Part shown: positions 1 through 64,000 of the stretch, one piece after another
Layout: each line of letters opens with the position of its first letter
Position numbering within the stretch: the first letter of the stretch is position 1
Assembly (NCBI RefSeq): GCF_024298765.1
Contig: NZ_CP101210.1
Source: Escherichia coli
Lineage (GTDB): Bacteria; Pseudomonadota; Gammaproteobacteria; Enterobacterales; Enterobacteriaceae
Length of the DNA stretch: 64,000 nt
Reading direction: 5' to 3' (one strand)
Notes under the pieces: model-generated
Database searches by the model: none
What the model saw: the letters and a program-made list of their open reading frames with translations, nothing else
What the model was told of the DNA's origin: nothing
Program-made: the position numbers and the translations under genes

Positions 1-1710
1 CCGTTGCTGCTGTGCGAATTTATCCGCCTGCTGCGCCAGCGCGTTCAGGCGCTCCTGATACGTAACCTTGTCGCCAAGTGCAGCCAGCTGGCGTTTGTAC
101 TCCAGCGTCTCATCTTTATGCGCCAGCAGGGATTTCTCCTGTGCAGACAGCTGGCGACGTTGCGCCGCCTCCTCCAGTACCGCGAACTGACTCTCCGCCT
201 TCCACAAATCCCGGCGCTGCTGGCTGATTTTCTCATTTGCTCCGGCATGCCTCTCCAGCGTCCGGAGTTCAGCCTGAAGCGTCAGCAGGGCAGCATGAGC
301 ACTGTCTTCCTGACGATCGCCCGCAGACACCTTCACGCCGGACTGTTTCGGCTTTTTCAGCGTCGCTTCATAGTCCTTTTTCGCCGCCGCCATCAGCGTG
401 TTGTAATCTGCCTGCAGAATTTTCCCGTCCTTCAGTGCCTTGTTCAGTTCTTCCTGACGGGCGGTATATTTCTCCAGCGGCGTCTGCAGCCGTTCGTAAG
501 CCTTCTGCGCCTCTTCGGTATATTTCAGCCGTGACGCTTCAGTATCGCTCTGCTGCTGCGCATTTGTGTCCTGTTGACTCTGCTGTTCAGCCTTCTTTCT
601 CGCGGCTTCAAGCGCAAGACGGGCCTTTTCACGATCATCCCAGTAACGCGCCCGCGCTTCATCGTTAACAAAATAATCATCCTTGCGCAGACTCCAGATG
701 TCGTCCGCTTTCTTAAACGCAGCCTCTGCCTTAATCAGCATCTCCTGCGCGGTATCAGGACGACCAATATCCAGCACCGCATCCCACATGGATTTGAATG
801 CCCGCGCTGTCCTGTCTGCCCAGGTCTCCAGCGTACCCATGTTCTCTTTCAGGCGGCGGGTCTGGTCATCAAACCCTTTCGTCGCGGCCTCGTTCGCCGC
901 CTGCAATGCCCCGGCTTCATCGCCGGAACGCTGCAACTGAGCAACATACGCAATCTGCTCCGCCGTCACGTTATGGAACTGGCGTGCCATCGCCGTCAAC
1001 CCCGACGTCGGGTCTGTGGTCAGCTTCCCGAAGGCTTCAGCGACCTTGTCCACCTCCACACCGGATGCAGAGGAGAAACGCGCCACACTCTGGCTGATGG
1101 ACGCAATCTGAGCCTCACCGCTTACTCCCGCCTTAACCAGTGCGCTGAGTGACTCGCTGGTCTGGTTAAACGTCAGCCCTGCCACCTGCCCGGCTCTGGA
1201 CAGGACCAGCATGCGATCTGCCGTCAGACCCGACTGATTGCCGGAAAGGACCAGCGTTTTGTTGAAATCGGACAGGGTTGAGTTGCCCTGATACCAGGCA
1301 TACGCCAGCGCACCGGTCGCCACCGCCAGCGAGGTGGCCCCCACCATCGGCAGGTTGATCGCACCGGCAAGCCCCCTGAACATGGGGATCATCCCGCCGA
1401 AGGAGTCCTTAACCTGCCCCCCCTGTTGCAGCAGGATCAGCCACGGACTTTGCCCGCCTGCAAGCTGCGTGGCCACGTCGGTGAACTGTGCAGGCAGCAT
1501 ACGCATGGCGGCTTTATACTGTCCGACGGAAATCCCCGCTTTCTGTGCAGCCAGCGCCTGCCGGTTCATTGACTGTTCAACGACTGCCGCTGTTTTTTTC
1601 GCATCACTTTCCGTACCGGAAAAATGACGCCTGACTCTGGCCATCTGCTCGTCAAATCTGGCCGCATCCAGACTTAAATCAACGACCAGATCGCCTACCG
1701 GTTCAGCCAT
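1..1710 (-). CDS. H: tail tape measure protein H, N-terminal part (gene continues past window start)
   Basis: Minus-strand frame open from ATG near 1710 (MAEPVGDLVVDLSLD...) to the window edge; absent from ORF track because no stop in window; lies downstream of G-T as in lambda. Confidence 0.8.
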   Translation of the reverse strand, partial: MAEPVGDLVVDLSLDAARFDEQMARVRRHFSGTESDAKKTAAVVEQSMNRQALAAQKAGISVGQYKAAMRMLPAQFTDVATQLAGGQSPWLILLQQGGQVKDSFGGMIPMFRGLAGAINLPMVGATSLAVATGALAYAWYQGNSTLSDFNKTLVLSGNQSGLTADRMLVLSRAGQVAGLTFNQTSESLSALVKAGVSGEAQIASISQSVARFSSASGVEVDKVAEAFGKLTTDPTSGLTAMARQFHNVTAEQIAYVAQLQRSGDEAGALQAANEAATKGFDDQTRRLKENMGTLETWADRTARAFKSMWDAVLDIGRPDTAQEMLIKAEAAFKKADDIWSLRKDDYFVNDEARARYWDDREKARLALEAARKKAEQQSQQDTNAQQQSDTEASRLKYTEEAQKAYERLQTPLEKYTARQEELNKALKDGKILQADYNTLMAAAKKDYEATLKKPKQSGVKVSAGDRQEDSAHAALLTLQAELRTLERHAGANEKISQQRRDLWKAESQFAVLEEAAQRRQLSAQEKSLLAHKDETLEYKRQLAALGDKVTYQERLNALAQQADKFAQQQR

Positions 1711-2137
1711 ACCGGACTCCTCCTGCGATCCCTTCTGATACTGTCATCAGCATTACGTCATCCTCCGTCATGTCCGCCACATCCGGGGAAGCGGGGATAA
1801 CTTCATTCCCGTCCGGGCCAAAACGAACGCCTCCGGCAAGCCCTGCCGCTTTCTGCATCAGCACATCATCTTCAGGCTCTTCGTCAGCCTCGCGCCGGTT
1901 CAGCAGACTGAAATCCAGCGGATGCATCTCCGGATCGCTGAAAAACAGGCTGAGCACGGTGTACGTCAGCCCGGAAAAGTGCATATCCAGCAGAACATCA
2001 TGAAAATAATGGGTACTGTAAAAGCGGTGCCAGTCGGCATACTCCGTGGATGACATCCCGGCAAGCATGGCGCGCCAGTCGGGTCGCCCCATCTCACGCG
2101 CCAGTTTCAGGGCAAAACTCAGCTCACCGTCGAACAC
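1703..2137 (-). CDS. T: tail assembly protein T (made as G-T fusion by -1 frameshift)
   Basis: ORF track 144 aa; overlaps 3' end of G in -1 frame; lambda gene order. Confidence 0.8.
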   Translation of the reverse strand: MFDGELSFALKLAREMGRPDWRAMLAGMSSTEYADWHRFYSTHYFHDVLLDMHFSGLTYTVLSLFFSDPEMHPLDFSLLNRREADEEPEDDVLMQKAAGLAGGVRFGPDGNEVIPASPDVADMTEDDVMLMTVSEGIAGGVRYG

Positions 2138-2541
2138 TTTCCCGCAGAAACAGGCACTGCAGGCCCGGCGTCCTCTGCCTGTTCAGGAGCATCATTCACC
2201 ACAAACTCATACATACCGGACAGCCGGTACACCACGTTTTCAGCATGAGAAATTGCCTCTGTGGGCCAGGTGGTAAGCACTTCCTGCTCAATCTGTTTAA
2301 CGGCTTCATTCATGGAAGGCAGCTTTGTCTTCTGCGGATGGTTATGCCACAGGGACATCGCTACCACAAAAGCACCGGTTCTGATGGCGTCTTCCACAGT
2401 AAACTTCCGGTTGCTGTCTGACTCCGCCTGTTCTGCCTGCCGTTTCATCAGGTCGAGATGCTCAATACGCTGCAGGGCTGACAGTTCAGAAAGCGTGACG
2501 GTCACACCGTTATGTTCAAATGATTCGGTTTTCAGGAACAT
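2119..2541 (-). CDS. G: tail assembly chaperone G
   Basis: 140 aa, MFLKTESFEHNGVTVTLSEL..., matches lambda gpG as recalled. Confidence 0.9.
   Translation of the reverse strand: MFLKTESFEHNGVTVTLSELSALQRIEHLDLMKRQAEQAESDSNRKFTVEDAIRTGAFVVAMSLWHNHPQKTKLPSMNEAVKQIEQEVLTTWPTEAISHAENVVYRLSGMYEFVVNDAPEQAEDAGPAVPVSAGKCSTVS
2137..2143 (-). other. programmed -1 frameshift slippery heptamer G GGA AAG (G-T fusion)
   Basis: Forward-strand ctttccc (reverse complement GGGAAAG) at the G/T overlap. Confidence 0.6.
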
Positions 2542-2556
2542 CGCTGACTCTCCGGA

Positions 2557-3297
2557 TTAACTGGCGGTGACGTTGATTTCTGCAACCGCAGCAAACTCAC
2601 CATTACCAGATACGACCGGAATGTTGACCTTGCCTGCAGCAACACCTTTCACGGTGATGGTCATACCACTGACCGACACGGTGGCTTTTGTTTTATCCGC
2701 AGACACCGCACGGAAGCTCTTGTCGGTTGCGCCATCCGGCTGGAATGCCACGGTCAGCGTGGTGCTCTGCCCTTTCACTACGGAAGCACTGGCGGGTGTC
2801 ACCGTCATGCCGGTCGTCGCCGTCACCGTGCTGCGATCTTCTGCCATCGACGGACGGCCCACATTGGTGACCTTCACCGTGCGGGTAATCACTTCCTTCG
2901 CCGTCACCGCCTTACCGATACTGCTGACCCAGCCACGGAACACATCGACCGTGCCGTTCGGGAAGCGGATTTTATAGGCACGGGTATCACCTTCATTAAA
3001 CCACGCCAGCAGCGCCTGCTGCCCCTGCTCTCCGGGCATCCACGCCAGCGTGAAGCTGGTATCTCCGGCAGATTTCTGCCCCTGCCCGGTCGCAGTCCAG
3101 TCTGCATCTTCATCATCGAGATAGCTGTCGTCATAGGACTCAGCGGTCAGTTCGCCGGGCGTCAGGTCTTTAACTTTTGCCAGACGCGACCAGTCAACGT
3201 CTGAAAGCGGGTTCGCATAAGGGTCACCGCTCCCCTTATAAACCCACAGGGTGGTTCCGGCACCTTTCACCGGTATTGCTGGATTTGGTACAGGCAT
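2557..3297 (-). CDS. V: major tail protein V
   Basis: ORF 2557..3327; internal start MPVPNP... gives 246 aa like lambda gpV; C-terminal Ig-like domain. Confidence 0.9.
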
Positions 3298-3304
3298 ATC
3301 GTCC

Positions 3305-3700
3305 TCACATTTCATAGGTAATGACATACGTCAGATCGGCAGAACTCCACAAGCCCGCATCATCGTCGCGCCGGTAGTCATAGCCACTGGCCACCATACT
3401 GGTGATCAAATCTGACAGTGCCGGGATATCGCTCATCACCGGATAAATCCGGGACTCCATCCACGCATCCAGCTCTGAATCCGGCACCTGAGCAGGCAGG
3501 AAAACTTCAATATGCAGCTCCGCCTGCCAGGTATCGCTGTCCAGCTCTTCGCCCGTGTATTCAGCGCCGGTGAGATAAACGGCAATTGCCGGAAAATCTT
3601 CCTCATCAAAAACAGCAGGGCGACCATCAAAAAACGTCGCCCCGGTGTCATGCTTCTCCAGTGCATCCAGTACGGCTGCACGGAGTTCAGTATGTTTCAT
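3305..3700 (-). CDS. U: tail terminator protein U
   Basis: 131 aa [16 protein letters not shown]..., lambda gpU. Confidence 0.9.
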
Positions 3701-4275
3701 CGCTTTATTACCATCCTCAGTTGATGCTGCAGCGCATAGCCCAGCTCTTTCGGAAGACGCTCACGCCGTATCCGCTCAATATTCTGTTTAAACGCCGTGG
3801 TCAGCGGCACCGCCATCGGGATTTTCACCACATCAATGGGGTAACGGTTTTTCCCGGCCACACGCTGCATGACATGCCAGCGGCCATTTTTCAGTTGCTG
3901 AATAAACGCGCCGGGAATACGACGGTTTCCCACCACAAGCACGCTGCCGCCACCTTTCAGGGCTGAACGCTGCCCCTTTTTACGACGCCTGCGTCGGGAC
4001 AGGACAATCCGCGCGTTACCCAGCTTTATTACGGGCAAATCCCCCCGGTTAACCTTGATTCTGGCCTGCGGATTTTTGACCGTGGCCCTTTTCAGCCAGG
4101 CCCTTTCCTTTACCAGTTTCCGGCGTACCTTTGTCTCACGGGCAACCTGTGACGCCGACTGCGATATCGCGGATGAAGCAACGCGGTTAATGGCCATTGC
4201 GGCGGCACCGGGCACCGCCGTTCTGCTGATACGGCTGAGGTTTTCAACGGCCTGCTCAAGACCTTTTATGGCCAT
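3697..4275 (-). CDS. Z: tail completion protein Z
   Basis: 192 aa MAIKGLEQAVENLSRIS..., lambda gpZ. Confidence 0.9.
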   Translation of the reverse strand: MAIKGLEQAVENLSRISRTAVPGAAAMAINRVASSAISQSASQVARETKVRRKLVKERAWLKRATVKNPQARIKVNRGDLPVIKLGNARIVLSRRRRRKKGQRSALKGGGSVLVVGNRRIPGAFIQQLKNGRWHVMQRVAGKNRYPIDVVKIPMAVPLTTAFKQNIERIRRERLPKELGYALQHQLRMVIKR

Positions 4276-4286
4276 ACATCCCCCTT

Positions 4287-4640
4287 TCAGCGGCGACGGT
4301 TAACGGCAGGCGGTACGCCCCGCCCAAGCCAGAGATGACAGCTTCCGCCATCATCCGGCGAAATCCGGTCTATCCAGAAGTTTTCCTCACCGATGGTCAG
4401 CGTGTCGCCGCGCCGCAGCTGCCGCACATCATCAGTCCGGACAAACAGGGACGGGCTGGAGCCTTCAACGCGTACGCCCTGTCCGGCATAGCTGATATTT
4501 TCAGGGTCATCAAAAACACCACGTATTACTGCGCCGGACTGCTCACCGGATGTCATGGTGGCTGACGTTCCCATGTACCCGCGTATCGTTTCATCGGCGC
4601 GGGCAATGGCAGCATCGAACAGGTTATCGAAATCAGCCAC
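4287..4640 (-). CDS. FII: head-tail joining protein FII
   Basis: 117 aa MADFDNLFDAAIARADETIRGYMG..., lambda gpFII. Confidence 0.9.
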   Translation of the reverse strand: MADFDNLFDAAIARADETIRGYMGTSATMTSGEQSGAVIRGVFDDPENISYAGQGVRVEGSSPSLFVRTDDVRQLRRGDTLTIGEENFWIDRISPDDGGSCHLWLGRGVPPAVNRRR

Positions 4641-4651
4641 AGCGCCTCCCG

Positions 4652-5047
4652 TTATTGCATTCTGGCCAGGCCGCGCTCTGTCATTTCAGCTGCCACACCG
4701 GCAGAGACACGGAACGCCGTTCCCGGCAGCACAAATGCCACAGCCTCATCCCGCGTGGCGTGAAGTGCATCAGTATGCAGCGTCACCAGTGCCACAACCG
4801 TGACCAGATCAGCCGTATCAGTCACGGTATCCGGCTGCGCTGATACCACCTCATTTTCATGTCCGGTCAGCGCATTTTCCGGGCTGACAGATGTGTCCTG
4901 ACCGGCAGCGTCATCCGTGTCATCAAGCTCCTCTTCCAGCTCTGCCACACGGAGCGCCAGTTCTTCTTTCGTCCCCGTCAGGCTGACATCACGGTTCAGT
5001 TGTTCACCCAGCGAGCGGAGACGGGCAATCAGTTCATCTTTCGTCAT
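4652..5047 (-). CDS. FI: DNA packaging protein FI
   Basis: ORF 4652..5086; internal start MTKDELIARLRSLGEQ... gives ~131 aa like lambda gpFI. Confidence 0.85.
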   Translation of the reverse strand: MTKDELIARLRSLGEQLNRDVSLTGTKEELALRVAELEEELDDTDDAAGQDTSVSPENALTGHENEVVSAQPDTVTDTADLVTVVALVTLHTDALHATRDEAVAFVLPGTAFRVSAGVAAEMTERGLARMQ

Positions 5048-5088
5048 GGACTCCTCCACAGAGAAACAATGGCCCCGAAGGGCCATGA

Positions 5089-5868
5089 TTACGCCAGTTG
5101 TACGGACACGAACTCATCAGGGTCAGCCAGCAGCATCAGCGGTGCTGACTGAATCATGGTGAACTCACGCGCCGGATCGCCGGTGGTCACCCAGTTTTTC
5201 GGGTAACGGGCAGAGGCGTTAATGCCTTCGCGCTGTGCGTCCGCATCCTGAATGCAGCCATAGGTGCGCAGACCGCGTGCATGAGTGTTACCCAGCACCA
5301 TCGTGTTGTCCGGCAGGAAGTTCTTTTTGACGCCGTTTTCCACGTACTGTCCGGAATACACGACGATGGCCACATCGCCATACATCCCCTTATAGGACAC
5401 CGCTTTACCCAGGTCTTTCACCGCTGTCTCCAGCTCGGAATGAGAGCCGCGACGGGTATCCAGCTTCTCCTTGACGGCGTTGAAGGAACGGAACAGCGCC
5501 CAGCCTTTCGGATCAAACACGATGATATTCACCACGCCGCTGGCGTTCAGCGCGTAGGCTTCGATATCGTCGGTCGGGTCATACGTGGACTTGTCACGCT
5601 TGCTCCACTCCGTGCCGCCGGACTGCGTGATGTTGTTCGCCGCACTGCGGCCCATATCCACCTCAACCGGATCGAAGGCTTCACCGGTCATGGTGTATTT
5701 GCCCTTGAGCACGGCAGAAACTGCCTGCATCTCTTCGACCTGAGCAATGGCCAGCTCTTCGTCACGCATGTTCTGCAGGATGATGCGACGGCGGCGGTAA
5801 GCCGGGTCCGCCAGATTCTGCGGATCTTCATCCGGCAGGCGACGCAGGGTCATCTGCGGATTCACTTC
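5089..5868 (-). pseudogene. E: major capsid protein E, C-terminal ~258 codons, separated from its 5' part by a ~10.9 kb insertion
   Basis: ORF 5089..5865 begins EVNPQMTLRRLPDE..., i.e. lambda gpE from about residue 91; no start codon of its own. Confidence 0.9.
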
Positions 5869-5869
5869 A

Positions 5870-5879
5870 TGCTTGGGTT
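5870..5879. repeat. left junction direct repeat (att core copy) TGCTTGGGTT
   Basis: Identical 10-mer at 16754..16763; context atgcttgggtta vs gtgcttgggttt. Confidence 0.8.
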
Positions 5880-5955
5880 ACATGAGTCAAATATGAAAGG
5901 ATGTGAATGATTTGATTACGTTTTAGCTATAGAATTGAAATGGAAAATCCTTGAA

Positions 5956-5976
5956 TGCAATACAACGTGCAATACA
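5956..5976. repeat. GCAATACA direct repeats near left end (candidate arm-type integrase sites)
   Basis: tgcaatacaacgtgcaatacatgg; the same motif recurs at the right end. Confidence 0.45.
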
Positions 5977-6013
5977 TGGATGAAAACCATCACTCATTTA
6001 ACAAGAGGAATCT

Positions 6014-6919
6014 ATGCGCTCACCCAACAGAATGCATGAACGCTCAACATTTTATAAGTATATGTCGTTGAATACCGCGAAGATTGTTCTTGATTCATGC
6101 AGCCTTAGATGGAGTTCTCCGGTCCTATTTAATGACCCTTTTGATGTTCCAAGAGAAGTTATGCCTGGTATTAACGAAATTAATATTGGCAAAGCTTTAG
6201 CCCGCAAGTTAATAGCGGAGTTGATTACCCCCAGAGAAGACATACAAAATTTAAACCCTAGAATTAGAACAATGCTAAGTGATTTCCAAAAGTCATTTCC
6301 TTTAGGCATACCCGCAGGATTAATTGAAAGATTTCAAGAAATGGTAAACATTCCACCAGTTGGGATTGGCGCTCCTGCGGCAATACAAGAAATGAAAGAT
6401 ATCTGGCGAGGAATGCTTAATAACAGAAGGATTTTGTGTTTATCTGAGAGCCCTATAATCACTCCTATGTGGAATCACTATGCCGATAAATATAAAGGTA
6501 TAGTTATCGAATTTGATTGTGTAGACTTTCTGGATAGCGCTTGGTTAATAGCCAAACCTATGAAATACACAGATGAAATGCCTCTAACTCACACTGCTGA
6601 AGGGATGGCCGAGTTGCTTTTCATGCCAGACAATAAGTCAATTGAATATATCAATAATGAGATAATATTCATAAAAACAGAAGAATGGGCATATGAAAGA
6701 GAGTGGAGAATTTCAACCTACGCTAGGCCAAATAGCACTGGTCAATATAGCGACTTAAAATTTCACCCTTTTGAGTTAAAATCTGTAATACTTGGTCCTC
6801 TTTTTGATGCCAGCGAGTTCGATGAAGTCGCATCACTAGTTAAAATGTATCCAAGAGCGAAATTATTTAAAAGTTCATTTGGGAACGACAGAAAAATATC
6901 CATAGTACCACTACCTTAA
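6014..6919 (+). CDS. DUF2971-like hypothetical protein, AT-rich cargo
   Basis: 301 aa; motifs FYKY, LFNDPFD, EWAYEREWR recalled as DUF2971-like; codon usage visibly more AT-rich than neighbours; hairpin terminator follows. Confidence 0.6.
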   Translation: MRSPNRMHERSTFYKYMSLNTAKIVLDSCSLRWSSPVLFNDPFDVPREVMPGINEINIGKALARKLIAELITPREDIQNLNPRIRTMLSDFQKSFPLGIPAGLIERFQEMVNIPPVGIGAPAAIQEMKDIWRGMLNNRRILCLSESPIITPMWNHYADKYKGIVIEFDCVDFLDSAWLIAKPMKYTDEMPLTHTAEGMAELLFMPDNKSIEYINNEIIFIKTEEWAYEREWRISTYARPNSTGQYSDLKFHPFELKSVILGPLFDASEFDEVASLVKMYPRAKLFKSSFGNDRKISIVPLP

Positions 6920-7025
6920 AAGGTCAAATGCTTTTGACAAATAAAATCTATCGCCAGTTTTACTGGCGACTTTTAAGCAACAAAGAACCACCTAAGCACT
7001 CTTCCTACCTATGGTTTCATTTGTT

Positions 7026-7577
7026 TTAACTTCGCTGATTATCCTTGATATACCTTTCAGCCATATCTGGAATGTTATCTGAGATCTGGTAAGCTCGAAT
7101 AAATGCTTTACTGACCTCCATCTTAATGAAGTCCTGATACCGTTTTTCCATGCCAGGAAACTGTCGACAGATCGCAAGTGGAAGACTATCAATGATTGCT
7201 CCAACTTCCCCAGTTAATTTCGACAAGGCATAAGTCGCAAATGCAGTGTCAATTACCTCACCTGTTTCGCTGGCATTCTTCAGTTCCTGTGCGTCGGCCT
7301 GCGCACGCGTAAGTCGATGGCGTTCGTACTCAATAGTCCCTGGCTGGAGATCTGTCTCGCTGGCCTGCCGCAGTTCTTCAACTTCCCGGCGCAGCTTTTC
7401 GTTCTCAATTTCAGCATCCCTTTCGGCATACCATTTTATGACGGCGGCAGAGTCATAAAGCACCTCATTACCCTTGCCACCGCCTCGCAGAACGGGCATT
7501 CCCTGTTCCTGCCAGTTCTGAATGGTACGGATACTCGCACCGAAAATGTCAGCCAGCTGCTTTTTGTTGACTTCCAT
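7026..7577 (-). CDS. terminase small subunit Nu1-like; N-terminal ~100 aa identical to the prophage Nu1, C-terminal half divergent
   Basis: 183 aa; MEVNKKQLADIFGASIRTIQNWQEQG... identical to ORF 22397..22942 over the DNA-binding domain, then about half-identical. Confidence 0.85.
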   Translation of the reverse strand: MEVNKKQLADIFGASIRTIQNWQEQGMPVLRGGGKGNEVLYDSAAVIKWYAERDAEIENEKLRREVEELRQASETDLQPGTIEYERHRLTRAQADAQELKNASETGEVIDTAFATYALSKLTGEVGAIIDSLPLAICRQFPGMEKRYQDFIKMEVSKAFIRAYQISDNIPDMAERYIKDNQRS

Positions 7578-7599
7578 TGTTCATTCCACGGACAAAAAC

Positions 7600-7790
7600 A
7601 GAGAAAGGAAACGACAGAGGCCAAAAAGCTCGCTTTCAGCACCTGTCGTTTCCTTTCTTTTCAGGGGGTATTTTAAATAAAAACATTAAGTTACGACGAA
7701 GAAGAACGGAAACGCCTTAAACCGGAAAATTTTCATAAATAGCGAAAATCCGCGCGCCTGACGCCCCGTAGCCTGTCAGATCGCCGGAAA
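7600..7790 (-). other. cos-like site of the element: cosB conserved, cosN divergent
   Basis: Aligns base for base with prophage cos at ~22960..23150; the 12-nt cohesive-end sequence differs at 5 positions (aggtcgccgccc vs cgcctgacgccc on the + strand). Confidence 0.7.
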
Positions 7791-7822
7791 GGACCCGCCA
7801 GCCAGAGCGGGCCCTAATTTCA

Positions 7823-8206
7823 TCAACCAATCAGCTTATAGCGACCATCCCGTGCATTGCGGCGTACACGCTCAATCTTGAGGCATAGCGCCGCATCTGG
7901 CTTTTTTGGGACAGGTACGCGGCAATATTCAGAAGCGCGAGGAATATTATTTATCCAGTCGATCACTTCACTTAAATACCAGGCCTTACGCCCTTCCGTA
8001 ACCTGCACACGCTCCGGGAACTCTCCACTAGCCTCAAGGTTTAGCAGTGTACGCCGACTCAGGGTTGTAATTTCCATCACCTGATTCATATCAACAAGGC
8101 GCTCGCTTAAACACATTTTGTCAGCGATAGCTTTTAATTCCTCTACAGCTGGATTCGGGTACATCATTTCGGCAATTGGCTTAAGGTCATTGTAATCATT
8201 CTGCAT
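7823..8206 (-). CDS. AlpA-family DNA-binding protein with N-terminal extension
   Basis: 127 aa; C-terminal part (ITTLSRRTLLNLEASGEFPERVQVTEGRKAWYLSEVIDWI) resembles AlpA/excisionase-type wHTH. Confidence 0.6.
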   Translation of the reverse strand: MQNDYNDLKPIAEMMYPNPAVEELKAIADKMCLSERLVDMNQVMEITTLSRRTLLNLEASGEFPERVQVTEGRKAWYLSEVIDWINNIPRASEYCRVPVPKKPDAALCLKIERVRRNARDGRYKLIG

Positions 8207-8217
8207 TGTATCCCCCT

Positions 8218-8559
8218 TTACACACGAGCCAGCGGCTGAACAGAAATACCTGAGCCAACAAACGCTGCAATCTTTACTGACAGTTCTTTTACAGACTCAG
8301 GCCAGTTCAGAGCATCAACATTTAAGACACCTGTCTTATAGACCTGAGCCTGTGTTTTTTTCGCGGTGTCGATTTGTACAGCGGAAACATAAACCGCTTT
8401 ACCTACGCTCGAACCATCCCATACCACCAGTGCACCTGTTGCATCTTCCTGCATCAGTGGCGTAAATGCAGGAATTACCCCTTTATTAGCTGAAAATATC
8501 CCCAGCGTAGTCACCAGTGCTTCAGTGCCAGCCATGAGTTCAGTGTAATGAGTAGCCAT
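8218..8559 (-). CDS. head decoration protein, gpD family
   Basis: 113 aa; ...VVWDGSSVGKAVYVSAV...FVGSGISVQ parallels lambda gpD ...[17 protein letters not shown]...FAGTAISIV. Confidence 0.65.
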   Translation of the reverse strand: MATHYTELMAGTEALVTTLGIFSANKGVIPAFTPLMQEDATGALVVWDGSSVGKAVYVSAVQIDTAKKTQAQVYKTGVLNVDALNWPESVKELSVKIAAFVGSGISVQPLARV

Positions 8560-8568
8560 TGCTCCCCC

Positions 8569-9609
8569 TTAGCCAATGCGAACGGTAACAAAACGATTGA
8601 TGCGGGCCGGTATTGGCTGTGGTGCTGAATGTGTCTGCACATATTCAATAGCCGGATCACCAGGCACAATATAGTTTTTCGGTGCAAGTTCGGCTTTAGT
8701 CAGCCCCATTCGGATTAGCTCCGGATCCTGAATACCGCCATAGGCGACAATCCCCTGAAGAGCCGTATTGCCAAGCACCATCAAATCAGGATCAAGGAAA
8801 TGTTTTTCAGTTCCGTCCTCGTCGGTATAACGCCCGCTGTATACAACAATCGCAACATCGCCCATATACCCTTTAAAACTCACCGAATCACCAAGGTCTT
8901 TAAGGGCCGTTTCCAGTTCGGAATTAGAGCCACGACGGGTATCCAGAGCCTCTTTTATCGCTCTGAATGAACGGTATTTCTTCCATACATTACCGCCCAT
9001 AATGATGATATTAGTGACGCCCTCACTAAATTCTGCGTAGCTCTCAATATCATCATTTGGATCAAAAGTTTCTTTATCCTTACCTGACCACTCAGCACCG
9101 CCAGACTGAGTGATGATATTTTGTGGTTTAATATTCCAGTCCAGCTCATAACGTTCAATACCATCGCCCTCAATGATATTTTTCCCCGTTGTGATTGCCT
9201 GAACGGCAAGCCATTCAATACGTGCACGAATAGATTTAGCCTGATTTACAATCGCCTGTTTAACTTTAATATTACGCGCTCCAAAAGCATTGTATTGCTC
9301 AGGTGATACACCAGCAGGGCGCACAGCTAACTTATTTGGATCAATGCTGCTTTTCGGCTTCATATAGCCTGGACGAATTGTTTTTGATTCGTACCCTTCG
9401 TCACGTGAAACTTTACTACCCACCATAGGAGAACAAAACGCTGCAATTGGGATATTTGGATCGTCGATTGTATCAAGAATAATATCGCGCGATTCAAACA
9501 TTACCGAGCGAGTAAAAAACAAACTGGTAAACAACGCATTTAGTTGTTTTTGTACATCTACAGCATTAACCACCTGTACAAGCTGGGTAGGCGAATATAA
9601 ATCAACCAT
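8569..9609 (-). CDS. major capsid protein, gpE family, divergent paralog of prophage E
   Basis: ORF 8569..9783; likely start MVDLYSPTQL... after AAGAGG RBS; conserved blocks TQSGGAEWSGKDKETFDPNDDIESYA and TRRGSNSELETALKDLG match gpE. Confidence 0.8.
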   Translation of the reverse strand: MVDLYSPTQLVQVVNAVDVQKQLNALFTSLFFTRSVMFESRDIILDTIDDPNIPIAAFCSPMVGSKVSRDEGYESKTIRPGYMKPKSSIDPNKLAVRPAGVSPEQYNAFGARNIKVKQAIVNQAKSIRARIEWLAVQAITTGKNIIEGDGIERYELDWNIKPQNIITQSGGAEWSGKDKETFDPNDDIESYAEFSEGVTNIIIMGGNVWKKYRSFRAIKEALDTRRGSNSELETALKDLGDSVSFKGYMGDVAIVVYSGRYTDEDGTEKHFLDPDLMVLGNTALQGIVAYGGIQDPELIRMGLTKAELAPKNYIVPGDPAIEYVQTHSAPQPIPARINRFVTVRIG

Positions 9610-9826
9610 ACGCATCCTCTTTGCATTCATTAAAAATAATTGTGGATATATGCTATCACCGATATTTGTCATGCGAATACATGCAACCGAGTGCAATGTT
9701 GTATAAAGTTTTGGGATAACAACTTCAGCGCGGATAATTAGTGTTAATATCTTAACTCCCTTTGGTCGGGATTTATGTAGCATGCCGGAAAATTTATTTT
9801 TTTCCGGCCTTTTTTATTGGCAATAT

Positions 9827-10276
9827 TTAAAACGGAATATCATCTCCCCATTGCTCATTATCTCCCACTGGTGGATGGCTTCCTTGCTGATCTGCCTGTT
9901 GTTTTGCTCTGTTCAGTGCGTCAGTAGCCTGACCCTGTTGACCTTTTTTGCCGCCCGGTCGCACCGTTCGCGCACTGATTACGCTGTCTGCGATAACCTG
10001 CCAGCCCTGCCGCGTTTCACCGTTCTGTCCAGTCCACTGGCTCACCTGCATATTACCCGCCACGCTCAGGAGTTCGCCTTTGTGATGCTTTGCCAGCGCG
10101 TCGGCTTGTCTGCCAAACGCCAGGACAGATAACCACATCGTCGCCGTTCCGTCATCTGCCTGGCTGCATGGCAAAGATACCGCCATCCGTGCCAGTGTCA
10201 TGGGTGTTCCCTTGCTGGTATGTTTTACCTGTGGGTCGTCCACCAGCCGCCCGTAAGCTGCTATTTGCGCCGTCAT
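9827..10276 (-). CDS. SSB-like single-stranded DNA-binding protein
   Basis: 149 aa; OB-fold-like N-terminus and C-terminal acidic tail ending DDIPF, the SSB hallmark. Confidence 0.6.
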   Translation of the reverse strand: MTAQIAAYGRLVDDPQVKHTSKGTPMTLARMAVSLPCSQADDGTATMWLSVLAFGRQADALAKHHKGELLSVAGNMQVSQWTGQNGETRQGWQVIADSVISARTVRPGGKKGQQGQATDALNRAKQQADQQGSHPPVGDNEQWGDDIPF

Positions 10277-10287
10277 GCTGCCTGCTC

Positions 10288-10530
10288 TCAGGACTTAATA
10301 TTGATGGTTGTCACTTCCTCCGCTTCGGCAATCTCCCGTTCGGTCAGCGTGGCAAAGTTTGCAGCCGCCGTTGTCATGAATGCGCTTATCAGTTCGGGAT
10401 GTGCTTTCGCGTATCCTTCCCCGGCGTTGCGGTCTATTGCCTTAATCGCCACCCTTAGCCAGTGTTCAGCCATATCAAGGGCGCGGTAATGTGGCTTTAT
10501 ATGTTTGTTCAGTTTTCCTGATGTGTGCAT
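10288..10530 (-). CDS. hypothetical protein
   Basis: 80-aa ORF downstream of the iteron region, same strand as the replication genes. Confidence 0.4.
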   Translation of the reverse strand: MHTSGKLNKHIKPHYRALDMAEHWLRVAIKAIDRNAGEGYAKAHPELISAFMTTAAANFATLTEREIAEAEEVTTINIKS

Positions 10531-10569
10531 TTTTATTTTTACCCCCTCGTTTAAAAAGTTTTTTGTGCA

Positions 10570-10805
10570 CCACCACCTTGTCTACCTTGTCTACCTGATT
10601 AGTTATCAGGCCAGTAATGGCGCGGGTTTCAGGGAGGTAGACAGCCCCAAATAGCTGTCTACCTCATCTCTACCCGTCTCCTTACCTGTCTACAAAAATG
10701 GGTAGATAAGGTAGATAACAGGTAGACAGTGAAAAATAGTTATCTACCTGCATTAATGCATTGAAATAAAAGTATTTTATTTCAGTCAGGTAGACAAGGT
10801 AGATA
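10570..10805. repeat. iteron array GGTAGAYA (11 or more copies, both orientations): candidate replication origin
   Basis: ttgtctaccttgtctacc, ggtagacag, ctgtctacc, ggtagataaggtagataacaggtagacag, ttatctacc, ggtagacaaggtagataa; immediately downstream of the primase-helicase gene. Confidence 0.75.
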
Positions 10806-10819
10806 ACCATTGCCATTTT

Positions 10820-12571
10820 TTATAAAAACGCATCGCAATCATCAGTAGTCGTTGCGTTGGTCTGCGTGACTCCCTTAACTTTTCGCGTAATATATTCATA
10901 TCCGTAAACTTTCGCCGCTGACCTCATAGCCTTTCCGAACTCATTCACGCTCAAACATTTCCCCTTTCCTGTATATGCCATGAAGGCCATATAGACACGG
11001 TAAAGGCTGTTTCTGGTCGTGTACTTCACGGTGTCACCACCACCGCCCATCATTAGCCCACGAGCTTCCTCCAGAAACTCCAGCGCCGCGCAAAGCTCAA
11101 CAACCGGATCCGTTTGCTGCTTTATTGCCAGAGCTTCATCACCGTCACGCTGTTCCAGTAATAAAGCCCGTGCCTTTTCAGGGTCAGCAAAATTAGCCAG
11201 CAAGCGGCGGATAATTACGGGGATTTCTGCCGCTATCTTTTCCGGTAATTCCTTGTCTTTTTCGTCCTCCCTTACAATGTTGTCGAACCGGAAAATCACC
11301 CGACGGCGTGACACACCTCCGGCCCGTTCGGTAAAGATCATCGGGTCGTTATTGGTTGCCAGTACCACCGCCCTTATTATCGTCGTGAATCGCTTCTCAT
11401 ATTTCGGGTTAATTTCAACGGGATCGCCTCCCGTGATTTTCTTGATGCCCGTGCCTTCCCCCGTATATTTCGGCTGATCGGCAAGGACGATAAGACGACT
11501 CCCGACAACCTGCGCACGCCCTCCTGCATCATCGAGTGATGTCATCTCTGCGCTTACGGTGTTCTGTTTGCCAGCAAGCAGGGTGGCAATATGGGTAAAT
11601 GTACTCTTACCGCTTCCCCCGTCTCCGGTGGCCTCAATGAACATCTGCCAGTCGTACCGGTTCGCCATAATCATGTACAGCGCGGCACATATACGCATCA
11701 TCTTGCGCGGGTCTTTTCCGGCTGCGTGCTCAAGCCATTTATGAAAGTTTGGCGCGTTATCGCGGATGTTCTCCCCTGGTGCTGGTGGCGTGTACTCAAT
11801 GCCGTTGTGCGTGGTGATCCAGTTCTCCGGCGTGTGCGGGGAAAATTCCCCCGTTTTCAGGTCAAGCGCACCATTGGCGAACGGCAGCAAATCGCCGGAC
11901 GGCTCGCCCATTGGTTCGGCAATAACTTTTAACGCTTCAACGGCGTTATTGATCACGCGTTTGCTGAAAGTGGCCCTGTGCTCTGAATAGATCGCCACCA
12001 TTTCGCGGCTCAGCTCCATTGTGCTGATCGGACACCATACCCCGCCGCGCCATACGTGAACGATTTCACTTTCCGGATGCACACAAACGCCATCAAAGCG
12101 CTCGGCAAGCAGCTGCGCGCGCTCACTGTCTGCCATCTGTGAAAGTTGCGCCTTTTGCTTCGTCGGAAGATTAAGCACCAGGCTTTCCCCACGCTCGCAT
12201 TCCTCTTTGAGTCGCGGCAACTGGTCGGATAAATCCACTGGGCTGATGTCAGTAATCCCCGCGTATTCGTGTACGGTCTTCACTCCAGCCACAGCCAGTA
12301 ACGTAACAATCTGCGTCATGCTGTGCTCTGTGATATGTCCTGCGCGGTAAACACGCACACACTGACGATCTTCATCAATGATCCGGTAATCGGTGATGTT
12401 TTTCAGTTGCTCATCAGCCAACACGACAGGCGGCACATCGTCGGCGGCAATATGTTTACCCGCCCATTCCTGCCACTCTTTCGCATGGCTCCACGCATCA
12501 CTACCTGCAAAGATGATTATCTCTGTCAGTCTGTCGCGTGGCTGTTTTTTTAAGTTCGGTGCCAGTTTCAT
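10820..12571 (-). CDS. primase-helicase (P4 alpha / D5-type replication protein)
   Basis: 583 aa; Walker A GDGGSGKST in the C-terminal half; domain layout as in satellite and plasmid primase-helicases. Confidence 0.75.
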   Translation of the reverse strand: MKLAPNLKKQPRDRLTEIIIFAGSDAWSHAKEWQEWAGKHIAADDVPPVVLADEQLKNITDYRIIDEDRQCVRVYRAGHITEHSMTQIVTLLAVAGVKTVHEYAGITDISPVDLSDQLPRLKEECERGESLVLNLPTKQKAQLSQMADSERAQLLAERFDGVCVHPESEIVHVWRGGVWCPISTMELSREMVAIYSEHRATFSKRVINNAVEALKVIAEPMGEPSGDLLPFANGALDLKTGEFSPHTPENWITTHNGIEYTPPAPGENIRDNAPNFHKWLEHAAGKDPRKMMRICAALYMIMANRYDWQMFIEATGDGGSGKSTFTHIATLLAGKQNTVSAEMTSLDDAGGRAQVVGSRLIVLADQPKYTGEGTGIKKITGGDPVEINPKYEKRFTTIIRAVVLATNNDPMIFTERAGGVSRRRVIFRFDNIVREDEKDKELPEKIAAEIPVIIRRLLANFADPEKARALLLEQRDGDEALAIKQQTDPVVELCAALEFLEEARGLMMGGGGDTVKYTTRNSLYRVYMAFMAYTGKGKCLSVNEFGKAMRSAAKVYGYEYITRKVKGVTQTNATTTDDCDAFL

Positions 12572-12867
12572 TTTTTGCCCCTGAATGCGTTAATCATGCT
12601 TTTCATTTTCTGGATGTTTCCCCGCGCTTTTTCCCTGCTGATGGGCTTACTGCGGGGTGCGGCATATACCAGGGAAAAATCACGCCGGAACTGATAAACA
12701 GGCATCACGCAGTCATAGCTATACCCCTCACGACGGTAAGTGATGCGCCGTTCTGCCACGCCTTTAATCGTTACCGTGCCGCCGTATTTATCGCGGTAAA
12801 TATCGCCGTTCATAAATTCAGGCCGAGCGGGGCCGCTGGCAATAAAGCCAGAATTTTTCATTTCCAT
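12568..12867 (-). CDS. hypothetical protein
   Basis: 99-aa ORF, abuts the primase-helicase start. Confidence 0.4.
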   Translation of the reverse strand: MEMKNSGFIASGPARPEFMNGDIYRDKYGGTVTIKGVAERRITYRREGYSYDCVMPVYQFRRDFSLVYAAPRSKPISREKARGNIQKMKSMINAFRGKK

Positions 12868-12884
12868 ATTATTTATTCCTCGAC

Positions 12885-13106
12885 TTAACTCGACTTATTT
12901 GATAGCTGGGCACTATTTATTGCGTCATTGAGTTTTTCTGCTGCTTCATCAATAAGTGACAACAGGCCATAAGCAATATTTGCATCTTCATTGTCATTTA
13001 TGCAATCAAGCCACATATTTAATATTGCTTTTGCTGAATTATTTAAAGTTAATGAACTTTCTGCACATGCTAACAATTTAAAAAAGACTTCCCGTTCTGT
13101 ATTCAT
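12885..13106 (-). CDS. hypothetical protein
   Basis: 73-aa ORF in a tightly packed small-gene operon. Confidence 0.4.
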   Translation of the reverse strand: MNTEREVFFKLLACAESSLTLNNSAKAILNMWLDCINDNEDANIAYGLLSLIDEAAEKLNDAINSAQLSNKSS

Positions 13107-13298
13107 TTAATCCCCCACCAGCTTACTTTCTTCCTCAATCAAAAAACTAGCGACACTTCCCGAAAGACGCGCCAGTAGGCTCGCCAGTGCGGATATATCA
13201 GCATCTGTAATTTTGTTCGGGTATACCTCAAGAAGGCGGCAAATAATTTCTGTCTGGTGCGCACGTTCAGCGGCTTCGTGTAATGTGATTTCCTGCAT
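13107..13298 (-). CDS. hypothetical protein
   Basis: 63-aa ORF; its stop abuts the next ORF. Confidence 0.4.
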   Translation of the reverse strand: MQEITLHEAAERAHQTEIICRLLEVYPNKITDADISALASLLARLSGSVASFLIEEESKLVGD

Positions 13299-13483
13299 TA
13301 ATGCACCTCTTTTAATTCATACACTGCTGAAATAATGACTTGTGATAAGCCATATTCTGATGATTCGCTTCTCACCGCAGCAATAGCCGTCTGAACATTA
13401 ACAGCCTTCACATTCTGAGCGATACCAATTGTGTGGCCTATTGGGTTAACAGCTCGGGCAAATACACGGAAGGTTTTAAGCAT
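13298..13483 (-). CDS. hypothetical protein
   Basis: 61-aa ORF, first gene of the leftward operon. Confidence 0.4.
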   Translation of the reverse strand: MLKTFRVFARAVNPIGHTIGIAQNVKAVNVQTAIAAVRSESSEYGLSQVIISAVYELKEVH

Positions 13484-13863
13484 GACTCACTCCCTGGCGG
13501 ATTTTTGCAGCGAATACAGCAACACAACCGGACGGGCAACGGCTACGCGCTTCGCGTTCCGTCCAGGCGGTTACGTGGATGATTTGAGATTCTCCGGCAC
13601 TCAGTGCCAGAAAACGCCACACAAAGGCCGTTTGTGTGTGTACAAGGTGTGGTATATGATTTACAGCAACCATAACGGCTCCTAGTTTACGTTGTTGGTT
13701 AGACGCCCCGTATGTGTTCCCAGCACTGCGGGGCGTTGCTCTTTGTATTTCAACAATCCTTTCGGTGTGTTTCATGTTATGAGCGCATGAAACACACGTC
13801 AAGGCTTTTTGTATTTCTTTTTTTGTGTATACTGAAACACACCGATGATTAGGAGTTTCAGAA

Positions 13864-14169
13864 ATGGCAACGGCTAACAAAAACGCAAAATCACAACTGA
13901 CAACTGTCAGAGTCCCACTAGATGTTATGCAAGGGATGGAATCCGTTAAGCTGGACGGTGAAAGCAATGCCGGATTTATCGTAACCGCCATGCGCGGTGA
14001 AATCGCCCGCCGCCAGGCAGAAGGAAGCGGAGAAAATCCCCTCGTGTCTTCACTGGATGCCTTAGCTAAGGTCGAACAAATCGGCATCAAGGCAGCGGAG
14101 GAAATCGGGCAACTCGTAGCCGTCGCTCGTGAAGAACTCCAGCGGCGTAAAGCCAAAGAATCTGAATAA
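13864..14169 (+). CDS. putative ribbon-helix-helix transcriptional regulator
   Basis: 101 aa; AGGAG RBS; TVRVPLDVMQGMESV...NAGFIVTAMRGEI fits a beta-strand plus two helices; divergent from the small-gene operon. Confidence 0.5.
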   Translation: MATANKNAKSQLTTVRVPLDVMQGMESVKLDGESNAGFIVTAMRGEIARRQAEGSGENPLVSSLDALAKVEQIGIKAAEEIGQLVAVAREELQRRKAKESE

Positions 14170-14519
14170 TTAGTATCAGCGCCGTGATGTGAGTAACTAC
14201 GGCGCATTGCTATGTAAATACTGGCAATAAACAGAAAAGGTAGTTCTACTCCGAATAATTTTATCTGACACTACTCCTGAACTAACATGCGCTTATCTTA
14301 CAGGATATAAATATAAATCCATAAAATCACGATTAAATAAAGTCGCTCCAAACATAAACCACACCCAACGCTTAACAAGATAGCAACAAACAGGTAAATA
14401 ACTTGCAGAAATATTTATCGCAAGGATTATCATTATTAATGACAAATCACTTTACCAAGTCATTCCCCTCTCTTATCATAAAGAGAAAGTAATAAATAAG
14501 TTAAGGGAGTTAGAATGCT

Positions 14520-15056
14520 ATGAATCTAAAAAAAATAGCCACAAACACAAAAAACAAGATAACAGAAACATTTAATAAACTTATATTAGAGGCATCTAAA
14601 ACCCCCACACAAGATGAAATTAAAATACTTGAGAGAAGGAGTAAGAAGTTTAATTACTCCTTTTTCTCATACGCAGTCACAGGAGCTATAATAGTTTTTT
14701 GCTCTCAACCATTAATTAAATACGCAAACCCAATACTTATTTTATTGAGTGGTCTGTTACTGTCTATCATCATTATCATTCTCAGAATGATTTATATTTC
14801 ACAAGCGAATGCATCATGGACAACCAAAAAACGCTCACATGTACTAGTTCATTTTCTTTCTGCATGTTTCATAGCATCAACATTGACGTTGCTATATCAG
14901 GCTTACGATAATAACATCACACACAAATTGTACTGTAAAAATATACAACAACTTATTGAAAAAAGGATAAAAACAGAAAAAAACATCAGCATATTCAGTG
15001 GGATGCAATGCACCCCGGTATATGATTACTCTTTATTTGGATTTAATCTCTTATAA
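14520..15056 (+). CDS. hypothetical membrane protein, AT-rich cargo
   Basis: 178 aa; three hydrophobic segments (AVTGAIIVFCSQPLI, ILILLSGLLLSIIIIIL, VLVHFLSACFIASTLTLL); GGGAG RBS; AT-rich. Confidence 0.55.
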   Translation: MNLKKIATNTKNKITETFNKLILEASKTPTQDEIKILERRSKKFNYSFFSYAVTGAIIVFCSQPLIKYANPILILLSGLLLSIIIIILRMIYISQANASWTTKKRSHVLVHFLSACFIASTLTLLYQAYDNNITHKLYCKNIQQLIEKRIKTEKNISIFSGMQCTPVYDYSLFGFNLL

Positions 15057-15067
15057 AGAATGTTATT

Positions 15068-15101
15068 ACTGATTTGAGTACAAATTCTCAAATCAGTAAT
15101 T
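15068..15101. terminator. perfect 13-bp inverted repeat hairpin between convergent genes
   Basis: ttactgatttgag-N8-ctcaaatcagtaa. Confidence 0.5.
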
Positions 15102-15125
15102 CATAATATTTTATTCTGAGATAAT

Positions 15126-15353
15126 TTAAACTACCCACTCACCTCGAATCCATGCCTGCACTTCTGAAAGACGATATGCAACAGCAGTGGAACCAATCTT
15201 GATCCGCTTAGGAAATTTTCCTTCCTTCTCCAGCTTCCAGCGTGTGCTGTTCGCAAGAGTGGTTAGCTCCCGACATTCTTTCTCACGGATCATTCGGTCA
15301 ATGTTAGGAATGTACTCCAGACCCTTTTTATCAACAATTGCCATTTTTTTCAT
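15126..15353 (-). CDS. alpA: AlpA-family regulator/excisionase-like protein
   Basis: ORF 15126..15362; ...LTTLANSTRWKLEKEGKFPKRIKIGSTAVAYRLSEVQAWI typical of AlpA; directly follows int. Confidence 0.65.
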   Translation of the reverse strand: MKKMAIVDKKGLEYIPNIDRMIREKECRELTTLANSTRWKLEKEGKFPKRIKIGSTAVAYRLSEVQAWIRGEWVV

Positions 15354-15354
15354 G

Positions 15355-16590
15355 TTAACCAACCTTTTGTTTGAGGATTGTCACTTTTGAATCAGCACCT
15401 GCGATGCTATTGAGATATGTAGTCCAGAGTTCCAGAGCATCCAGTTTTTTAGCCATAAACTTACTCCGGTTGTAAACACCTGCCACGCCAGGTAGCGCAT
15501 GGCCTAACAGTTGTTCTACTACATAAAATTCAACACCGAGATCACTTAGATGAGTAGATAGCGTTCTTCTAAGGTCGTGTAGTGACCATTGTTTTTCATG
15601 GCCCAAACGTTTACCGATTTTCCCCCCAATCTTGCTTACGCTTTCTCTAATTCGCAGACTTCCCAGCACATAACCAGTATGTTTTGTCTCTTCGTGAACA
15701 TCCGTTACCCACTGTCGTAGAATTTCAGGTACTGGTCTGACGATTTCAACACCAGTTTTTGAGTGATCTTTTGGTACAGTCCAAACCCAACTTTCGAGAT
15801 CCCATTCGCTCCATTCTGATAATCGGGCTTCACTCATTCGACATCCAAATACTGTACAAAGCACAAACATTTTTCGCGTGTATTCAGACATTAGTTTTAA
15901 ATCAGGCTCGACAAAAATTGCCTTCCAGAGCTGGCCGAGTTCGGCTTCATCCAGAACCCGATCCCGCTTACCTGCAATCTGCCCCACATCACTCATGCGC
16001 AAATCCTTTAAAGCATCACACGTCGCGTACTGGCGTACCCGACAAAAACGAAGAGCTAATTTAGTGTCAGAAAAAACATACGCCGCCATAACTGGTGCAT
16101 TACGTTTAATTCGGTCAAAACAGTCCAGCCATTCATATAGGTGAGTGTCATTTACGGGCAAATGACCGATATAGGGAAAGATATGCTTTCGAAATCTGCC
16201 AAGCGTTACAGCATGAGTTTTACGACGCACCTTACAGTAATTTTCATACCAGTAATTTAGTGCATCCTCCACTGTAACTGGCTTTAAGCGTTCTTCAGCC
16301 TGAATCTTAATCTGGATACGCGGATCACGTTTGTCAGCCAACCAACCACGGCACTCGTCGCGCTTTTCCCTTGCCTGTTTGAGTGACATATCAGGATATT
16401 TACCCAACGTTAGCCAGACCGGAGCAGCCCGGCCACCTGCTAACCTGTAGAAGAAAACAAAGCTCACAGCCCCTTTAGTACTCACACGAATAGAAAGCCC
16501 CTTTCCATCAGCAATGGTGATCTGCTTTTCTCTGGGTTTCCCCAGATATCCTTTAAGCGCTTTGTCGCTCAGTTTGTTCTCGCCAGCCAT
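15355..16590 (-). CDS. int: tyrosine integrase, P4-like
   Basis: ORF 15355..16641; probable start MAGENKLSDKALKG...; C-terminal catalytic region with HDLRRT and GH motifs. Confidence 0.85.
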   Translation of the reverse strand: MAGENKLSDKALKGYLGKPREKQITIADGKGLSIRVSTKGAVSFVFFYRLAGGRAAPVWLTLGKYPDMSLKQAREKRDECRGWLADKRDPRIQIKIQAEERLKPVTVEDALNYWYENYCKVRRKTHAVTLGRFRKHIFPYIGHLPVNDTHLYEWLDCFDRIKRNAPVMAAYVFSDTKLALRFCRVRQYATCDALKDLRMSDVGQIAGKRDRVLDEAELGQLWKAIFVEPDLKLMSEYTRKMFVLCTVFGCRMSEARLSEWSEWDLESWVWTVPKDHSKTGVEIVRPVPEILRQWVTDVHEETKHTGYVLGSLRIRESVSKIGGKIGKRLGHEKQWSLHDLRRTLSTHLSDLGVEFYVVEQLLGHALPGVAGVYNRSKFMAKKLDALELWTTYLNSIAGADSKVTILKQKVG

Positions 16591-16605
16591 TTTTAGCCCC
16601 AAAAA

Positions 16606-16640
16606 GCAATACAAGCTGCAATACAGAGATGATTGCAACA
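16606..16640. repeat. GCAATACA repeats near right end (candidate arm-type integrase sites)
   Basis: aagcaatacaagctgcaatacagagatgattgcaacaca between int start and the right junction. Confidence 0.45.
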
Positions 16641-16752
16641 CACAGATAACGAGGAAAATTCAGTGAAAGCACCAGATAAACTTATTCTTTATTATCAAAA
16701 GATTAAGTGTAAAAACCAGCAACTACACGAAAGCCTCAGAAAGCCATGCTAA

Positions 16753-16998
16753 GTGCTTGGGTTTGACATATCCCGGCGTAAATTCAGAGGTGGAGCCGCC
16801 ACGGGAACGGATAACCTCACCGGAAACAATCGGCGAAACGTACAGCGCCATGTTTACCAGTCCCGGAATTTGTGAGAGATAGACTTTCTCCGTAGTGAAG
16901 GGATAGCTCTCACGGAAAAAGAGACGCAGAAACAGCGGATCAAACTTAAATTTCTGCTCATTTGCCGCCAGCAGCTGGGCGGTTGTGTACATCGACAT
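16753..16998 (-). pseudogene. E: major capsid protein E, N-terminal ~90 codons; frame runs into the insertion and stops at 16723
   Basis: ORF 16723..17025: MSMYTTAQLLAANEQKFKFDPLF...GYVKPKH then LAWLSEAFV* from element DNA. Confidence 0.9.
16754..16763. repeat. right junction direct repeat (att core copy) TGCTTGGGTT
   Basis: Identical 10-mer at 5870..5879. Confidence 0.8.
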
Positions 16999-17053
16999 AA
17001 AAAAATCCCGTAAAAAAAGCCGCACAGGCGGCCTTTAGTGATGAAGGGTAAAG

Positions 17054-17386
17054 TTAAACGATGCTGATTGCCGTTCCGGCAAACGCGGTCCGTTTTTTCG
17101 TCTCGTCGCTGGCAGCCTCCGGCCAGAGCACATCCTCATAACGGAACGTGCCGGACTTGTAGAACGTCAGCGTGGTGCTGGTCTGGTCAGCATCAACCGC
17201 CAGAATGCCAACGGCAGCACCGTCGGTGGTGCCATCCCACGCAACCAGCTTACGGGTGGAGGTATCCAGCATCAGCGGGGTCATTGCAGGCGCTTTCGCA
17301 CTCAATCCGCCGGGCGCGGTTGCCGTATGTGCCGGGTCACTGTTGCCCAGCGGCTGGTAATGGGTAAAGGTTTCTTTGCTCGTCAT
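17054..17386 (-). CDS. D: head decoration protein D
   Basis: [31 protein letters not shown]..., lambda gpD. Confidence 0.9.
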
Positions 17387-17395
17387 AAACATCCC

Positions 17396-18695
17396 TTACA
17401 CTGGTGTGTTCAGCAAATCGTTAACGGCATCAGATGCCGGGTTACCTGCAGCCAGCGGTGCCGGTGCCCCCTGCATCAGACGATCCAGCGCAGTGTCACT
17501 GCGCGCCTGTGCACTCTGTGGTGCAGCTGCCAGAATGCGGCGGGCCGTTTCCACGGTCATACCGGGGGTTTCGGCCAGCACGCGTGCCTGTTCTTCGCGT
17601 CCGTGAGCCTCCTCACAGTTGAGGATCCCCATAATGCGACTGTTTTCTGCCGCAACCGCTGCGGTGATCTGCGCGTTCACGTCCGGCTGCGCCGCGCTGG
17701 CGTTCTCGCCCTCCGTCGCTTGCACCACGCCAGTAACGTCAGCCTGCGAAGCAGTGGCTGAAACAGTTGTTGATTGAGTCTCTTTGGTCATTCGCCCTCC
17801 TGAGAGACGGGATTTACGTGCATCCAGTGCATCACGCATGACGGTGATCGCATCGGTACTGTTAACAAGTTCATCAGCCAGTCCGGCATCAATGGCCTCC
17901 TGACCGCTGTACACTGCAGCCTCGGTATCCAGCACAGCCTGCACGGACAGGCCGGTATATGCCGACACCTTCTGTGCAAACATCTGGCGGGTTGCGTCCA
18001 TCCGGGACTGCAGTGTCTCCCGGACGTCATCCGGAAGATGGCTGTAGGGATTGCCATCCACCTTATGGCTGCCGCTGTAAATCAGCGTGATTTCCACACC
18101 CTGTTTCTCCAGGGCAGCACCGTAATTACTGTGAGCCATCATGACGCCGATGGAGCCTGTCCGGGCGGTCTGCGTGACCAGACGCCGGGAGGCGGCACTG
18201 GCAAGCAGCTGACCTGCACTGCAGTTCATGTCGTTGGCCAGCGCCCATACCGGTTTTATGTCACGCACACGGGCGATGATGTCAGCGCAGTCAAATGCCC
18301 CCGCCACCATTCCGCCTGGCGTGTCCATATCGAGCAGAATGCCGTCCACCATCGGGTCGCTGGCAGCCTGTTGCAGACGGGCGATAATGCCGTTGTAACC
18401 GGTCATCCCCGAGTACGGCTGCAGCGCCCGCGTCCGGCTGACCAGCGTGCCGGACACCGGCAGCACGGCGATGCCGTTCATGACCTGATAACTGCGGGCC
18501 TGTCGTGGTCCGTCATCATCACCGGATAATGCCAGCGTCGCGAGTGCCTCCTGGGCAGTCAGGCTGTCGCCGGACACCGCATCCGTCAGGCGGCTGATCC
18601 CAAGCTGGCCTGCAAGCGCACAAAAGAAAACCCGCGCATAGGCGGGTTCAAGCATCAGCGGCTCATTAAAGGCCATGCTGGCAATATGCGGGAGA

Positions 18696-18715
<20 letters not shown>
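17396..18715 (-). CDS. C: head maturation protease C (with nested scaffold Nu3 frame)
   Basis: ORF 17396..18850; start MTAELRNLPHIASMAFNEP... gives 439 aa like lambda gpC. Confidence 0.9.
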
Positions 18716-22396
<3,681 letters not shown>

Positions 22397-22422
<26 letters not shown>

Positions 22423-22942
22423 TCAGCAACCCCGGTATCAGTTCATCCAGCGCGGCTGCTTTGTTCATAGCTTTGATGATATCCCGTTTCAGGAAATCAA
22501 CATGTCGGTTTTCCAGTTCCGGAAAACGCCGCTGCACCGACAGGGGGATCCCGTCGAGAATACTGGCAATTTCACCTGCGATCCGCGACAGCACGAAAGT
22601 ACAGAATGCGGTTTCCACCACTTCAGCTGAGTCTCTGGCATTCTTCAGTTCCTGTGCGTCGGCCTGCGCACGCGTAAGTCGATGGCGTTCGTACTCAATA
22701 GTCCCTGGCTGCAGATCTGTCTCGCTGGCCTGCCGCAGTTCTTCAACTTCCCGGCGCAGCTTTTCGTTCTCAATTTCAGCATCCCTTTCGGCATACCATT
22801 TTATAACGGCGGCAGAGTCATAAAGCACCTCATTACCCTTGCCACCGCCTCGCAGAACGGGCATTCCCTGTTCCTGCCAGTTCTGAATGGTACGGATACT
22901 CGCACCGAAAATGTCAGCCAGCTGCTTTTTGTTGACTTCCAT
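22397..22942 (-). CDS. nu1: terminase small subunit Nu1
   Basis: 181 aa, matches lambda Nu1 as recalled. Confidence 0.95.
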
Positions 22943-22959
22943 TGTTCATTCCACGGCCA

Positions 22960-23150
22960 AAAACAGAGAAAGGAAACGACAAAGGCCCAAAAGTTCGTTT
23001 TCAGCACCTGTCGTTTCCTTTCTTTTCAGGGGTTATTTTAAATAAAAACATTAAGTTACGACGAAGAAGAACGGAAACACCTTAAACCGGAAAATTTTCA
23101 TAAATAGCAAAAACCCGCGAGGTCGCCGCCCCGTAACCTGTCGGATCGCC
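22960..23150 (-). other. prophage cos site (cosB R/IHF elements plus cosN); cohesive-end sequence GGGCGGCGACCT at about 23120..23131
   Basis: aaaacccgcgaggtcgccgccccgtaacctgtcggatcgcc is the reverse complement of lambda cosN with flanks as recalled. Confidence 0.85.
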
Positions 23151-23330
23151 GGAAAGGACCCGTAAAGTGATAATGATTATCATCTACATATCACAACGTG
23201 CGTGGAGGCCATCAAACCACGTCAAATAATCAATTATGACGCAGGTATCGTATTAATTGATCTGCATCAACTTAACGTAAAAACAACTTCAGACAATACA
23301 AATCAGCGACACTGAATACGGGGCAACCTC

Positions 23331-23525
23331 ATGTCAACGAAGAACAGAACCCGCAGAACAACAACCCGCAACATCCGCTTTCCTAACCAAATGATTGAAC
23401 AAATTAACATCGCTCTTGAGCAAAAAGGGTCCGGGAATTTCTCAGCCTGGGTCATTGAAGCCTGCCGTCGGAGACTAACGTCAGAAAAGAGAGCATATAC
23501 ATCAATCCAGAGTGATGATGAATAA
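23331..23525 (+). CDS. hypothetical protein (lambda orf64-like)
   Basis: 64-aa ORF between cos and bor, as in lambda. Confidence 0.6.
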   Translation: MSTKNRTRRTTTRNIRFPNQMIEQINIALEQKGSGNFSAWVIEACRRRLTSEKRAYTSIQSDDE

Positions 23526-23886
23526 ACATCCCGGTTTCTTCCACCATCGCACCGGAAAAGCGACTATGAGGGTAACCCTGCGTCTGTCAGCACAGTAAAA
23601 CCCGGTGTGCATCGTTTTTGATTATTCCCGCACACTCACGCAGAAGGAATTCCCCGTCGGGCTACGGTCATGGTTAATGCGGGAATACGGCGACGATACA
23701 GCGCAGCTAAAAGGGTAATGGACAGAAAGAGCGGTTTATTTCATTCCACAGGATTCTGAGTGCCCCCCCCTCCTCCAATAGGCTGAGCATCCACCTATAT
23801 AGTTTTAATTTTCATCAATCCATTTAACTATCGTTTAATTGTTGTCACATAGGATTCTGCCGTTTTTAACAATGCAGGATAATAAG

Positions 23887-24180
23887 ATGAAAAAAATGTT
23901 GTTTTCTGCCGCTCTGGCAATGCTTATTACAGGATGTGCTCAACAGACGTTTACTGTTGGAAACAAACCGACAGCAGTAACACCAAAGGAAACCATCACC
24001 CATCATTTCTTCGTTTCGGGAATTGGACAGGAGAAAACTGTTGATGCAGCCAAAATTTGTGGCGGCGCAGAAAATGTTGTTAAAACAGAAACCCAGCAAA
24101 CATTCGTAAATGGATTTCTCGGTTTTATTACTTTAGGCATTTATACTCCGCTGGAAGCGCGTGTGTATTGCTCACAATAA
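23887..24180 (+). CDS. bor: Bor lipoprotein (serum resistance)
   Basis: ORF 23839..24180; start MKKMLFSAALAMLITGCAQQTFTV... with lipobox; lambda Bor. Confidence 0.9.
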   Translation: MKKMLFSAALAMLITGCAQQTFTVGNKPTAVTPKETITHHFFVSGIGQEKTVDAAKICGGAENVVKTETQQTFVNGFLGFITLGIYTPLEARVYCSQ

Positions 24181-24211
24181 TTGCATGAGTTGCCCATAGA
24201 TATGGGCAGCT

Positions 24212-24673
24212 CTATCTGCACTGCTCATTAATATACTTCTGGGTTCCTTCCAGTTGTTTTTGCATAGTAATCAGCCTCTCTCTGAGGGTGAAATAATCCC
24301 GTTCAGCGGTGTCTGCCAGTCGGGGGGAGGCTGCATTATCCACGCCGGAGGCGGTGGTGGCTTCACGCACTGACTGACAGACTGCTTTGATGTGCAACCG
24401 ACGACGACCAGCGGCAACATCATCACGCAGAGCATCATTTTCAGCTTTCGCATCAGCTAACTCCTTCGTGTATTTTGCATCGAGCGCAGCAACATCACGC
24501 TGACGCATCTGCATGTCAGTAATTGCCGCGTTCGCCAGCTTCAGTTCTCTGGCATTTTTGTCGCGCTGGGCTTTGTAGGTAATGGCGTTATCACGGTAAT
24601 GATTAACAGCCCATGACAGGCCGACGATGATGCAGATAACCAGAGCGGAGATAATCGCGGTTACTCTGTTCAT
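24212..24673 (-). CDS. Rz: i-spanin Rz
   Basis: ORF 24212..24685; N-terminal TM helix then coiled coil; directly downstream of endolysin. Confidence 0.85.
24271..24453 (-). CDS. Rz1: o-spanin Rz1 lipoprotein, embedded in the +1 frame of Rz
   Basis: 60 aa with lipobox VVGCTS and proline-rich stretch [15 protein letters not shown]. Confidence 0.8.
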
Positions 24674-25167
24674 TGCTGACCCCACAAACAGATTTCACGC
24701 TCAATCTCACGACGAGTCATGAGACCTTTCCATTGCTTACCGCCAGCATATGTCCAGCGACGTAGCTGATCACATGCGCCTTTAATATCACCCTGGTTTA
24801 TTTTGCGAAGAAGCGTCGATGTTCTGAAATTGCCAGCACCCACGTTGTAGACGAACGAGTAAAGAGCGCCGCGCGTTGTTTCCGGTATATCGACTTTGAT
24901 GTACGGGTTAATTTGTCTGGCGACAGTGGCAAGGTCTTTATTCAGGAGGGCTTTGCACTCTGCTTCGGTATACGTTTTACCGGGAATGATGTCTTTTCCT
25001 GTATGCCCGTGACATACAGTCCATACACCAACTATGTCTTTGTAAGGATTATGTCTCACACCTTCCAGACCATCGTTACCACTTGGGCCAGTGATTAATA
25101 CAGATGCTATAGCAATAGCCCCGCCACCAATAGCAGCAGCAACAGCTTTTCGTAATGATGGAGGCAT
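24670..25167 (-). CDS. R: SAR endolysin (phage-21 R-type lysozyme)
   Basis: 165 aa; N-terminal Gly/Ala-rich signal-anchor-release segment then lysozyme domain; resembles DLP12 RrrD / R21. Confidence 0.85.
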
Positions 25168-25382
25168 TATCCACCTCTCGCAGCCTTGCGCTTATCTTCT
25201 TTAATCTTGAAATAAAGGTTTGTCAGGTACGTCAGCAGGCCAAATACCAGGCTACCCAGCACTCCAATTGCCGCCCACTGTGAGGGCGTGACTTTATCTA
25301 GCAGCTGTAAAAACCAGTACCCGGCACTACCTGCTGAGGTGCCATAGGCGACACCCGTTGTTAACTTATCCATGGATTTCAT
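25167..25382 (-). CDS. S: pinholin (S21-type class II holin)
   Basis: 71 aa; [20 protein letters not shown]...[35 protein letters not shown] closely parallels S21 / EssD. Confidence 0.85.
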
Positions 25383-25503
25383 AACCCCACCTCGCAGACA
25401 AAGCGGGTGTAAATTGAGGGAATACTACGAAACGTAACAGACTCGGAGTCAGTGAATAACTCAGGTATTGGGTTATCAGCTAATATCGAGACTCAAAAAA
25501 TGG

Positions 25504-25527
25504 AAAAACCCGCTCGACGGCGGGTTT
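25504..25527 (-). terminator. rho-independent terminator upstream of the lysis cassette (tR'-like)
   Basis: Minus strand aaacccgccgtcgagcgggttttt. Confidence 0.5.
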
Positions 25528-25954
25528 AAGCTGTGTGACGAAGTAACCACTCTTAACAGCATAACCAATTTTTTACGTACGTAAACCACTAAATGATATT
25601 TGCGAGAATGCTACCGAGTATTGAAAACACCACTACAAATACATAAGCAAATCTCAACAAATAACCAACAAATAATTTCCAGTGTTATTTTTAGCTGGTT
25701 TAAATTGAACCTTCAAATTATAGAGCACTTATAAATAACAGCCGTTAATATAAATTGGCTAACAGATTTATTTTTATTCAGCCAAGAGCCATGAATAGGA
25801 TTCGATAGAAAAAAGTTCAGATAAAAATAGAGATCTACTTCACAAATCAAACGAGAAACCAAAACTTACATCTTGAAATAATCACATTGATTAGATGAAT
25901 ATTTATCGCGCAGTGACATCATTTTTTAATAATAGTTCAAAAAAAGGGCTCACG

Positions 25955-27052
25955 ATGAAAAAATTAACAGTGGCAATTTCTGCTGTAGCTGCATCAGTAC
26001 TGATGGCGATGTCTGCTCAGGCAGCTGAAATTTATAATAAAGACAGTAACAAGCTGGATCTGTACGGGAAAGTTAATGCTAAGCACTACTTCTCCTCTAA
26101 TGATGCAGATGATGGTGATACTACTTATGCCCGTCTTGGCTTCAAAGGTGAAACCCAAATCAACGATCAACTGACTGGTTTCGGTCAGTGGGAATATGAA
26201 TTCAAAGGCAACCGCGCTGAATCTCAAGGTTCCTCCAAAGATAAAACCCGTCTTGCCTTCGCTGGCCTGAAATTCGGTGACTACGGCTCCATCGATTACG
26301 GCCGTAACTACGGTGTAGCATACGACATCGGTGCGTGGACTGACGTCCTGCCAGAATTCGGTGGTGACACTTGGACTCAAACCGACGTGTTCATGACTCA
26401 ACGTGCAACTGGTGTTGCAACCTATCGTAACAACGACTTCTTTGGTCTGGTTGATGGTCTGAATTTTGCTGCTCAGTACCAAGGCAAAAACGATCGTAGC
26501 GATTTCGATAACTACACTGAAGGTAACGGTGATGGCTTCGGTTTCTCTGCTACCTATGAATACGAAGGATTCGGTATCGGTGCAACTTATGCGAAATCTG
26601 ATCGTACCGACACTCAAGTTAATGCAGGGAAAGTTCTTCCTGAAGTATTTGCTTCCGGTAAAAATGCAGAAGTTTGGGCCGCAGGTCTGAAATATGACGC
26701 TAACAACATTTACCTGGCCACTACCTATTCTGAAACCCAGAATATGACTGTATTTGCTGATCACTTCGTTGCTAATAAAGCCCAAAACTTCGAAGCTGTT
26801 GCACAATATCAGTTCGATTTCGGTCTGCGTCCGTCCGTTGCTTACCTGCAATCTAAAGGTAAGGATCTTGGAGTATGGGGCGATCAGGACTTAGTCAAAT
26901 ATGTTGATGTAGGTGCAACCTATTACTTCAACAAAAATATGTCTACTTTCGTTGATTACAAAATCAACCTGCTTGACAAAAATGACTTCACTAAAGCACT
27001 CGGTGTAAGCACTGATGACATCGTTGCTGTAGGTCTGGTTTACCAGTTCTAA
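25955..27052 (+). CDS. outer-membrane porin, OmpC/NmpC/Lc family (lysogenic-conversion gene)
   Basis: ORF 25895..27052; start [23 protein letters not shown] signal peptide; [17 protein letters not shown]... and C-terminal VGLVYQF typical of general porins; sits between Q and S on the opposite strand as in DLP12/PA-2. Confidence 0.9.
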
Positions 27053-27189
27053 TCTGATTACGAAAAAGATATGTTGCGGGAGGCGTTGCCTCCCCAACAT
27101 ATAAGTGGCTCCCTCAAGCCACTTCCTTTAGAAGCACAACCTTGCTTCTAACTATATAAACCTTCTGTTATATATTACCCTTTATTTTT

Positions 27190-27215
27190 GGGGGCGTCTC
27201 AACGCCCCATTTTTA
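27190..27215 (+). terminator. rho-independent terminator after porin gene
   Basis: gggggcgtctcaacgcccc followed by attttt. Confidence 0.6.
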
Positions 27216-27241
27216 ATAATTTTTAGTAAACAATTGGCATA

Positions 27242-27640
27242 TTAATTAGAGTTATTAACAACGATATCCATCTCTAACCGGATATCTAATGCCATTAACA
27301 TCCCTTCAATTATACCCTCAGCCTTCTGTAACCTTTTCCCGATATAACCATCAGAGCAGCAATGCTTACCTGCCAGTGACATGAATGTCATACCGACTAC
27401 ATAATAATCTACTAATAAATCGTGCAAATCGCTGTTGTTCTTTTTCAGACGGGCCATGCACCCGCAAATGATCATCGCGTCATCGTCACAACATTGCGGG
27501 CGAGATTTTACTTTTGAAGTAATTAATCCCTTAAAACCGGCGGCAATGGACGACCAGGTCACATCTTCATGATTATTAGCCGCCCACGCTCCCCAACGCT
27601 CAAGAACCATCTGAATATCACGCATCAACTTACTCCACAA
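27242..27640 (-). CDS. Q: late antiterminator Q (phage-82 / DLP12 QuuD type)
   Basis: 132 aa; closely resembles DLP12 QuuD as recalled; Cys-rich putative zinc site; upstream of the lysis genes. Confidence 0.8.
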
Positions 27641-27847
27641 AAATCAGACCAGAACGCCAATTACAAGCAAAAATCAACAAAACAGTATTAGTTGATTGTT
27701 ATCTCTGACTTCATACTCCTGCTCCTGTCAGGGTTTTGGCGTAATTCTTCAGTATTCGGTAATCGGTCAAAACAGAACCGGGGAAACGATATAAGCGCAG
27801 ACGCCCCCAGCGGTGGCGAAGAAGTTCTGCCATATTAAACTCAAACA

Positions 27848-28210
27848 TCATTCATTCCCCATTTCGGTGATGGTCAGTTCCAGCCTCCCACCTTTGGTAA
27901 CAGGCATCTTCACAACGCGGTAATCAACGACCTGAGCATCATCCAGCCAGAAACCTGCTTTGGTGAGTGCGTCAAAAGAGGCTTTTTGCAGATTATCCAG
28001 GTCACGGCGACGGCGATCCGGCATGTGGCACTCAATGCGGATTTTCACAGGCATAGCCAGGCCGATATCCAGCATTGCGTTTTTAATGATTCGGGCGACG
28101 TTATCGCAGTATGCCTGCCCCTCTGCGCTAACGTGCGTGCGCCCGCGATTATGGCGGTAATAGCGATTATTGCTCGGAGGCCAGGGTAATGTGATGCTGT
28201 AGGTATTCAC
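27848..28210 (-). CDS. rusA: Holliday junction resolvase RusA
   Basis: 120 aa [34 protein letters not shown]..., RusA family. Confidence 0.9.
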
Positions 28211-28229
28211 GCCTTAATAACCCCCTCTT

Positions 28230-28424
28230 TCAGCCAGATAACCTGTGTTCTCGCCATACCTTCCAGCGCGCATTCTTTTGCATATGCAGCATCGACTTGC
28301 TTGGCATGCCCTTTACCGGCAATCTTCTGTATGCGCTAAACCTAGATAGAATCCACTCTGTGCACATTGAAGCCCGCTCTATGCTTCCTTTCAGGTATTG
28401 AAGGGATTGAGATGGGCTAAGCAT
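28230..28424 (-). CDS. NinF-like ORF, N-terminus conserved, remainder divergent (possible remnant)
   Basis: [18 protein letters not shown]... matches start of lambda NinF as recalled, then loses the Cys-rich motif. Confidence 0.35.
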
Positions 28425-28800
28425 TATTGGCCTCCTGCATCAGGAGAAAGACAATCATGGCGGCGCGGAGAGGTCTGGCATCAAATATTGGGCTTACGCC
28501 TTTTGCATCCACACACCATTCAGTTAACTGGTCTAAGATAGAAATCCTGTATTTCTCAATAATCGGCCATGAAGCGCTCGGATCATTGCAGTAGTCAGGC
28601 AAATGATTTAATGGCTCAAAAGTTGTATCAGCATTTCCGTAATACCATTTGTTGGTGTTATTCCCTGATGTTTCCGGTTTACTTGCCCAAAGGCCTTTAA
28701 AAATTATGTCTCCTACCATTCTGTTAATTTCAAAATCACTTAACTGTGAATAATCCATTGTCATTTCCTCGCACGATATCTTAGCCACCGGATATCCCAC
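28417..28800 (-). CDS. nin-region hypothetical protein
   Basis: 127-aa ORF in the nin operon on the same strand as its neighbours; family not recognised. Confidence 0.5.
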
Positions 28801-28937
28801 AGGTGAGCTGTGTAATTGAAGGTTTTTACGTCAGATTCTTTTGGGATTGGCTTGCGTTTATTTCTGGAGCGTTTCGTTGGAAGGTATTTGCAGTTTTCGC
28901 AGATGATGTCGGTGAAACTTCGTCGCTGTCGCCTCAT
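28761..28937 (-). CDS. ninE: NinE
   Basis: ORF 28761..29027; internal start [58 protein letters not shown] matches lambda NinE. Confidence 0.8.
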
Positions 28938-29461
28938 GCCGCCCTCCTGACGCCCTGCCCGATCGCCATCAATGCCGCTTTGGATACGGTAGTAAACATC
29001 CGTCGAGGACTGATGAACGGTCGCCAAATCAGCAGCATGGAGCCTTTGCTGTTTCCCTTCTTCTCCAGCCCTGTCGATGGTTCGATAAAATTAATCCGTC
29101 CATCAGTGATAATGCGAACTTCGTCGACACTCTCCAGAGCCTTGCTGAACCATCCGACTGACATATCCTCTGGCACAAGCATAACTACCGTCTGTCGCTG
29201 TTGTATGCACTGCTCAGCGGCTTTTTCCACCCACGGCCTGATATTGCTGTACGGTGGGTTATTCCAGATTGCACCGTGGCTTACCCACTCAGAATTGAGC
29301 GCGTCGTCGGCCTCAGTTAGCCAGTGAGCACACAGAGCATTTTTGTCGCTCGCTGCAGAATCCAGCCAGAATCCAAACTCAATATCCAGTGCATCAAAAA
29401 GCCAAAGCGGCGTTTGCCAGCAGTCCTTGTCGTGTGCTGGCGTATTTGATTTGATAGTCAT
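28934..29461 (-). CDS. phage DNA N6-adenine methyltransferase (orphan)
   Basis: ORF 28934..29521; probable start [25 protein letters not shown]...; NPPY catalytic motif. Confidence 0.75.
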
Positions 29462-29898
29462 GCAGCCCGATCTCCCCATCTCGCTTTCCACTCCAGAGCC
29501 AGTCTCGCTTCGTCTGACCACTTAACGCCACGCTCTGTACCGAATGCCTGTATAAGCTCTAATAGCTCCGCAAATTCGCCTACACGCATCCTGCTGGTTG
29601 ACTGGCCTATTACCACAAAGCCATTCCCGGCAAGGTTAGGAACAACATCCTGCTGCTTTAATGCTGCGGTAAACACACACTTCCAGCTTTCTGCATCCAG
29701 CCAGCGACCATGCCATTCAACCTGACGAGAGACGTCACCTAAGCAGGCCCATAGCTTCCTGTTTTGGTCTAAGCTGCGGTTGCGTTCCTGAATGGTTACT
29801 ACGATTGGTTTGGTTGGGTCTGGAAGGATTTGCTGTACTGCGTGAATAGCGTTTTGCTGATGTGCTGGAGATCGAATTTCAAAGGTTAGTTTTTTCAT
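29458..29898 (-). CDS. ninB: NinB (Orf-family recombination mediator)
   Basis: ORF 29458..29916; start MKKLTFEIRSPAHQQNAIHAVQQILPDPTKP..., lambda NinB. Confidence 0.9.
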   Translation of the reverse strand: MKKLTFEIRSPAHQQNAIHAVQQILPDPTKPIVVTIQERNRSLDQNRKLWACLGDVSRQVEWHGRWLDAESWKCVFTAALKQQDVVPNLAGNGFVVIGQSTSRMRVGEFAELLELIQAFGTERGVKWSDEARLALEWKARWGDRAA

Positions 29899-29971
29899 GA
29901 CTTCCCTCTCCCCCAAATAAAAAGGCCTGCGATTACCAGCAGGCCTGTTATTAGCTCAGTGATGTAGATGG

Positions 29972-30262
29972 TCATCTTTTAACTCCATATACCGCCAATA
30001 CCCGTTTCATCGCGGCACTCTGGCGACACTCCTTAAAAATCAGGTTCGTGCTCATCTTTCCTTCCCGTTCTTCCTTGGTAGCAAACCGGTAATACACCGT
30101 TCGCCAGACCTTACCTTCGATAACCAGAAGACCTGCCCGTGCCATTTTAGCCGCGGCCTGATTTATGCTGGTTACTGTTGCGCCTGTTAGCGCGGCAACG
30201 TCCGGCGCACAGAAGCTATTATGCGTCCCCAGGTAATGAATAATTGCCTCTTTGCCCGTCAT
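29972..30262 (-). CDS. ren: Ren
   Basis: 96 aa MTGKEAIIHYLGTHNSFCAPDVAALTGATVTSINQ..., lambda Ren. Confidence 0.9.
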   Translation of the reverse strand: MTGKEAIIHYLGTHNSFCAPDVAALTGATVTSINQAAAKMARAGLLVIEGKVWRTVYYRFATKEEREGKMSTNLIFKECRQSAAMKRVLAVYGVKR

Positions 30263-30960
30263 ACACTTGCTCCTTTCAGTCCGAACTTAGCTTTGATTTC
30301 TGCGATCTTCGCCAGAGCCTGTGCACGATTTAGAGGTCTACCGCCCATGACAGGAAGTTGTTTTACTGGTTCAGGGATCGCCTCACCACGGTTAATTCTC
30401 GCAGTCATATGGACAAGCTCATCTGCGGCCTTACGGCGTAATTCCGCATCAGTAAGCGCATTGGCCCGCATGTTCTGATACAGGTTGGTAACCAGCCAGT
30501 AGTGCGCGTTTGATTTCCACGGATAAGACTCCGCATCCGGATACAGGCCTCGCTTCCGGCAATACTCGTAAACCATATCAACCAGCTCGCTGACGTTTGG
30601 CAGTCCGGCGATAACGGATGCTTCTTCCCGGCACCATGCAACAAACTGCCCGGGTGATGGCAGAAATGGTCGATTCTGCCGACGGGCTACGCGCATTCCT
30701 GCGTTAACCTGTTCCATTGTGGTGATCCCGTTTTCCCGGAAAGCCAGCACCCACTGGCGGCGGATTTCGTTCAGTTCGTTCTGGTCCCGGTTAGCCAGGC
30801 TCGCCGGGAAAGTTGCCAGTAACTGGCTGAACACACCATTGATGATCTGCGCTACCTGTTGTACCTGCGGCTTTTCGTCGTACTGTTCCGGCATGTTGTT
30901 GGCGATCCGACGCATCTGCTCACGGTCAAAGTTAACCATCTGTGCGGCGATGTTTTTCAT
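30259..30960 (-). CDS. P: replication protein P (DnaB loader)
   Basis: 233 aa MKNIAAQMVNFDREQMRRIANNMPEQYDEK..., lambda P. Confidence 0.95.
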   Translation of the reverse strand: MKNIAAQMVNFDREQMRRIANNMPEQYDEKPQVQQVAQIINGVFSQLLATFPASLANRDQNELNEIRRQWVLAFRENGITTMEQVNAGMRVARRQNRPFLPSPGQFVAWCREEASVIAGLPNVSELVDMVYEYCRKRGLYPDAESYPWKSNAHYWLVTNLYQNMRANALTDAELRRKAADELVHMTARINRGEAIPEPVKQLPVMGGRPLNRAQALAKIAEIKAKFGLKGASV

Positions 30961-31856
30961 AAATCCACCCCGTAAATCCAGTCAGTGTTTGTCAGGTCGA
31001 GTTTTGGTTTGCTGGCTGTCACGCCTGCCTGTTGCTTGTTACGGTTGATTTCGAGCTGGGTCCACTTGTCGCGGAGTTTGGCCGGACTCAGCACGTTACC
31101 GGACCAGAAGTTGTCCTGGCAGGCCCAGCGGAAAAGCACACACATATCGCGGTGGTTACGTCCGTCACGTTCACGCATCAGGCGGATATCGTTAGCCCAC
31201 CCAGCAAAATTCGGTTTTCTGGCTGATGGTGCGATAGTCTTCACCATGTCAAACATCCACTCTGCGGCGGTCAGGTCTTCTGCTGTCCCCCACTTGCTGC
31301 CGCTCTGAATTGCAGCATCCGGTTTAACCACAGAAAGATCGTTTTCTGGCTGGTCAGAGGATTCGCCAGAATTCTCTGACGAATAATCTTTTCTTTTTTC
31401 TTTTGTAATAGTGTCTTTTGTGTCCCCCTGTTTTGAGGGATAGCAATCCCCCAATTTGAGGGATGTTTTATCCCTCGTTTTAGGGGATTGTCCCTCGTTT
31501 TGAGGGATACACCATTCTGAGATGTTTTTATTTGGTCCAAACATGCCGCCTTGCTGCTTGATAATATTCATTCTGACGAGTTCTAACTTGGCTTCATTGC
31601 ACCGTTTGACAGGTAACTTTGTAATCTCGCTAAGTTGAGAATCGGTGATTCTGTCCATTGGTTTATTCCACCCATAGGTTTTACGCAGAATGGCAAGCAG
31701 CACTTTAAACTGTCGCTTGGTCAGATCTGCGCCCGAATAAGCCTCAAGCAGCATATTTGATAGTCTGGCGTAACCATCATCGAGATCTGCCACATTACGC
31801 TCCTGTCCGGCAAAGTTACCTCTGCCGAAGTTGAGTATTTTTGCTGTATTTGTCAT
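30957..31856 (-). CDS. O: replication initiator O
   Basis: 299 aa MTNTAKILNFGRGNFAGQERNVADLDDGYARLSNMLLEAY..., lambda O. Confidence 0.95.
   Translation of the reverse strand: MTNTAKILNFGRGNFAGQERNVADLDDGYARLSNMLLEAYSGADLTKRQFKVLLAILRKTYGWNKPMDRITDSQLSEITKLPVKRCNEAKLELVRMNIIKQQGGMFGPNKNISEWCIPQNEGQSPKTRDKTSLKLGDCYPSKQGDTKDTITKEKRKDYSSENSGESSDQPENDLSVVKPDAAIQSGSKWGTAEDLTAAEWMFDMVKTIAPSARKPNFAGWANDIRLMRERDGRNHRDMCVLFRWACQDNFWSGNVLSPAKLRDKWTQLEINRNKQQAGVTASKPKLDLTNTDWIYGVDL
31425..31520 (-). repeat. ori-lambda iterons inside gene O
   Basis: Four ~19-bp repeats tccctcaaaacgaggga / tcccctaaaacgaggga / tccctcaaattggggga variants, followed by an AT-rich tract. Confidence 0.85.
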
Positions 31857-31888
31857 AATGACTCCTGTTGATAGATCCAGTAATGACC

Positions 31889-32182
31889 TCAGAACTCCAT
31901 CTGGATTTGTTCAGAACGCTCGGTTGCCGCCGGGCGTTTTTTATTGGTGAGAATCGCAGCAACTTGTCGCGCCAATCGAGCCATGTCGTCGTCAACGACC
32001 CCCCATTCAAGAACAGCAAGCAGCATTGAGAACTTGGGAATCCAGTCTCTCTTCCACCTGCTGATCTGCGACTTATCAACTCCCACAGCTTCCGCTGTCT
32101 TCTCAGTTCCAAGCATTGCGATTTTGTTAAGCAACGCACTCTCGATTCGTAGTGCCTCGTTGCGTTTGTTTGCACGAACCAT
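31889..32182 (-). CDS. cII: transcriptional activator CII
   Basis: ORF 31889..32242; start MVRANKRNEALRIESALLNKIAMLGTEK... gives 97 aa, lambda CII. Confidence 0.95.
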   Translation of the reverse strand: MVRANKRNEALRIESALLNKIAMLGTEKTAEAVGVDKSQISRWKRDWIPKFSMLLAVLEWGVVDDDMARLARQVAAILTNKKRPAATERSEQIQMEF

Positions 32183-32257
32183 ATGTAAGTATTTCCTTAG
32201 ATAACAATTGATTGAATGTATGCAAATAAATGCATACACCATAGGTGTGGTTTAATT

Positions 32258-32275
32258 GGATGCCCTTTTTCAGGG
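32258..32275 (-). promoter_or_regulatory. nutR boxB hairpin
   Basis: Minus strand gccctgaaaaagggc between cro and cII. Confidence 0.7.
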
Positions 32276-32300
32276 CGGGGATGGGTAAGAGCGGGGTTAT

Positions 32301-33315
<1,015 letters not shown>

Positions 33316-33442
33316 TAGGAAGTAAGTTTTATGTTGACGGCACAGTCAACTTGGCATAGATTAATTAAACCAAGCCCAGCCCCGTTCGCAGACAATTGTT
33401 AATATCTGCATAACGGCTCTGGGCTATTTTTTTGGGACTCTT

Positions 33443-34300
33443 ATGAAGAAAGCAGCAATTTTAATTGATGCGGGTTTTTTCATGCAGCGTGTTCATGCTA
33501 CGCATCGTAAACACTTCGCCGAGCATGAACTGACTGCGCAATGCATAATGAAAGTAATATGGTCAATGGTTCTTTCCCATCTTAATGGAAAACGTCAATC
33601 ACAAGAACGTAGGGAACCGCTTGAGCTTTATAGAATTTACTTCTATGACTGTCCACCACTCGACATTCAAACACGCCTTCCACTTCCTGAGCCTGGCAAT
33701 AAGACGCCTGGTCGCAAGAATTTCAAACTCGAAAAATCATATATTCTGAGAACGGAGCTGCATGAAGAGTTAAGAAAAACTCGAAAAACAGCCTTAAGAT
33801 TAGGGAATCTTGTTGATAATAAGCGATGGCAACTAACTACATTCTCCCTTGATGCTCTGATGAAAGGAACGAAAAAATGGGATGAACTGACAAATGATGA
33901 TTTTTACTATGACATCAAACAAAAACAAGTTGATATCAAGCTAGGGATGGATATCACGACTTTAGCTTATGAAAAACTTGTTGATGTAATTGTCCTTGTT
34001 GCTGGGGACTCAGACTTTGTGCCTGCCGCCAAACACGCCAGAATTAAAGGTATTGATTTTATTCTTGATCCACTAAGACAGAATGTTACCCCATCACTGT
34101 CAGAGCACATTGATGGAGTTCAGTCATACAGCTTGATATCAGGACTTGCCGATGCTTTACATGTTGAGCCAGACCCGGCACCTGACTGGTGGGAAGATCG
34201 AAAAAAAGGCAAGCCTAGGGGAAAAAACAATAGCGGTAAACGCAGGTATGGAAACACTCAAGCTGAGTCTGCAAAGAAACATCAAAGAAATAAACGATAA
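33443..34300 (+). CDS. NYN-domain (LabA-like, PIN-like) putative nuclease occupying the rexA-rexB position
   Basis: 285 aa; MKKAAILIDAGFF... and VIVLVAGDSDFVPA motifs typical of NYN domains; basic C-terminal tail; downstream of cI on the same strand; not similar to RexA or RexB. Confidence 0.6.
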   Translation: MKKAAILIDAGFFMQRVHATHRKHFAEHELTAQCIMKVIWSMVLSHLNGKRQSQERREPLELYRIYFYDCPPLDIQTRLPLPEPGNKTPGRKNFKLEKSYILRTELHEELRKTRKTALRLGNLVDNKRWQLTTFSLDALMKGTKKWDELTNDDFYYDIKQKQVDIKLGMDITTLAYEKLVDVIVLVAGDSDFVPAAKHARIKGIDFILDPLRQNVTPSLSEHIDGVQSYSLISGLADALHVEPDPAPDWWEDRKKGKPRGKNNSGKRRYGNTQAESAKKHQRNKR

Positions 34301-34308
34301 TCCCATCA

Positions 34309-34336
34309 ACCCGGCCACCGAGCCGGGTTTTCTTTG
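34309..34336 (+). terminator. rho-independent terminator after the cI-NYN operon
   Basis: cccggccaccgagccgggttttctttg. Confidence 0.6.
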
Positions 34337-34479
34337 CCTCACGATCGCCCCACCTAAAAACACATAACCAATTGTATTTATTTTAAAATTAATAGGTGCA
34401 ACTCACTAAACAACGCAATTCTGATCTCTCGATCACCTCCCAAGCCACACAACCCTGCAAAAAATAAATCTATATAAAA

Positions 34480-34560
34480 AACATACAGATAACCATCTGC
34501 GGTGATAAATTATCTCTGGCGGTGTTGACACAAATACCACTAGCGGTGATACTAAACACA
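34480..34560 (+). promoter_or_regulatory. oL operators and pL promoter
   Basis: catctgcggtgataaa, tatctctggcggtgttgaca, taccactagcggtgatact arranged as in lambda pL. Confidence 0.8.
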
Positions 34561-34606
34561 CCAGCAGGACGCACTAACCCACATGAAGGTGATGCTCTTA
34601 AAAATT

Positions 34607-34623
34607 AAGCCCTGAAGAAGGGC
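34607..34623 (+). promoter_or_regulatory. nutL boxB hairpin
   Basis: gccctgaagaagggc upstream of N. Confidence 0.75.
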
Positions 34624-34781
34624 AGCATTCAAAGCAGAAGGCTTTGGGGTGTGTGATACGAAACGAAACATTGGCCGGAAGTGCGAATCCGGATTAGCTG
34701 CAAATGAGCCAATCGTGGGGTGTTTTCGTTCAGGACTACGACTCCCACACACCACCAAAGCTAACTGACAAGAGAATCCAG

Positions 34782-35679
<898 letters not shown>

Positions 35680-35848
35680 TTAAAAGACAGGCATACTAAT
35701 AAACACTGCACTGTGTATTTATTCCAACGAGTGAATACACGGAGCAATGTCGCTCGTAACTAAACAGGAGCCGACTTGTTCTGATTATTGGAAATCTTCT
35801 TTGCCCTCCAGTGTGAGGGCGATTTTTTATCTATGAGGATATGAATAG

Positions 35849-36217
35849 GTGTCAAACATCAAAAAATACATCATTGATTACGACTGGAAAGCATCAATAG
35901 AAATTGAAATCGACCATGACGTAATGACAGAGGAAAAACTTCACCAGATTAATAATTTCTGGTCAGACTCTGAATACCGACTCAATAAACACGGCTCTGT
36001 ATTAAATGCTGTATTAATCATGCTGGCGCAACATGCTCTGCTTATAGCAATTTCAAGCGACTTAAATGCATATGGTGTTGTGTGTGAGTTCGACTGGAAT
36101 GATGGAAATGGTCAGGAAGGATGGCCTCCAATGGATGGTAGCGAAGGAATAAGAATTACCGATATCGATACATCAGGAATATTTGATTCAGATGATATGG
36201 CTATCAAGGCCGCCTGA
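35849..36217 (+). CDS. ea10: Ea10-like early protein
   Basis: 122 aa, GTG start with GAGGA RBS; position between N and cIII as lambda ea10. Confidence 0.6.
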   Translation: MSNIKKYIIDYDWKASIEIEIDHDVMTEEKLHQINNFWSDSEYRLNKHGSVLNAVLIMLAQHALLIAISSDLNAYGVVCEFDWNDGNGQEGWPPMDGSEGIRITDIDTSGIFDSDDMAIKAA

Positions 36218-36289
36218 GTGCGGCTTTACCGCATACCAATAACGCTTCACTCGAGGCGTTTTTCGTTATGTATAAATAAGGAGCACACC

Positions 36290-36430
36290 ATGCAATATGC
36301 CATTGCAGGGTGGCCTGTTGCTGGCTGCCCTTCCGAATCTTTACTTGAACGAATCACCCGTAAATTACGTGACGGATGGAAACGCCTTATCGACATACTT
36401 AATCAGCCAGGAGTACCCAAAAATGGATAA
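36290..36430 (+). CDS. cIII: CIII (FtsH inhibitor), apparently 8 codons shorter than lambda CIII
   Basis: [46 protein letters not shown] then stop, inside ORF 36218..36430. Confidence 0.8.
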   Translation: MQYAIAGWPVAGCPSESLLERITRKLRDGWKRLIDILNQPGVPKNG

Positions 36431-36566
36431 AAAACTTATGGCTATCCAGACAAAATTCACTATTGCCACTTTTATTGGCGATGAAAAGATGTTTCGTGAG
36501 GCCGTCGACGCTTATAAAAAATGGATATTAATACTGAAACTGAGATCAAGCAAAAGCATTCACTAA
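36423..36566 (+). CDS. kil: Kil
   Basis: [47 protein letters not shown], lambda Kil with two substitutions near the N-terminus. Confidence 0.8.
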
Positions 36567-36937
36567 CCCCCTTTCCTGTTTTCCTAATCAGCCCGGCATT
36601 TCGCGGGCGATATTTTCACAGCTATTTCAGGAGTTCGGCCATGAACGCTTATTACATTCAGGATCGTCTTGAGGCTCAGAGCTGGGCGCGTCACTACCAG
36701 CAGATAGCCCGTGAAGAGAAAGAGGCAGAACTGGCAGACGACATGGAAAAAGGCCTGCCCCAGCACCTGTTTGAATCGCTATGCATCGATCATTTGCAAC
36801 GCCACGGGGCCAGCAAAAAAGCCATTACCCGTGCGTTTGATGACGATGTTGAGTTTCAGGAGCGCATGGCAGAACACATCCGGTACATGGTTGAAACCAT
36901 TGCTCACCATCAGGTTGATATTGATTCAGAGGTATAA
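36521..36937 (+). CDS. gam: Gam (RecBCD inhibitor)
   Basis: 138 aa [55 protein letters not shown]..., lambda Gam. Confidence 0.95.
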
Positions 36938-36942
36938 AACGG

Positions 36943-37728
36943 ATGAGTACAGCACTCGCAACGCTGGCAGGGAAGCTGGCTGAACGTGTCGGCATGGATT
37001 CTGTCGACCCACAGGAACTGATCACCACTCTTCGCCAGACGGCATTTAAAGGCGATGCCAGCGATGCGCAGTTCATCGCATTGTTGATCGTCGCCAACCA
37101 GTACGGCCTTAATCCGTGGACGAAAGAAATTTACGCCTTCCCTGACAAGCAGAACGGCATCGTTCCGGTGGTGGGCGTTGATGGCTGGTCCCGTATCATC
37201 AATGAAAACCAGCAGTTTGATGGCATGGACTTTGAGCAGGACAATGAATCATGTACATGCCGGATTTACCGCAAGGACCGTAATCATCCGATCTGCGTTA
37301 CCGAGTGGATGGATGAATGCCGCCGCGAACCATTCAAAACCCGCGAAGGCAGAGAAATCACCGGACCGTGGCAGTCGCATCCCAAACGGATGTTACGGCA
37401 TAAAGCCATGATTCAGTGTGCCCGTCTGGCCTTCGGATTTGCTGGTATCTATGACAAGGATGAAGCCGAGCGCATTGTCGAAAATACCGCATACACTGCA
37501 GAACGTCCGCCGGAACGCGACATCACTCCGGTTAACGATGAAACCATGCAGGAGATTAACACTATGCTGATTGCCCTGGACAAAACATGGGATGACGACT
37601 TATTGCCGCTCTGTTCCCAGATATTTCGCCGCGACATTCGCGCATCGTCAGAACTGACACAGGCCGAAGCAATGAAAGCTCTTGGATTCCTGAAACAGAA
37701 AGCCTCTGAACAGAAGGTGGCTGCATGA
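36943..37728 (+). CDS. bet: Bet (Red-beta single-strand annealing protein)
   Basis: 261 aa [38 protein letters not shown]..., lambda Bet. Confidence 0.95.
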
Positions 37729-38405
37729 CACCGGACATTATCCTGCAGCGTACCGGGATCGACGTGAGAGCTGTCGAACAGGGGGATGATGCATGGCACA
37801 AATTACGGCTCGGCGTCATCACCGCTTCAGAAGTTCACAACGTGATAGCAAAGCCCCGCTCAGGAAAGAAGTGGCCTGACATGAAAATGTCCTACTTCCA
37901 CACCCTGCTGGCTGAGGTTTGCACCGGTGTGGCTCCGGAAGTTAACGCTAAGGCGCTGGCCTGGGGAAAACAGTACGAGAACGACGCCAGAACCCTCTTT
38001 GAGTTCACTTCCGGCGTTAATGTTACTGAATCCCCGATCATCTATCGCGACGAAAGTATGCGCACCGCCTGCTCTCCCGATGGTTTATGCAGTGACGGCA
38101 ACGGCCTTGAACTGAAATGCCCGTTTACCTCCCGGGATTTCATGAAGTTCCGGCTCGGTGGTTTCGAGGCCATAAAATCGGCTTACATGGCCCAGGTGCA
38201 GTACAGCATGTGGGTGACGCGAAAAGATGCCTGGTACTTTGCCAACTATGACCCACGAATGAAGCGTGAAGGCCTGCATTATGTCGTGGTTGAGCGGGAT
38301 GAAAATTACATGGCGAGTTTTGACGAGATGGTGCCGGAGTTCATCGAAAAAATGGACGAGGCACTGGCTGAAATTGGTTTTGTATTTGGGGAGCAATGGC
38401 GATGA
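37725..38405 (+). CDS. exo: Exo (lambda exonuclease)
   Basis: 226 aa [40 protein letters not shown]..., lambda Exo. Confidence 0.95.
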
Positions 38406-38584
38406 CGCATCCTCACGATAATATCCGGGTAGGCGCGATCACTTTCGTCTACTCCATTACAAAGCGAGGCTGGGTATTTCCCGGCCTTTCTGTTATCAGA
38501 AATCCCCTGAAAGCACAGCGGCTGGCTGAGGAGATAAATAATAAACGGGGAGCTGTATGCACAAAGCATCTCCCGTTGAGTTAA
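38396..38584 (+). CDS. orf60a-like hypothetical protein
   Basis: [54 protein letters not shown]... Confidence 0.7.
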
Positions 38585-38748
38585 GAACGAGTATCGAGAT
38601 GGCACATAGCCTCGCTCAAATTGGAGTCAGGTTTGTGCCAATACCAGTAGAAACAGACGAAGAATTTCATACGTTAGCCGCATCCCTTTCACAAAAGCTG
38701 GAAATGATGGTGGCGAAAGCAGAAGCAGATGAGAGAGACCAGGTATGA
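38557..38748 (+). CDS. orf63-like hypothetical protein
   Basis: 63-aa ORF in the pL operon. Confidence 0.6.
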   Translation: MHKASPVELRTSIEMAHSLAQIGVRFVPIPVETDEEFHTLAASLSQKLEMMVAKAEADERDQV

Positions 38749-38824
38749 CAACCACTGAATGCATTTTTCTGGCAGCGGGCTTCATATTCTGTGTGCTTAT
38801 GCTTGCCGACATGGGGCTTGTTCA

Positions 38825-39040
38825 ATGACACCTCAGCAAGAAAACGCCCTTCGCAGCATTGCCCGTCAGGCTAATTCTGAAATCAAAAAAGCCAGACAGC
38901 AGTTTCCGGATAAAAACGTCGATGACATTTGCCGTAGCGTACTAAAGAAGCACCGCGAAACGGTAACGCTGATGGGATTCACACCGACTCATTTAAGCCT
39001 GGCGATCGGCATGTTGAACGGCGTCTTTAAGGAACGGTGA
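38825..39040 (+). CDS. orf61-like hypothetical protein
   Basis: ORF 38759..39040; internal start MTPQQENALRSIARQANSEIKKARQQ... Confidence 0.6.
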   Translation: MTPQQENALRSIARQANSEIKKARQQFPDKNVDDICRSVLKKHRETVTLMGFTPTHLSLAIGMLNGVFKER

Positions 39041-39138
39041 ACATGAAAAGCAAAATCATCAGGGAGCTACAGGCTCCTTTTTTATTATTCGCATTCACCC
39101 TCAAGCGTATTAACCAACAATTCAGGGATTAATGAAAG

Positions 39139-39360
39139 ATGGCAGACATCATTGATTCAGCATCAGAAATTGAAGAATTACAGCGCAACACAGCAATAAA
39201 AATGCGCCGCCTGAACCACCAGGCTATATCTGCCACTCATTGTTGTGAGTGTGGCGATCCGATAGATGAACGAAGACGCTTGGCCGTTCAGGGTTGTCGG
39301 ACTTGTGCAAGTTGCCAGGAGGATCTGGAACTTATCAGTAAACAGAGAGGTTCGAAGTGA
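39139..39360 (+). CDS. DksA/TraR-family C4 zinc-finger protein
   Basis: 73 aa with CCECGDPIDERRRLAVQGCRTCASC motif. Confidence 0.7.
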   Translation: MADIIDSASEIEELQRNTAIKMRRLNHQAISATHCCECGDPIDERRRLAVQGCRTCASCQEDLELISKQRGSK

Positions 39361-39905
39361 GCGAAATTAACTCTCAGGCACTGCGTGAGGCGGCAGTAGC
39401 AATTGAAACAGTAGCAACACCTCAAAAATTGCTGGCATTTCGTATGAAAGTCACACCTCAGGTTGTGCTGGCTCTACTGGATGAACGAGATGCATTAAAT
39501 GAACGCCTAGCCGAACTGGAGGCTGATTTAGCAGGGCTGGCCGAAGACCACCAGAAAGCGACTGAGTCAATTAAGCAGGCTGATGCAGCTGTTAAGTTGG
39601 CACACGAGAAGTTTTCGGCGCTGGCGGCGGAGAATGAGCTGGCTCGTAAAGCAGTTCAGGAATTCTGCGATGTTGTTGGCGACAGCACCGAGGTTATCTG
39701 CGAGGAGATTGGGAGAGATGGTGTTCTGGTTATTTTGGAGGCCATGAAGGCAACAGGAAATATGCCAGCCACCGATGCTTTCCTGGCTGAAGTACGGGCG
39801 CAGGGGGTGGAGATGATGCGCGAACATCCATCAATCAAACTTTGCTCTTTGACGCACATATGTGATGAGTTAGCCGCCCAGCTTCGCAAAGGAGGCAACC
39901 AGTGA
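39357..39905 (+). CDS. Ea22-like coiled-coil protein
   Basis: 182 aa, GTG start, N-terminus MSEINSQALREAA... as in Ea22-family proteins. Confidence 0.55.
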   Translation: MSEINSQALREAAVAIETVATPQKLLAFRMKVTPQVVLALLDERDALNERLAELEADLAGLAEDHQKATESIKQADAAVKLAHEKFSALAAENELARKAVQEFCDVVGDSTEVICEEIGRDGVLVILEAMKATGNMPATDAFLAEVRAQGVEMMREHPSIKLCSLTHICDELAAQLRKGGNQ

Positions 39906-40035
39906 CTGGACATGCAGCAATCCTCGACATGTGCTGTGGCAGTCGCATGTTCTGGTTAGATAAGAATGACGAACGGGCGAGATAAGCGATCGGTTAAGTG
40001 CTATAGTAATGCGCTTTTGTATTTATGGAGTGAAT

Positions 40036-40734
40036 ATGAAAAATATCCTACTGGCATCATTGTTAGTGGCATCGCCGGGTGCATTTGCAGCCAGCTTTGA
40101 CTGCCAAAAGGCTTCGACAGCAATCGAACATAAAATCTGCGATAACGAACGTCTGTCAAAATTAGACGAACAGCTTAGCTCTGCCTATTCTAGTGCCCTC
40201 AAAGGAAACCCAGAGAACGCAGACACCCTAAAAATGGTTCAACGTCAGTGGGTAAATATGCGTGGAAAACTCACTGATAATAAGGCTCTGGAGCTGGCTT
40301 ATCTTATCCAAATTAATGGCCTCAAAGGTTTGGGGAGTTCAGTCAGCGTAACAGCGGCCAATGACATACCCACGTCGGCGCAGAAACATTCTAAAGAGCA
40401 GGAAGATACAAGTAAGGCAGAAGCTAAGTCGGTCAAGAACGGCAATAAGCTAACCTTAGAGTCATTCCGAGCTAAATATGTAGAAGTAGATGGTGAGTAT
40501 TACAGCACGACATCCATTCCTAGAGGCAGTTCGTTCTTGTTCACTTGCGCTAGTCGTATTGCTGATGACCAAGTGAATATTTGGAAGAAACAGGCAGCCA
40601 AAGAGGGCAAAATCGACCTATTCTTTGAGGTTGAGAATCACTTACACACGGCTATGTTGAACGCCAATTTTCAGAAGTTGAATTCAGACCCTGCCAAAAG
40701 AGGTATTTGTAATCTGATTAACGCAGTGCCGTAA
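40036..40734 (+). CDS. secreted DUF1311 (LprI-like) domain protein, moron
   Basis: ORF 40009..40734; start MKNILLASLLVASPGAFA signal peptide; FDCQKASTAIEHKICDNERLSKLDEQLSSAY...QRQWVNMR fits the DUF1311 pattern; AT-rich. Confidence 0.6.
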   Translation: MKNILLASLLVASPGAFAASFDCQKASTAIEHKICDNERLSKLDEQLSSAYSSALKGNPENADTLKMVQRQWVNMRGKLTDNKALELAYLIQINGLKGLGSSVSVTAANDIPTSAQKHSKEQEDTSKAEAKSVKNGNKLTLESFRAKYVEVDGEYYSTTSIPRGSSFLFTCASRIADDQVNIWKKQAAKEGKIDLFFEVENHLHTAMLNANFQKLNSDPAKRGICNLINAVP

Positions 40735-40970
40735 GTAAATTTAGGGCCACAGTTGTGGCCTTAAATATTTTTTTCAGCCTTTTCTTATTTGTAATAAGCA
40801 GTACTTGGTAGTGCTTATAAAACAGAATAAAAAATATATGACTTTGGCGATTACCCAGTAAAGATATTCGAAATAAATGTAAATATCGACAATGAATAAC
40901 TATCCTCGCACTCGCGGGGATTTCTTTTATCTGAACTCGCTACGGCGAGTTTTTTTTATGGAGATGATAA

Positions 40971-41138
40971 ATGCACTTCCGAGTCACAGGTGAATGGAAT
41001 GGAGAACCATTCAACAGAGTTATCGAAGCCGAGAACATCAGCGACTGCTATGACCACTGGATGCTGTGGGCGCAGATAGCACATGCAGACGTAACCAATA
41101 TTCGAATTGAAGAACTGAAAGAACACCAAGCCGCCTGA
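40971..41138 (+). CDS. small hypothetical protein (55 aa) upstream of xis
   Basis: Hand-translated MHFRVTGEWNGEPFNRVIEAENISDCYDHWMLWAQIAHADVTNIRIEELKEHQAA; followed by hairpin gccgcc-tgatg-gcggttttttc; below the ORF-track size cutoff. Confidence 0.5.
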   Translation: MHFRVTGEWNGEPFNRVIEAENISDCYDHWMLWAQIAHADVTNIRIEELKEHQAA

Positions 41139-41177
41139 TGGCGGTTTTTTCTTGCGTGTAATTGCGGAGACTTTGCG

Positions 41178-41396
41178 ATGTACTTGACACTTCAGGAGTG
41201 GAACGCACGCCAGCGACGCCCAAGAAGCCTTGAAACAGTTCGTCGATGGGTACGCGAGTGCAGGATATTCCCTCCTCCGGTTAAGGATGGAAGAGAGTAT
41301 CTGTTCCACGAATCAGCGGTAAAGGTTGACTTAAATCGACCAGTAACAGGTAGCCTTTTGAAGAGGATCAGAAATGGGAAGAAGGCGAAGTCATGA
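41178..41396 (+). CDS. xis: excisionase Xis
   Basis: 72 aa MYLTLQEWNARQRRPRSLETVRRWVRECRIFPPPVKDGREYLFHESAVKVDLNRP..., lambda Xis. Confidence 0.95.
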   Translation: MYLTLQEWNARQRRPRSLETVRRWVRECRIFPPPVKDGREYLFHESAVKVDLNRPVTGSLLKRIRNGKKAKS

Positions 41397-42444
41397 GCGC
41401 CGGGATTTACCCCCTAACCTTTATATAAGAAACAATGGATATTACTGCTACAGGGACCCAAGGACGGGTAAAGAGTTTGGATTAGGCCGAGACAGGCGAA
41501 TCGCAATCACTGAAGCTATACAGGCCAACATTGAGTTATTTTCAGGACACAAACACAAGCCTCTGACAGCGAGAATCAACAGTGATAATTCCGTTACGTT
41601 ACATTCATGGCTTGATCGCTACGAAAAAATCCTGGCCAGCAGAGGAATCAAGCAGAAGACACTCATAAATTACATGAGCAAAATTAAAGCAATAAGGAGG
41701 GGTCTGCCTGATGCTCCACTTGAAGACATCACCACAAAAGAAATTGCGGCAATGCTCAATGGATACATAGACGAGGGCAAGGCGGCATCAGCCAAGTTAA
41801 TCAGATCAACACTGAGCGATGCATTCCGAGAGGCTATAGCTGAAGGCCATATAACAACAAACCCGGTCGCAGCCACTCGCGCTGCAAAATCAGAGGTAAG
41901 GAGATCAAGACTTACGGCTGACGAATACCTGAAAATTTATCAAGCAGCAGAATCATCACCATGTTGGCTTAGACTTGCAATGGAACTGGCTGTTGTTACC
42001 GGGCAGCGAGTTGGTGATTTATGCGAAATGAAGTGGTCTGATATCGTAGATGGATATCTTTATGTCGAGCAAAGCAAAACAGGCGTAAAAATTGCCATCC
42101 CAACAACATTGCATGTTGATGCTCTCGGGATATCAATGAAGGAAACACTTGATAAATGCAAAAAGATTCTTGGCGGAGAAACCATAATTGCATCTACTCG
42201 TCGTGAACCGCTTTCATCCGGCACAGTATCAAGGTATTTTATGCGCGCACGAAAAGCATCAGGTCTTTCCTTCGAAGGGGATCCGCCTACCTTTCACGAG
42301 TTGCGCAGTTTGTCTGCAAGACTCTATGAGAAGCAGATAAGCGATAAGTTTGCTCAACATCTTCTCGGGCATAAGTCGGACACCATGGCATCACAGTATC
42401 GTGATGACAGAGGCAGGGAGTGGGACAAAATTGAAATCAAATAA
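41374..42444 (+). CDS. int: integrase Int (lambda)
   Basis: 356 aa MGRRRSHERRDLPPNLYIRNNGYYCYRDPRTGKEFGLGRDRRIAITEAIQANIELF..., lambda Int. Confidence 0.95.
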   Translation: MGRRRSHERRDLPPNLYIRNNGYYCYRDPRTGKEFGLGRDRRIAITEAIQANIELFSGHKHKPLTARINSDNSVTLHSWLDRYEKILASRGIKQKTLINYMSKIKAIRRGLPDAPLEDITTKEIAAMLNGYIDEGKAASAKLIRSTLSDAFREAIAEGHITTNPVAATRAAKSEVRRSRLTADEYLKIYQAAESSPCWLRLAMELAVVTGQRVGDLCEMKWSDIVDGYLYVEQSKTGVKIAIPTTLHVDALGISMKETLDKCKKILGGETIIASTRREPLSSGTVSRYFMRARKASGLSFEGDPPTFHELRSLSARLYEKQISDKFAQHLLGHKSDTMASQYRDDRGREWDKIEIK

Positions 42445-42449
42445 TGATT

Positions 42450-42532
42450 TTATTTTGACTGATAGTGACCTGTTCGTTGCAACAAATTGATAAGCAATGC
42501 TTTTTTATAATGCCAACTTAGTATAAAAAAGC
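42450..42532. other. prophage attachment site (int-proximal arm plus 15-bp core; core at about 42518..42532)
   Basis: caaataatgattttattttgactgatagtgacctgttcgttgcaacaaattgataagcaatgcttttttataatgccaacttagtataaaaaagc is the reverse complement of the lambda attP arm and core GCTTTTTTATACTAA; host DNA follows. Confidence 0.85.
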
Positions 42533-42578
42533 AGGCTTCAACGGATTCATTTTTCTATTTCATAGCCCGGAGCAACCT

Positions 42579-43862
42579 GTGAACACATTTTCAGTTTCCC
42601 GTCTGGCGCTGGCATTGGCTTTTGGCGTGACGCTGACCGCCTGTAGCTCAACACCGCCCGATCAACGTCCTTCTGATCAAACCGCGCCTGGTACCTCTTC
42701 TCGCCCGATTCTGTCGGCAAAAGAAGCGCAGAATTTCGATGCTCAACACTATTTTGCATCCCTGACACCAGGTGCGGCAGCGTGGAATCCTTCCCCGATT
42801 ACCCTGCCTGCACAACCTGACTTTGTTGTCGGCCCGGCGGGTACTCAAGGTGTAACGCATACCACGATTCAGGCGGCGGTAGATGCGGCAATTATCAAGC
42901 GTACCAACAAGCGCCAGTATATTGCCGTGATGCCTGGTGAGTATCAGGGAACGGTATATGTCCCTGCCGCTCCGGGTGGAATTACTCTGTACGGTACAGG
43001 TGAAAAACCGATTGATGTGAAGATTGGGCTTTCCCTTGATGGGGGCATGAGCCCTGCCGACTGGCGTCACGACGTCAACCCGCGCGGCAAATATATGCCA
43101 GGTAAACCAGCGTGGTATATGTACGATAGCTGCCAGAGCAAACGCAGCGACAGTATCGGCGTTCTCTGCTCTGCGGTCTTCTGGTCACAAAACAATGGAC
43201 TGCAACTGCAAAACCTGACCATCGAAAACACGCTGGGCGATAGCGTAGATGCGGGTAACCATCCGGCGGTGGCACTGCGTACTGATGGTGACCAGGTACA
43301 GATTAACAACGTTAACATTCTCGGTCGTCAGAACACCTTCTTTGTCACCAACAGCGGTGTGCAGAACCGTCTGGAAACGAATCGTCAGCCGCGTACGCTG
43401 GTGACCAACAGCTACATTGAAGGGGATGTGGATATCGTTTCTGGTCGCGGCGCAGTGGTGTTCGATAATACCGAATTCCGCGTGGTGAACTCACGTACTC
43501 AGCAAGAAGCGTATGTGTTTGCACCGGCTACGCTGTCCAACATTTACTACGGTTTCCTCGCCGTAAACAGTCGTTTCAATGCTTCCGGTGATGGCGTGGC
43601 GCAACTGGGCCGCTCGCTGGATGTTGATGCCAATACCAACGGTCAGGTGGTGATCCGTGATAGCGCCATCAACGAAGGTTTTAACACAGCCAAACCGTGG
43701 GCTGATGCGGTGATTTCCAATCGTCCATTCGCGGGTAACACCGGCAGCGTTGATGATAACGACGAAGTACAGCGCAATCTGAATGACACTAACTACAACC
43801 GCATGTGGGAATACAATAACCGCGGCGTGGGTAGCAAAGTGGTTGCAGAGGCGAAGAAGTAG
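42579..43862 (+). CDS. ybhC: putative outer-membrane lipoprotein, pectinesterase-like
   Basis: 427 aa, GTG start, MNTFSVSRLALALAFGVTLTACSS lipoprotein signal; matches K-12 YbhC. Confidence 0.9.
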   Translation: MNTFSVSRLALALAFGVTLTACSSTPPDQRPSDQTAPGTSSRPILSAKEAQNFDAQHYFASLTPGAAAWNPSPITLPAQPDFVVGPAGTQGVTHTTIQAAVDAAIIKRTNKRQYIAVMPGEYQGTVYVPAAPGGITLYGTGEKPIDVKIGLSLDGGMSPADWRHDVNPRGKYMPGKPAWYMYDSCQSKRSDSIGVLCSAVFWSQNNGLQLQNLTIENTLGDSVDAGNHPAVALRTDGDQVQINNVNILGRQNTFFVTNSGVQNRLETNRQPRTLVTNSYIEGDVDIVSGRGAVVFDNTEFRVVNSRTQQEAYVFAPATLSNIYYGFLAVNSRFNASGDGVAQLGRSLDVDANTNGQVVIRDSAINEGFNTAKPWADAVISNRPFAGNTGSVDDNDEVQRNLNDTNYNRMWEYNNRGVGSKVVAEAKK

Positions 43863-43869
43863 GAGCTGT

Positions 43870-44000
<131 letters not shown>

Positions 44001-44002
44001 TT

Positions 44003-46264
44003 TTACATCTGACGGTTTTTATTGAAGTTAATCAAACTACCCGCCTTGATAATCTCGCGCTCTTCAGCAGTCAGACTTTCCATATAGAGCGTAATCTCCG
44101 TTACCGGTGCATCTTCATGGATCACATAACCTTTAAACGTCGTTCCAGGATTATCCAGCGCCGCTTTAATGCCAGGGATGTAAATGTAATCCCCCACTTC
44201 AAACGTTGGTGCTTCCGCCATTTGCAGCGGTAACATCCCCCAGTTGATGACGTTAGAACGGTAGCGTTTAGTCGCGTATTCCTCGGCAATATTCGCCAGA
44301 CCGCCAATCACACGCTGGCAGCTCGCCGCCTGCTCACGCGCAGAACCATCGCCTGGTTTCACCGCATAGACCATGCTGCCAATTTCAGTTTGCAGCGGAT
44401 CAATATGCTCCTGACCAGCAATCTGCTTAATGCGCGCAAACACCTCTGTCAGCTCGCTGACATTCCCCGCCAGACGCTGATTTTCCAGCTCAGCAGTCGC
44501 TTTACTTCTGCCAACATAACCGGGATCGCGGCGTGACAGGGTAAACTCCGCCAGACCAATCGGATTTGAACGATAAGAAGAGGTTTCACCGGAAGGAATC
44601 AGTTCGTCGGTGGTGGTGACTTCGTCGAGGATCTTCGAGCACACTTTGAGGACGATATTGTCAGTCAGCGCGCCCAATTCCGGCCAGTCTTTGATGTTCG
44701 GTCCGTAGATCAGCGGTTGCTGGGTCGCCCCTTTCACAAAGCCTTGATAGACGCGATTTTTATACGGCGTTACATCGAAGGCGTACTCCGGCACGTTGTC
44801 CCAGCAATCGAGTTCGCTGGCAGAGGTTAAATAGCCACCGTTTGCCGCAGTTGCAGCGATAGAACGAGCGTCCATCAACGCCACCGCTGACATCTGCCCA
44901 TTAGCTGGCTTAGAGCCTTCGCGGTTCGGGAAGTTACGCGTGGTGTGGCGAATACTCAAACCGTTGTTGATTGGCGTATCGCCCGCACCAAAGCATGGGC
45001 CGCAGAACGCGGTTCTGATGATTGCGCCTGCGCCAATCAAATCTGCTACCACACCTTTTTTGGCGAGATCCATAAACACCGGCTGTGATGACGGGTAAAC
45101 CGCCAATGAGAAGGTATCGTTGCCGCAGGATTGACCGCGCAGCGCATTCGCCGCCGCGATGACGTTTTCGTAGTTACCGCCAGAACAGCCCGCGATAATC
45201 CCCTGCTGCACTTTCAGGCGACCATTTTCCACTTTATCCAGCAGCGAGAGTTTGGCTTTACCGTGCGCCACGCGTTCGGACTCAATTTCAATCTCACGCA
45301 GAATGTCGGTCAGGTTCTGGTTCAGCGTGTCGATTTCATACACGTTGCTCGGGTGGAATGGCAGCGCAATCATTGGTTTGATGGCGCTTAAATCAACGCT
45401 GATGCAGCCATCGTAGTACGCCATTGGTTGAGGGTTAAGTTGGCAGTAATCCTGGCCGCGACCGTGCAGCGCCAGCCAGTTATGGACTTCTTCATCGGTT
45501 TGCCAGACAGAACTTAAACAGGTCGTTTCAGTGGTCATCACGTCAACGCTGTTACGGAAATCGGTAGAGAGCGCTGCAACACCGGGACCTACGAACTCCA
45601 TCACTTTGTTTTTGACGTAACCGTTTTTGAACACGGCACCGATGATAGCCAGCGCCACATCCTGCGGCCCCACATACGGCGCAGGTTTTCCGGTCAGATG
45701 CACCGCAACCACGCCCGGATAGTCGATATCCCAGGTGTCATTAAGCAGCTGTTTTACCAACTCGCCGCCGCCCTCGCCAACCGCCATTGTCCCTAACGCA
45801 CCGTAACGGGTATGGCTGTCTGACCCGAGGATCATTTTGCCGCCGCCCGCCATCATTTCACGCATATATTGATGGATGACCGCAATATGCGGTGGCACAA
45901 AAATACCGCCATAACGCTGGGCCGCCGATAAACCAAAAACATGGTCATCACCGTTAATGGTGCCGCCCACAGCACAGAGTGAGTTATGGCAGTTGGTCAG
46001 CACATACGGCAGCGGGAAACGTTCCATACCGGACGCTTTAGCGGTCTGTACAATACCAACAAAGGTAATATCGTGAGAGGCTAATGAATCAAACTTAATT
46101 TTAAGTTTATCCATATTTCCGGACGTATTATGAGAAGAGAGAATAGACCAGGCAATAGTGCCTTTTTTTGCTTCTTCTTTTTTTATTTCGCCGGTGAAAT
46201 GTTCTTCGGCAATTATTTCGTTATTGCTGGCGAGAAACACGCCTTTTTCAGATAACTTGATCAT
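44003..46264 (-). CDS. ybhJ: aconitase-family protein
   Basis: ORF 44003..46288; start [18 protein letters not shown]... gives 753 aa as K-12 YbhJ. Confidence 0.9.
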
Positions 46265-46446
46265 CAAATGCTCCAGATATCTGCGCACCGTGAAGTGCGC
46301 AGAAAGATAATAAATGGATATACTCTAAATAATTCGAGTTGCAGGAAGGCGACAAGCGAGTGAATCCCCAGGAGCTTACATAAGTAAGTGACTGGGGTGA
46401 GCGAACGCAGACGCAGCACATGCAACTTGAAGTATGACGAGTATAT

Positions 46447-47880
46447 TTACAGCATGTTCCAGCCGATCAGCATATTCCACCACCACACGCCGAGGGTGAT
46501 ATGCACCAGGAAGGTTAATATCGTCAGTACCGCACCGACCAACCACCAGGATTTAATATCGTTGTAACCCACGCCAAAGATGACCGGACCTGCCGCGCCG
46601 CCATAGTGAGTAACCATGCCGCCATAGGAGTTAGAGAACAACAGTGCCAGCGCGGTTAACATTAACGGTGCGCCGGAGACATTCGCCAGCATGGCAAATA
46701 CCGGTAACATGGCAACGATATAGGCACTACCAGAAGCGAAGAAATAACGCACGATGATGCTGAGGAAAATAATAACGAAGAAAGCAACGTTACCGTGACC
46801 ATCAAATGCCAGGTTATTTTTAAAGACTTCAGCTAACCATTCGAAGAATTTAACTTTCGATAATAAGGAGCTTAAGCCGATAATACCGCCGTACCAGATT
46901 AAGGTATTCCAGCCGCCTTTATTTTTAACCACGTCTTCCCAGGTAACGATACCCAGCAGCAGCATAGTTGCCATAACAACGATTGCCACGGTGGATTCAT
47001 CAACCCCCAGAGACTTACTGAAAATCCAGCCCAGCAGCGCCAGCACAAAGACACCGAGCAGCATTTTTTCGCGGATTTTCATCGGTCCCAGTTCGGCAAG
47101 GCCCGCTTTAGCGATGGTTTTGTTATCCACCTTCTTAATTTCTGGTGGATACATGGTGTAAATCACCAGCGGGGTGACCAGCAGCATAATGATGCCCGGC
47201 AATCCGGCGGCTAGCGCCCATCCACCCCAGCTAATTTGCAGGTGCAGAATGTCGTTGATCATTTTCAGCGCCAGAATGTTCCCCGCCATTGCGGTAAAGA
47301 ACATATAGCTGGTGGTTTTAGTGACCATGTAAATGGACATCATCAGGTAATGTCCAACACGACGCGGACTTTTTTCCGGTTCTGATCCCAAAGCCACTGC
47401 CACGCTGTTGATGATCGGTAACACGATGCCGCCCGCACGCGCGGTGTTAGACGGTGTTGCCGGAGCCAGTACCAGATCGAGAAATACCGTAACGTAACCC
47501 AGACCCAGGGTAGTGCTACCAATTTTACCAATCAGCAGATAGGCAATACGTTTACCTAAGCCTGTGGTTACAAACGCGGCGCTTAAAGTAAACGCAGAAA
47601 ACACCAGCCAGGTGGTACCGGAAGAGTAACCGCTTAATACGGCGGTGGTTTTAAATTCCCCACCTGATAAGTTACCCACCACTACCATCGATGCGGCGAC
47701 GGCAATTAACAGTACGACAGGTTCCGGGAAAGGCTTGATAACCAGCCCCACAATGGCCGCCAGGTAAATACCAAAAAGCACCCACGCCAGTTCGCTTAAT
47801 CCTGCCGGAGCTGGCATAAAGCCAATAATACATGGGATCGCTAATATCAGAATTAGCTTCCATAACGATTTTTTATTCAT
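46447..47880 (-). CDS. ybhI: DASS-family anion transporter
   Basis: 477 aa polytopic membrane protein, K-12 YbhI. Confidence 0.9.
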   Translation of the reverse strand: MNKKSLWKLILILAIPCIIGFMPAPAGLSELAWVLFGIYLAAIVGLVIKPFPEPVVLLIAVAASMVVVGNLSGGEFKTTAVLSGYSSGTTWLVFSAFTLSAAFVTTGLGKRIAYLLIGKIGSTTLGLGYVTVFLDLVLAPATPSNTARAGGIVLPIINSVAVALGSEPEKSPRRVGHYLMMSIYMVTKTTSYMFFTAMAGNILALKMINDILHLQISWGGWALAAGLPGIIMLLVTPLVIYTMYPPEIKKVDNKTIAKAGLAELGPMKIREKMLLGVFVLALLGWIFSKSLGVDESTVAIVVMATMLLLGIVTWEDVVKNKGGWNTLIWYGGIIGLSSLLSKVKFFEWLAEVFKNNLAFDGHGNVAFFVIIFLSIIVRYFFASGSAYIVAMLPVFAMLANVSGAPLMLTALALLFSNSYGGMVTHYGGAAGPVIFGVGYNDIKSWWLVGAVLTILTFLVHITLGVWWWNMLIGWNML

Positions 47881-47955
47881 TTAATATCCTGTTCTTTCTG
47901 TATGACTCATACAGAATTCCTTTATTGATTGTCATTATCACGACAACAAAATTTT

Positions 47956-49008
47956 TCAGGGAAGATAAACTTCACCGGAAAATATTTTTCTTGTCGTCCG
48001 AATAACAGATGCGCGTAACGTCGTGGCATCCTGACCTTCATTACTTAAATGAACGTCGAGCGCACCACTGGGGTGTTCAATATTGATATTGCCGTATCCT
48101 ACAGAAGGGACGATTTGTCGGGTGACGGTGCCTTCCAATGCACAACTACAGGAAATAGCAATAGCACCGGTTATCGCCAAAGCGCGATGGCAAGAATGCG
48201 GCATAAAATAACGCACATTAATTGCCCCGCCTTTCTGCGCTGGAGAAATAAGTACAGGTTTAGGGATAACCATATTACTGACATCGCCTAAGCCCATTGC
48301 TTTACCCGCTTGTAGACGGATAGATTCAATGCTGGCTAATAATGCTTTGTCGGCATCCAGCTCTGCCGGTAATTCATAGCCTGTTTTTCCCAGATATTCA
48401 GCAGGAATAATGACAACTGGCATCGCCATATCGATACAGGTCACCGGGACATCGTCAAAATAATCAATCTGATTATCCGTCGGGAAGACTTTTCCGGTTT
48501 TCGTTCCGGCGGCATTCAGGAAAGTGAGCGCAACCGGTGCGGCAGTACCCGGTACGCCGTCAATTCTGGCGCTACCCTCGTACTCGACAACACCATTTGG
48601 CGTTTGCACATCAGCTTCGATAAACGTACCCGTATTGACGTTGCGGATACGTACGCGGGTAACTGGCGAAGTCGCTGCAATCAAACCATTTTCAATGGCG
48701 AATGCCCCAACGCCAGACAGCATATTGCCGCAGTTAGGCGTGGTATCGACACGTTGCTCATGGACGATAACTTGAGCAAACAGATAATCGACATCTGCAC
48801 GCGGATCGCTGGAGCGGCTAATAATGGCGACTTTACTGGTCAGCGGATTACCGCCGCCAATACCGTCAATTTCCAGATCGTTACCGGAACCCATAATTGC
48901 CATCAATATTTTATCGCGCTGCGTTTGATCTTCGGGTAGATGTTCCGCTAACAGGAACGCGCCCCTCGAGGTTCCACCTCGCATCATCACGCAGGGTATT
49001 TTTTTCAT
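47956..49008 (-). CDS. ybhH: PrpF/AcnD-accessory family isomerase-like protein
   Basis: 350 aa, K-12 YbhH. Confidence 0.9.
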   Translation of the reverse strand: MKKIPCVMMRGGTSRGAFLLAEHLPEDQTQRDKILMAIMGSGNDLEIDGIGGGNPLTSKVAIISRSSDPRADVDYLFAQVIVHEQRVDTTPNCGNMLSGVGAFAIENGLIAATSPVTRVRIRNVNTGTFIEADVQTPNGVVEYEGSARIDGVPGTAAPVALTFLNAAGTKTGKVFPTDNQIDYFDDVPVTCIDMAMPVVIIPAEYLGKTGYELPAELDADKALLASIESIRLQAGKAMGLGDVSNMVIPKPVLISPAQKGGAINVRYFMPHSCHRALAITGAIAISCSCALEGTVTRQIVPSVGYGNINIEHPSGALDVHLSNEGQDATTLRASVIRTTRKIFSGEVYLP

Positions 49009-49191
49009 AATAATGCCCTCAATTTAAAAACATAACTTATTGCGATATGGTTACATTAAGGGCAAAGCATCTCTAATGACTTTAGCTCAACGATTAATAA
49101 CATTTTTTCATTAATTTAAGTTGGCTAAATGCAGTTAAAATTTTTAACTGCCAGTCACCCAAAATCGTCGCTTCCATTTTCCGGAGTAATA

Positions 49192-50145
49192 ATGAAGCAT
49201 GAATTATCAAGTATGAAGGCATTTGTCATACTGGCAGAGTCCAGTTCATTTAACAATGCTGCTAAATTACTCAATATTACGCAACCTGCATTAACGCGAA
49301 GAATAAAAAAGATGGAGGAAGATTTACACATTCAACTATTTGAGCGTACAACTCGCAAGGTTACGTTAACAAAAGCAGGAAAAAGGTTGCTCCCGGAGGC
49401 GCGGGAATTAATAAAAAAATTCGATGAAACGCTTTTTAATATTCGTGATATGAATGCTTATCATCGTGGTATGGTGACGTTAGCGTGTATTCCGACCGCA
49501 GTATTTTATTTTTTACCGCTGGCAATCGGTAAATTTAATGAGCTGTATCCCAATATTAAAGTGCGGATTCTGGAACAAGGCACGAATAATTGCATGGAAT
49601 CGGTGCTGTGTAACGAATCAGACTTTGGCATAAACATGAACAACGTCACAAATTCATCCATTGATTTTACCCCACTGGTCAACGAGCCGTTCGTGCTGGC
49701 CTGTCGGCGTGACCATCCATTGGCCAAAAAGCAGCTTGTAGAATGGCAGGAGTTAGTGGGTTACAAAATGATTGGCGTACGCTCCTCCAGCGGCAACCGA
49801 CTATTGATAGAACAACAGCTAGCCGACAAGCCCTGGAAGCTGGACTGGTTTTACGAAGTGCGTCATCTTTCGACGTCATTAGGGCTGGTGGAGGCGGGAC
49901 TGGGGATTTCGGCGCTTCCTGGTCTGGCAATGCCCCATGCGCCCTATTCTTCGATTATTGGTATCCCGCTGGTGGAACCGGTTATACGTCGGACATTGGG
50001 GATTATTCGCCGCAAAGATGCCGTGCTTTCTCCGGCAGCTGAACGCTTTTTTGCCTTGCTGATTAATTTGTGGACTGACGATAAAGACAATTTGTGGACC
50101 AATATCGTCGAACGCCAGAGACATGCGTTACAGGAGATAGGTTAA
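49192..50145 (+). CDS. ybhD: LysR-family transcriptional regulator
   Basis: ORF 49129..50145; start MKHELSSMKAFVILAESSSFNNAAKLLNITQPALTRRIKKMEEDL (wHTH) gives 317 aa. Confidence 0.9.
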   Translation: MKHELSSMKAFVILAESSSFNNAAKLLNITQPALTRRIKKMEEDLHIQLFERTTRKVTLTKAGKRLLPEARELIKKFDETLFNIRDMNAYHRGMVTLACIPTAVFYFLPLAIGKFNELYPNIKVRILEQGTNNCMESVLCNESDFGINMNNVTNSSIDFTPLVNEPFVLACRRDHPLAKKQLVEWQELVGYKMIGVRSSSGNRLLIEQQLADKPWKLDWFYEVRHLSTSLGLVEAGLGISALPGLAMPHAPYSSIIGIPLVEPVIRRTLGIIRRKDAVLSPAAERFFALLINLWTDDKDNLWTNIVERQRHALQEIG

Positions 50146-50185
50146 TACACCGGCGCAGAAGAGACTGCGCCGGGTAAATCAGCGG

Positions 50186-51217
<1,032 letters not shown>

Positions 51218-51335
51218 CTAAAATTAGTCGCTTTTGGCGGTGAATGCTGAATTAAAACGCAGAATTTTGTCCGATAGTGGTATCGGTGTACCATTCGCGC
51301 AGACGAAAATTCTTAACCTTAATCTGGAATACGCC

Positions 51336-52154
51336 ATGACCACACGCGTGATTGCTCTCGACTTAGACGGCACCTTATTGACCCCGAAAAAGACCTTGCT
51401 TCCATCATCGATAGAAGCCCTGGCCCGCGCTCGCGAAGCAGGCTATCAATTAATCATCGTCACAGGTCGCCATCACGTCGCTATTCATCCTTTTTATCAG
51501 GCGCTGGCGCTGGATACACCTGCTATTTGCTGTAATGGCACCTATTTGTATGATTATCATGCAAAAACTGTGCTGGAAGCGGACCCAATGCCTGTTAACA
51601 AAGCCCTGCAACTCATTGAGATGCTGAATGAACACCACATTCACGGTCTGATGTATGTGGATGATGCGATGGTTTATGAGCACCCGACCGGACATGTCAT
51701 TCGCACGTCTAACTGGGCGCAAACCCTGCCGCCGGAACAGCGTCCGACTTTCACACAAGTCGCTTCTCTGGCTGAAACGGCGCAACAAGTTAACGCCGTA
51801 TGGAAGTTCGCCCTGACGCACGATGACCTGCCGCAATTGCAGAATTTTGGTAAGCATGTCGAACATGAACTGGGACTGGAGTGTGAATGGTCCTGGCACG
51901 ATCAGGTTGATATTGCACGCGGCGGCAACAGCAAAGGTAAACGTTTGACGAAATGGGTTGAGGCGCAAGGCTGGTCGATGGAAAACGTCGTGGCCTTCGG
52001 CGATAACTTCAATGATATTAGTATGCTGGAAGCCGCTGGTACAGGCGTGGCGATGGGCAACGCCGATGACGCAGTAAAAGCGCGCGCCAACATTGTGATT
52101 GGTGATAACACCACCGACAGCATTGCCCAGTTCATTTATAGCCACCTGATTTAA
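51336..52154 (+). CDS. ybhA: HAD-family phosphatase (pyridoxal phosphate phosphatase)
   Basis: ORF 51234..52154; start MTTRVIALDLDGTLL... (DxDGT HAD motif) gives 272 aa. Confidence 0.9.
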   Translation: MTTRVIALDLDGTLLTPKKTLLPSSIEALARAREAGYQLIIVTGRHHVAIHPFYQALALDTPAICCNGTYLYDYHAKTVLEADPMPVNKALQLIEMLNEHHIHGLMYVDDAMVYEHPTGHVIRTSNWAQTLPPEQRPTFTQVASLAETAQQVNAVWKFALTHDDLPQLQNFGKHVEHELGLECEWSWHDQVDIARGGNSKGKRLTKWVEAQGWSMENVVAFGDNFNDISMLEAAGTGVAMGNADDAVKARANIVIGDNTTDSIAQFIYSHLI

Positions 52155-53213
52155 TCAGGCGGTTATCGACACACTTTTAATTTGCGCATACAGCCACAGG
52201 CCAGGTTTGATCGCCAGTTCATCCCTGGCCCACGGGCTGATACGCGCCCACAGCGTTTTACCGCCGACTTCCAGCTCCACTTCCACCTGGCCGTTGTCGT
52301 CATAACTATTAACAACTTTTGCCCGCAATACGTTACGAATGCTGGTTTGCTGTGGCGGTTGTAAAACCAGCGAGACATCGGAAGCCTGAATGCGGATGCG
52401 TAGCGCAGCTTGCAGCGGTTCGTCCAGCTTATTGACCCACAAATGCTGATCGCCCAGCGCCAGCGCGGTCATCGCGTAATGCGGATGATGCTCAAGTACT
52501 GTCACTTTCAGAATGCTACTTTGTTGCTCTTTCGGTAGCCACGGATTCATCACGCTACTACCCCAGACTTCTTCCAGCGCGCCAAAGGCTTTCACCTGAC
52601 CGTTTTCCAGTACCATCACTCTGTCTGCCAGATGGAGGATTTCATCCAGCGAATGGCTGACATACAACATCGGAATGTTGATTTCCCGCGTCAGACGTTG
52701 CAGATAAGGCAACAGTTCGCGTTTACGCGGAATATCCAGTGACGCCAGCGGTTCATCCAGCAACAGCAATTCCGGTGCTGTCAGCAAAGCCCGACCAATC
52801 GCCACGCGCTGTTTTTCGCCTCCGGACAGGCTGCCTGGTAAACGTTCAAGCAACGGTTCAATGCCTAAAAGCGCCACCAGCTTATCGAACTGATTGACCA
52901 TGCTTTTCGCCATGCCGTAGCGCAGATTGCCACGCACTTTGTAATGCGGGAACAGCCGCGCATCCTGAAAAACATAGCCAACGCGACGCTTTTCCGGCGA
53001 CAGGCAGATACCTTTTTCGGCATCATTTAGTACCCGACCATTGAGGACAATCCGCCCTTTTTGCGGACGTGTCAGTCCACTGATGGCGTTAATCAGCGAA
53101 GTTTTTCCGGCACCGGAGACGCCAAAGATAGCAGTTATGCCATTGGCGGGCAGCGTTTCATCAATGGTCAGGCAATGGTTGCCCAACGTCTGGGAAAAAT
53201 TCAGTTCCAGCAT
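52155..53213 (-). CDS. modC: molybdate ABC transporter ATP-binding protein
   Basis: 352 aa, Walker [11 protein letters not shown]-terminal TOBE domain. Confidence 0.95.
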
Positions 53214-53215
53214 GA

Positions 53216-53905
53216 TTAGCGCCCTGCCCGTTCACGGCTGATTCTGGCCAGCCATTCTGAAATCAACAGGGAGATCATCGCCAGCGCAATAGAAATAATG
53301 CACAGTCTCGCCGCGCCACTTTCCCCGCCGGGGGTCTGGATCAGGGTATACATGGCAGAAGGAATGGTTCGCGTTTCACCAGGAATGTTCGACACAAAGG
53401 TGATGGTTGCACCAAACTCACCGAGAGAACGAGCAAAAGCCAGTACCGTACCAACAATAATGCCCGGTAAGGTCAGCGGTAACGTGATAGTAAAGAAAAC
53501 GCGCCAGCGCCCGGCACCCAGTGTTCTTGCGGCCTGTTCCAGTTTGATATCAACACCTTCCAGCGCCAGACGAATTGCCCGCACCATCAGCGGAAACGAC
53601 ATAACGGCGGCAGCGAGAACCGCGCCGCGCCAGCTAAAGGCGAAGGTAATGCCAAACCAGTCATACAGACGTTCACCGATAAATCCGCGCCGTCCCATCG
53701 AAACTAATAATAAGTAACCGACGACCACGGGCGGTAACACCAGCGGTAGATGCAGTACGCTGTCGAGCAGAGCTTTGCCCGGAAACGTGCAACGCACCAG
53801 TAACCAGGCAAAAAAGATCCCAAACGGCAGGCTAAACAGCACAGCCAGGGAAGAAACTTTCAGGCTTAATAAAACTGCCTGCCATTCTGGATCAGTCAGT
53901 ATCAT
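53216..53905 (-). CDS. modB: molybdate ABC transporter permease
   Basis: 229 aa membrane protein, K-12 ModB. Confidence 0.95.
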
Positions 53906-54678
53906 TACTTGGTTGTAAATCCGTAACGTTTAAAGATTTCCGCAGCCTGCGGCCCTTTCAAATAATCATAAAATGCTTTCACTGTCGCATTGTTATGCCC
54001 TTCCACAACAGCAACCGGATATTCCACTTTTTTATGTGAATCTTCCGGGAAGGTGGCAACCACTTTTACCCCTTTGCTGGCAACTGCGTCAGAACCGTAA
54101 ACAATACCCAGCGGCGCTTCATTGCGTTCGACCAACGCCAGCGCGCCACGAACATCTTCCGCCGGAGCCAGTTTCGGGGAGAGCGTATCCCATGCGCCCA
54201 GTTTTTGCAGTGCTTCTTTTGCATAAATGCCAGCGGGAACATGTTCCGGATCGCCAACCGCCAGACGACCGCCATTCAGCAGCGAAGTCCAGTTGGTTTT
54301 GCTGTCGATGGTGAAATCTTTCTGCTCGCTGGCTTTCGGTGCTACAACGACCAGGCTATTGCCGAGCAGTGTCTGGCGCGAAGCCGTATCGATCGCTTTT
54401 TTATCAACCGCATAATCCATCCATTTCTGATCGGCAGAAATAAACAGATCCGCAGGCGCACCCGCTTCAATCTGACGGGCCAAAGTAGATGACGAAGCGA
54501 AAGAAGAAACCACATCCACGCCTTTCTCTTTTTTATACTGCGTAGCAATGTCCTGCATTGCGTTAGTCAGTGATGCGGCGGCGAACACCGTGATTTTCCC
54601 TTCATCTGCCAGTGCATTGCCAGCAACAGCGAAAGAGAGTGCCGCCCCGGCAAACAAGTTCAACCATTTACGAGCCAT
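53905..54678 (-). CDS. modA: molybdate ABC transporter periplasmic binding protein
   Basis: 257 aa with signal peptide MARKWLNLFAGAALSFAVAGNALA. Confidence 0.95.
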   Translation of the reverse strand: MARKWLNLFAGAALSFAVAGNALADEGKITVFAAASLTNAMQDIATQYKKEKGVDVVSSFASSSTLARQIEAGAPADLFISADQKWMDYAVDKKAIDTASRQTLLGNSLVVVAPKASEQKDFTIDSKTNWTSLLNGGRLAVGDPEHVPAGIYAKEALQKLGAWDTLSPKLAPAEDVRGALALVERNEAPLGIVYGSDAVASKGVKVVATFPEDSHKKVEYPVAVVEGHNNATVKAFYDYLKGPQAAEIFKRYGFTTK

Positions 54679-54679
54679 T

Positions 54680-54721
54680 GGTAACCCCTTAATCTAACGT
54701 TATGTAGGCGACAATATAACG
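54680..54721. promoter_or_regulatory. modA promoter / ModE operator
   Basis: cgttatattgtcgcctacataacgttagattaaggggttacc on the minus strand, the ModE-binding sequence as recalled. Confidence 0.6.
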
Positions 54722-54843
54722 GCTAACTCAGAATTTTCCCAGCAGTTATTGCTAACCTTTGTGAGGTAGATGAGAAAAAATATCGGCAGGAAAAGCAGGA
54801 GGTTGAGAAAAAGAAATGCCCGACTAAGCGGGCATTCAGGGAT

Positions 54844-55011
<168 letters not shown>

Positions 55012-55121
55012 TCATGAGACTATTCTAACCGCTAAGCAAAGAAAAGCACTCCCCTTTTGTGCGGTCAGCTTTGCGTGGCGTTCGTTTTCCGTCACAATAA
55101 GACTTTTTCCAGGATATTGTT

Positions 55122-55910
55122 ATGCAGGCCGAAATCCTTCTCACCCTTAAGCTCCAACAAAAATTATTCGCCGACCCGCGCCGCATTTCGCTACTAAAAC
55201 ACATTGCGCTTTCCGGTTCCATTAGCCAGGGAGCGAAAGATGCCGGTATCAGCTATAAAAGCGCATGGGATGCCATTAACGAGATGAATCAGTTAAGTGA
55301 GCATATTCTGGTTGAGCGCGCAACAGGCGGTAAAGGTGGAGGCGGCGCAGTACTGACCCGCTATGGTCAGCGACTGATTCAGCTCTATGACTTACTGGCG
55401 CAAATCCAGCAAAAAGCCTTTGATGTGTTAAGTGACGATGACGCCCTGCCGCTGAACAGCCTGCTGGTCGCGATCTCACGTTTTTCACTGCAAACCAGCG
55501 CCCGTAACCAATGGTTTGGCACCATCACCGCCCGCGATCATGATGACGTTCAACAGCATGTTGATGTCTTACTGGCTGACGGAAAAACACGCCTGAAAGT
55601 CGCAATTACCGCACAAAGCGGCGCGCGTCTGGGGCTGGATGAAGGCAAAGAAGTGTTGATATTACTAAAAGCGCCGTGGGTAGGCATTACTCAGGACGAA
55701 GCGGTCGCACAAAACGCCGACAACCAATTACCGGGTATTATTAGCCATATTGAGCGCGGCGCAGAGCAGTGCGAAGTATTAATGGCGCTACCCGACGGGC
55801 AAACACTGTGCGCCACAGTGCCGGTAAATGAAGCGACTTCTCTTCAGCAAGGACAGAATGTCACGGCCTACTTTAATGCCGACAGCGTGATTATCGCCAC
55901 GCTGTGCTAA
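55122..55910 (+). CDS. modE: molybdate-responsive transcriptional regulator
   Basis: 262 aa MQAEILLTLKLQQKLFADPRRISLLKHIALSGSISQGAKDAGISYKSAW... Confidence 0.95.
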   Translation: MQAEILLTLKLQQKLFADPRRISLLKHIALSGSISQGAKDAGISYKSAWDAINEMNQLSEHILVERATGGKGGGGAVLTRYGQRLIQLYDLLAQIQQKAFDVLSDDDALPLNSLLVAISRFSLQTSARNQWFGTITARDHDDVQQHVDVLLADGKTRLKVAITAQSGARLGLDEGKEVLILLKAPWVGITQDEAVAQNADNQLPGIISHIERGAEQCEVLMALPDGQTLCATVPVNEATSLQQGQNVTAYFNADSVIIATLC

Positions 55911-55977
55911 GCGTGTTGACAATTTGTTATGAAACACGTATCCCTGTCAGTAATCGCTGCACAAAATGGGATATAAA

Positions 55978-57450
55978 ATGTCATCGTTGCAAATTTTGCA
56001 AGGCACGTTTCGTCTTAGCGACACAAAAACGCTGCAATTGCCTCAGCTAACGTTAAACGCGGGTGATAGTTGGGCGTTTGTCGGTTCGAATGGAAGCGGG
56101 AAATCGGCGCTGGCCCGCGCGCAGGCGGGGGAACTTCCGCTTTTGAAAGGTGAACGGCAAAGCCAGTTTTCCCACATCACTCGTCTCTCCTTCGAGCAAT
56201 TGCAAAAGCTCGTCAGCGACGAATGGCAGCGGAATAACACCGATATGCTCGGCCCTGGCGAAGATGACACCGGGCGTACCACGGCTGAAATCATTCAGGA
56301 TGAAGTAAAGGATGCACCGCGTTGCATGCAACTGGCGCAGCAGTTCGGTATTACCGCCCTCCTCGACCGACGCTTTAAATACCTTTCCACTGGCGAGACG
56401 CGAAAAACCCTGCTGTGTCAGGCGCTGATGTCGGAGCCTGACTTGTTGATTCTTGATGAGCCGTTCGATGGCCTGGATGTTGCCTCACGTCAGCAGCTGG
56501 CTGAGCTACTCGCCTCGTTACATCAGTCCGGTATTACTCTGGTACTGGTGCTCAATCGCTTCGATGAGATCCCGGAATTTGTCCAGTTTGCTGGCGTGCT
56601 GGCGGATTGTACGTTAGCGGAAACGGGCGCTAAAGAGGAACTGCTCCAGCAAGCACTCGTCGCGCAACTGGCACATAGCGAACAGCTTGAAGGTGTGCAA
56701 CTGCCGGAGCCGGATGAACCTTCAGCACGTCACGCCTTACCCGCCAACGAACCGCGCATTGTGCTGAACAACGGCGTGGTTTCTTATAACGATCGCCCCA
56801 TTCTTAATAACCTTAGCTGGCAGGTGAATCCAGGCGAGCACTGGCAAATTGTCGGGCCAAATGGCGCGGGAAAATCGACGTTATTAAGCCTGATTACTGG
56901 CGATCATCCGCAAGGTTACAGCAACGATTTGACGCTTTTCGGACGACGTCGCGGCAGCGGCGAAACCATCTGGGATATCAAAAAGCATATCGGTTACGTC
57001 AGCAGTAGTTTGCATCTGGATTACCGGGTCAGCACTACCGTGCGTAATGTGATCCTTTCTGGCTATTTTGATTCGATTGGCATTTATCAGGCCGTTTCGG
57101 ATCGCCAGCAAAAACTGGTGCAGCAGTGGCTGGATATTCTCGGCATTGATAAACGCACGGCTGACGCTCCGTTCCATAGTCTTTCCTGGGGACAGCAGCG
57201 TCTGGCGCTGATCGTCCGCGCGCTGGTGAAACATCCGACGTTGCTTATTCTCGATGAACCACTACAGGGGCTTGATCCGCTCAATCGCCAGCTTATCCGC
57301 CGGTTTGTTGATGTGCTGATTAGCGAAGGTGAAACGCAATTGTTGTTTGTTTCGCACCATGCTGAAGATGCGCCTGCCTGTATTACCCATCGTCTTGAGT
57401 TCGTGCCGGACGGTGACTTTTATCGCTATGCGCTGACAAAAATAAACTGA
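55978..57450 (+). CDS. modF: ABC-type ATPase ModF (two ATP-binding cassettes)
   Basis: ORF 55966..57450; start MSSLQILQGTFRLSD...; two Walker A motifs GSNGSGKS and GPNGAGKST. Confidence 0.9.
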   Translation: MSSLQILQGTFRLSDTKTLQLPQLTLNAGDSWAFVGSNGSGKSALARAQAGELPLLKGERQSQFSHITRLSFEQLQKLVSDEWQRNNTDMLGPGEDDTGRTTAEIIQDEVKDAPRCMQLAQQFGITALLDRRFKYLSTGETRKTLLCQALMSEPDLLILDEPFDGLDVASRQQLAELLASLHQSGITLVLVLNRFDEIPEFVQFAGVLADCTLAETGAKEELLQQALVAQLAHSEQLEGVQLPEPDEPSARHALPANEPRIVLNNGVVSYNDRPILNNLSWQVNPGEHWQIVGPNGAGKSTLLSLITGDHPQGYSNDLTLFGRRRGSGETIWDIKKHIGYVSSSLHLDYRVSTTVRNVILSGYFDSIGIYQAVSDRQQKLVQQWLDILGIDKRTADAPFHSLSWGQQRLALIVRALVKHPTLLILDEPLQGLDPLNRQLIRRFVDVLISEGETQLLFVSHHAEDAPACITHRLEFVPDGDFYRYALTKIN

Positions 57451-57464
57451 GTCGGTAATGCTGA

Positions 57465-57525
57465 CTGTACCGGAGGCGGCCTAAGCGCCCTCTCCGGCCT
57501 ACAGTTCGACGCATCCAGGCATGAA
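57465..57525. repeat. REP element
   Basis: ggaggcggcctaagcgccctctccggcctacagttcgacgcatccagg. Confidence 0.6.
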
Positions 57526-57615
57526 ACCGCGACTTTTTTCAGATAAAAAGCTCAATCATTCATAAACCCTCTGTTTTATAATCCATTAATGGCGCATAAA
57601 AAACGGCTAAATTCT

Positions 57616-57631
57616 TGTGTAAACGATTCCA
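57616..57631. promoter_or_regulatory. gal operator OE (GalR/GalS site) within the galP1/P2 promoter region
   Basis: gtgtaaacgattccac upstream of galE; a second operator-like gtggtagcggttacat lies inside galE near 57728. Confidence 0.75.
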
Positions 57632-57710
57632 CTAATTTATTCCATGTCACACTTTTCGCATCTTTGTTATGCTATGGTTATTTCATACCATAAGCCTAAT
57701 GGAGCGAATT

Positions 57711-58727
57711 ATGAGAGTTCTGGTTACCGGTGGTAGCGGTTACATTGGAAGTCATACCTGTGTGCAATTACTGCAAAACGGTCATGATGTCATCATTCTT
57801 GATAACCTCTGTAACAGTAAGCGCAGCGTACTGCCTGTTATCGAGCGTTTAGGCGGCAAACATCCAACGTTTGTTGAAGGCGATATCCGTAACGAAGCGT
57901 TGATGACCGAGATCCTGCACGATCACGCTATCGACACTGTGATCCACTTCGCCGGGCTGAAAGCCGTTGGCGAATCGGTACAAAAACCGCTTGAATATTA
58001 CGACAACAATGTCAACGGTACCCTGCGCCTGATTAGCGCCATGCGCGCCGCGAACGTCAAAAACTTTATTTTTAGCTCCTCCGCCACCGTCTATGGCGAT
58101 CAGCCCAAAATTCCATACGTTGAAAGCTTCCCGACCGGCACACCGCAAAGCCCTTACGGCAAAAGCAAACTGATGGTGGAACAGATCCTCACCGATCTGC
58201 AAAAAGCCCAGCCGGACTGGAGCATTGCCCTGCTGCGCTACTTCAACCCGGTTGGCGCGCATCCGTCGGGCGATATGGGCGAAGATCCGCAAGGCATTCC
58301 GAATAACCTGATGCCATACATCGCCCAGGTTGCTGTAGGCCGTCGCGACTCGCTGGCGATTTTTGGTAACGATTATCCGACCGAAGACGGTACTGGCGTA
58401 CGCGATTACATCCACGTAATGGATCTGGCGGACGGTCACGTCGTGGCGATGGAAAAACTGGCGAACAAGCCAGGCGTACACATCTATAACCTCGGCGCTG
58501 GCGTAGGCAGCAGCGTGCTGGACGTGGTTAATGCCTTCAGCAAAGCCTGCGGCAAACCGGTTAATTATCATTTTGCACCGCGTCGCGAGGGCGACCTTCC
58601 GGCCTACTGGGCGGACGCCAGCAAAGCCGACCGTGAACTGAACTGGCGCGTAACGCGCACACTCGATGAAATGGCGCAGGACACCTGGCACTGGCAGTCA
58701 CGCCATCCACAGGGATATCCCGATTAA
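57711..58727 (+). CDS. galE: UDP-glucose 4-epimerase
   Basis: ORF 57669..58727; start MRVLVTGGSGYIGSH (Rossmann motif) gives 338 aa. Confidence 0.95.
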   Translation: MRVLVTGGSGYIGSHTCVQLLQNGHDVIILDNLCNSKRSVLPVIERLGGKHPTFVEGDIRNEALMTEILHDHAIDTVIHFAGLKAVGESVQKPLEYYDNNVNGTLRLISAMRAANVKNFIFSSSATVYGDQPKIPYVESFPTGTPQSPYGKSKLMVEQILTDLQKAQPDWSIALLRYFNPVGAHPSGDMGEDPQGIPNNLMPYIAQVAVGRRDSLAIFGNDYPTEDGTGVRDYIHVMDLADGHVVAMEKLANKPGVHIYNLGAGVGSSVLDVVNAFSKACGKPVNYHFAPRREGDLPAYWADASKADRELNWRVTRTLDEMAQDTWHWQSRHPQGYPD

Positions 58728-58736
58728 GGAACGACC

Positions 58737-59783
58737 ATGACGCAATTTAATCCCGTTGATCATCCACATCGCCGCTACAACCCGCTCACCGGGCAATGGA
58801 TTCTGGTTTCACCGCACCGCGCTAAGCGCCCCTGGCAGGGGGCGCAGGAAACGCCAGCCAAACAGGTGTTACCTGCTCATGATCCAGATTGCTTCCTCTG
58901 CGCAGGTAATGTGCGGGTGACAGGCGATAAAAACCCCGATTACACCGGGACTTACGTTTTCACTAATGACTTTGCGGCTTTGATGTCTGACACACCAGAT
59001 GCGCCGGAAAGTCACGATCCGCTGATGCGTTGCCAGAGCGCGCGTGGCACCAGTCGGGTGATCTGCTTTTCACCGGATCACAGCAAAACGTTGCCAGAAC
59101 TCAGCGTTGCGGCATTGACGGAAATCGTCAAAACCTGGCAGGAGCAAACCGCAGAACTGGGGAAAACGTACCCATGGGTGCAGGTCTTTGAAAACAAAGG
59201 CGCGGCGATGGGCTGCTCTAACCCGCATCCGCACGGACAGATTTGGGCAAATAGCTTCCTGCCTAACGAAGCTGAGCGCGAAGACCGTCTGCAAAAAGAA
59301 TATTTCGCCGAACAGAAATCGCCAATGCTGGTGGATTATGTTCAGCGCGAGCTGGCAGACGGTAGCCGTACCGTTGTCGAAACCGAACACTGGTTAGCCG
59401 TTGTACCTTACTGGGCTGCCTGGCCGTTCGAAACGCTACTGCTGCCCAAAGCCCACGTTTTACGGATCACCGATTTGACCGACGCCCAGCGCAGCGATTT
59501 GGCACTGGCGTTGAAAAAGCTGACCAGTCGTTATGACAACCTCTTCCAGTGCTCCTTCCCCTACTCTATGGGCTGGCACGGCGCGCCATTTAATGGCGAA
59601 GAGAATCAACACTGGCAGCTGCACGCGCACTTTTATCCGCCTCTGTTGCGCTCTGCCACCGTACGTAAATTTATGGTTGGTTATGAAATGCTGGCAGAAA
59701 CCCAGCGAGACCTGACCGCAGAACAGGCCGCAGAGCGTTTGCGCGCAGTCAGCGATATCCATTTTCGCGAATCCGGAGTGTAA
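58737..59783 (+). CDS. galT: galactose-1-phosphate uridylyltransferase
   Basis: 348 aa, HPHGQ active-site motif. Confidence 0.95.
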
Positions 59784-59786
59784 GAA

Positions 59787-60935
59787 ATGAGTCTGAAAGA
59801 AAAAACACAATCTCTGTTTGCCAACGCATTTGGCTACCCTGCCACTCACACCATTCAGGCGCCTGGCCGCGTGAATTTGATTGGTGAACACACCGACTAC
59901 AACGACGGTTTCGTTCTGCCCTGCGCGATTGATTATCAAACCGTGATCAGTTGTGCACCACGCGATGACCGTAAAGTTCGCGTGATGGCAGCCGATTATG
60001 AAAATCAGCTCGACGAGTTTTCCCTCGATGCGACCATTGTCGCGCATGAAAACTATCAATGGGCTAACTACGTTCGTGGCGTGGTGAAACATCTGCAACT
60101 GCGTAACAACAGCTTCGGCGGCGTGGACATGGTGATCAGCGGCAATGTGCCGCAGGGTGCCGGGTTAAGTTCTTCCGCTTCACTGGAAGTCGCGGTCGGA
60201 ACCGTATTGCAGCAGCTTTATCATTTGCCGCTGGACGGCGCACAAATCGCGCTTAACGGTCAGGAAGCAGAAAACCAGTTTGTTGGCTGTAACTGCGGGA
60301 TCATGGATCAGCTAATTTCCGCACTCGGCAAGAAAGATCATGCCTTGCTGATTGACTGCCGCTCACTGGGGACTAAAGCAGTTTCCATGCCGAAAGGTGT
60401 GGCTGTCGTCATCATTAACAGTAACTTCAAACGTACCCTGGTTGGCAGCGAATACAACACCCGTCGTGAACAGTGCGAAACTGGTGCGCGTTTCTTCCAG
60501 CAGCCAGCGCTGCGCGATGTCACCATTGAAGAGTTCAACGCTGTTGCGCATGAACTGGACCCAATCGTGGCGAAACGCGTGCGTCATATCCTGACTGAAA
60601 ACGCCCGCACCGTTGAAGCTGCCAGCGCACTGGAGCAAGGCGACCTGAAACGTATGGGCGAGTTGATGGCGGAGTCTCATGCCTCTATGCGCGATGATTT
60701 CGAAATCACCGTGCCGCAAATTGACACTCTGGTAGAAATCGTCAAAGCTGTGATTGGCGACAAAGGTGGCGTACGCATGACCGGCGGCGGATTTGGCGGC
60801 TGTATCGTCGCGCTGATCCCGGAAGAGCTGGTGCCTGCCGTACAGCAAGCTGTCGCTGAACAATATGAAGCAAAAACAGGTATTAAAGAGACTTTTTACG
60901 TTTGTAAACCATCACAAGGAGCAGGACAGTGCTGA
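59787..60935 (+). CDS. galK: galactokinase
   Basis: 382 aa, GHMP-kinase motif [15 protein letters not shown]. Confidence 0.95.
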
Positions 60936-61969
60936 ACGAAACTCCCGCACTGGCACCCGATGGTCAGCCGTACCGACTGTTAACTTTGCGTAACAACGCA
61001 GGGATGGTAGTCACGCTGATGGACTGGGGTGCGACTTTACTTTCCGCCCGTATTCCGTTTTCCGATGGCAGCGTCCGCGAGGCGCTGCTCGGCTGTGCCA
61101 GCCCGGAATGCTATCAGGATCAGGCCGCATTTCTGGGGGCCTCTATTGGTCGTTATGCCAACCGTATCGCCAATAGCCGTTATACCTTTGACGGTGAAAC
61201 CGTGACGCTTTCACCAAGTCAGGGCGTTAACCAGCTGCACGGCGGCCCGGAAGGGTTCGACAAACGTCGCTGGCAGATTGTGAACCAGAACGATCGTCAG
61301 GTGCTGTTTGCCCTGAGTTCAGATGATGGCGATCAGGGCTTCCCGGGTAATCTCGGAGCGACGGTACAATATCGTCTGACCGACGATAACCGTATCTCTA
61401 TTACTTATCGCGCCACAGTTGATAAACCTTGCCCGGTGAATATGACTAATCACGTCTATTTCAATCTTGACGGCGAGCAGTCTGACGTGCGCAATCACAA
61501 GTTGCAGATTCTGGCGGACGAATATCTGCCGGTTGATGAAGGCGGCATTCCCCACGACGGCCTGAAATCTGTCGCCGGAACGTCTTTTGATTTCCGCAGC
61601 GCCAAAATCATCGCCAGTGAGTTTCTTGCCGACGACGATCAGCGCAAAGTGAAAGGTTACGATCACGCGTTCTTGTTACAGGCCAAAGGCGATGGCAAGA
61701 AAGTGGCGGCGCATGTCTGGTCAGCAGATGAAAAATTGCAGCTGAAGGTCTACACCACCGCTCCGGCTCTGCAATTCTACTCCGGCAACTACCTCGGCGG
61801 CACACCGTCGCGGGGAACCGAACCTTACACCGACTGGCAAGGGCTGGCGTTGGAAAGCGAGTTTCTGCCGGACAGCCCGAACCACCCTGAATGGCCGCAA
61901 CCGGACTGTTTCCTGCGTCCTGGCGAAGAGTATTCCAGCCTGACGGAATATCAGTTTATTGCTCAGTAA
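60929..61969 (+). CDS. galM: galactose mutarotase (aldose 1-epimerase)
   Basis: 346 aa [39 protein letters not shown]... Confidence 0.95.
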
Positions 61970-62171
61970 TGTTAAGCCCTCGTCATGAGGGCTTTATCTT
62001 CATATTGTTCAAATCACCAGCAAACACCGACATATTTGCAACTCAATATTCACAACAACCTTACACTGCGACACTATTTTCGCTATGGTTATGCGTAAGC
62101 ATTGCTGTTGCTTCGTCACGGCAATATAATGAGAATTATTATCATTAAAAGATGATTTGAGGAGTAAGTAT

Positions 62172-62924
62172 ATGGCTGTAACTAAGCTGGTTCTGGTTCG
62201 TCATGGCGAAAGTCAGTGGAACAAAGAAAACCGTTTCACCGGTTGGTACGACGTGGATCTGTCTGAGAAAGGCGTAAGCGAAGCAAAAGCAGCAGGTAAG
62301 CTGCTGAAAGAGGAAGGTTACAGCTTTGACTTTGCTTACACCTCTGTGCTGAAACGCGCTATCCATACCCTGTGGAATGTGCTGGACGAACTGGATCAGG
62401 CATGGCTGCCCGTTGAGAAATCCTGGAAACTGAACGAACGTCACTACGGTGCGTTGCAGGGTCTGAACAAAGCAGAAACCGCTGAAAAGTATGGCGACGA
62501 GCAGGTGAAACAGTGGCGTCGTGGTTTTGCAGTGACTCCGCCGGAACTGACTAAAGATGATGAGCGTTATCCGGGTCACGATCCACGTTACGCGAAGCTG
62601 AGCGAGAAAGAACTGCCGCTGACGGAAAGCCTGGCGCTGACCATTGACCGCGTGATCCCTTACTGGAATGAAACCATTCTGCCGCGTATGAAGAGCGGTG
62701 AGCGCGTAATCATCGCTGCACACGGTAACTCGTTACGTGCGCTGGTGAAATATCTTGATAACATGAGCGAAGAAGAGATTCTTGAGCTGAATATCCCGAC
62801 CGGCGTGCCGCTGGTTTATGAGTTTGACGAGAACTTCAAACCGCTGAAACGCTATTATCTGGGTAATGCTGACGAGATCGCGGCGAAAGCAGCAGCCGTT
62901 GCGAACCAGGGTAAAGCGAAGTAA
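62172..62924 (+). CDS. gpmA: 2,3-bisphosphoglycerate-dependent phosphoglycerate mutase
   Basis: ORF 62157..62924; start [17 protein letters not shown] (RHGE catalytic motif) gives 250 aa. Confidence 0.95.
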
Positions 62925-62944
62925 ACGTCATTCGTTTAAAAATG

Positions 62945-62980
62945 AGAAAGCCGACTGCAAGTGAGTCGGCTTTTTTGTTT
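62945..62980. terminator. bidirectional rho-independent terminator between gpmA and aroG
   Basis: aaagccgactgcaagtgagtcggcttttttg. Confidence 0.6.
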
Positions 62981-63071
62981 GTCGTTGCTAACAATGGAGC
63001 ACATTGCCTGATGCTACGCTGCGCGTCTTATCAGGGCTGCAAACGTACAGTCATGGCGATTCGACTATAAA

Positions 63072-64000
<929 letters not shown>

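Follow-up and report, generated by a model that had tools for sequence, protein, structure and literature searches.

The closest described relative of the gene treated here is orf32 of the Stx2 phage VT2-Sakai (NP_050531.1), which encodes M.EcoVT2Dam and lies between ninB and ninE. In a passage of PMC6602927, M.EcoVT2Dam is referred to as an orphan methyltransferase "known to target 5'-GATC-3'", and in a passage of PMC7556043 it is counted among the phage Dam-like enzymes, both passages citing Radlinska & Bujnicki 2001. The GATC specificity given in these passages is a secondary citation of an experiment that included cloning and over-expression (Acta Microbiol Pol 2001). Over-produced Dam-like enzymes may methylate off-target, a caution expressed in PMC10810198.

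Also the MT-A70-type enzyme of Stx phages (M.EcoGV / M.EcoPA8orf6770P) is carried by prophages as an orphan, under the annotation of a GATC "Dam homologue". It methylates GATC if over-produced, its true role being the methylation of 16S rRNA together with a partner subunit (PMC10810198). This enzyme differs from the gene product treated here in having the motif DPPW, in belonging to another family, in being encoded by gene gp5 near the integrase end, in needing a partner, and in preferring 16S rRNA.

In a STEC strain with two 99%-identical methyltransferase copies, the methylated motifs were GATC, CTGCAG, and CRARCAG. GATC and CTGCAG match methyltransferases of known specificity, CRARCAG was attributed by the authors to a Type IIG enzyme, and no motif was ascribed to the two copies.

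The window, i.e. the whole stretch of 64,000 nucleotides of the Escherichia coli contig NZ_CP101210.1 that was analyzed, includes a lambda-like prophage in the chromosome, adjoining ybhC on the lambda attB side. The methyltransferase encoded in its nin region is identical to VT2-Sakai orf32, i.e. to M.EcoVT2Dam, at 175 of 175 residues, and the two alleles are separated by six synonymous and no non-synonymous differences. The carrier differs from VT2-Sakai in being a non-Stx prophage of the lambda-immunity type at lambda attB, and it has lambda-like O, P, ren, and ninB as well as rusA and a DLP12-type Q. Through the complete identity to M.EcoVT2Dam, and as far as the passages cited above report it, the predicted target of the enzyme is the adenine in GATC. 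As M.EcoVT2Dam has already been characterised, the specificity needs no prediction of its own. The gene is thus already known: a real, intact, ordinary, and previously characterised prophage DNA adenine methyltransferase gene that is annotated in RefSeq.

The methyltransferase gene and its place in the nin region

The gene, its catalytic motif, and its immediate neighbours are located as follows.

28934..29461, minus strand: coding sequence of the phage N6-adenine methyltransferase, 175 aa plus stop (translation; PF05869; TIGR01712; PHROG 111; PADLOC oMTase)
29249..29260, minus strand: codons N68-P69-P70-Y71, catalytic motif IV (position computed; conservation in 55 diverse homologues)
29458..29898, minus strand: ninB (orf), recombination mediator, directly upstream (PF05772, 2.3e-54; RefSeq proxy; about 98% identical to lambda)
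28761..28937, minus strand: ninE, directly downstream (PF05322, 3.4e-42; RefSeq proxy)
29458..29461, minus strand: ATGA overlap of the ninB stop TGA and the methyltransferase start ATG (read from the sequence; identity to lambda ends here)
28934..28937, minus strand: ATGA overlap of the methyltransferase stop TGA and the ninE start ATG (read from the sequence; similarity to lambda ninE resumes just after)

The start codon ATG (29461-29459) and the stop codon TGA (28936-28934) were read from the window sequence. The list of open reading frames also included an alternative form of 195 aa starting from GTG (28934-29521). The start of the 175-aa form was preferred because the profiles begin at its residue 2-4, the homologues share the same start, and the RefSeq gene is 528 nt long. 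A preliminary description of this DNA had placed a protein of approximately 175 aa at 28934-29461, between ninB and ninE. This interval proved to be the exact coding sequence including the stop codon, on the minus strand, which had been left unstated, and the neighbours were confirmed by the PF05772 match upstream and the PF05322 match downstream.

The protein matched the Pfam family PF05869, "DNA N-6-adenine-methyltransferase (Dam)", with an E-value of 6.4e-65 and 218.4 bits (cut-off 28.1), residues 4-169 aligning with profile positions 1-167 of 169. The NCBIfam equivalog TIGR01712, "phage N-6-adenine-methyltransferase", was matched as well (9.7e-80, 265.9 bits, cut-off 97.05). PHROG 111 and the PADLOC "orphan methyltransferase" models were also matched, the latter being the best of the PADLOC matches. 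Membership in PF05869/TIGR01712, as predicted from the profile scores, is far beyond chance. The same description had called the product an N6-adenine DNA methyltransferase and had suggested a profile search to classify it; the full-length matches to these two families agree with that identity and name the family.

Among 55 diverse homologues, N68 and P70 were invariant and P69 and Y71 were at least 90% conserved. The window protein has every one of the family-invariant residues T17, D34, N68, P70, R122, and F125, the near-invariant residues P18, A37, N137, and S141 are likewise kept, and the TP, D-x-x-A, and NPPY motifs of the family were all found. The NPPY catalytic motif noted earlier is accordingly intact, at residues 68-71, and with every family-invariant residue in place it is not degenerate. 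Members of the family have a single domain of about 165-185 aa with no separate target-recognition domain and occur in phages or prophages; the window protein has 175 aa and is encoded in the nin region of a lambdoid prophage. The family comprises 8784 sequence clusters at E ≤ 0.001, and homologues, distant ones included, were found in 1908 phage records. PF05869/TIGR01712 also takes in Dam of phage T1 and Dam of phage HP1. Family members from T1-like phages share approximately 30-35% identity with the window methyltransferase.

At a nucleotide identity of at least 95%, the methyltransferase gene was present in 244 phage records, plaque-forming phages among them, and in 1565 of the 5426 complete E. 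coli genomes (approximately 29%), where the RefSeq label is "phage N-6-adenine-methyltransferase". HK544, Sf101, and mEp506 are examples of plaque-forming carriers. The pN/pS ratios among five alleles ranged from 0.00 to 0.13, and the alleles are clearly under purifying selection. The low ratios, together with the presence of all the conserved residues, show a gene maintained by selection and not a decaying remnant.

The prophage is about 98% identical to lambda over the end of ren, the terminator, and ninB, and this identity stops exactly at the ninB stop and the following start codon. The similarity restarts within ninE (regions 29440-29990 and 28740-28990 compared), so that the mosaic boundaries coincide with gene junctions. 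Lambda has the unrelated genes ninC and ninD at this place between ninB and ninE, NinC being annotated as PAPS-reductase-like. With the likeness to lambda interrupted from the ninB stop to ninE, the methyltransferase gene is a mosaic cassette replacing ninC and ninD. ATGA stop/start overlaps have been described as characteristic of the nin regions in lambdoid genomes (PMC8022706).

The open reading frames from ren to Q all belong to families of the nin region (ninB, ninE, ninX, rusA, and Q), and the order ninB–methyltransferase–ninE was repeated among the phage and genome matches listed. The window is covered in full by near-identical RefSeq proxies, in which no restriction endonuclease was annotated, in agreement with the earlier remark that no restriction enzyme lies nearby. 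With an ATGA overlap at either end of the gene, a partner could not be accommodated next to it, and this, together with the lack of an annotated endonuclease in these proxies, identifies the methyltransferase as an orphan.

Other features of the prophage

A truncated pseudogene of the DUF1364 (ybcO-like) type is present at 28207-28296, between rusA and ninX. The late-region genes near Q (genes at 23887-24180 and 25955-27052) include iss, encoding the increased serum survival lipoprotein, and an OmpC/NmpC-like porin gene on the strand opposite to Q; both are genes of the lysogenic-conversion type.

The lambda-E-type major capsid gene of the prophage is interrupted by an island of approximately 11 kb (5870-16763). 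Pfam searches recovered the capsid gene in two pieces, 5089-5877 (Phage_cap_E positions 94-328) and 16754-16999 (positions 1-77), and a 10-bp direct repeat, TGCTTGGGTT, borders the island on either side (5870-5879 and 16754-16763). Its genes include an integrase, AlpA-like regulators, a D5-type primase, and an SSB, and it also carries an E-like capsid gene of its own, a D-like decoration gene, and an intact Nu1-like small terminase gene. The helper-embedded PICI "11capE" has been described from the site E:Phage_cap_E:80 with a 10-bp identity block (PMC10111431), and the island matches this published type, being already known in that respect.

At the cargo end of the island, the window has a DUF2971 gene together with the Nu1-like terminase gene (6161-7577). 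In strain 104, the same place (L002 5601-7317) is occupied by a DUF262 gene (PADLOC NsnA / PD-T4-2_A-like, 6e-59) and a HEPN gene. The variable cargo end looks like a hotspot of defence or accessory genes. The DUF262 and HEPN genes of strain 104 were considered as restriction-like neighbours of the methyltransferase and set aside, the window having other cargo there. Also the island cargo genes were rejected as methyltransferase partners, the island being a separate mobile element approximately 12-23 kb away.

Short repeats are clustered within the island at 10635-10807, just downstream of the primase gene. They consist of a 30-nt pair at 10635 and 10720 and of GGTAGAYAAGGTAGATAAC at 10701 and 10789. 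PICI replication origins are located downstream of pri (PMC10111431), and the repeats are probably the iterons of the replication origin of the island.

Expression and proposed role

The elements bearing on the expression of the methyltransferase gene are the following.

29923..29946, minus strand: intrinsic terminator between ren and ninB (terminator scan; identical to the lambda stretch there)
32526..32554, minus strand: pR-like promoter TTGACT-17 nt-GATAAT, with the lambda pR hexamers, upstream of cro (promoter scan)
32602..33315, plus strand: cI-type (LexA family) repressor (RefSeq proxy, L001 26603-27316 + 5999)
34782..35105, plus strand: antiterminator N gene (RefSeq proxy "antitermination protein N", L001 28783-29106 + 5999)

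The pR-like promoter lies approximately 3.1 kb upstream of the methyltransferase gene and is followed on the same strand by cro, cII, O, P, and ren. It would be the source of the transcript reaching the methyltransferase gene. The terminator, which we take to be lambda tR2, would be read through only with the help of N, by analogy with lambda, and the cI-type repressor would keep pR off in the lysogen. The interval between cI and N (33443-34300) contains a truncated hypothetical gene and a gene with an NYN domain, and corresponds to the position of rexAB in lambda.

In lambda, a gene situated behind pR and tR2 is silent in the lysogen and is transcribed after induction through N-antiterminated read-through. 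By the same arrangement, the methyltransferase gene should be a gene of the lytic cycle and is expected to be off in the lysogen. The CM2/dam gene of phi24B, whose product is 100% identical to NP_050531.1, showed expression linked to the lytic cycle after induction with norfloxacin (PMC3342100), and this pattern agrees with the expectation derived from lambda.

The reading that best joins these observations, and that is very probably correct as a whole, is that of a GATC methyltransferase of the M.EcoVT2Dam type, expressed as a delayed-early gene and topping up host Dam on phage DNA. The enzyme would be a small single-domain SAM-dependent DNA N6-adenine methyltransferase, a phage-type "Dam". 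After loss of the repressor, the pR transcript, carried past tR2 through antitermination by N, would reach ninB, the methyltransferase gene, and ninE, and the translation of these three would be coupled through the ATGA overlaps. The enzyme would then methylate GATC on the fast-replicating phage DNA, host DNA being methylated only incidentally. Where host Dam is limiting, the packaged genomes would in this way become fully methylated at GATC. A likely benefit would be protection in the next host from methylation-sensitive restriction enzymes cutting at GATC (MboI/DpnII type), and another the escape from host processes acting on un- or hemimethylated GATC (MutH, SeqA).

The virion DNA of lambda and P22 is described in the literature as under-methylated, and a GATC methylase that the phage itself supplied in the lytic cycle would make good this deficit. 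We infer the top-up role and its benefit; in a passage of PMC7556043, what phage Dam enzymes do is called "still not well understood". In the prophage arm, GATC was mildly under-represented, with 70 sites observed against 99-115 expected, counts that speak neither for nor against a role related to restriction.

Some alternatives to this role have to be considered. The native activity in the lytic phase might extend beyond that of host Dam, through relaxed specificity or action on single-stranded or recombination intermediates, the enzyme then being more than a duplicate of Dam; this is distinctly unlikely. Being without a target-recognition domain, the protein might be capable of such relaxed or single-strand action, and if it were so, its function would be tied to that of ninB and rusA, the recombination genes flanking it, or to the evasion of a defence system.

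A related alternative, and a very unlikely one, holds that the substrate or specificity in vivo is something other than the GATC duplex (a relaxed target, single-stranded intermediates, or RNA), methylation of GATC being a by-product of over-expression. A precedent is offered by the MT-A70 prophage "Dam homologue", which was found to methylate 16S rRNA together with a partner (PMC10810198), and the location of the gene among the recombination genes ninB and rusA would suit such a role. The precedent comes, however, from another family (DPPW versus NPPY, the window protein matching PF05869 only) and from another genome position. Furthermore, the window methyltransferase has no neighbour specific to it that could serve as a partner, as lambda has ninB and ninE without it, and TIGR01712 is curated as a DNA methyltransferase equivalog. 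Neither does the structural likeness to the cap methyltransferase PCIF1 point to RNA, several DNA m6A enzymes scoring almost equally in the comparison.

That the gene is a redundant passenger, a mosaic nin cassette making no contribution in a Dam+ host and residing in a prophage with an interrupted capsid gene, is highly unlikely. Methylation of GATC is already provided by host Dam, lambda can do without its nin region (PMC8022706), the corresponding slot in lambda is filled by other genes (ninC and ninD), and the capsid gene of this prophage is split by the inserted island. The purifying selection (pN/pS 0-0.13), however, argues against a gene without a contribution, as does the intact frame with a product identical to an active enzyme. 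The gene has also been kept in the 244 phage records, plaque-forming ones included, and in the 1565 genomes, its family is large (8784 clusters at E ≤ 0.001), and the interruption of the capsid gene is of a known reversible kind (PMC10111431).

The chance that the gene supplies the methylase of a restriction-modification system with an overlooked endonuclease is practically negligible, and the Type II reading was rejected as effectively refuted: its support consists of weak PADLOC matches to Type II methyltransferase models (4e-07 and 1e-05), while the overlaps with ninB and ninE leave no intergenic space, the ren-to-Q frames are all of nin-region families with no endonuclease annotated across the whole window, and the gene order was constant among the phage and genome matches listed.

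For the preferred reading, that of a lytic-cycle GATC methyltransferase supplementing host Dam, the enzyme looks redundant in a host already having Dam. Of the two functions offered in the preliminary description, a change of host methylation patterns is the less likely one. It had also proposed comparing the methylomes of the lysogen and a cured strain, with the failure of a new motif to appear counting against the identification. As GATC is shared with host Dam and the gene would be repressed in the lysogen, no new motif is expected from this comparison, and its absence therefore cannot refute the identification, which makes the comparison uninformative in this respect. For the interpretation of E. 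coli methylomes, the prophage enzyme is expected to be invisible, having the motif of Dam and being expressed in the lytic cycle. The discovery value of the locus is small, the gene being annotated in RefSeq, catalogued as M.EcoVT2Dam, and common in E. coli.

Comparison with other adenine methyltransferases

The AlphaFold model, constructed with the 55-sequence alignment, showed one alpha/beta domain (pLDDT 95.1, pTM 0.91). No relative was found in the PDB by the sequence search or by the profile search with the 55 sequences. Two matches of the PDB searches were dismissed as chance: SdiA, and the Mediator subunit Med31, which has a coincidental "WCNPPYS" string.

Altogether 132-146 residues of the model superposed on the catalytic domains of larger enzymes. 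These include the gamma-class M.TaqI, the type I HsdM, MmeI, M.BseCI, and CamA, as well as the cap methyltransferase PCIF1, all with 11-17% identity. Unlike the 175-aa window protein, they have large additional domains for the recognition of DNA or RNA. By the model, the window enzyme consists of a gamma-like catalytic core alone, to which no separate target-recognition domain is attached. In the model, a conserved hairpin at residues 120-141 (GR..F...GN.KGS) is a candidate for the element reading GATC.

The possibility that the window gene is the 16S rRNA methyltransferase gene of Stx prophages (PMC10810198) was rejected, the latter encoding an MT-A70/DPPW protein elsewhere in the prophage. 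The Pfam scan gave no MT-A70 match for the window protein, and its motif is NPPY and not DPPW. Also the Hia5-type non-specific adenine methyltransferases were rejected as a group for this enzyme, as they have the motifs DPPY and FxGxG and a divergent recognition region. The text of the paper on the Hia5-type enzymes mentions neither VT2, HP1, T1Dam, nor PF05869.

The classical Dam profile of the alpha class gave no match, the Pfam scan at E ≤ 0.01 having recovered PF05869 only, and E. coli Dam, T4 Dam, and DpnM were not recovered by the PDB sequence and profile searches. In structural comparison, approximately 105-110 residues of these three classical Dam enzymes superposed on the model, at 8-10% identity. 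Classical Dam has an inserted DNA-recognition domain, whereas the window enzyme is without it and is approximately 100 residues shorter. The motif of alpha-class Dam is DPPY, and that of the window enzyme NPPY. The window enzyme would thus be Dam-like in its action but stands outside the classical alpha-class Dam family.

Follow-up and report, generated by a model that had tools for sequence, protein, structure and literature searches.

Results

Locus organization and replacement of rexA-rexB

Within the window (the whole 64,000-nt stretch of Escherichia coli DNA that was analyzed), the cI repressor gene of a lambdoid prophage is followed, 127 nt after its stop codon, by the ATG of a single gene for a NYN-domain protein, and then by a terminator-like hairpin, the leftward operators and promoter (oL/pL), and antiterminator N (Table 1). 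Alignment to phage lambda set the limits of the exchange. Window positions 31842–33322, including cI (identical E. coli records annotate it as a LexA family protein), correspond to lambda 38700–37219 at 97.9% identity; homology ends at 33322 and restarts at 34308, with 34308–35105 matching lambda 35826–35037 at 92.7% identity. Because the flanking alignments stop and restart at its edges, the 985-bp cassette exactly fills the place of the rexA leader, rexA, and rexB. No lambda homology was detected within 33323–34307, nor were RexA or RexB homologs found there, and the G+C content of the cassette (0.411) is below that of cI (0.462) and of the whole window (0.496). The hairpin at 34308 is part of the lambda backbone, where it lies after rexB, and not of the cassette, as lambda homology resumes at its first base. 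A preliminary description of this DNA had placed a 285-aa ORF in the rexA-rexB slot with a terminator and then oL/pL behind it, an arrangement that was borne out in full. Because 7035 database proteins match the product (E ≤ 1e-3), the ORF is, on comparative grounds, a real gene and not a chance reading frame.

Table 1. Features of the region between cI and N in the window
Feature	Position	Strand	Details
Lambda-type cI repressor gene	32602..33315	+	237 aa; upstream neighbor, outside cassette
Cassette (leader and NYN gene)	33323..34307	+	985 bp; in place of lambda 37218-35827
Sigma-70-like promoter (predicted)	33334..33362	+	TTGACG-17 nt-TAGATT; 9 of 12 consensus matches
Leader RNA	33373..33433	+	three-tier hairpin, A, and U7; intrinsic-terminator shape
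NYN-domain protein gene	33443..34300	+	ATG start; 285 aa; start MKKAAILIDAGFF; contains VLVAGDSDF
Terminator-like hairpin	34308..34339	+	AACCCGGCCACCGAGCCGGGTT; G+C-rich, with T-rich tail; scan call at 34308-34329; -13.9 kcal/mol
oL3, oL2, oL1	34491-34507, 34511-34527, 34535-34551	+	read from sequence, placed against lambda annotation
pL	34525-34553	+	TTGACA-17-GATACT; promoter scan
nutL boxB hairpin	34609-34623	+	stem found in hairpin scan
Antiterminator N gene	34704..35105	+	ORF matches the lambda and ev099 annotations

A predicted NYN nuclease

The protein matched the Pfam NYN model (PF01936; i-E = 1.1e-8, score 36.1) over part of its length, with model positions 72–119 of 145 aligned to protein residues 158–205, and the TIGR00288 NYN model at E = 5.5e-7, far under the curated cut-off of that model (178 bits). 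Precomputed PF01936 matches are present in all of the full-length homologs listed and absent only in two fragments (P0029 and P0096). In a fold search the predicted protein had the PIN-like three-layer alpha/beta/alpha fold with a parallel sheet, in agreement with the NYN/PIN-type assignment made earlier, and the VLVAGDSDF motif and lysine/arginine-rich tail noted at that time were likewise recovered (14 K/R among the C-terminal 36 residues), the tail being variable from about residue 250. Invariant positions consist of D9, D69, D164, D170, D189, D191, H222, and D224; the first six, all acidic, hold across 42 sequences, and the conserved Asp positions are at or just past the ends of the predicted core strands. 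The NYN family is characterized by some four conserved acidic residues with a predicted role in metal binding (PMC5499597), and the conservation observed here is in line with this.

Family-specific insertions (at about residues 70–97 and 121–160), a conserved C-terminal region (EH-DG / P..P.WW), and the lack of any detectable LOTUS/OST-HTH domain distinguish the protein from the NYN relatives with which it was compared (Pfam PF01936, the LabA-like COG1432 group, the MARF1 NYN domain 5yaa, and VPA0982 2qip). The bacterial members of the LabA-like group have their function listed as unknown (PMC5499597). Searches for characterized relatives returned nothing meaningful in a PDB sequence search (best E = 0.08, a nucleoporin), solely uncharacterized ‘NYN domain-containing protein’ entries in AFDB50, and a PHROGs family of ‘unknown function’ (phrog_5783, E = 1.5e-119); PADLOC, NCBIfam, and PHROGs gave the protein no functional name. 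The product is most likely a metal-dependent NYN (PIN-like) nuclease, and specifically an endoribonuclease, with RNA favored over DNA as its presumed substrate.

No full-length significant match to a defense protein model was found in PADLOC-DB v2.0.0 (2023). Two weak partial matches, HEC-09 (E = 2e-4, residues 155–200) and the NYN model PDLC01154 (E = 1.4e-3, residues 164–206), both center on the GDSD motif. There was no defense-island context around the loci of the family, and searches of the literature yielded no description of this gene, of an anti-phage system built on NYN, or of an RNA motif preceding NYN/LabA genes.

A predicted promoter and a structured leader precede the gene

Between cI and the NYN gene, the predicted sigma-70-like promoter has a -35 element that overlaps an inverted repeat (TTGACGGCACAGTCAA, 33334–33349) and a predicted transcription start near 33369–33371, 2–6 nt ahead of a 53-nt hairpin (33373–33425, -24.0 kcal/mol) that begins about 10 nt past the promoter. 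The hairpin strands AGCCCAG/CCGUU/GCAGA and UCUGC/AACGG/CUGGGCU enclose a 12-nt loop (CAAUUGUUAAUA), whose UUA at 33399–33401 is invariant, and are separated by internal loops CC / CU and C / AU; an A and U7 (33426–33433) complete the terminator shape, and the U-run ends 9 nt before the ATG. A simple terminator scan did not call this hairpin, the loop of which exceeds 8 nt, and the fold of the 145-nt leader region was not unusually stable (z = -1.4). Direct or tandem repeats of the ToxI kind were looked for in the leader and none were found. Complementarities of the leader loop to the mRNA (I11 and I14) were dismissed as chance pairings, being A/U-rich and lacking conservation in Pseudomonas.

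The promoter and hairpin recur as a unit. A TTGAC-type promoter (8–12 of 12 consensus positions) was present in 35/35 distinct leaders from the clade of the window, with the -10 element ending 9–13 nt before the hairpin in most and 19–20 nt before it in one sub-form; two outliers in this spacing were over-extended hairpin calls. Among enteric relatives, the hairpin is 88–100% identical, compared to 67–77% for the coding sequence and 56–72% for the promoter region.

Pairing was maintained through change on both strands of the stem. Across 22 distinct relatives (alignment A4), 94.4% of cells were paired and 52 double-sided changes were counted compared to 15.7 in shuffles (0/500 shuffles as high), though leaders were extracted by demanding paired ends followed by a T-run, making the outer-helix covariation partly circular. 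The double-sided changes fell in 14/17 pairs, inner helices included, and the signal collapsed when partners were slid; in alignment A3, they fell in 12/12 pairs. A covariance model of this form (R2) had a single strong match in the window (78.6 bits on the + strand, 23 bits on the - strand) and, in sequences outside of its training set, found matches just upstream of the ORF (59–83 bits). This asymmetry of model scores, together with the G-U pairs, indicates an RNA read from the sense strand. By its pattern of substitution, the leader is a conserved structured RNA, specific to one strand, with compensatory changes, at a fixed place before the gene. With Rfam 15, no match was returned over the leader of the window at E ≤ 1, in six relatives at the gathering score, or in ten distant relatives at E ≤ 1.

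The same layout of promoter, hairpin, and U-run occurs upstream of homologs in Pantoea, Edwardsiella, Pseudomonas, Halomonas, and Proteus, and the leader layout extends to Bacteroidota-like phage contigs and to most of 77 loci from many phyla. Sequence conservation extends to the apical and internal loops, and the RNA variant and the protein clade shift together. In the widespread leader form, the internal loop carries A (30/34), G (33/34), U (34/34), and A (34/34) opposite G (30/34), A (34/34), and R. This AGUA / GA(R) loop may correspond to a bulged-G module (loop E / sarcin-ricin-like), to which proteins commonly bind; it is missing from the leader variant of the window. A K-turn reading of the internal loop was rejected, as tandem G-A pairs are absent. 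The covariance model of the widespread form (R1) found the window hairpin only at E~1, with ordinary terminators scoring 15–20 bits. Homology between the leader forms in sequence is accordingly no more than suggestive, and the case for relating them rests on their common position and architecture. The hairpin is not merely a terminator of cI or of another upstream gene, since many loci elsewhere have a divergently oriented gene on the upstream side.

Distribution and genomic context

The intact gene was present in 73/5426 complete E. coli genomes and a truncated remnant in about 200, mostly O157:H7; leader and gene were found in the same 274 genomes. Carriers of the intact cassette include phages ev099 and 2B8 and strain APEC O2-211. 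As only the remnant is retained in about 200 of these, the gene is dispensable in those strains. The comparison of rex-locus contents proposed in the preliminary description revealed that the cI–N slot in E. coli is polymorphic, occupied by rexAB, the NYN cassette, or four other cargo types, or empty. One of these other cargoes begins 22 nt past the cI stop and has no promoter-hairpin element; it illustrates the layout to be expected of a genuinely operonic cargo in this position.

At the loci examined, the gene is always solitary, with no candidate protein antitoxin alongside. An S24-type repressor is directly upstream in 27/61 viral loci, diverged phage lineages included, and in other prophage settings the gene adjoins Q or the integrase; the leader is retained at loci without any repressor. 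Distant relatives occur as lone, single-copy genes in many phyla, among ordinary chromosomal or metabolic genes (glmS in Proteus, thi genes in Colibacter, and metabolic genes in Pseudomonas and Polyangium). This setting suggests that the original role of the gene was in RNA processing in the cell.

Discussion

Comparison with known systems

Textbooks assign the interval from cI to N to RexAB, and the NYN gene shares the slot and strand of that system, between cI and tImm/oL-pL, in a prophage of lambda immunity. RexAB consists of two proteins, a sensor and a membrane protein, co-transcribed with cI (PMC8585504), whereas the cassette encodes one predicted soluble NYN nuclease without sequence relation to either, behind its own predicted promoter and a terminator-shaped leader. 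The slot downstream of prophage repressors is a hotspot that also holds BstA (PMC8585504), which in Salmonella prophage BTP1 is likewise a single accessory gene right after the repressor, and which occurs in many unrelated prophages and outside of prophages. The activity of BstA is under the control of an element that BstA itself carries (PMC8585504), and its anti-phage activity has been shown. That element, aba, confers self-immunity and is described as part of the gene itself, whereas the element linked to the NYN gene is a hairpin in the 5' leader RNA; nor is BstA a NYN protein.

A proposed autonomous accessory cassette

The reading that is preferred here, with a probability of about 0.5, is that the cassette is an autonomous single-gene accessory unit (a ‘moron’) in the place of rexA-rexB, with its own control region and a NYN nuclease as its product. 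Exact insertion edges, a predicted promoter conserved in position (35 leaders), a terminator after the gene, and a deviating G+C content all accord with such a unit, and the NYN gene is probably a self-regulated accessory gene. A constitutive-looking sigma-70 promoter would drive the cassette, and its transcripts, along with read-through from pRM/pRE, would mostly end at the leader, leaving a low level of nuclease and a short stable RNA of about 60–65 nt. The nuclease itself may recognize the leader hairpin, binding or cleaving it, and so exert feedback control. Control through a hairpin in the own mRNA is a feature of E. coli RNase E (5' UTR), ribosomal-protein leaders, and mammalian Regnase-1; the present leader shares with the self-regulating RNases a conserved structured element in the transcript of the enzyme, but differs in having the shape of a transcription terminator. 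In the lysogen, low-level nuclease could then cut RNA, either that of an incoming phage or that of the cell it infects, with exclusion as the outcome, as for other cargo of the slot. An anti-phage defense role is plausible, judged from position.

One recurrent cargo of the cI–N slot is thus a self-contained predicted NYN nuclease unit and a concrete candidate for phage challenge. The leader RNA that accompanies this NYN subfamily across phyla exceeds the coding sequence in conservation and has no Rfam entry; the hairpin is a candidate substrate or ligand of the enzyme as well as a candidate attenuator, and provides an experimental handle on LabA-like NYN proteins. More tentatively, and with the odds against it, nuclease and leader may constitute a previously undescribed RNA-controlled ribonuclease module across bacterial phyla, in which the RNA would be either an excess inhibitor (a single-hairpin, type III-like toxin-antitoxin) or a mimic of a natural structured target (sarcin-ricin/loop-E-like in most phyla), and which lambdoid prophages would have captured repeatedly, here for rexAB, as an abortive-infection or exclusion device expressed in the lysogen. 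If the RNA does inhibit or guide the nuclease, this would be a new class of RNA-controlled nuclease in prophage biology; if it does not, the assumption that genes in this position are co-expressed with the repressor as a matter of course still stands corrected.

Alternative readings

It is possible, though not the expectation, that the gene encodes a cellular-type enzyme of RNA processing or decay with an autoregulatory leader, carried by the prophage for non-defense reasons such as the tuning of transcript stability in host or prophage, or the fitness of the lysogen. The single-copy occurrence in ordinary chromosomal neighborhoods of many phyla, the lack of a defense-island context or of a strong PADLOC match, and the typical occurrence of self-regulating leaders in RNases and ribosomal proteins all fit such an enzyme, but in phages the gene is repeatedly located in classic cargo slots, here that of RexAB itself, where neighboring cargoes include PADLOC candidates (PDC-S43, E = 7e-42, and weak PDC-M24 matches).

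A type III-like toxin-antitoxin or abortive infection system is somewhat less likely. Here, excess leader RNA would inhibit the NYN nuclease until shut-off of host transcription by an infecting phage allowed the labile RNA to decay, whereupon the freed nuclease would degrade RNA and abort the infection; addiction could also stabilize the prophage. The order of promoter, structured non-coding RNA, predicted intrinsic terminator, and a single endoribonuclease gene is that of ToxIN, CptIN, and TenpIN, and conserved apical and internal loop sequences (as expected of a protein-binding RNA), the joint change of RNA variant and protein clade, and a solitary gene without a protein antitoxin candidate are all consistent with it. 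Set against these, tandem RNA repeats are absent, the single hairpin is itself terminator-shaped, the NYN fold differs from the ToxN/AbiQ fold, and stable chromosomal copies among housekeeping genes suit a regulated enzyme at least equally.

The preliminary description had taken the gene for a member of the immunity operon, transcribed from pRM with cI like rexA-rexB and acting in nuclease-based exclusion, with the leader (in such a scheme) non-regulatory or mRNA-stabilizing. Slot and strand are indeed those of rexAB, apart from the leader hairpin no terminator was found from the cI stop codon to the gene, RexAB and BstA offer precedent for the slot, and an S24-type repressor is the immediate upstream neighbor in many viral loci; co-transcription itself fares worse, given the conserved predicted promoter and hairpin-U7 element between cI and the ATG, the retention of the same leader at repressor-free loci, and the cargo at 22 nt that has no such element. 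Simple membership in the immunity operon is therefore doubtful. It is very improbable that the protein is instead a FEN- or restriction-type nuclease whose target is the DNA of incoming phages and not RNA.

An NYN-domain gene in the place of rexA-rexB

A BLAST comparison with phage lambda aligned two blocks of the window, 31842–33322 (lambda 38700–37219, 97.9% identity) and 34308–35105 (lambda 35826–35037, 92.7% identity), with no lambda match between them (33323–34307). Homology stops 7 nt past the cI stop codon and restarts at the first base of the post-rexB hairpin, so that a 985-bp cassette takes the exact place of the lambda rexA leader, rexA and rexB (1392 bp). The cassette has a lower G+C content (0.411) than cI (0.462) or the window (0.496). 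The preliminary description of a 285-aa NYN-domain ORF replacing rexA-rexB, followed by a terminator and then oL/pL, was thus borne out: the alignment gap spans the cassette only, and the ORF, a terminator-like hairpin and the leftward operators and promoter all lie as claimed.

Features of the NYN cassette and its lambda-type flanks
Feature	Position in window	Strand	Remarks
cI	32602–33315		near-identical to lambda cI; upstream of NYN gene
Sigma-70-like promoter (predicted)	33334–33362		TTGACG-17-TAGATT
Leader hairpin (predicted)	33373–33425		53 nt; starts ten nt past promoter
A + U7 run	33426–33433		directly after hairpin; 9 nt before ATG
NYN-domain ORF	33443–34300	+	285 aa; ATG start; N-terminus MKKAAILIDAGFF; contains VLVAGDSDF
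G+C-rich hairpin, T-rich tail	34308–34329		downstream of NYN gene
Three oL operators	34491–34551		read from sequence
pL	34525–34553		TTGACA-17-GATACT
nutL boxB stem	34609–34623
N	34704–35105

When 5426 complete E. coli genomes were searched with the cI and tImm-N flanks joined into one query, the slot proved polymorphic, holding rexAB, the NYN cassette, a 345- or 348-aa phrog_6191 protein, a pair of 88 and 216 aa, a 180-aa protein paired with a DUF1828 protein (weak PADLOC PDC-M24A/B matches), a pair of 145 and 123 aa (strain E2348/69), or nothing. Almost all of these cargoes are uncharacterised (examples in E. coli genomes L178–L182). Owen et al. note that the cI-N region, where rexAB resides, is a recognised site of high mosaic diversity (a hotspot), and they place bstA at the equivalent position (PMC8585504). 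On the opposite strand just past N, the position of lambda sieB, there is an unrelated 167-aa ORF (35098–35601, −) of phrog_1244 (unknown function), with no PADLOC or NCBIfam match; two C-x-x-C pairs lie close to the C-terminal end, and it may be another swapped exclusion-slot gene.

The cassette is 99.5–100% identical in phages ev099, 2B8, E212 and many Stx2a phages. Leader and gene co-occur in the same 274 of the 5426 E. coli genomes, only 73 of which carry the full-length gene; about 200, mostly O157:H7, possess the leader and first ~350 nt adjoining an integrase, a deletion remnant. The abundance of this fragment is the probable reason why intact, 100%-identical copies are split by RefSeq into an incomplete 'PIN domain-containing protein' and a 117-aa 'NYN domain-containing protein' (L001 4128–4985, identical to window 33443–34300; O157:H7 records such as H71–H75 and H140–H156), the full 858-bp gene being annotated in the ev099 record.

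Fold and predicted active site

Beyond the existing annotation as an 'NYN domain-containing protein', the product matched PF01936 (NYN; Pfam, E = 1.1e-8, covering residues 158–205 only), TIGR00288 (NYN; NCBIfam, E = 5.5e-7, well under its cut-off) and phrog_5783 ('unknown function'; PHROGs, E = 1.5e-119), with weak, partial PADLOC matches only and no PDB match by sequence search. All AFDB50 matches, which came from many phyla, were uncharacterised proteins named only 'NYN domain-containing protein'. An AlphaFold2 model computed from 42 homologs was confident (pLDDT 87.6, pTM 0.79). Across the 42-homolog alignment, which extends to 41% identity at lowest, D9, D69, D164, D170, D189, D191, H222 and D224 are invariant, as are R114-K115, W129 and Q160-K161. 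Four conserved acidic residues have been predicted for NYN domains (PMC5499597). In the model, the invariant aspartates are placed at, or just past, the ends of predicted core strands, the same positions as the metal ligands of the PIN-like superfamily, which supports the NYN assignment and an intact predicted active site. The K/R-rich C-terminal tail pointed out earlier is present (14 K/R in the final 36 residues) and limited to enteric relatives; the Pseudomonas tail is acidic and many members have none, therefore it is not a family feature.

A conserved leader hairpin

The 120 nt from the lambda breakpoint to the ATG carry a putative control region, more than a plain intergenic spacer. The predicted hairpin consists of three helices (AGCCCAG/CUGGGCU, CCGUU/AACGG, GCAGA/UCUGC) and a 12-nt apical loop (CAAUUGUUAAUA), with a folding energy of −24.0 kcal/mol, and together with the U-run has the shape of an intrinsic terminator at the extreme 5' end of the predicted transcript. 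A simple terminator scan, limited to loops of up to 8 nt, passed over it for that reason alone. The promoter's −35 hexamer makes up half of an inverted repeat (TTGAC-N6 or N9-GTCAA; window 33334–33349). This repeat, which may be an operator for some regulator, is present in many relatives, though not in all, even though the spacers have diverged (loci L007, L009, L035, L046, L054, L075). The −10 element is bracketed by CTTGG (33350–33354) and CCAAG (33370–33374), conserved in enteric relatives; in cI read-through transcripts the two might pair into an additional stem that stacks on the hairpin.

Homologs from Pantoea, Edwardsiella, Pseudomonas syringae, Halomonas and Proteus are likewise preceded by promoter, hairpin, U-run and a 4–57 nt spacer before the start codon, an order that occurs in 35/35 distinct leaders (−18 to −26.5 kcal/mol) from those of 73 loci with an extractable leader. 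Gut-metagenome phage contigs with Bacteroides-type promoters have it too, as do nearly all of the 77 loci examined, drawn from 80 species; Alpha-, Beta-, Gamma- and Deltaproteobacteria, Acidobacteria, Verrucomicrobia, Bacillota, Actinobacteria, Campylobacterota and Planctomycetes are among the groups represented. Leaders of this kind lie at window 33373–33433, in loci L078–L094, and in L095–L174 about 20–100 nt before position 3001. Within the window's clade, every distinct leader has a TTGAC-type promoter (score 8–12 of 12), and the distance from the −10 end to the hairpin is 9–13 nt in most and 19–20 nt in one sub-form, two outliers being over-extended hairpin calls.

Alignments of the window's clade (A4; 22 distinct sequences) and of the widespread form (A3; 34 sequences) had 94.4% and 93.9% of cells paired, values partly built in for the outermost helix because leaders were extracted by paired ends and a T-run, a selection from which the inner helices and conserved flanking motifs are free. 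Double-sided changes numbered 52 against 15.7 in shuffled alignments for A4 and 66 against 13.9 for A3 (0/500 shuffles as high in each). For A4, changes on both sides occurred in 14/17 pairs, sliding the partners cut pairing to 27–45%, and the inner helices covaried (CG13/UA9, CG17/UA5, AU11/GC9). Frequent G-U pairs and the scores of covariance model R2 (78.6 bits on the + strand vs 23 bits on the −) indicate a sense-strand RNA. R2 had exactly one strong match within the 64-kb window, and its matches in non-training sequences (59–83 bits) were confined to the 60–100 nt just before the ORF. Among enteric relatives, hairpin identity was 100, 95, 90 and 88% compared to 77, 74, 67 and 69% for the coding sequence and 72, 66, 60 and 56% for the promoter region; the constraint on the RNA element exceeds that on the protein.

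The widespread form has an internal loop A-G-U-A (in 30, 33, 34 and 34 of 34 sequences) facing G-A-R (30 and 34 of 34); its apical loop contains a near-invariant AU. Bulged-G (loop E/sarcin-ricin) modules, common platforms for protein binding, carry AGUA/GAA as their signature, which the widespread loop resembles in sequence. The window leader is a derived variant without this signature, its invariant loop letters being AU...UUA. Trained on the widespread form, model R1 picked up the Bacteroidota leaders independently (E from 6e-4 to 0.45) and matched the window hairpin at E~1 only, with ordinary terminators scoring 15–20 bits; the forms have architecture and position in common, and sequence-level homology between them is only suggestive.

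Proposed function and alternatives

The preferred reading, with a probability of about 0.5, is a self-contained NYN endoribonuclease unit, attenuated by its leader, with feedback, that harms superinfecting phages. The hairpin would stop most transcription, keeping the enzyme low and releasing a short stable RNA; the enzyme itself may recognise the hairpin, providing feedback; and in the lysogen the enzyme's action on RNA would be harmful to superinfecting phages. The analysis shows the exact replacement, the fold, the conservation of the active site, the conserved structure of the leader with its link to the gene, and the solitary, cargo-like occurrence of the gene; promoter activity, termination, an RNA substrate, recognition of the leader by the protein and an anti-phage effect are inferred. 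The leader has no match among Rfam 15 families, and no description of a phylum-spanning leader RNA or a self-regulated NYN cassette was found in Rfam 15, PADLOC 2023 or the searchable literature; interest would grow if the RNA does control the nuclease and the unit does exclude phages.

It is rather doubtful that the protein is a cellular-type RNA-processing enzyme carried as cargo with no defence role. Distant members, which speak for such a role, are single chromosomal genes in ordinary neighbourhoods, by glmS (Proteus), by thi genes (Colibacter) or amid metabolic genes (Pseudomonas, Polyangium), and the family is not generally tied to defence islands; the slot position can be taken as a reasonable prior for an exclusion function, no more. 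A type III-like RNA-antitoxin or abortive-infection module would fit the layout of the parts but is unlikely, given a leader with no repeats and a different fold.

Less likely still is a plain exclusion gene of the pRM operon. Lambda rexA-rexB have no barrier after cI, whereas here the hairpin and U7 would stand between any pRM or pRE transcript and the NYN gene. That the hairpin is a neighbour's terminator was ruled out, as the upstream gene is divergent in most other contexts (Edwardsiella, P. syringae, Halomonas, Proteus, Colibacter), which makes it part of the gene's own 5' leader. The 345-aa phrog_6191 cargo of the same slot starts 22 nt past the cI stop without a leader element. Together with the predicted promoter, these features favour an autonomous, attenuated unit over simple membership of the immunity operon; of the original proposal, the rexA-rexB position stands and simple co-transcription with cI probably does not. 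That the protein is a DNA nuclease is highly improbable.

Genomic contexts and mobility

The NYN gene is always solitary. In 27/61 viral loci it comes immediately after an S24-type repressor encoded on the same strand, at a distance of 128–551 nt; among these are lineages whose repressors differ and whose NYN proteins share just 55–74% identity. Other prophage positions adjoin the Q antiterminator, in either orientation, or the integrase at the prophage end. In Stx2a phages (Stx2_EH0505, L003; 3639–3980 and 3981–4127) the cassette follows a different repressor and a 113-aa ORF matching PADLOC candidate PDC-S43 (E = 7e-42), and retains ~25 nt of the lambda cI 3' end (GAAGAGACGTTTGGGTGATAGGAAG), which shows a transfer from a lambda-immunity phage by recombination.

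In lambdoid loci L062 (3394–4822) and L048 (3989–5242) the cassette adjoins Q, the slot holding stx in Stx phages. The L062 copy points the same way as Q and its promoter matches the consensus perfectly (TTGACA-16-TATAAT), so that polymerase modified by Q might read through the leader while the phage grows lytically. The Edwardsiella prophage locus L007, which carries an NYN homolog, has Rfam matches to C4 antisense RNA and isrK (10900–11088, −) adjoining the anti-repressor region, an ordinary P1/P7-type immunity feature.

Follow-up and report, generated by a model that had tools for sequence, protein, structure and literature searches.

The best described cIII-kil pair is that of phage lambda (NC_001416; cIII 33299-33463, kil 33187-33330), in which a 54-aa CIII and the cell-division inhibitor Kil are encoded in two frames. 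In CIII, residues 14-37 are essential and sufficient for activity, as stated where Kobiler et al. (2007, PMC1838920) cite Kornitzer 1991, and alanine substitutions at S17, R24, L26, R27 and R32 abolish activity (PMC1838920). The amphipathic helix formed by residues 14-37 would act by competitive inhibition of the protease FtsH, which would stabilise CII and favour lysogeny; CIII is itself an FtsH substrate (PMC1838920). The core of Kil is a predicted helix-turn-helix (residues 4-38, with the turn at G19-D20; PMC11762379), a peptide proposed to block FtsZ-ring assembly in a ZipA-dependent manner. Kil deprived of residues 1-5 still blocks division, with a Z-ring dissolution about 10-fold less efficient than that of the full-length protein (Naha et al. 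2025, PMC11762379), and the Kil protein of phage HK629 is likewise active and ZipA-dependent (Naha, Cameron and Margolin 2025, PMC11762379).

The locus analysed here lies in a 64,000-nucleotide segment of an Escherichia coli chromosome (NZ_CP101210.1; hereafter the window). It resembles lambda in the genes of its PL operon, their order and strand (ea10-cIII-kil-gam-bet-exo), the kil Shine-Dalgarno sequence and the position of the kil start; it differs in the length of CIII (46 aa in the window, 54 aa in lambda), in the extent of the overlap (8 nt as compared to 32 nt), in two Kil residues (Q3K and T4K) and at the site of the lambda cIII stop, which reads AAA in the window. We are confident that this junction is a frequent natural allele (46-aa CIII, 8-nt ATGGATAA overlap, Kil starting MDKK) of an intact lambda-like prophage, that both products are most likely fully functional, and that the short form is probably the ancestral one.

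Prophage context and anatomy of the junction

The prophage is found between late genes and int-ybhC-ybhJ, and the presence of the E. coli genes ybhC and ybhJ after int places it at the lambda attachment site. Its PL (leftward early) operon runs on the + strand of the window, from N through the DUF2528/ea10 gene, cIII, kil, gam, bet and exo and then to xis and int. On this single strand, cIII is located downstream of N and ea10 and upstream of the recombination genes, the PL-operon location expected for the CIII family. Genes around cIII-kil are intact and near-identical to those of Escherichia phage ev099, and 4 of 44,000 bases differ between the window and E. coli strain 104 (NZ_CP029164). 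The late region of the prophage carries two morons, iss (a serum-resistance lipoprotein gene, homologous to bor; 23887-24180, +) and a porin gene (25955-27052, +), and identical prophages, among the matches listed, come mostly from avian or APEC strains.

Two further genes occupy positions held by other genes in lambda. At the rexA/rexB position, between the cI-like repressor gene (32602-33315) and N, lies a gene for a 285-aa NYN-domain protein (33443-34300, +), possibly an exclusion or defence gene carried by the prophage. Its ORF is intact in the window and its protein is identical to that of ev099; the RefSeq record of strain 104 splits this gene into a "partial" pseudogene and a 117-aa CDS, and the disruption suggested by this split annotation was rejected given the intact ORF in the window. 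At the lambda sieB position, the opposite strand contains an ORF of 164-167 aa to which no function is assigned (35098-35601, -): it shares 8 nt with the 3' end of N, it encodes a coiled-coil-like middle and two CxxC motifs near the C-terminus (CAQC...CHRC), and its sequence is unrelated to the lambda region that it replaces, lambda homology breaking between 35105 and 35608.

At the junction itself, the ORF list and its translation give for cIII (36290..36430, +) 46 codons followed by a TAA stop (36428-36430), that is, a short form of the FtsH-inhibitory lysogeny factor CIII that ends ...QPGVPKNG and is identical in the alignment to residues 1-46 of lambda CIII. The kil gene (36423..36566, +; 47 codons) translates to a Q3K/T4K (MDKK) variant of the cell-division inhibitor that ends ...SKSIH and is identical to lambda Kil over residues 5-47. 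The two frames overlap over the 8 nt of ATGGATAA (36423..36430, +), with the kil start at 36423-36425 and the cIII TAA stop 2 nt past the kil ATG. RefSeq annotates the same cIII interval with a 46-aa product (WP_001198858.1, "protease FtsH-inhibitory lysogeny factor CIII") and Kil as WP_000358700.1, both as normal CDS and free of any pseudogene flag.

A Shine-Dalgarno sequence for kil (AGGAG; 36409..36413, +) can be read within the Pro-Gly-Val codons of cIII, 9 nt upstream of the kil ATG, and the CCAGGAGT element is kept in HK629, P22, SE1 and Salmonella prophages. QPGVP is the most conserved C-terminal motif of CIII; it is encoded by CAGCCAGGAGTNCC (36404-36418, +), within which the downstream gene has its Shine-Dalgarno sequence. 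P22 and SE1, whose downstream "kil" encodes an unrelated protein, also keep this element, suggesting that a ribosome-binding-site constraint may explain part of the conservation of QPGVP in the protein.

The differences from lambda were located by pairwise alignment of positions 36200-36600 (401 bp) with NC_001416, which gives 10 substitutions and 0 indels; eight of the substitutions fall within 36415-36500. Three of them (36415, 36418 and 36421, +; A, C and A in the window for C, A and G in lambda) are synonymous in cIII and lie in the spacer between the kil Shine-Dalgarno sequence and ATG. The focal one (36429, +; A in the window, C in lambda) turns the cIII codon TCA (Ser47) into TAA and, in the other frame, the kil codon CAA (Gln3) into AAA (Lys), hence Q3K. 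The next (36433, +; A for C) turns kil ACA (Thr4) into AAA (Lys), T4K; being located after the new cIII stop, it leaves CIII unchanged. Further downstream, an A for T at 36452 (+) makes the lambda cIII stop TAA (36452..36454) read AAA and is synonymous in kil (ACT to ACA, Thr10), and the remaining two (36464 and 36500, +; T for C and G for A) are both synonymous in kil.

The alignment bears out what the first-pass annotation had stated of lambda: the cIII frame does stop before that of lambda, by exactly 8 codons where about 8 had been proposed (46 aa as compared to a 54-aa protein ending ...KNGSNTYGYPD), and kil does begin MDKKLM where lambda has MDQTLM. The position of the lambda stop being different, the window junction is not the lambda wild type. 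The same annotation attributed both differences to the same few base changes, which is accurate for the cIII stop and Q3K, the product of a single nucleotide (36429), but not for T4K, which results from another change, located downstream of the new stop. The annotation also proposed that the overlap may constrain both proteins; this applies less to the window allele than to lambda because the frames share only 8 nt (36423-36430) in the window and 32 nt in lambda.

Conservation of the parts required for CIII and Kil activity

The short CIII matches the Pfam family Lambda_CIII (PF02061) at 106.1 bits (cut-off 25.7), residues 2-43 covering the model from 1 to 42 of 42, and the 54-aa form of lambda scores 105.4 bits; an NCBIfam scan of four peptides gave no match. 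The amphipathic-helix region (24 residues, 14-37) is intact in the window, including S17, R24, L26, R27 and R32, and the missing residues 47-54 fall outside both the Pfam domain and this helix. The dispensability of residues 47-54 is taken from the literature on lambda constructs, the results of Kornitzer 1991 being taken second-hand from the passages of PMC1838920 that cite them, and the natural 46-aa allele adds population-level support for the published dispensability of the C-terminal tail. Read together with this literature, the sequence suggests that the window CIII most likely works as that of lambda, inhibiting FtsH and stabilising CII.

Kil is similarly well preserved: it matches Lambda_Kil (PF06301) at 69.9 bits (cut-off 27.6) over model positions 1-31 of 31, the lambda protein itself scoring 72.3 bits. 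Its core, a predicted helix-turn-helix, is intact, and T4K, at the first core residue, is the only core difference from lambda. Both changed residues, 3 and 4, belong to the N-terminal five that are dispensable for division inhibition (PMC11762379). Changes at the N-terminus could nevertheless tune potency, given that Kil lacking the first five residues is about 10-fold weaker on Z rings (PMC11762379). The window Kil would thus most likely block FtsZ-ring assembly in a ZipA-dependent manner, like its lambda counterpart.

The functional effect of the substitutions, which the first-pass annotation had called unknown, is therefore narrowed: neither the Pfam CIII domain nor the 14-37 region, as delimited in PMC1838920, includes the absent CIII tail, and Kil residues 1-5 can be deleted with division inhibition kept (PMC11762379). 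Given the retained Pfam domains, the essential residues and published mutagenesis of the lambda proteins, both products are expected to be functional as in lambda. Since both keep all the parts known to be necessary for function, the short cIII and the MDKK Kil are ordinary, already catalogued natural variation and no lesion.

Frequency, ancestry and origin of the short allele

How common the allele is was assessed by counting exact DNA k-mers and by exact-sequence look-up; a homologue search with the 46-aa CIII showed mostly minor or partial clusters. A tblastn search of lambda CIII against phages was rejected as a test of short versus long forms because the alignment runs through the stop codon and the two alleles are not separable; it served only for locating HK629, P22 and SE1. 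Junctions of the lambda type were counted in 1,519 of the 5,426 complete E. coli genomes covered. With each record counted at its best place and about 300 records falling in no class, the window 81-mer (MDKK) is found exactly in 62 of the 5,426 genomes (75 when 13 more at one mismatch are included), a TAA/MDKT 78-mer in 194 records and the lambda TCA 78-mer in 943. In IMG/VR, among the first 120 contigs that matched a lambda-type junction pattern with the variable bases left free, 34 of 120 carry TAA, 86 carry TCA and 7 encode MDKK. Exact matches to the 46-aa CIII and to the MDKK Kil each occur on at least 1,000 contigs in a collection of 15 billion proteins, and both are NCBI-named. Between about a fifth and a quarter of the lambda-type junctions found in nature specify the 46-aa CIII, frequencies that are not population estimates given that genome collections are biased towards O157/Stx strains. 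A sequencing error or a pseudogene was rejected on this allele distribution, since an error would not recur in an independently isolated phage and in 62 complete genomes.

Public collections also hold occasional cIII-kil fusion or frameshift products (72, 63 and 80 aa), for example CIII residues 1-23 in frame with the full Kil; others are read-through forms of the kind expected if the window allele lost its TAA. Rare mutants or assembly errors probably account for all of these.

The first-pass annotation described substitutions that shorten CIII, a direction that is probably backwards: TAA with Kil Lys3 is the state of Salmonella-type junctions (40 of 40), of HK629 and of 34 of the 120 lambda-type IMG/VR junctions, where it spans 16 haplotypes, suggesting that the short form is old and probably ancestral. 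The divergent Salmonella-type junctions, TAA and MDK in all 40, came from a second IMG/VR scan in which the focal base was left free, and CIII homologues at 74-89% identity end ...NG. Among lambda-type loci, the TAA class is the more diverse, its 34 loci falling into 16 haplotypes (mean of 5.8 pairwise differences per 182 nt); the 84 loci of the TCA class fall into 13 haplotypes, two of them dominant (mean of 2.3 per 182 nt). By parsimony against the divergent lineages, in an argument of polarity that uses one outgroup clade with nearly uniform Kil sequences, we infer that the short CIII with Kil Lys3 is probably the older, ancestral state and the 54-aa CIII of lambda a stop-loss extension. 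An A-to-C change (TAA to TCA) would have removed the stop, the cIII frame then extending to the next chance stop, and the same change would have turned Kil Lys3 into Gln. In lambda, the tail SNTYGYPD is kil codons 3-10 read in another frame and its stop is made by kil codons 10-11 (ACT AAA). The loci are extensively mosaic, every combination of CIII tail type, CIII N-terminal type and Kil length being represented, a sign of rampant recombination. The cIII-kil junction thus exists in forms other than the lambda reference, which is probably not ancestral.

Recombination could also account for the way in which the differences arose. The eight changes in 86 bp may be a short recombination or gene-conversion patch from another lambdoid phage and not point mutations in place, a possibility that we hold tentatively and that bears on origin only, being compatible with a functional natural allele. 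Over 3.7 kb, where the window is 97.5% identical to lambda, the seven differences in 36415-36464 (50 bp) form the densest 100-bp bin, the average being 2.4 per 100 bp; the flanks are 565 bp with only 2 differences, and different loci combine the sites in many ways, as recombination predicts. The clustering is modest however, since several other bins hold 5-6 differences, and the variable sites are exactly those at which coding leaves latitude: the third positions in the last cIII codons before the overlap, and sites synonymous in kil that the early cIII stop frees from dual coding. Local relaxation of constraint therefore explains the cluster in the absence of a patch.

A less likely proposition is that the two junction types differ functionally. 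Given that only 2 nt separate the kil ATG from the cIII stop, ribosomes that finish cIII at ATGGATAA could reinitiate on kil, and/or loss of the tail could alter the degradation of CIII by FtsH, shifting the frequency of lysogenisation or the timing of division arrest. Kil synthesis would then be tied to the translation of cIII, which is regulated by RNase III and RNA structure, in place of the lambda arrangement in which ribosomes would run through the kil start over 32 nt. Such coupling is consistent with the overlap geometry, with the strict conservation of ATGGATAA in 40 of 40 divergent junctions and with the AAA AAA codons right after the start, which make the initiation region richer in A; that both forms persist at appreciable frequency in many haplotypes, and that CIII is degraded by FtsH (PMC1838920), would also fit a functional difference. 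However, kil possesses its own Shine-Dalgarno sequence (AGGAG, 9-nt spacing) and remains active in a lambda strain in which the cIII start codon was destroyed (PMC3961180), showing that coupling is not required, and selection on the Met-Asp-Lys codons of Kil and the Asn-Gly codons of CIII accounts equally well for the fact that ATGGATAA is conserved. RNA structure argues against coupling as well: folding at the kil start for the three alleles gave no regulatory hairpin remodelled by the clustered substitutions, the same weak local hairpin being predicted in all three and being no more stable than shuffled sequences (z -0.5 to -1.2). In this predicted hairpin (36405-36444, +), the kil Shine-Dalgarno region (GCCAG.GAGU) pairs with kil codons 5-7 (ACUU.AUGGC). 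The loop contains all five of the junction substitutions and the stems, which are also dual-coding, contain none.

A more specific version, in our opinion somewhat more doubtful still, combines ancestry and coupling: the 54-aa CIII of lambda would be a derived stop-loss form whose tail is merely out-of-frame kil codons 3-10, and the ancestral ATGGATAA would be a termination-reinitiation coupler that makes Kil synthesis follow the translation of cIII. If so, the two junction types should give measurably different Kil levels or lysogeny frequencies, and they provide a natural allele pair for asking whether overlap geometry affects kil translation.

Finally, it is very improbable that the prophage is decaying and the early stop a harmful nonsense mutation, leaving CIII hypomorphic or null with the Kil changes as collateral: relative to the lambda reference the stop is formally premature and removes 15% of the protein, but this reading is largely refuted by the distribution of the allele, which is shared with the free phage ev099 and found in 62-75 complete genomes and at least 1,000 contigs, and further weakened by a 46-aa CIII that differs by one residue (I36V) in the viable HK629, a stop that is fixed in a divergent clade, a Pfam domain and essential 14-37 region that are fully kept, and neighbouring prophage genes that are intact and near-identical to those of ev099.

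Named relatives and their annotation

One close named relative is Escherichia phage ev099 (NC_049953 / LR597635, Radostvirus ev099), which is 100% identical to the window over 36200-36600 and shows 3 mismatches in 6,401 bp over the region from immunity to ea22. Judged from these sequences, the prophage of the window would effectively be the same phage, in the prophage state. The ev099 record differs by annotation and not by sequence: an 89-aa "Kil" is called at locus positions 3098-3367 and cIII is left uncalled. This "Kil protein" of the GenBank/RefSeq records corresponds to a spurious 89-aa entry in the ORF list of the window, in which the kil frame is extended upstream (36297..36566, +). 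The GenBank/RefSeq records of HK629 likewise contain an over-long "Kil protein" (80 aa; locus positions 408-647) that runs across an uncalled cIII. The over-long calls look like a gene-caller artefact that arises with the short 46-aa cIII; the PGAP annotation of bacterial genomes has both cIII and kil correct. Annotators should bear in mind that, when cIII is short, gene callers tend to omit it and to over-extend kil to an ORF of 80-89 aa.

More distant relatives share the junction to varying degrees. P22 itself has a c3 with a ...HDYCAC tail, paired with an unrelated kil. The cIII-kil pairs of Salmonella P22-like prophages are close to the window in their architecture: CIII ends ...NG, the 8-nt ATGGATAA overlap is the same and a lambda-type Kil starts MDK, whereas identity in CIII reaches only 74-80% and Kil, at 37 aa, is of a divergent form. 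HK629 (JQ182735), an isolated and viable lambdoid phage, shares with the window a 46-aa CIII ending ...PKNG, the ATGGATAA overlap and Kil Lys3; it differs by I36V in CIII, by a Kil of 37 aa that starts MDKT (no T4K) and has another C-terminus, and by another downstream module in place of gam.
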